A DNA stretch of 14,211 nt. It comes from Thermoanaerobaculia bacterium. GTDB lineage: Bacteria; Acidobacteriota; Thermoanaerobaculia; Multivoradales; UBA5704. Within the stretch, counting starts at the first letter, position 1. The number at the start of each line of letters is the position of its first letter. Location: positions 1 to 14,211 of the forward strand of contig JBGAGQ010000108.1 in the NCBI GenBank assembly GCA_044226625.1. Reading direction: 5' to 3'. This document shows positions 1-14,211 of the stretch, piece by piece. The translations under genes and the position numbers were made by a program. The notes under the pieces are model-generated. The model was not told where the DNA came from. It did not search any database and saw only the letters and a program-made list of their open reading frames with translations.

Positions 1-1
1 A

Positions 2-1084
2 CTCAGCGACGATCGGATCGACTCGGCGACGGGGAGCGGAGACGACCGAGCGGATCTCGGTGGGGTGCGTCCGGAGACGATCTCCCGGTTGCTGGAGATC
101 CCGGGCGTGCAGCGGGTCGGCCGGGTCGTCTACGGCCAAGGGGCGCTCTCGTTCGATGGAGGAGGGGAGGGGGCCGCGCCCCGAGGGCCCGACGCCAAAC
201 CGGACGTCGAGGTGATCCTGCGCGGTGTCGATCCGGGCGGCGGCCAGCTCGCGGCGAGCGCCGAACAGATCGGCATCGGCCCGGACGGTCTCGCGGGCGT
301 GGTCCTCGGCAAAGAGCTTGCGACGCGCCTCGGGGCTCGGCAAGGGGCTGTCGTCCGGCTCGTCTCGCTCGGCCTCGGTGAGGGGCGCCCCCGTTTCCGG
401 TTTCGGAGCCTGCGCGTCACCGGCATCTTTTCGACCGGATTCGCCGAGTTCGACCAGAGTTGGGCGCTGCTCGCCCGCCCGGTGGTCGAAGAGCTGATGG
501 GGAGCGCCGCCGGCGCGGATCTTCTGGAGCTCACCTTGAACGACCCCGCCCGGGCGCGCGAGGTGGCCGACCAGGTGGAGGCGGCGCTCGGCTCCGGCTT
601 CCTGGTCTCGTCCTGGCAGGAGCTCAACAAGGAGCTGTTCGCCGCGCTGCGCCTCCAGCAGCTCGTCCTGTTCGGAGTGCTCGGTCTGATCGTCCTGGTC
701 TCGACGTTCAACGTGGCCTCGACCCTGGTCGTCCTGGTGAGGGAGCGGATGCGCGACCTCGGGGCGCTCGCCGCCCTCGGCCTCGAGCCGAAGCGGATGC
801 GGCGGACCTTCGTCCTGTTCGCCGCCGCGCTCGGCCTTGCGGGCACGACGATCGGAGTCGTCCTAGGCACCGGGGCCTGCTGGGTGCTCACGACGTTCCG
901 GCTGATTCGCTTCGAGCCCGAGATCGCGGCGATCTATTTCATCGACTACGTGCCGTTCCGGGTGGCGCCGAGCGACCTCGCGGCGATCGTAAGCTTCGCG
1001 CTGCTGGTGACGCTGCTCGCGGCGTGGGTTCCCGCCTGGCGGGCCGGACGGCTCGATCCTTCCGCTGCCTTACGTTACGAGTGA
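2..1084 (+). CDS. LolC/LolE-family (FtsX/MacB-like) ABC transporter permease, lipoprotein-releasing system type; 5'-truncated by the window edge
   Basis: The frame is open from position 2 to TGA at 1082-1084. Family motifs: 'GVVLGKELATRLG', 'VTGIFSTG..EFD', 'SWQELNKELFAAL', 'FNVASTLVVLVRERMRDLGALAALG', and the C-terminal 'PAWRAGRLDPSAALRYE'. The C-terminal half has several TM helices. Confidence 0.88.
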   Translation, partial: LSDDRIDSATGSGDDRADLGGVRPETISRLLEIPGVQRVGRVVYGQGALSFDGGGEGAAPRGPDAKPDVEVILRGVDPGGGQLAASAEQIGIGPDGLAGVVLGKELATRLGARQGAVVRLVSLGLGEGRPRFRFRSLRVTGIFSTGFAEFDQSWALLARPVVEELMGSAAGADLLELTLNDPARAREVADQVEAALGSGFLVSSWQELNKELFAALRLQQLVLFGVLGLIVLVSTFNVASTLVVLVRERMRDLGALAALGLEPKRMRRTFVLFAAALGLAGTTIGVVLGTGACWVLTTFRLIRFEPEIAAIYFIDYVPFRVAPSDLAAIVSFALLVTLLAAWVPAWRAGRLDPSAALRYE

Positions 1085-1109
1085 GCTGCGTCTCGCGGGA
1101 TCGGGAGAG

Positions 1110-1282
1110 ACGGTGGGGGGCCGACCCCGTGGGATCGACCCCTCGCCAACCAGCGCGGGGGCGGCTCCGAAGAACCGCTGCAAAGGTGGGCCAAAGAGGG
1201 ACGGAAGCTTTTAAGGTCTCCCGCCGGTGGGGACTCCGGCCCGACGGCGGACGCCGCCGGTGGGTCCCCGGGAGGCTTGGTC
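1110..1282 (-). ncRNA. Candidate structured small RNA (unassigned family)
   Basis: A perfect TATAAT lies just upstream on the minus strand (1289-1294). Minus-strand hairpins: GCGGUUC-UUCG-GAGCCGC (1161-1178), a G-U-containing 14-bp stem (1115-1144), and a nested domain at 1218-1274. Boundaries are approximate. Confidence 0.4.
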
Positions 1283-1288
1283 TATCGA

Positions 1289-1319
1289 ATTATACGCATA
1301 AAACGGGTCGATGTGTCTA
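1289..1319 (-). promoter_or_regulatory. Putative sigma70 promoter pointing leftward, divergent from the ClC gene
   Basis: The minus strand reads TAGACA (1319-1314), a 19-nt spacer, then TATAAT (1294-1289), in an AT-rich patch of an otherwise very GC-rich sequence. The spacer is longer than optimal. Confidence 0.5.
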
Positions 1320-1372
1320 TAGCTATTTGGAGCCTTTCGGAGAATCGTCACCGGTCGGCTAGATCGGGGGCC

Positions 1373-1381
1373 TGATACATT
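1373..1381 (+). promoter_or_regulatory. Putative extended -10 element for the ClC gene (very short leader)
   Basis: TG-a-TACATT ends 11 nt upstream of ATG 1393, with no Shine-Dalgarno sequence in between. Confidence 0.4.
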
Positions 1382-1392
1382 CCTTCTCGCCG

Positions 1393-3525
1393 ATGCCGGA
1401 GCCGACGCCCGATCGCGCCAAAGTCCTGTGGCAAAAGATCCTGGAACGGATCCAAACCTGGGACTTCGCGCTCGCGCGCCGCTTCGGTCTGGCGAGCCGC
1501 GAGGAGCGGATCTTCTATTTCCTGGTCGCCGCAACCGGCCTGACGGTCGGCTCGTTGGGCCTGGCGGTCGGTTGGCTCACCGATCTGCTCGAGCGCGCGC
1601 TCTGGGGCGACGCGCCGAATCTCCTGGCGGCGGCGCAGACGGCTCCTCCCTGGGTTCGGGTGGGCGCCCCGGTCGTCGGCGGCCTGCTGGTCGGACTGGT
1701 CCTCTGGCTCGGGCGCATGCGCGTCTCCGGGCACGGCACTTCCGGGCTGATCGAGGCGGTCGCGCTCCACGGTGGCCGGGTCGAGCCGAAGCCGGTATTC
1801 CTCGCCGCGGTCGCGGGCGTGGCGACCGTCGGGAGCGGCGGATCGCTCGGCCGTGAGGGACCGATGGTCTCGCTCGGCTCGATGCTCTCGAGCTGGCTCG
1901 GCGCGCGCTTCGGCCTCTCGCCGCAGCGGGTGAAGATCCTCCTCGGCTGCGGCGCGGCGGCCGGGGTCGCCTCGCTCTACAACACCCCGATCGGCGGCGC
2001 GCTGTTCGCGATGGAGGTGATCCTCGGCAATTTCGCGTTCGAGATCTTCGGTCCGATCGTCGTCTCCTCGGTGCTCTCGACGATCGTCGTCCGGACGGTC
2101 AACGGGACCGCTCCGATCTACGCCGTCCCGGATTACGCGCTGGTCTCCGCGCGCGAGCTGTTCGCCTACGTCGGCTTGGGGATCGTCGGCGGCCTCGCCT
2201 CGGCCTTATTCATCCAGGTCGCACGCGGCTCGGGGTGGCTGTTCCGGGCGTTGCACTTCGTGCCGCGACCGTTGCGTCCGGCCATCGGCATGTTGGGGGT
2301 CGGGGCGCTCGGGCTCTACGTTCCTTACGTCTACGGCAACGGTTTCGAGACGATCACCCTCGCGCTGCACGGCAAGCTGCCGATTCTCCTCCTGATCGCC
2401 CTTCCGGCCGCGAAGCTCGTCGCGACGGCGCTCACCAGCGGGAGCGGCTGCGCGGGGGGGATGTTCACCCCATCGCTCCTGGTCGGCGCGCTGGTGGGAG
2501 GCGCCTACGGCACGGGCATCCATGACCTCTGGCCGACCGTGACGGCCCCCGCGGGCGCCTATGCGGCCGTCGGCATGGCGGCGATCGCCGCGGGCACCAG
2601 CCACGCGCCGATCAGCGCGATCCTGATCGCGTTCGAGTTCACCGGGAACTACGGGCTGATCCTGCCGATGATGCTTGCCGCGATCACCTCGACGGTGCTC
2701 GCGCGGAAGCTCTACACCCCCTCGATCTACACCGAGTCGCTTGCTCGTCGCGGGGTGGACGTCTCGATGCGCATGGAGGAGGCGGCGCTCGCGGCGCTCA
2801 AGGCCGAGGACCTCGCTCGCCCCGATCCGGACACGCTCGCGCCGGGCGACGACTATCCGACCGTGGTCGAGAAGTTCCTGGCGGCCAGCCGCCAACGCCT
2901 GTTCGTGGTGAGCGCCGATAAGCGCCTGCTCGGAGCGATCTCGCTCCACGACATCAAGCACGTGCTGGAGGACCCCGAGACCCTGCCGATGGTCGTTGCC
3001 CACGACCTGATGCTGCCGGTCGAGAACGTGGTCCGGAAGAGCGAGCGCCTCCATCGCGCGACGGAGGTGTTCGCGGCGAGCTCCTTCGAACGCCTGCCGG
3101 TGATCGACGAGGGGAACCGCCTGGTCGGCGTGCTCGCCAAACGCGACCTGCTCGCCGTCTACGCTCAAGAGGTGTTGGGCCGCCCGGCCATGCTCGCCAA
3201 GTTCGTCTCCAGCCGGGACGACCAGACCAGCCGCGATTACGTCGAGCTTCCGCCGAACTTCGCGCTCGAGATGATGCCGGTCCCTCCCGAGCTGGTCGGC
3301 AAGACGCTCGCCGAAGCGAAGCTTCCCCAGATCTGGGGCGCCCGGGTGATCGAGCTCCGCAGGCGGAAGGCCTTCGGCGAAGAAGAGCACATGATCCCCG
3401 GCGGGGACACGACCCTCGAAGCGGGAGACCTCGTCGTCCTCATCGGACCCGCCGAGCGCCTCGAAAGGCTGGTCCGCGGCGAGCCCGCTATTCCCACCGA
3501 AGTCACCGCGGTCGCCGCGCCATGA
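1393..3525 (+). CDS. ClC-family chloride channel/transporter with a C-terminal CBS pair and TrkA_C (RCK_C) domain
   Basis: ClC signatures GSGGSLGREGP, YNTPIGGALFAMEVI, GSGCAGGMFTPSL, HAPISAILIAFEFT and SIYT. These are followed by CBS repeats ('LFVVSADKRLLGAISLHDI', 'LPVIDEGNRLVGVLAKRDLL') and a TrkA_C-like tail ('LVGKTLAEAKL...IPGGDTTLEAGDLVVLIG'). Confidence 0.93.
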   Translation: MPEPTPDRAKVLWQKILERIQTWDFALARRFGLASREERIFYFLVAATGLTVGSLGLAVGWLTDLLERALWGDAPNLLAAAQTAPPWVRVGAPVVGGLLVGLVLWLGRMRVSGHGTSGLIEAVALHGGRVEPKPVFLAAVAGVATVGSGGSLGREGPMVSLGSMLSSWLGARFGLSPQRVKILLGCGAAAGVASLYNTPIGGALFAMEVILGNFAFEIFGPIVVSSVLSTIVVRTVNGTAPIYAVPDYALVSARELFAYVGLGIVGGLASALFIQVARGSGWLFRALHFVPRPLRPAIGMLGVGALGLYVPYVYGNGFETITLALHGKLPILLLIALPAAKLVATALTSGSGCAGGMFTPSLLVGALVGGAYGTGIHDLWPTVTAPAGAYAAVGMAAIAAGTSHAPISAILIAFEFTGNYGLILPMMLAAITSTVLARKLYTPSIYTESLARRGVDVSMRMEEAALAALKAEDLARPDPDTLAPGDDYPTVVEKFLAASRQRLFVVSADKRLLGAISLHDIKHVLEDPETLPMVVAHDLMLPVENVVRKSERLHRATEVFAASSFERLPVIDEGNRLVGVLAKRDLLAVYAQEVLGRPAMLAKFVSSRDDQTSRDYVELPPNFALEMMPVPPELVGKTLAEAKLPQIWGARVIELRRRKAFGEEEHMIPGGDTTLEAGDLVVLIGPAERLERLVRGEPAIPTEVTAVAAP

Positions 3526-3737
3526 GCCTCTTGAAAGGGGCCGAGGCGAGAGGGAACCTCTCGCTCCTCTCCGCGCCGCCGGGACTCTGCGCCGACTGCC
3601 GGCACCTCTGGCTCGCCACCTCCGCTCGGAGCGCGTTCGTCCGCTGCGGTCTGGCGGAGGAGGATCCGCGGTTCTCGCGGTACCCCCCGCTGCCGGTACG
3701 GATGTGCGCAGGTTTCGAGCGGGTGGGGCGCTCCTGA
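3522..3737 (+). CDS. Small Cys-rich hypothetical protein (71 aa), possibly metal-binding
   Basis: ATGA overlap with the ClC stop codon suggests translational coupling. Motif pattern CADCRH...FVRC...DPRFSRYPPLPVRMCAGF contains 4 Cys. Confidence 0.65.
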   Translation: MSLLKGAEARGNLSLLSAPPGLCADCRHLWLATSARSAFVRCGLAEEDPRFSRYPPLPVRMCAGFERVGRS

Positions 3738-3771
3738 GGCTCGACGCCGAATTCGGTTCGGCGGGTGCGTC

Positions 3772-3985
3772 GAGCGTTTTTCTGACCGCCGAATTCGTTT
3801 TCGCGAGTCAGAACACCGATTCGCGATCGCGCAAGGCAATTTTTGGTGCCCGCGAGGGCTTTTCCGGTCGGCGAAAGTGATTTTCCGACCGCCGAAATCG
3901 GTTTTCCCACTGCCGAAATCGCTCGGCTGACTCAGGAACTGAATTCTCGGCCGCCAAAGCGAATTCGGCGCTCAGAAAAACGCTC
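3772..3985. repeat. ~214-bp element bounded by 26-bp inverted repeats (MITE-like or long hairpin)
   Basis: 3772-3797 (gagcgtttttctgaccgccgaattcg) matches the reverse complement of 3960-3985 at 25/26 positions. Confidence 0.8.
3858..3920. repeat. 3 x 21-bp degenerate tandem repeat
   Basis: gcttttccggtcggcgaaagt / gattttccgaccgccgaaatc / ggttttcccactgccgaaatc. Confidence 0.75.
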
Positions 3986-4026
3986 TGCTCGTCGGGAAAT
4001 TAGCTTCGCTGACCCCGAATCGACAG

Positions 4027-4122
4027 GATGCTGCGACTGAATCGACTGGATTCCGCGGCGAATCGGCTGGGCTCTGCGACCGAACCACTAGGTACTGCGG
4101 CGAAACGACTGGTTTCTGCGAC
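4027..4122. repeat. ~4.5 x 21-bp degenerate tandem repeat
   Basis: gatgctgcgactgaatcgact / ggattccgcggcgaatcggct / gggctctgcgaccgaaccact / aggtactgcggcgaaacgact / ggtttctgcgac. Confidence 0.65.
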
Positions 4123-4218
4123 GTGTCTTGCCAAGACGCTGACGATGGCAGGCACCCGAGATCGCGACGTTCCAAAGCCGGAGCCAAGTTCGCAGCCCTG
4201 GCGCCAGGTCGGCCCAAA

Positions 4219-4425
4219 AGCGCCGAAGGCGCGACCCATAATAGCCTGGGGCGCAGCCCCAGGAACCGAATCGAGCCAAGGCATCCCAAGGGCTGAAAGC
4301 CCGTTCCATCCTTCCTCCCCGACTCCAATCGAACGATGGAACGGGCCTTTGGCCCTTGAAAGCTGGTGTGCCCTGACAGTCCTGGGGCGCTGCCCCAGGC
4401 TGTTATGGGTCGCGCCTTCGGCGCT
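4219..4425. repeat. REP/REPIN-like compound inverted repeat
   Basis: Outer arms 4219-4264 and 4380-4425 match at 42/46 in reverse complement; inner arms 4288-4310 and 4335-4357 match at 20/23. Each arm is built from short palindromes: gcgcc-gaa-ggcgc, cctggggc-gca-gccccagg, gggct-gaa-agccc. Confidence 0.85.
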
Positions 4426-4534
4426 CTTCACCCCTCGGCCGCCGGTTGCCGCTTCATCAGCTTTCGAATCCGCTCCTCGGTCGTTCCGGCCCTCCGATAC
4501 GGGGAGGGGGGTGGGATAGACTCCGCCGCCGACC

Positions 4535-7624
<3,090 letters not shown>

Positions 7625-7633
7625 GGGGGCGCC

Positions 7634-8458
7634 ATGCCCGAGCTTCCCGAGATCGAGGTCCTGCGCCGGAGCTTGGAGCCGCACGTGCTCGGGGATCGGA
7701 TCGAGCGGGTGGAGGTTCGGGACGGGCGCCTGCGCGAGCCGGTCGACGCGCGCCAGCTGAAAAAGCGGGTGGCCGGTCATGGGATCGAGCGGTTGGATCG
7801 GCGAGGTAAGTACCTGCTGCTCGACCTCGACGACGGCTGGACGCTCGCGATCCACCTCGGCATGAGCGGCCGGTTCACCCTGGTTCCGGACGACGAGCCG
7901 CCCGAGGCGCACGAGCACATGGTGTTCCATCTGGCCTCGGGCAGGAAGCTGCGCTTGCGCGATCCGCGGCGGTTCGGGCTCGTCTTCGCGTACGAGACTG
8001 CGAAGCGGGAGGCCGATCCCCACTTCGCACATCTCGGCGTCGAGCCGCTCGCCTCTGGATTCTCGGGCGCGACGCTACGCGCGGCGGCTTGCGGGCGCCG
8101 AGGGCCCGTGAAGGCCTTTCTGATGGACGGGACCGTGGTGGTCGGCGCGGGCAACATCTACGCCGCCGAGTCGCTCTTTCGCGCGCGGATCCACCCGCTG
8201 CGCTCGGTCGCGCGGATCTCCGCGGAGCGGTGGGACCGCCTCGCCGACTCCCTGGTCGAGGTGCTTTGCCAGGCGGTCGAGCAGGGCGGGACGACGCTCA
8301 ACGACTTCGCCGACGGCGAGGGGCGGAGCGGGTACTTCCAGGTCTCGCTTTCGGTCTACGACCGCGAGGGCGAAGCGTGCGAACGTTGCGGCCGAACGAT
8401 CCGGAGAGTGGTCCTCGGCAACCGGAGCACGTACTTCTGCCCGGGCTGCCAGCGATAG
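7634..8458 (+). CDS. mutM: Formamidopyrimidine-DNA glycosylase / AP lyase (intact copy, 274 aa)
   Basis: N-terminal [28 protein letters not shown], an H2TH region '[18 protein letters not shown]', and a C-terminal zinc finger CERC...[11 protein letters not shown]. Confidence 0.95.
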
Positions 8459-8469
8459 ACTCTCCATCT

Positions 8470-8649
8470 ATGCTCTCCACCATCGCCTCAACTCAGCCCC
8501 GCGTCCTCGGCGTCGCGGGAGGGACCGGTTCGGGAAAGACCACCGTCGTGCGCTCGATTCTGGAAGCGGTCGGCCGCGACCGGATCGCTTTGATCGAGCA
8601 GGACAACTACTACCGGGACGTCGATTGGACGACCGACGCCTCGCTGCTC
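8470..8649 (+). pseudogene. udk: 5' fragment (60 codons) of uridine kinase, fused in-frame to the carB tail
   Basis: MLSTIASTQPRVLGVAGGTGSGKTTVV...DNYYRDVDWTTDASLL matches the start of the full gene at 9649, then diverges at 8650. Confidence 0.85.
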
Positions 8650-8760
8650 GACATCCCCTGCATCACCACGCTCTCCGGCGCGATGGCCTGCGCCGAAGGG
8701 ATCGCCGCGCTCGGTCTCGACGCGCTGGAAGTCCGGTCGCTCCAGAGCATCAACCGGTAG
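8647..8760 (+). other. carB: Displaced C-terminal ~37 codons of CarB
   Basis: (L)DIPCITTLSGAMACAEGIAALGLDALEVRSLQSINR* has the typical CarB ending (IP..TT...A...V.SLQ). Joining it to 4535-7624 gives a ~1067-aa protein of normal CarB size. Confidence 0.9.
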
Positions 8761-8769
8761 GGGGGCGCC

Positions 8770-9592
8770 ATGCCCGAGCTTCCCGAGATCGAGGTCCTGC
8801 GCCGGAGCTTGGAGCCGCACGTGCTCGGGGATCGGATCGAGCGGGTGGAGGTTCGGGACGGGCGCCTGCGCGAGCCGGTCGACGCGCGCCAGCTGAAAAA
8901 GCGGGTGGCCGGTCATGGGATCGAGCGGTTGGATCGGCGAGGTAAGTACCTGCTGCTCGACCTCGACGACGGCTGGACGCTCGCGATCCACCTCGGCATG
9001 AGCGGCCGGTTCACCCTGGTTCCAGACGACGAGCCGCCCGAGGCGCACGAGCACATGGTGTTCCATCTGGCCTCGGGCAGGAAGCTGCGCTTGCGCGATC
9101 CGCGGCGGTTCGGGCTCGTCTTCGCGTACGAGACTGCGAAGCGGGAGGCCGATCCCCACTTCGCACATCTCGGCGTCGAGCCGCTCGCCTCTGGATTCTC
9201 GGGCGCGACGCTACGCGCGGCGGCTTGCGGGCGCCGAGGGCCCGTGAAGGCCTTTCTGATGGACGGGACCGTGGTGGTCGGCGCGGGCAACATCTACGCC
9301 GCCGAGTCGCTCTTTCGCGCGCGGATCCACCCGCTGCGCTCGGTCGCGCGGATCTCCGCGGAGCGGTGGGACCGCCTCGCCGACTCCTGGTCGAGGTGCT
9401 TTGCCAGGCGGTCGAGCAGGGTGGACGACGCTCAACGACTTCGCCGACGGCGAGGGGCGGAGCAGGTACTTCCAGGTCTCGCTTTCGGTCTACGACCGCG
9501 AGGGCGAAGCGTGCGAACGTTGCGGCCGAACGATCCGGAGAGTGGTCCTCGGCAACCGGAGCACGTACTTCTGCCCGGGCTGCCAGCGATAG
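8770..9592 (+). pseudogene. mutM: Second mutM copy in the native position, frameshifted by two 1-nt deletions (likely sequence errors)
   Basis: The protein is identical to 7634-8458 until 'WDRLADS'. Deletions at ~9387 and ~9422 shift the frame, and the zinc-finger end lies in another frame (9401-9592 ORF). Confidence 0.85.
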
Positions 9593-9662
9593 ACTCTCCA
9601 TCTATGCTCTCCACCTGCCCGGGCTGCCGGCGATAGAGCTCTCCATCTATGCTGCTCTCCAC
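9571..9662 (+). repeat. Imperfect 44/48-bp tandem duplication spanning the mutM stop and udk start
   Basis: ctgcccgggctgccagcgatagactctccatctatgctctccac (9571-9614) is followed by ctgcccgggctgccggcgatagagctctccatctatgctgctctccac (9615-9662). The second unit is absent from copy 1. Confidence 0.92.
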
Positions 9663-10293
9663 CATCGCCTCAACTCAGCCCCGCGTCCTCGGCGTCGCGG
9701 GAGGGACCGGTTCGGGAAAGACCACCGTCGTGCGCTCGATTCTGGAAGCGGTCGGCCGCGACCGGATCGCTTTGATCGAGCAGGACAACTACTACCGGGA
9801 CGTCGATTGGACGACCGACGCCTCGCTGCTCCACCACAACTTCGACCATCCGTCGGCGATCGACAACGAGCTGCTGGTCCAGCACGTCCGCTCACTGCGG
9901 GAGGGGCGCGCGGTCGAGGTGCCCATCTATGACTTCGTGCGCCACCGCCGGACCGACCGGACTCGTATCGTCGAGCCGCGGCCGGTCGTGCTGCTCGAAG
10001 GGATCCTCATCTTCGTCGAGCCGTCGCTTCGGGCGATCCAGGATTTCAAGGTCTACGTCGACACCGACGCGGACATCCGCCTGATCCGCCGCTTGACCCG
10101 CGATCTCGACGAGCGCGGACGGACGGTCGAGGACGTCCTGCGCCAGTACCAGGAGACTGTCCGTCCGATGCACCTCGAGTTCGTCGAGCCGTCGAAGCGG
10201 TGGGCGGACATCATCATCCCCGAAGGGGGCGAGAACCGCGTCGCGCTGGAGATGGTGGTCGCCCGGGTCGAGCAGCTGCTCGGCCAGCCGTAA
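9649..10293 (+). CDS. udk: Uridine kinase
   Basis: Walker A GVAGGTGSGKTT, QDNYY, NFDHPSAID, PIYDF, LEGIL, DADIRLIRRLTRD..ERGR, VRPMHLEFVEPSKRWADIIIPEGGEN. Confidence 0.96.
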   Translation: MLLSTIASTQPRVLGVAGGTGSGKTTVVRSILEAVGRDRIALIEQDNYYRDVDWTTDASLLHHNFDHPSAIDNELLVQHVRSLREGRAVEVPIYDFVRHRRTDRTRIVEPRPVVLLEGILIFVEPSLRAIQDFKVYVDTDADIRLIRRLTRDLDERGRTVEDVLRQYQETVRPMHLEFVEPSKRWADIIIPEGGENRVALEMVVARVEQLLGQP

Positions 10294-10307
10294 ACCGGGA
10301 CCGCGCA

Positions 10308-13300
10308 ATGCCGACCGATTTCGACACGCTCTCCGCGGAGAGCTTCCTCGCCGTCTGCAAGGAGGGGAGCGCCGCGGCCTACCGTCGTTTCGAGCAGGTC
10401 CTCGCCGCTCTGGACGATCTCGGAACTCGGGCCGCGGCGCGCCGATTTCTCGCCCGGATCGCCGCGGCGCTCGCCCGCGCGACGGATGCGGGGGAGGATC
10501 CGGCGGCGTTCCATTTTCAGATCGGCACCTTGGCGCTCGGCCGGGAGGCGGACGCCCGCCGGGAGGGGGCGGACGGCGCCCAGCTGCTGTTGCTCCAGTT
10601 CCCGAGCGTCTTCGCGCCGGAGGAGTGGTCGCGGACCTTCTTCGAGGGGCTCGCCCGCTATTCGCCGCACGACTTCGCGGGGCGGACGCTCGCCGAGCTC
10701 GGCTGCGGCAACGGCTGGGTGACGCTCGCACTCGCCCGCCGCTCGGCGCCCGAGAAGCTCTACGGGCTCGACATCAATCCGCGGGCGATCACCTGCGCCC
10801 GGCTCAACCTCTACCTGAACGCCCTCGCCGCGGACGGAGAGCCGGTGCTCGACGCCGATGGCAAAAGCCTGCTCGATCGCGTGGAGTTCCACGAATCCGA
10901 CCTGCTCGGCTGGGTGCGCGAGCGAGGTCTGAAGCTCGATCGGGTGATCGGTTGCATCCCGCAGGTACTCGACCCGAACCTGGGGGAGATCCGAGCGGGA
11001 GCGGAGCTCTCCGACGAGCTGCTCGTCTCGCTGAGCAACTACACCGGCCACCAGGGCTATCTCGAGGATCTCTTCGGCCTTGGGCTGGTCGCCCGCGCGC
11101 TCGAGGAGGCGATCGAGGTGATGCGACCCGGCGGTTGGGTGGTCCTCAATCTGGGAGGACGCCCTGGGCGCGAGATCCTGCGTCAGATGTTCTGTCGGCG
11201 CGGGTTCTCGATCCGGCCGATCTGGTCGACCCGGATCGGCCAGGCGGACGACACCGACATCTCTCCGCTCGCCGAGATCGAGCGGAGCGGACGGCATCGG
11301 TTCGAGTTCTACCTCGGAGTCCACAGCGACGAGCCGGTCTCGGCGCGGACCGCCCAGGCCTACGCCCGTGCCGGCGGGGCGATCTATCACTCGCTCACCG
11401 TGTTCGATGGGAAGCTCCGGTTCCCCGAAGCGATGAATCTCGTCTTCGCCGCGCTCCATGGCGAGGTGTGGCGGCCGGTGCGCGACGCGCTCGACCTCGA
11501 CTACGAGGACGACGCTCGGGTGGAGGAGAAATCCGCGTTCCTCGCTCGGCTCGCGCGGTTGCTGCCGGAGCGGCGTGCCTTCCCCTACGGCGAAACGCTC
11601 GGCGCGCAACCGTTTCGGCACCGCTTCGCGGAATATCTGGAGCGCTATTTCGCGATTCCGTTGGCGGCCGAGAACCTAGTGGTGCTGCCGGAGCGGGCCT
11701 CGGCCTTGCGCAACCTGTTCGCGCTCTACGCTCCGGCGCTTTCGCTGGTCCACCCTTCGCTCCAGGTGGGGGCGGCCGGCGTTTCCCCGGAGGCCCTGGG
11801 GTTCCAGGGGGCTCCCGCCGAGCTGCTCGAGTGTCCTCTACGGGTCGATCTCGCGGTCAAGCTGATCGCGGCGCTCCGCCCGCAGCTCGTCGCCACCACC
11901 CTCGATCCGTCCGACGTTCGGTCGCCCGACTCGTTCCTTCGCCTGGTCGAGGCGGCCGGGCGGGTCGGAGCCCGCCTGCTGGTCGACATCTCGCCGTTCT
12001 TCGAGCTGGACAGCACGCCCGGCAGCAACGGAGTCCTCCAGGCGCTTTCGGAAGGACCGCTTCCCGCGCACGTCGCGATCCTGTGCGGCCTGGTCCGGAA
12101 TCGCGTCTATGAGGATCTGGAGGTCTGTTTCCTGCTCACGGAGGATCGCGAGCTGGTCGCCGCGCTCGAGGGGGCCGCCGAGCTGACCTACAGCCGGGTC
12201 CCGATGCTCACCCAGGAGTACTACGACACGATCCTCGCCGAGCTGCTGAGCTTCCGCCTCGATCCGTTGGGATCGGCGGTGCCGGGGCGGCGAACGCGCG
12301 CGGCGAGCCTTCCGCCCATCGCGGGGGCTGCCCCCGCCTTGCCGATCGCCGAGCGATGCCGGATCGCGTTCGCGCATCCGGCGCTCGTCGCCGAGAACCT
12401 GCCGCGGACGGCCGCGACGATCCGTTTCGACTACGGGGAAAACGCGCTCGCTTCGCCCACCCCGGTGGCGACCAGCCTGTTCGAGGCATTCGCCCGTCGC
12501 GAGCTATCGACCGCCGAGACCGATCCGTCGCCGGAGCTTTCCCAATTCCTGCGCCGCCGCTTCGGGCTCGACGTGGGAGGCGGCCGGCTCGCGCCGCGTT
12601 TTGTCTACGGGCTCGGGGTCGCGCCTCTTTTTTCGAGCCTCGCCGCCGCCTGCGCGGCCGAAGGGGGGACGTTCGTCTTCCCACGGGGCTCCTACGGCTT
12701 CTTCGTCGCGACGGTGGACTTCTTCGGCGGATCCAGGCGCTGGATCGCGACCGAGCGGGCGAACGGCTTCAAGGTGACACCGACCGAGCTGGAAGCCGCG
12801 CTCGCCGGCGTCTCCAGGCCCTGGTTGTATTTGAACGGCCCGGCGGTCAACCCCACCGGCAGCCTGTACTCGAGCGACGAGATGGCCGCCCTCCTCGCCG
12901 TCGCGGCCAAGCACCGGGCCCGGGTGGTGATCGACATCTTGTTCTCCGGCCTGGAGCACGCCGAGCCTGTGCCGTGGGACCTCGGTCCCGTGCTCGCCGA
13001 TCATGCGCTGAGCCTGGTGGTCCTGGGAGGCGTTTCCAAGGAGCTCGCGGCCGGCGGGCTCCGCTTCGGCTTCGCCTGGTGCCATGGGGAGGCGATCGAG
13101 CGGGCGCTGCTGCGCGGGCTCACCTCGGTCCCCCACGCGACGACGCGTTTCGCCGCAAAGCGGATCTTCGCCGCCCTGAACCGCCCGAGCGTGCGGACGC
13201 GGGAGGAGCTCTCCGCGCAACGTCAGCTCCTGGCCGAGCGTGCGAACCGCCTGGTGGCGGTCCTCGCCGATTGTGGTTGGGAGCCGCTCCGCCCTTCGGG

Positions 13301-13574
13301 TGGTCTGTTTCTGGTCGCCCGCCCCGGTGCCTATCTGGGGCGGAAGCTCGAGGTCGCGACCTCGATGGGTCTTCGGGAGTGGACCTTGGACAGCGAGAAC
13401 ATCGCGGAGGCGATGTTCTGGGGGGTCGACCTGATGATCAACGACAGCCGGTGGACCGGGATCCCGGAGCACTGTCGATTCGTCCTTTCGGTCGTGGAGG
13501 ATGTTTTCGAGGAGGGGTTGCGCCGCATCCGGGCTTTTTGCGAACGGGTGACCGGGGGTTCGAACGCGCCCTGA
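10308..13574 (+). CDS. mmt: Full-length plant-type methionine S-methyltransferase (1088 aa): N-terminal SAM methyltransferase plus PLP-aminotransferase-like C-terminal region
   Basis: The likely start is ATG 10308, 14 nt after the udk stop. Motifs recognised from plant MMT and bacterial MmtN: PSVFAPEEWSRTFFEGL, ELGCGNGW, YGLDINPRA, NLYLNAL, LLDRVEFHESDLL, GCIPQVL, LSNY..QGYLEDLFGLGLVARALEE, NLGGRPG, QADDTDISPLAEIER...RFEF, SARTAQAY. The C-terminal class I/II aminotransferase motifs are GPAVNPTG, VIDILFS and GVSKELAAGGLRFG. Confidence 0.9.
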   Translation: MPTDFDTLSAESFLAVCKEGSAAAYRRFEQVLAALDDLGTRAAARRFLARIAAALARATDAGEDPAAFHFQIGTLALGREADARREGADGAQLLLLQFPSVFAPEEWSRTFFEGLARYSPHDFAGRTLAELGCGNGWVTLALARRSAPEKLYGLDINPRAITCARLNLYLNALAADGEPVLDADGKSLLDRVEFHESDLLGWVRERGLKLDRVIGCIPQVLDPNLGEIRAGAELSDELLVSLSNYTGHQGYLEDLFGLGLVARALEEAIEVMRPGGWVVLNLGGRPGREILRQMFCRRGFSIRPIWSTRIGQADDTDISPLAEIERSGRHRFEFYLGVHSDEPVSARTAQAYARAGGAIYHSLTVFDGKLRFPEAMNLVFAALHGEVWRPVRDALDLDYEDDARVEEKSAFLARLARLLPERRAFPYGETLGAQPFRHRFAEYLERYFAIPLAAENLVVLPERASALRNLFALYAPALSLVHPSLQVGAAGVSPEALGFQGAPAELLECPLRVDLAVKLIAALRPQLVATTLDPSDVRSPDSFLRLVEAAGRVGARLLVDISPFFELDSTPGSNGVLQALSEGPLPAHVAILCGLVRNRVYEDLEVCFLLTEDRELVAALEGAAELTYSRVPMLTQEYYDTILAELLSFRLDPLGSAVPGRRTRAASLPPIAGAAPALPIAERCRIAFAHPALVAENLPRTAATIRFDYGENALASPTPVATSLFEAFARRELSTAETDPSPELSQFLRRRFGLDVGGGRLAPRFVYGLGVAPLFSSLAAACAAEGGTFVFPRGSYGFFVATVDFFGGSRRWIATERANGFKVTPTELEAALAGVSRPWLYLNGPAVNPTGSLYSSDEMAALLAVAAKHRARVVIDILFSGLEHAEPVPWDLGPVLADHALSLVVLGGVSKELAAGGLRFGFAWCHGEAIERALLRGLTSVPHATTRFAAKRIFAALNRPSVRTREELSAQRQLLAERANRLVAVLADCGWEPLRPSGGLFLVARPGAYLGRKLEVATSMGLREWTLDSENIAEAMFWGVDLMINDSRWTGIPEHCRFVLSVVEDVFEEGLRRIRAFCERVTGGSNAP

Positions 13575-13771
13575 GCGGGAATTGGCCTTTGTTATTCAGG
13601 TCGGAGGCTCCCGAGAAGGGCTCGGTTGAGCTTCTTGCGGAAAGCGTCTAGACAATCCGCCGCGGCTCTGCCAAACTCTCGCCCCCGCTCCGAAAGGACG
13701 GTCTTCCGCGGCTTCCTATTCCCAGCTCGCCCAATTCGCCGCCGTTCGGTGCATCGGATCGGGCTCGGGGC

Positions 13772-13799
13772 TTGCAGGAATGTTCGCGGTTGGTATAAG
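13772..13799 (+). promoter_or_regulatory. Sigma70-type promoter for the tRNA-Thr-tuf transcript
   Basis: -35 TTGCAG (13772-13777), 16-nt spacer, extended -10 TGg-TATAAG (13791-13799), about 65 nt upstream of the tRNA. Confidence 0.65.
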
Positions 13800-13864
13800 T
13801 TCGTCGGGTTTCGCCGCTGTTGGCGATCCGGCTTAGGCGCCGGATCAGCGCATCGGTGTCCCAA

Positions 13865-13939
13865 GCCCACGTGGCTCAGAGGTAGAGCACTTCCTTGGTA
13901 AGGAAGGGGTCACCGGTTCGAATCCGGTCGTGGGCTCCA
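13865..13939 (+). tRNA. thrT: tRNA-Thr (GGT)
   Basis: Cloverleaf with acceptor GCCCACG/CGTGGGC, D arm GCTC/GAGC, anticodon arm CTTCC-TTGGTAA-GGAAG (GGT at 13897-13899), T arm ACCGG-TTCGAAT-CCGGT, and an encoded CCA. Confidence 0.98.
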
Positions 13940-14073
13940 TACAGAACGATCTGAGATCTGAAACGATCTGCAAAAGCCGGGCTCGGCGGGCTGGGTGCGA
14001 GGATCGAGCCGAGGCATAGAGACCGAAACCGAGAGATTCACTCGTAAGGATCCGAGGAGGCGCAGGAGAGGCC

Positions 14074-14211
14074 ATGGCAAAGGAAAAGTTCGATCGGGAG
14101 AAGCCGCACGTCAACGTGGGAACGATCGGCCACGTCGACCACGGCAAGACGACCTTGACGGCGGCGTTGACGAAGGTTGCGTACGATCGGGGTTGGACGA
14201 AGTTGGCGATT
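14074..14211 (+). CDS. tuf: Elongation factor Tu (5' part, runs off the window)
   Basis: [35 protein letters not shown] with the G1 motif GHVDHGKT. An AGGAG Shine-Dalgarno lies upstream, and the gene follows tRNA-Thr as in tufB-type loci. It is not in the ORF track because it has no stop in the window. Confidence 0.97.

Follow-up and report, generated by a model that had tools for sequence, protein, structure and literature searches.

A predicted pyridoxal phosphate site in the aminotransferase-fold domain of bacterial plant-type methionine S-methyltransferases

The bacterial plant-type methionine S-methyltransferases (MMTs) carry, in a C-terminal domain of aminotransferase fold, a pyridoxal phosphate (PLP)-type site that comparison of their sequences gives good support for regarding as intact and under selection, and for which cofactor binding is predicted. 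We put at roughly 55% the probability that this domain binds PLP and serves as a functional second site, whose substrate would be an alpha-amino acid connected with methyl transfer. The protein studied here is encoded at positions 10308..13574 (+ strand; 1088 aa plus stop) of the window, the whole stretch of 14,211 nucleotides that was analyzed, with its start codon 14 nt downstream of the udk stop.

Translation of window positions 10308-13574(+) gives a 1088-aa product that begins at M37 of a longer GTG frame and is identical to P0002. It consists of three parts, a layout common to 115 homologues, and homologues bear the JGI label 'methionine S-methyltransferase'. Cultured carriers of a homologue include Pseudobacteriovorax antillogorgiicola, Aliikangiella marina, Fluviispira multicolorata, and Xenococcus sp. 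PCC 7305. The N-terminal SAM-dependent methyltransferase domain (aa 1-395; 10308..11492, + strand) matches Pfam methyltransferase families, with ELGCGNGW as its GxGxG motif. It is homologous to MmtN, whose structure 7vvv matches residues 140-406 of P0001 (E 5.3e-8), and the window MMT would be expected to catalyze the same reaction; MmtN is only ~300 aa long and is without the aminotransferase region, whereas the window MMT has 1088 aa. The middle domain (aa 396-700; 11493..12407, + strand) was recognized as a degenerate duplicate of an aminotransferase large domain by hhalign, weak profile matches and secondary-structure order, and the C-terminal class I/II aminotransferase-fold domain (C-domain; aa 701-1088; 12408..13571, + strand) by PF00155, Foldseek, a profile search against the PDB and AlphaFold2. 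The features by which Group III MMTs are recognized were all found, namely a SAM domain with GxGxG, a length of ~1050-1100 aa with an aminotransferase-like C-region, and full-length homology to plants. The window MMT shares 41-45% identity with the Selaginella MMT and with proteins of Closterium and Mesostigma; the plant enzyme (EC 2.1.1.12; Selaginella moellendorffii XP_024516277.1) is of equal length, has the same three modules and the same methyltransferase residues, and is 41% identical over its full length. On these sequence features, the window protein is a bacterial plant-type (Group III) methionine S-methyltransferase with a putative Met + SAM to SMM + SAH activity.

PF00155 matched the C-terminus with 93.4 bits (cut-off 19.7; E 2.1e-26). 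Foldseek against the PDB returned class Ib aminotransferases, with 6f77 at E 2.9e-19 and a TM (target) of 0.80, a profile of the domain matched 4my5 at E 4.2e-27, and the AlphaFold2 model containing the domain has a mean pLDDT of 92.3 and a pTM of 0.91. A search of the ESM Atlas gave generic aminotransferase clusters only.

The four motifs listed in a first-pass annotation of this DNA, whose range began at residue 705 (12420), among the opening residues of the aminotransferase domain, were all recovered in place in the translation of 10308-13574(+). These are NGPAVNPTG (aa 843-851; 12834..12860, + strand) with N848 at 12849-12851; VIDILF (aa 874-879; 12927..12944, + strand) with D876 at 12933 and F879 at 12942, the latter replacing the usual Tyr; GVSKELAAGGLRFG (aa 908-921; 13029..13070, + strand) with S910, K911 (13038-13040) at the Schiff-base position, E912 and R919 (13062-13064); and HCRF (aa 1055-1058; 13470..13481, + strand) with R1057 (13476-13478) at the position of the alpha-carboxylate Arg. 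HMMER alignments with solved aspartate aminotransferases pair K911 with the Lys of 'SKAYAMTGWRIGY' / 'AKAFAMTGWRIGY', N848 with the Asn of NPSG/NPTG, D876 with the Asp and F879 with the Tyr of 'DDMY' / 'DEIY', and R919 with Arg. We take these columns to be cofactor-binding residues of the aminotransferase family. Likewise, Y796 (12693..12695, + strand) aligns with the Trp/Tyr of 'P.P.W/Y' in 6f35 and 4my5, which is presumably the residue stacking on the cofactor ring. Thus, of the fold-type I signature, the Schiff-base Lys, the Asp, the Asn, the Ser/Arg and the C-terminal Arg are present and the Tyr of D..Y is absent (F879), and as judged from these alignments the motif set is far beyond chance. 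The earlier assignment of K911 to the Schiff-base column agrees with its alignment to solved class I aminotransferases, and alignment and fold alike predict that it is placed in the PLP pocket. The class Ib aspartate, prephenate and aromatic aminotransferases (6f77, 6f35, 1bjw, and 4my5) are the best matches in both fold and sequence, with Lys, Asp, Asn, Arg, and the C-terminal Arg in register; the C-domain differs from them by an identity of only ~20%, by the Phe for Tyr after the Asp, and by an NP.NPTG loop that is longer by one residue.

The site is strongly conserved in bacteria. Among 115 full-length bacterial homologues sharing 36-45% overall identity, N848, D876, R919, Y796, and F879 are each present in all 115, K911 and R1057 in 113, and S910 in 106. 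The Phe that had been noted as a caveat is therefore real, and is not a local defect; being invariant in 115/115 bacteria, F879 is a trait of the whole family. From an exhaustive profile search, the best 150 representatives were examined, of which 125 have the aminotransferase domain and 123 a residue at the K911 column. This residue is Lys in 111 of the 123, the signature YNDFSKRR is complete in 91 of the best 150 representatives, and nine of the twelve representatives without the Lys bear eukaryote names. A Lys-bearing site was also observed in a second deep bacterial clade. Near the start of the domain, E711 and N712 of DYGEN (aa 708-712; 12429..12443, + strand) do not vary among the bacteria, whereas plants have lost them.

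The contrast between bacteria and plants at the SK lysine, put forward in the first-pass annotation, was borne out: Lys occurs at the K911 column in 0/120 land-plant MMTs, and the residue there is T in Selaginella, P in Closterium, and Q in Mesostigma. Hence none of the refuting observations that the first-pass annotation had named and that can be made in silico was obtained, K911 being conserved in bacteria and the plants being without the lysine. A description of this contrast was not found in the open-access papers searched. In 81/110 sequences of an angiosperm-dominated plant set, a Lys stands one residue further on (S-L-K). Y796 is replaced by N in 113/120 plants, E711 by Q in 100/110 and N712 by S in 88/110, and R919 is also mostly lost; N848 is retained in 97/120 plants and R1057 in 120/120. 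Plant MMTs are thus without K911 and mostly without Y796, R919, E711, N712, and the middle-domain residues S629 and R630, all of which the window protein keeps. To place these losses, the 148 positions at which at least 95% of the bacteria agree were compared between 108 bacteria and 110 plants, the plant sequences being drawn from the exhaustive profile search. In the C-domain, 11/48 of the conserved positions are lost in plants (including K911, R919, Y796, E711, N712, and G770), against 3/24 in the middle domain and 4/76 in the methyltransferase domain (D to E, V to I, D to E, and L to C), where 72/76 are kept. In two trees rooted on the second Lys-bearing bacterial clade, the plants form one clade nested within the bacteria and branch beside the bacterial group containing the window protein, which shares a clade with the Selaginella, Closterium, and Mesostigma proteins in both. 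Because both trees nest the plants inside bacterial diversity, the loss of the site in plants is secondary; alignment and tree topology together indicate that the streptophyte branch lost an ancestral bacterial cofactor set.

Plants keep the 700-residue region well conserved despite the missing Lys. Because they do so, the region has a PLP-independent role, which could also account for much of the conservation in bacteria.

Profile comparison indicates that the aminotransferase large domain occurs a second time in the protein, in degenerate form, as the middle domain. The latter was aligned by hhalign with the C-domain at a probability of 79% (E 1.6e-5; 202 columns in register), its profile gave weak aminotransferase matches (2zc0 at E 0.001), and the order of its secondary-structure elements runs parallel to that of the C-domain. 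A phmmer search of the middle domain alone against the PDB gave no match, so that its origin is seen with profiles only. In a complex prediction joining the middle domain and the C-domain, that is, two parts of one chain, with PLP included but outside the score, a score of 0.93 was obtained against 0.00 for the best of three controls; the mark for this score is attained by 116/157 solved complexes and by 2/215 mismatched pairs. The runs share at least 86% of contacts, with a partner pLDDT of at least 81. The complex score may reflect likeness to solved aminotransferase homodimers. The middle domain is predicted by modeling to pack on the C-domain like a second aminotransferase subunit, forming one composite site. 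The predicted interface list includes the DYGEN segment and Y427 of a 'PY' motif (11586..11588, + strand), which is present in 108/108 bacteria and 100/110 plants and corresponds, in the alignment to 2zc0, to the Tyr of Y-x4-G-x2-LR, an aminotransferase motif. S629-R630 of the 'TYSR' motif (12192..12197, + strand), also on the list, are predicted to lie where the middle domain meets the C-domain site; each is found in 108/108 bacteria, and in plants S629 is changed to G in 107/110 and R630 to N in 79/110. Of the positions lost in plants, 7/14 lie at the predicted interface compared with 11/58 of those kept, a modest enrichment (Fisher one-sided p 0.023). The window C-domain is accordingly fused behind a methyltransferase and its own degenerate copy, unlike the class Ib enzymes, which are plain homodimers.

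ACC synthase (1b8g, 1m4n, and 7dlw) offers a comparison for the chemistry, as a class I fold enzyme that acts on a sulfonium amino acid. The C-domain profile matches it at E 7.9e-21, which is weaker than the aromatic and aspartate aminotransferase matches, and it is not the closest subfamily. The acidic residue after the Lys and the 'AEN' loop of ACC synthase appear similar to SKE and GEN of the window MMT; ACC synthase keeps the Tyr, whereas the window MMT has Phe. A precedent for the fusion of an S-methyltransferase to the enzyme of the next step in DMSP synthesis is DsyGD (PMC11306096), in which the domains are unrelated to those of MMT, the pathway is different and the second domain is PLP-independent.

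The genomic context was surveyed at 67 MMT loci, of which the partial loci L007, L016, L057, and L064 were left out. No decarboxylase, dehydrogenase, or other gene of a DMSP route was found as a conserved neighbor in the remaining 63 loci and the window. Bacterial MMT genes are in this respect unlinked, in contrast to the MmtN gene, which PMC9135737 describes as linked to downstream DMSP genes. The annotated neighbors shared by MMT loci are ribosomal protein genes, rpoB, and kinases, and the largest shared neighbor family occurs in 17 loci, all belonging to a single related group made up mostly of Silvanigrellales-like and Oligoflexia records. PF02574 was observed in 5/6 MMT genomes, and only within frames of 1176-1251 aa, which we take to be MetH-like, with no plant-style SMM cycle there. 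Since PF02574 is confined to these MetH-like frames, SMM needs another fate in the MMT genomes. Peng et al. (2022; PMC9135737) report that only one of four bacterial-MMT strains made DMSP and that the purpose of SMM production in carriers of bacterial MMT is hard to predict. The first-pass annotation had proposed a bifunctional enzyme that methylates Met and then transaminates, decarboxylates, or cleaves SMM; the intact, selected PLP-type site speaks for that proposal, and the missing DMSP-pathway neighbor and the single DMSP producer among the four strains speak against it.

In the mechanism we propose, the SAM methyltransferase (aa 1-395) would be followed by the degenerate aminotransferase-like half (396-700) acting as a pseudo-subunit, which would bring Y427 and S629-R630 to a composite site with the complete class I fold (701-1088). 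The bacterial C-domain probably binds PLP, and would do so via K911; that the site is also catalytic, a second activity of MMT, we regard as an even chance. It would work on an alpha-amino acid tied to the methyltransferase reaction. The preferred substrate would be SMM, which the first domain would produce, although this assignment is tentative. SMM might be transaminated with 2-oxoglutarate to 4-dimethylsulfonio-2-oxobutyrate, or dimethylsulfide might be released from it by gamma-elimination. The invariant acidic residues E711 and E912 would then lie opposite the sulfonium, the carboxylate of the co-substrate would be held by R630, and Phe879 would raise the pKa of the aldimine, suiting a sulfonium amino acid of low pKa; we infer these roles by analogy, from the ACC-synthase and aspartate-aminotransferase literature. 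Replacement of the Tyr225-equivalent by Phe strongly slows transamination in aspartate aminotransferase. The presence of Phe at this position in every member speaks against transamination at the second site. Among the reactions that have been proposed for SMM, we consider decarboxylation to DMSP-amine the least probable: as judged from the aminotransferase family, R1057, the Arg for the alpha-carboxylate, would not be expected to be kept. No experiments on the C-domain of any bacterial MMT were found in the open-access papers searched. The full scenario is doubtful as a whole: a two-step enzyme would convert Met to SMM and then transaminate or cleave it with PLP in an in-chain pseudo-dimer, and the land-plant ancestor would have taken the gene from bacteria related to the window lineage, switched off the second site, and kept SMM synthesis.

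The C-domain could instead be a PLP-binding sensor, in which an external aldimine with Met or SMM would tune the methyltransferase allosterically. The analogy is with MocR/GabR, where a fold-type I domain is likewise fused to another function and PLP is kept without a classical enzymatic role; for the MocR family, published work documents domains in which the Lys and PLP are retained although there is no turnover. An NCBIfam MocR-like match was obtained (E 3e-11), but it is sub-threshold, and neither the helix-turn-helix of MocR/GabR nor any other DNA-binding domain was found in the window MMT by Pfam. A sensor would also suit the invariant Phe for Tyr, which favors poor catalysis, and the lack of a pathway neighbor at the MMT loci (63 loci and the window). 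However, the solved structures nearest to it are those of true enzymes, R1057, E711/N712, and S629/R630 on the substrate side are as invariant as the residues on the cofactor side, and the plant methyltransferase runs without the site, so that we consider a sensor unlikely.

The C-domain might also be a true aminotransferase that acts upstream of methyl transfer: it would complete methionine salvage by converting 4-methylthio-2-oxobutyrate to Met, which would pass to the methyltransferase domain. Class I aminotransferases carry out this conversion in other bacteria, and the glutamine aminotransferase 1v2e, solved with that keto acid, ranks 41 among the fold matches. R630 and R1057 would suit a dicarboxylic amino donor and an alpha-carboxylate, but the acidic E711 and E912 would suit a cationic group more than a thioether, the site has no Met-specific feature, and the Phe for Tyr would disfavor efficient transamination; this alternative is improbable. 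It is still harder to credit that the bacterial C-region is a mere scaffold or oligomerization module, as in plants, with inherited motifs that have no present function. The plant domain is indeed without the Lys, the ring-stacking Tyr, and the Arg, and plant MMT is nevertheless active according to the literature; the short MmtN, moreover, requires oligomerization for full activity, as stated in PMC9135737. Yet a functionless site would hardly stay invariant in 113-115 of 115 homologues at 36-45% identity and in a second deep bacterial clade as well, and the sole lineage that changed the site lost many of its residues together, which makes this explanation very unlikely.

A working second site, as we prefer to read the C-domain, gives the intact and selected PLP-type motif set a concrete and cheaply testable meaning, namely that bacterial MMT may carry the reaction beyond SMM. 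The enzyme would in that case lead from methionine to dimethylsulfide without DMSP, or else supply the second step that is missing from the methylation pathway of DMSP synthesis, and the 700-residue aminotransferase-like tail of plant MMT would be what is left of a bifunctional enzyme of bacteria. It would also be a fold-type I enzyme whose dimer partner has been replaced by a dead copy within the chain. Soils, freshwaters, and sediments would then hold an added source of DMS or of a DMSP precursor. Bacterial Group III MMTs were found in Acidobacteriota, Bdellovibrionota/Oligoflexia, pleurocapsalean cyanobacteria, Kangiellaceae, and Bacteroidota, among others.

The methionine S-methyltransferase (MMT) gene occupies 10308–13574 on the forward strand of the window, a 14.2-kb contig (C119) of a 6.6-Mb genome in 133 contigs, and encodes a product of 1088 aa. 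The frame is open already from a GTG at 10200, and the recorded product and all homologues start at the ATG at 10308, 14 nt past the stop of the uridine-kinase gene (udk). Pfam assigned a SAM methyltransferase domain to the N-terminus and a PF00155 aminotransferase domain to the C-terminus; the former matched the solved methionine S-methyltransferase MmtN (7vvv, E 5.3e-8) and the latter aspartate aminotransferases (6f35, E 8.5e-16). The nearest protein relatives found by homologue search come from Acidobacteriota/Thermoanaerobaculia MAGs, and homologues are labelled 'methionine S-methyltransferase' by JGI. The gene family and its bacterial occurrence are already known; 'plant-like' bacterial MMTs of this kind appear as Group III in the relevant sections of Peng et al. 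2022 (PMC9135737).

In bacteria, the set of cofactor and alpha-carboxylate residues in the C-domain (aa 701–1088) is intact and under strong purifying selection, and it was lost as a block in streptophytes. The first-pass annotation had read a complete PLP-binding motif set in this domain, and translation of the window reproduced all four motifs with every coordinate exact. In HMMER alignments to solved enzymes, K911, at the Schiff-base position, falls over the lysine of the S-K motif, N848 over the asparagine of NP(S/T)G, D876 and F879 over the aspartate and tyrosine of DDMY/DEIY, and R919 over the arginine of G.R.G. An AlphaFold2 model of MMT from 115 homologues was confident (mean pLDDT 92.3, pTM 0.91), and a Foldseek search with its C-domain led to aminotransferases of the aspartate/prephenate type (class Ib), among them 6f77 with E 2.9e-19 and a target-based TM of 0.80. 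Across the bacterial alignment (115 full-length or near-full-length homologues, 36–81% identity to the query), N848, D876, F879, R919 and the predicted ring-stacking Y796 were kept in all 115, K911 and the alpha-carboxylate arginine R1057 in 113 each, and S910 in 106. The two exceptions at K911, P0054 and P0116, cover about half of the query and look frameshifted. The D..F in place of D..Y, which had been raised as a caveat, is indeed present; since F879 is kept in every homologue, the phenylalanine is a trait of the family rather than a lesion of this copy. The intact cofactor site is itself a trait of the whole bacterial family, not of the window's copy only.

When 1.84 billion cluster representatives were searched exhaustively with a profile, 235 matched at E 1e-30 or better. 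The domain was present in 125 of the best 150 of these 235, with lysine in 111, a gap in 2 and another residue in 12 at the K911 column, and the eight-residue signature YNDFSKRR was found in 91 of the same best 150. A second, deeper bacterial clade (~700 bits; P0230, P0237, and P0248) also has S-K, G-G-L-R, NP.G, and D-E-I-F. Eukaryote names are attached to nine of the 12 Lys-less representatives in this best 150 (Selaginella, Closterium, Mesostigma, Striga, Ginkgo, Kingdonia, a Brachypodium cluster, Adiantum, and the amoebozoan Mastigella). In forms of 1470–1800 aa (P0281, P0283, P0286, P0290, P0296, P0297, and P0304), all three modules (methyltransferase, middle, and aminotransferase) follow an N-terminal extension of 550–1100 aa that has no Pfam match; none of these forms is among the 12 Lys-less representatives of the best 150.

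Plant MMTs had been taken to lack the lysine, and this was borne out by a search with the Selaginella C-domain, in which the source-named matches are land plants: among the best 120 of 227 matches, the K911 column holds no lysine (0/120), with Leu in 82 and Phe in 20. In the same best 120, Y796 is replaced by Asn in 113, and the R919 column has Arg in 7, Lys in 56 and Thr in 33, while N848 is kept in 97, F879 in 104, D876 in 119 and R1057 in all 120. Cluster look-ups identified P0212 as the MMT of Selaginella moellendorffii (K911 to T and R919 to E, with N848 and Y796 lost as well), P0226 as a Mesostigma protein (Q at both K911 and R919), and P0220 as a Closterium protein (K911 to P, R919 to Q), to which the window's Acidobacteriota-like MMT is 45% identical. 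As a caveat to the plant loss, a lysine lies one residue downstream of the K911 column (S-L-K, column 912) in 81 of 110 plants, being absent from the lycophyte, liverwort and nearest other sequences among the plant matches listed; lysine replaces R919 in 51 of the 110. A 960-aa MMT-like protein of Mastigella eilhardi (P0228) has Ser at the K911 column; with it, the site would be degenerate in a second lineage of eukaryotes.

For a comparison by domain, 108 bacterial and 110 plant sequences were used, leaving out seven partial or frameshifted rows of the bacterial alignment and plant rows below 1000 aa. Positions were counted as conserved where at least 95% of bacteria share the residue (148 positions), and as lost where plants keep the bacterial residue in less than 20%. 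Plants lost 18 of the 148, namely 4 of 76 in the methyltransferase domain (D to E, V to I, D to E, and L to C), 3 of 24 in the middle domain (A624, S629, and R630) and 11 of 48 in the C-domain (R706, G710, E711, N712, G770, Y796, F799, K911, R919, L1000, and F1001); they thus kept the methyltransferase and scaffold and changed the site. In two trees rooted on the second bacterial clade (FastTree, 61 rows; quick IQ-TREE, LG+G4, 49 rows), both made by fast methods and with odd composition in many rows, plants form a single clade (support 100) nested among bacterial MMTs and grouped (support 98 and 97) with 7 or 9 rows from bacteria, the window's protein among them. Since outgroup and ingroup bacteria alike have the lysine, it is the plants that have lost it. 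This placement suggests that plant MMT came from bacteria close to the window's lineage.

Residues 396–700, the middle domain, gave no Pfam match and no single-sequence match in the PDB. A 60-row profile of this domain aligned with the C-domain profile over 202 columns (probability 79%, E 1.6e-5), with D560 over D876 and position 597 over K911, and gave a weak aminotransferase match in the PDB (2zc0, E 0.001) through the motif P-Y-x4-G-x2-(L/F)-R. As the strand and helix order in the model also parallels that of the C-domain, the middle domain is a degenerate second copy of the large domain of aminotransferases. The NP of the NPTG motif is missing from it, and at position 597 lysine occurs in only 62 of 108 bacteria, the window's protein having Arg. 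When the complex of the C-domain with the middle domain as partner was predicted, PLP being included as an unscored ligand, the score was 0.93 against 0.00 for the best of three controls, a pass that may stem from solved aminotransferase homodimers; both chains are, moreover, parts of one protein. Among solved complexes 116 of 157 attain the mark, as do 2 of 215 mismatched pairs. Runs shared no less than 86% of their contacts, with partner pLDDT at least 81. The confidently predicted interface comprises P426–Y427 and E625–T635 (S629 and R630 within) on the middle-domain side and D708, E711–S716, G770, Y796–F798, S910, and A914–R919 on the C-domain side, and holds 7 of 14 plant-lost positions versus 11 of 58 retained (Fisher one-sided p 0.023). 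In the canonical dimer of aspartate aminotransferase the active site is lined by the partner subunit, and the predicted interface is as expected of such a dimer. One composite site, made with an in-chain pseudo-subunit, is predicted.

Judged from its residues, the bacterial C-domain probably binds PLP (probability about 0.8), and the odds that the site is catalytic are about even. Action on S-methylmethionine (SMM) is a tentative proposal, towards which we lean because consecutive pathway steps are commonly fused, because plants have lost or reversed E711 and E912, both acidic and invariant, and by a possible analogy with ACC synthase. That enzyme has the class I fold, acts on a sulfonium amino acid, uses a Glu in a loop similar to that of MMT and has a high aldimine pKa; in MMT, Phe for Tyr would likewise raise this pKa. 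Among other roles for the C-domain, that of a PLP-dependent sensor is unlikely, an upstream transaminase forming methionine is less likely still, and a pure scaffold is the least probable. In the open-access full-text literature, with two key primary papers outside this scope, no discussion was found of the bacterial MMT cofactor site, of the duplicated half-domain or of how plants came to lack the site.

The window's other genes encode an FtsX-type permease, a ClC channel, carB, mutM, and udk. Over 63 related loci and the window, recurrent neighbours were confined to one related group, Silvanigrellales-like and Oligoflexia; those with a Pfam match are ribosomal protein genes, rpoB and kinases, and two further families have none. 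This agrees with the sections of Peng et al. 2022 (PMC9135737) on the subject, in which bacterial Group III MMT is unlinked to DMSP, NRPS or Met-cycling genes, DMSP was made by only one of four tested strains, and it is said to be difficult to predict what SMM production does for these bacteria. In the window, udk (9649–10293), of the uridine-kinase/PRK family, lies directly upstream of MMT on the same strand. Another 11 loci, of which 10 are Silvanigrellales-like, also have a gene of this family no more than a few kb from MMT, a recurrence that may be coincidental. The PF02574 homocysteine-methyltransferase domain was confined to frames of 1176–1251 aa, which we take to be MetH-like, in five of six MMT-bearing genomes, the window's (G000, C93:166084-166953) and four of the five others (G001–G005); one MMT genome has an additional 647-aa PF02574 frame. 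No stand-alone SMM:homocysteine methyltransferase was seen with PF02574 in these five of six genomes, and since the domain is confined to presumably MetH-like frames of ~1200 aa, a plant-style MMT/HMT cycle is not evident.

A tandem duplication of ~1.1 kb, 99–100% identical, was observed at 7623–8652 and 8759–9834; it takes in mutM together with the 5' end of udk. The carB frame (4535–8458) consequently continues through one copy of mutM, so that CarB and MutM share a reading frame of 1307 aa. A second mutM copy (8770–9636) has a divergent C-terminus that is probably frameshifted. The duplication may be an artefact of MAG assembly or a real recent event.

Follow-up and report, generated by a model that had tools for sequence, protein, structure and literature searches.

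A plant-type methionine S-methyltransferase from an acidobacterium has three domains and a probable PLP site

The window (the whole 14,211-nucleotide stretch of DNA that was analysed) carries a full-length gene for a Group III, or plant-type, methionine S-methyltransferase (MMT). In the encoded protein an MmtN-like methyltransferase is followed by two aminotransferase-like domains, first a degenerate large domain and then a complete class-I aminotransferase, so that there are three domains and not two. The reading that we favour, and regard as fairly probable, is that three-domain Group III MMTs combine a methyltransferase that makes S-methylmethionine (SMM) with one probable PLP site per chain, and that this site has decayed in land plants. 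One DMSP synthesis route is entered through SMM, which in plants is also central to the SMM cycle. What the large C-terminal part of MMT does was not explained in any publication that we found. The PLP site, which 160 of 166 non-plant sequences retain and all 120 plant sequences lack, provides a concrete and testable handle on the role of this part. Neither the three-domain reading nor the contrast with plants at the PLP site was found in full-text literature searches or in the sections of Peng et al. (2022) consulted.

The gene and its relatives

The features considered here are as follows.

9649..10293, + strand: udk (uridine kinase), the upstream neighbour; NF004018 (276 bits) and TIGR00235 (259 bits) each exceed their cut-off
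10308..13574, + strand: full-length Group III (plant-type) MMT gene, 1088 aa plus stop, from the ORF and its translation
10308..11417, + strand: N-terminal helical extension (approximately residues 1-100) and MmtN-like class-I SAM methyltransferase (approximately 100-370); Pfam 109-280 and 7vvv_A
10701..10715, + strand: GxGxG SAM-binding motif (G132, G134, G136), with little or no variation across 166 non-plant and 26 plant-like rows
11421..12407, + strand: middle domain (residues 372-700), a degenerate aminotransferase large domain, from hhalign, a PDB profile and fold comparison
11586..11588, + strand: Tyr427 codon (checked), part of the middle-domain motif 'FPY...G....R', which aligns with the aminotransferase 'Y..G..ELR' motif
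12330..13571, + strand: complete domain of class-I aminotransferase fold (residues 675-1088) in which the PLP residue set is intact; PF00155, Foldseek and VIA
13038..13040, + strand: Lys911 codon (checked), predicted PLP Schiff-base lysine in 'GGVSKELAAGGLRF', aligned with the SK lysine of 6f35
13865..13939, + strand: tRNA-Thr(GGT), the downstream edge of a variable slot; ARAGORN, Rfam tRNA 71.5 bits
14074..14211, + strand: 5' part of tuf, truncated at the contig end; a 46-aa open frame, with the ORF at the corresponding position in the relative L014 carrying GTP_EFTU and domains D2 and D3

The MMT ORF is intact, with its ATG at 10308 and its stop codon at 13572-13574, and starts 14 nt downstream of the udk stop codon (TAA, 10291-10293). 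A sequence-only reading of this DNA had described a 1088-aa ORF with host-like high GC lying 14 nt after udk and before tRNA-Thr and tuf. This arrangement is borne out by the ORF itself, the udk equivalogs, the tRNA call and the EF-Tu domains in L014, and the GC content of the ORF (0.69-0.70) is that of the remaining window. Although NCBIfam equivalogs gave nothing above cut-off for the MMT protein, Pfam placed SAM-methyltransferase motifs at residues 109-280 and Aminotran_1_2 (PF00155) at 766-1009 (E 1.9e-26), and the AF2 model of the full-length protein has a mean pLDDT of 91.5 and a pTM of 0.90. The proposed SAM-methyltransferase N-terminus therefore stands, whereas the single long aminotransferase-like C-terminus proposed with it gives way to two such domains, one degenerate and one complete.

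That the likeness to plant MMT extends beyond a generic SAM motif, as had been claimed, is evident from the similarity search. Marchantia MMT matches the window protein with 40% identity over 98% coverage (E 9.2e-252), and the alignment is collinear from the N-terminal extension through the C-terminus. The plant-like pattern proposed for this extension (FL..C....AY....L..L....TR..AR.FL) is conserved between the two proteins. Length, domain order and the N-terminal helical extension are thus common to plant MMT (EC 2.1.1.12) and the window protein; their SAM-binding residues are identical, and pieces of plant MMT match the methyltransferase domain with 50-57% identity. The claim of a plant architecture holds for domain order but not for the PLP catalytic set, which is kept in the bacterial C-terminal domain and absent in plants.

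Acidobacteriota MAG proteins match the window protein at 79% identity, and the matched proteins include ones named methionine S-methyltransferase by JGI. The novelty implied by the earlier reading was lost on comparison with the literature and with metagenomes. Group III plant-like MMT is known from Deltaproteobacteria and Oligoflexia (Peng et al., 2022, citing Williams 2019), and that paper agrees with the earlier statement that full-length forms occur in few bacterial groups. Metagenome matches to the window protein form 535 clusters at 90% identity; among representatives clustered at 50% identity, 159 match with E<=1e-30. Within Acidobacteriota the gene is rare (one of 300 sampled genomes). 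Bacterial full-length MMT is accordingly a known kind of protein to which the window copy adds a member from a Thermoanaerobaculia (Acidobacteriota) MAG, and its presence there in itself means only a wider known host range. The Group III proteins of Pseudobacteriovorax antillogorgiicola, Silvanigrella and Fluviispira share family, architecture and catalytic residue sets with the window protein at 39-43% identity. Their published hosts are Deltaproteobacteria and Oligoflexia, whereas the window host belongs, by its nearest named records, to the Acidobacteriota and Thermoanaerobaculia.

Trees were built with FastTree (192 rows) and with IQ-TREE in quick mode (63 rows). Both place the window protein in a main clade with plant and bacterial MMT, set apart with support of 100 from a clade of divergent paralogues, and both separate the window's clade from the Oligoflexia/Proteobacteria group. 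Plant MMT is nested inside the bacterial radiation, and because of this nesting the family bears on the origin of plant MMT, as had been suggested; the trees single out no donor lineage, the window's included. Three rows at the base of the plant clade retain Ser-Lys.

Three domains and one probable PLP site

Residue conservation was counted over 166 non-plant rows, which are diverse (28-80% identity), together with 26 plant-like rows; counts for the plant clade used 120 sequences, Marchantia P0111 among them. The Roseovarius MmtN structure 7vvv_A matches residues 104-370 of the window protein (E 1.3e-8). GxGxG is a named signature of MmtN and MMT (Peng et al., 2022), and alignment to 7vvv_A equates the SAM-binding residues Asp69 and Cys121 of MmtN (Roseovarius indicus, Group I/II) with D155 and C216. 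GxGxG, D155, S197 and C216 are kept in 162-166 of the 166 non-plant rows and in all 26 plant-like rows. HMMER aligns Ser101/Leu102 of MmtN with S187/L188, the other candidate being the invariant S197-D198-L199 after strand 3, and a conserved Ser and Leu are present under either placing. The methionine-binding Glu127, Arg132 and Glu250 of MmtN fall on D222, E227 and H330 and do not map cleanly; the loop at 223-231 is poorly modelled (pLDDT <50), R229 lies two residues beyond E227, and an invariant E333 lies near H330.

MmtN is a single-domain protein of approximately 300 aa that forms a trimer, and its Group I genes are clustered with DMSP-synthesis genes (Peng et al., 2022). The same source agrees with the earlier statement that MmtN corresponds to the methyltransferase part only. 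The window protein differs in having 1088 aa, three domains and an inserted segment at approximately residues 172-190, and the nearest complete short form that we found, P0451, is 34% identical. By these likenesses the window domain presumably carries out MmtN-type SAM-dependent S-methylation and, by homology to plant MMT and MmtN, for both of which activity has been demonstrated in the literature, most likely makes SMM from methionine and SAM.

The middle domain has no match in Pfam. Its relationship to the C-terminal domain was detected by hhalign (probability 97%, E 8e-11, 200 columns), and all 18 matches of its profile in the PDB are fold-type-I PLP enzymes (best E 0.0013). Its AF2 model (pLDDT 82.9) gave the same result with VIA, in which every one of the 50 rows is a fold-type-I PLP enzyme and the best, 4r8d_A (Z 16.8, rmsd 3.5, 224 aligned), is matched only at chain residues 44..283; the model matches only aminotransferase large domains. 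The middle and C-terminal domains are therefore an internal duplication of a class-I aminotransferase. Position 597, the equivalent of the PLP lysine, varies (K in 84 rows, R in 36, N in 19 and H in 12), and the middle domain has no PLP site of its own. Y427 is Tyr in 163 of 169 non-land-plant rows; at its C-domain equivalent, T735, Tyr is not among the commonest residues listed. The degenerate domain thus retains exactly the motif that would serve the site of its partner.

The top Foldseek rows listed for the C-terminal domain represent class-I fold PLP enzymes, aminotransferases for the most part (6f77_A is best, E 1.6e-19), and VIA matches a whole aminotransferase, 1xi9_A, to model residues 677..1081 (Z 39.0, rmsd 2.7, 366 aligned). 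The domain shares its entire fold and the Asn, Asp, Ser-Lys and Arg set with class-I (subgroup Ib) aspartate and prephenate aminotransferases (6f77, 6f35, 1xi9), although identity to them is 17-22%. The Schiff-base Lys, the Asn, the Asp, the phosphate-binding Arg and the carboxylate-binding Arg are all present, with K911 aligned with the SK lysine of the aspartate aminotransferase 6f35. Of the 166 non-plant rows, 160 retain K911, 164 N848, 164 D876, 163 R919 and 162 R1057, whereas the plant clade lacks the lysine throughout and mostly lacks R919 and the DYGEN motif. One residue departs from the aminotransferase pattern. The Tyr three residues after the PLP-binding Asp (D-x-x-Y), typical of the PF00155 family, is absent, and the position, which we equate with that of the aspartate aminotransferase Tyr that stacks on or hydrogen-bonds to PLP, is occupied by F879 (Phe in 163 of 166 non-plant rows). 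Phe is unusual here for a transaminase.

Class-I aminotransferases use a dimer partner, in place of which the window protein is predicted to use its fused degenerate large domain. Two-chain prediction of the C-terminal and middle domains, made with self-built alignments, scored 0.92, 0.92 and 0.91 (best control 0.00). Among solved complexes 58 of 80 attain this mark, and among mismatched pairs 2 of 110. The pair may nevertheless pass by likeness alone, because the complex resembles solved aminotransferase homodimers. The runs share at least 79% of contacts with a partner pLDDT of at least 81, and the predicted interface joins middle-domain residues 422-428, including Y427, to S910, 914-919 and E711 of the C-terminal domain. 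The middle domain is thus predicted to take, at the PLP site, the place that the second subunit has in an aminotransferase dimer, and Y427 may be the Tyr that such a subunit would supply to the PLP phosphate site.

Possible roles of the aminotransferase-like domains

Under the favoured reading, the methyltransferase domain would transfer the methyl group of SAM to the sulphur of methionine, yielding SMM. The middle copy would be a stripped large domain whose Tyr-Gly-Arg motif reaches the active site of its partner, as in aminotransferase dimers; the complete C-terminal copy would contribute the PLP lysine with its partner residues, and the two would pack as dimer subunits to give one PLP site per chain. 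This site would act in bacteria, by transamination, decarboxylation or gamma-elimination, and would have decayed in land plants. Conservation of a PLP lysine is not proof of catalysis. The site is nonetheless probably functional in bacterial MMT, which makes a further, PLP-dependent activity of the bacterial enzyme probable, its substrate being SMM, methionine or a closely related compound.

More tentatively, we propose that bacterial Group III MMTs are two-step enzymes in which SMM is an intermediate, made by the first domain and then converted at the intramolecular pseudo-dimer site by one of these three reactions, gamma-elimination releasing DMS. A single transfer from bacteria would have brought the fused gene into streptophytes, and in land plants the PLP site would then have decayed while only the methyltransferase was kept for the SMM cycle. 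Seen against the contrast at the PLP site, plant MMT would be a fusion enzyme of bacterial origin with half its chemistry lost.

Alternatively, the window protein could be fully plant-like, with the methyltransferase as its only catalytic part, the aminotransferase-like domains serving oligomerization or regulation and the PLP residues serving to bind PLP or an amino acid effector. We consider this rather unlikely, yet several observations are in its favour. Aminotransferase-fold regulators such as GabR and PdxR keep PLP for sensing, and both are among the fold matches of the middle-domain model. The Phe at position 879 and the lack of a follow-on enzyme gene consistently linked to MMT among 51 main-clade loci point the same way. 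In addition, plant MMT makes SMM (Peng et al., 2022) without the PLP lysine, and the methyltransferase therefore needs no PLP chemistry. Against this, K911, N848, D876, R919, R1057 and DYGEN are near-invariant across the diverse non-plant rows and decayed in plants, which argues for a function kept in bacteria and lost in plants; sensing explains this conservation less simply than catalysis does.

A different sulphonium pathway is also conceivable, in which the aminotransferase acts first (methionine to and from 4-methylthio-2-oxobutyrate) and the methyltransferase then acts on the product or on another thioether or selenoether, and not on free methionine. The algal transamination route to DMSP employs the enzyme types aminotransferase, reductase and S-methyltransferase, and in the divergent sister clade (28-35% identity) a short-chain dehydrogenase directly follows the homologue in 13 of 24 loci with room. 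The methionine-binding residues of MmtN are also not clearly retained. We nevertheless judge this pathway improbable, because the window protein belongs to the main clade with plant MMT, where the dehydrogenase occurs in none of 51 loci, and because of the close likeness of its methyltransferase domain to plant pieces. Moreover, acireductone dioxygenase was not found in the 97.9%-complete genome, which therefore has no canonical salvage source of the oxo acid.

Genomic slot and host

The earlier assignment of the gene to a housekeeping operon was not upheld. Two further genomes of the genus share the order carB, fpg, udk, MMT, tRNA-Thr, tuf (protein identity 79-80%), and tRNA-Thr(GGT) also lies downstream of the gene in L014, L015, L003 and L004. 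The interval from udk to tRNA-Thr is, however, a variable slot within the genus, and the family-level orthologue is located elsewhere. MMT is thus an accessory gene in a variable slot adjoining tRNA-Thr. Its neighbours (udk, fpg, carB, tRNA-Thr and tuf) include no DMSP-synthesis, NRPS or homocysteine methyltransferase genes; according to Peng et al. (2022), Group III MMT likewise lacks linkage to DMSP, NRPS or Met-cycling genes, only one of four bacteria with Group III MMT makes DMSP, and the role of SMM in such bacteria is called 'difficult to predict'. In the SMM cycle of plants, homocysteine S-methyltransferase acts as the partner of MMT (Peng et al., 2022). The search for mmuM proposed in the sequence-only reading returned only MetH: the sole PF02574 domain in the 97.9%-complete genome is that of a 1185-aa MetH (TIGR02082, 1107 bits), MetH is likewise the only protein with this domain in genomes G001, G003 and G021, and no stand-alone homocysteine S-methyltransferase (MmuM/HMT) was found in any of the four. 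A plant-style SMM cycle is therefore not evident.

A likely assembly artefact upstream on the contig (7623-9894) leaves the MMT ORF untouched. Contigs of run X1 cover the ORF without differences, although this is no independent support because X1 may be the window's own assembly run. That the gene is foreign to the bacterium, through contamination with plant DNA, mis-binning of the contig or chimeric assembly, is very improbable, for although the contig is short (14.2 kb), the MAG has 133 contigs and 5.5% contamination and the artefact lies 400 nt upstream of MMT, the ORF matches the contig in GC and has no introns, its gene order is conserved in the two further genomes of the genus, udk and MMT are joined on an X1 contig, a second study has 95-99% identical pieces, and the contig carries two Acido-Lenti-1 RNA motifs.

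Identity and genomic setting of the MMT gene

The gene for methionine S-methyltransferase (MMT) lies near the end of the contig, in the following setting:

10308-13574, + strand: MMT ORF, with ATG at 10308, 1088 codons and an intact frame
Upstream of MMT, stop codon 14 nt before the ATG: udk, which passes NCBIfam equivalogs
13865-13939, downstream of MMT: tRNA-Thr(GGT)
After tRNA-Thr: 5′ end of tuf (first 46 codons); the corresponding ORF of the related locus L014 carries EF-Tu domains

These coordinates, and a GC fraction of 0.69-0.70 in the ORF that equals that of the rest of the contig, bear out the ORF, udk spacing, tRNA-Thr/tuf neighbours and host-like composition described in the sequence-only reading. 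A promoter/terminator scan returned no promoter-like site and five terminator-like sites, all within the ORF (2.2 +/- 1.6 expected), which are taken as chance.

Pfam recognizes SAM-methyltransferase motifs (residues 109-280) and Aminotran_1_2 (residues 766-1009, E 1.9e-26), with no match in the middle domain (residues ~372-700) or the first 100 residues; the protein exceeds the cut-off of no NCBIfam model. It matches 535 clusters at 90% identity, many of which bear the JGI name 'methionine S-methyltransferase', and the closest matches, among them an Acidobacteriota MAG protein, are 79% identical. Among 1.84 billion representatives scanned in full, 159 proteins reached E<=1e-30. Alignment with Marchantia MMT covers 98% of the length at 40% identity (E 9.2e-252), and 15 aligned sequences are collinear all the way from the helical extension at the N-terminus to the C-terminus. 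The structure of Roseovarius indicus MmtN (7vvv), a single-domain bacterial relative, aligns with residues 104-370 (E 1.3e-8), and this alignment pairs D155 with MmtN Asp69 and C216 with Cys121. The earlier identification of the gene as a plant-type MMT is correct, since the similarity to plant MMT is full-length and not restricted to the generic SAM motif; the proposed likeness of the N-terminal extension to plants is likewise confirmed by the 15-sequence alignment.

Proteins of this kind are already known. In Peng et al. (2022, PMC9135737), who cite Williams 2019, plant-like MMT is recorded for Deltaproteobacteria and Oligoflexia, plant and bacterial MMT are grouped together as Group III, the bacterial gene is unlinked to DMSP, NRPS or Met-cycling genes, DMSP is made by only one of four Group III strains (Pseudobacteriovorax antillogorgiicola), and the role of S-methylmethionine (SMM) in Group III bacteria is considered hard to predict. 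The MMT described here is a further member in another phylum, and its novelty had been overrated, bacterial Group III MMT being in print. Full-text literature searches found no mention of MMT in Acidobacteria.

The window comprises an entire contig (14.2 kb) of its source MAG, which has 133 contigs and 6.6 Mb and is 97.9% complete with 5.5% contamination; the named records nearest to the window are one Acidobacteriota MAG and one Thermoanaerobaculia MAG. Only two loci were recovered in a named-genome scan with the single MMT protein. Of 40 relatives, three have a full-length orthologue: two of the seven other genomes of the genus (80% identity) and one family-level relative, G021 (62%). When the phylum was sampled evenly, a full-length match turned up in 1 of 300 further genomes.

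Both same-genus carriers share the gene order carB, fpg, udk, MMT, tRNA-Thr, tuf. In the related genome G005, tRNA-Thr lies ~316 nt after udk, without MMT. In another genome of the genus, G002, the interval between udk and tRNA-Thr (locus L022, G002:C26:40900-48430) holds two ORFs without Pfam match, an IS200-like Y1 transposase and an 874-aa PPDK_N/PEP-utilising enzyme, and this different cargo identifies the slot as a hot spot for insertion. The G021 orthologue is flanked by a Band-7 gene and a pentapeptide-repeat gene. Because the content of the slot differs in G005 and G002 and the location differs in G021, we regard the MMT gene as accessory cargo in a variable slot beside a tRNA gene; the 'housekeeping operon' of the sequence-only reading was a misreading. 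As its composition matches that of the host, any transfer was not recent.

Domain anatomy and the predicted PLP site

The more interesting result is family-wide: bacterial MMT carries an intact, predicted pseudo-dimeric PLP module that land plants appear to have lost. Both the C-terminal two-thirds of MMT, so far without explanation, and what SMM does in carrier bacteria thereby become directly testable.

As modelled, the MMT protein has three domains, not two. The full-length AlphaFold model (pLDDT 91.5, pTM 0.90) gives residues 675-1085 a complete class-I aminotransferase fold, and the top Foldseek matches listed for this C-domain are PLP enzymes of the class-I fold, aminotransferases for the most part (6f77_A, E 1.6e-19); superposition on 1xi9_A gives Z 39.0 and rmsd 2.7 over 366 aligned residues (VIA). 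The middle domain, modelled alone from a 37-sequence alignment (pLDDT 82.9), fits only the large domain of aminotransferase-type enzymes in 50 of 50 rows, its best match being 4r8d_A (Z 16.8, rmsd 3.5, 224 aligned, chain residues 44..283). All 18 matches of the middle-domain profile to the PDB at E<10 are fold-type-I PLP enzymes (best 0.0013), and this search aligned the middle-domain motif 'FPY..T.G...FR' with the aminotransferase 'Y..G..ELR'. A profile of residues 385-695 matches one of residues 696-1085 with a probability of 97% (E 8e-11, 200 columns). The duplication is visible only by profile and fold comparisons; comparing the middle domain directly with the C-domain by BLASTP gave no significant match (E 0.53).

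Conservation was assessed in an alignment of 192 full-length sequences, comprising 172 database matches of 950-1200 aa and 20 named plants. Leaving out the 26 rows that share 50% identity or more with Marchantia gave a non-plant set of 166 rows.

Conservation of predicted PLP-site residues in the non-plant set (K911, predicted Schiff-base lysine)
K911: 160 of 166 rows
R919: 163 of 166
N848: 164 of 166
D876: 164 of 166
R1057: 162 of 166
DYGEN motif positions: 154-162 of 166

None of the 23 land-plant rows has lysine at the K911 position, nor does any of 120 sequences when all plant sequences are added; the column there reads L66, F28, S8, P5, T5, M3, Q2 and one gap. The methyltransferase residues D155 and C216 are kept in all 120. 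Three proteins from short contigs at the base of the plant clade (P0044, P0045 and P0065), 50-53% identical to Marchantia MMT, retain the Ser-Lys motif, and two of them also have R919. Full-text searches on the MMT PLP site, including passages of PMC10585787 and PMC11464771, returned nothing, and earlier MMT papers may still cover the lysine loss in plants.

The middle domain has its own conserved residue, Y427, which 163 of 169 non-land-plant rows retain, as do 14 of the 23 rows from land plants. Tyr is absent among the commonest residues listed at the equivalent C-domain position, and the middle-domain equivalent of the lysine is variable (K84, R36, N19, H12). In aspartate aminotransferase, the Tyr of a Y..G..LR-type motif serves the PLP phosphate of the partner subunit. 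Such a residue pattern would be expected of a middle domain and C-domain that pair in aminotransferase fashion around a single shared active site.

When the C-domain and the middle domain were predicted together as two chains, the runs scored 0.92, 0.92 and 0.91 (best control 0.00), passing a mark that 58 of the 80 solved complexes and 2 of the 110 mismatched pairs also attained. Contact agreement between runs was at least 79%, and the partner pLDDT was at least 81. The predicted interface brings middle-domain residues 422-428 to S910, 914-919 and E711 of the C-domain. Because the prediction resembles solved aminotransferase homodimers and used alignments built for this analysis, this pass may reflect likeness to those homodimers only. 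Several points count against a second, PLP-dependent activity: Phe occupies the Tyr position that follows the PLP Asp in 163 of the 166 non-plant rows, PLP is also retained in regulators of aminotransferase fold, and the neighbour comparison revealed no linked partner gene in the main clade, the part of the tree that holds the window and plants.

Plant origin and the fate of SMM

Both trees unite the streptophyte sequences in one clade (support 100) that sits within bacterial and metagenomic sequences, and the simplest reading would be one bacterium-to-streptophyte transfer. FastTree (192 rows) places plants as sister to the window's clade (support 85). A quick IQ-TREE run (LG+G4, with the divergent clade as root and 63 rows hand-picked from the 192 to span clades) places them beside an Oligoflexia/Proteobacteria/Bacteroidota group (support 89). 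As the trees disagree and neither sister-group branch is starred, no claim that the window's lineage donated the plant gene is upheld. By their tree position P0044, P0045 and P0065 are alga-like and may be streptophyte algae, in which case the PLP site would have been lost in early land plants. A Closterium MMT fragment places the gene in at least one charophyte.

The sole PF02574 domain in the source genome lies within a 1185-aa MetH (TIGR02082, 1107 bits), and in three other carrier genomes PF02574 is likewise found only in MetH. The search for mmuM proposed earlier thus gave no stand-alone match and, with PF02574 confined to MetH, a plant-style MMT/HMT cycle is not evident in the carriers' gene content. 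A link to methionine salvage, in which the aminotransferase converts the oxo-acid to Met, was set aside since acireductone dioxygenase was not found in the genome, a weak negative. The enzymes leading from SMM to DMSP (decarboxylase, amine oxidase or aminotransferase, aldehyde dehydrogenase) come from generic families, for which a family-level search has no diagnostic value.

Neighbouring genes were clustered for 83 loci (80 from metagenomes, two from genomes, one the window; 646 ORFs), and no neighbour recurred in the main clade beyond 5-7 loci. A divergent clade on metagenome contigs (L081, L084-L090, L097, L099-L101, L103 and L104) encodes full-length MMT-like proteins 28-35% identical to that of the window. 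Its conserved same-strand cluster comprises genes for a 367-aa uncharacterised protein, a Ser/Thr protein kinase, a TPR-caspase (Peptidase_C14), the MMT-like protein and a short-chain dehydrogenase, with OPT and MFS transporters nearby. The caspase-TPR gene is directly 5′ of the MMT-like gene in 11 of 27 loci, and the dehydrogenase directly 3′ in 13 of the 24 with room, compared with 0 of 51 main-clade loci. We take this set of aminotransferase, reductase and S-methyltransferase to recall the transamination route to DMSP.

Other features of the contig

A near-identical tandem repeat of ~1136 bp spans 7623-9894 (carB 3′ end, fpg, udk 5′ end) and fuses carB in frame to the first fpg copy (ORF 4535-8458, 1307 aa); beyond this copy come part of udk, the 3′ end that carB lacks (8649-8758) and a second fpg copy with a frameshift. 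Contigs of two studies connect 7624 to 8649, and the sequencing run X1, possibly the window's own source, connects 8470 to 9653; the joined contigs have the single-copy order carB-fpg-udk, as in L014. The repeat is most likely an assembly artefact and not a carB-fpg fusion gene.

Other features lie between the LolCE-like permease at the contig start and carB:

1393-3525, + strand: ClC chloride channel, 710 aa, with a CBS pair and a C-terminal TrkA-C domain, adjoining the permease
4219-4263, - strand: Acido-Lenti-1 sRNA motif (RF01687), Rfam 49.8 bits, gathering score 37
4381-4425, + strand: Acido-Lenti-1 sRNA motif (RF01687), Rfam 43.5 bits, gathering score 37

The ClC channel gene is ordinary and unrelated to the MMT finding. 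The two sRNA motifs, on opposite strands, lie in the gap between it and carB, which otherwise holds only unannotated ORFs without Pfam match (4028-4519, +; 4000-4563, -).
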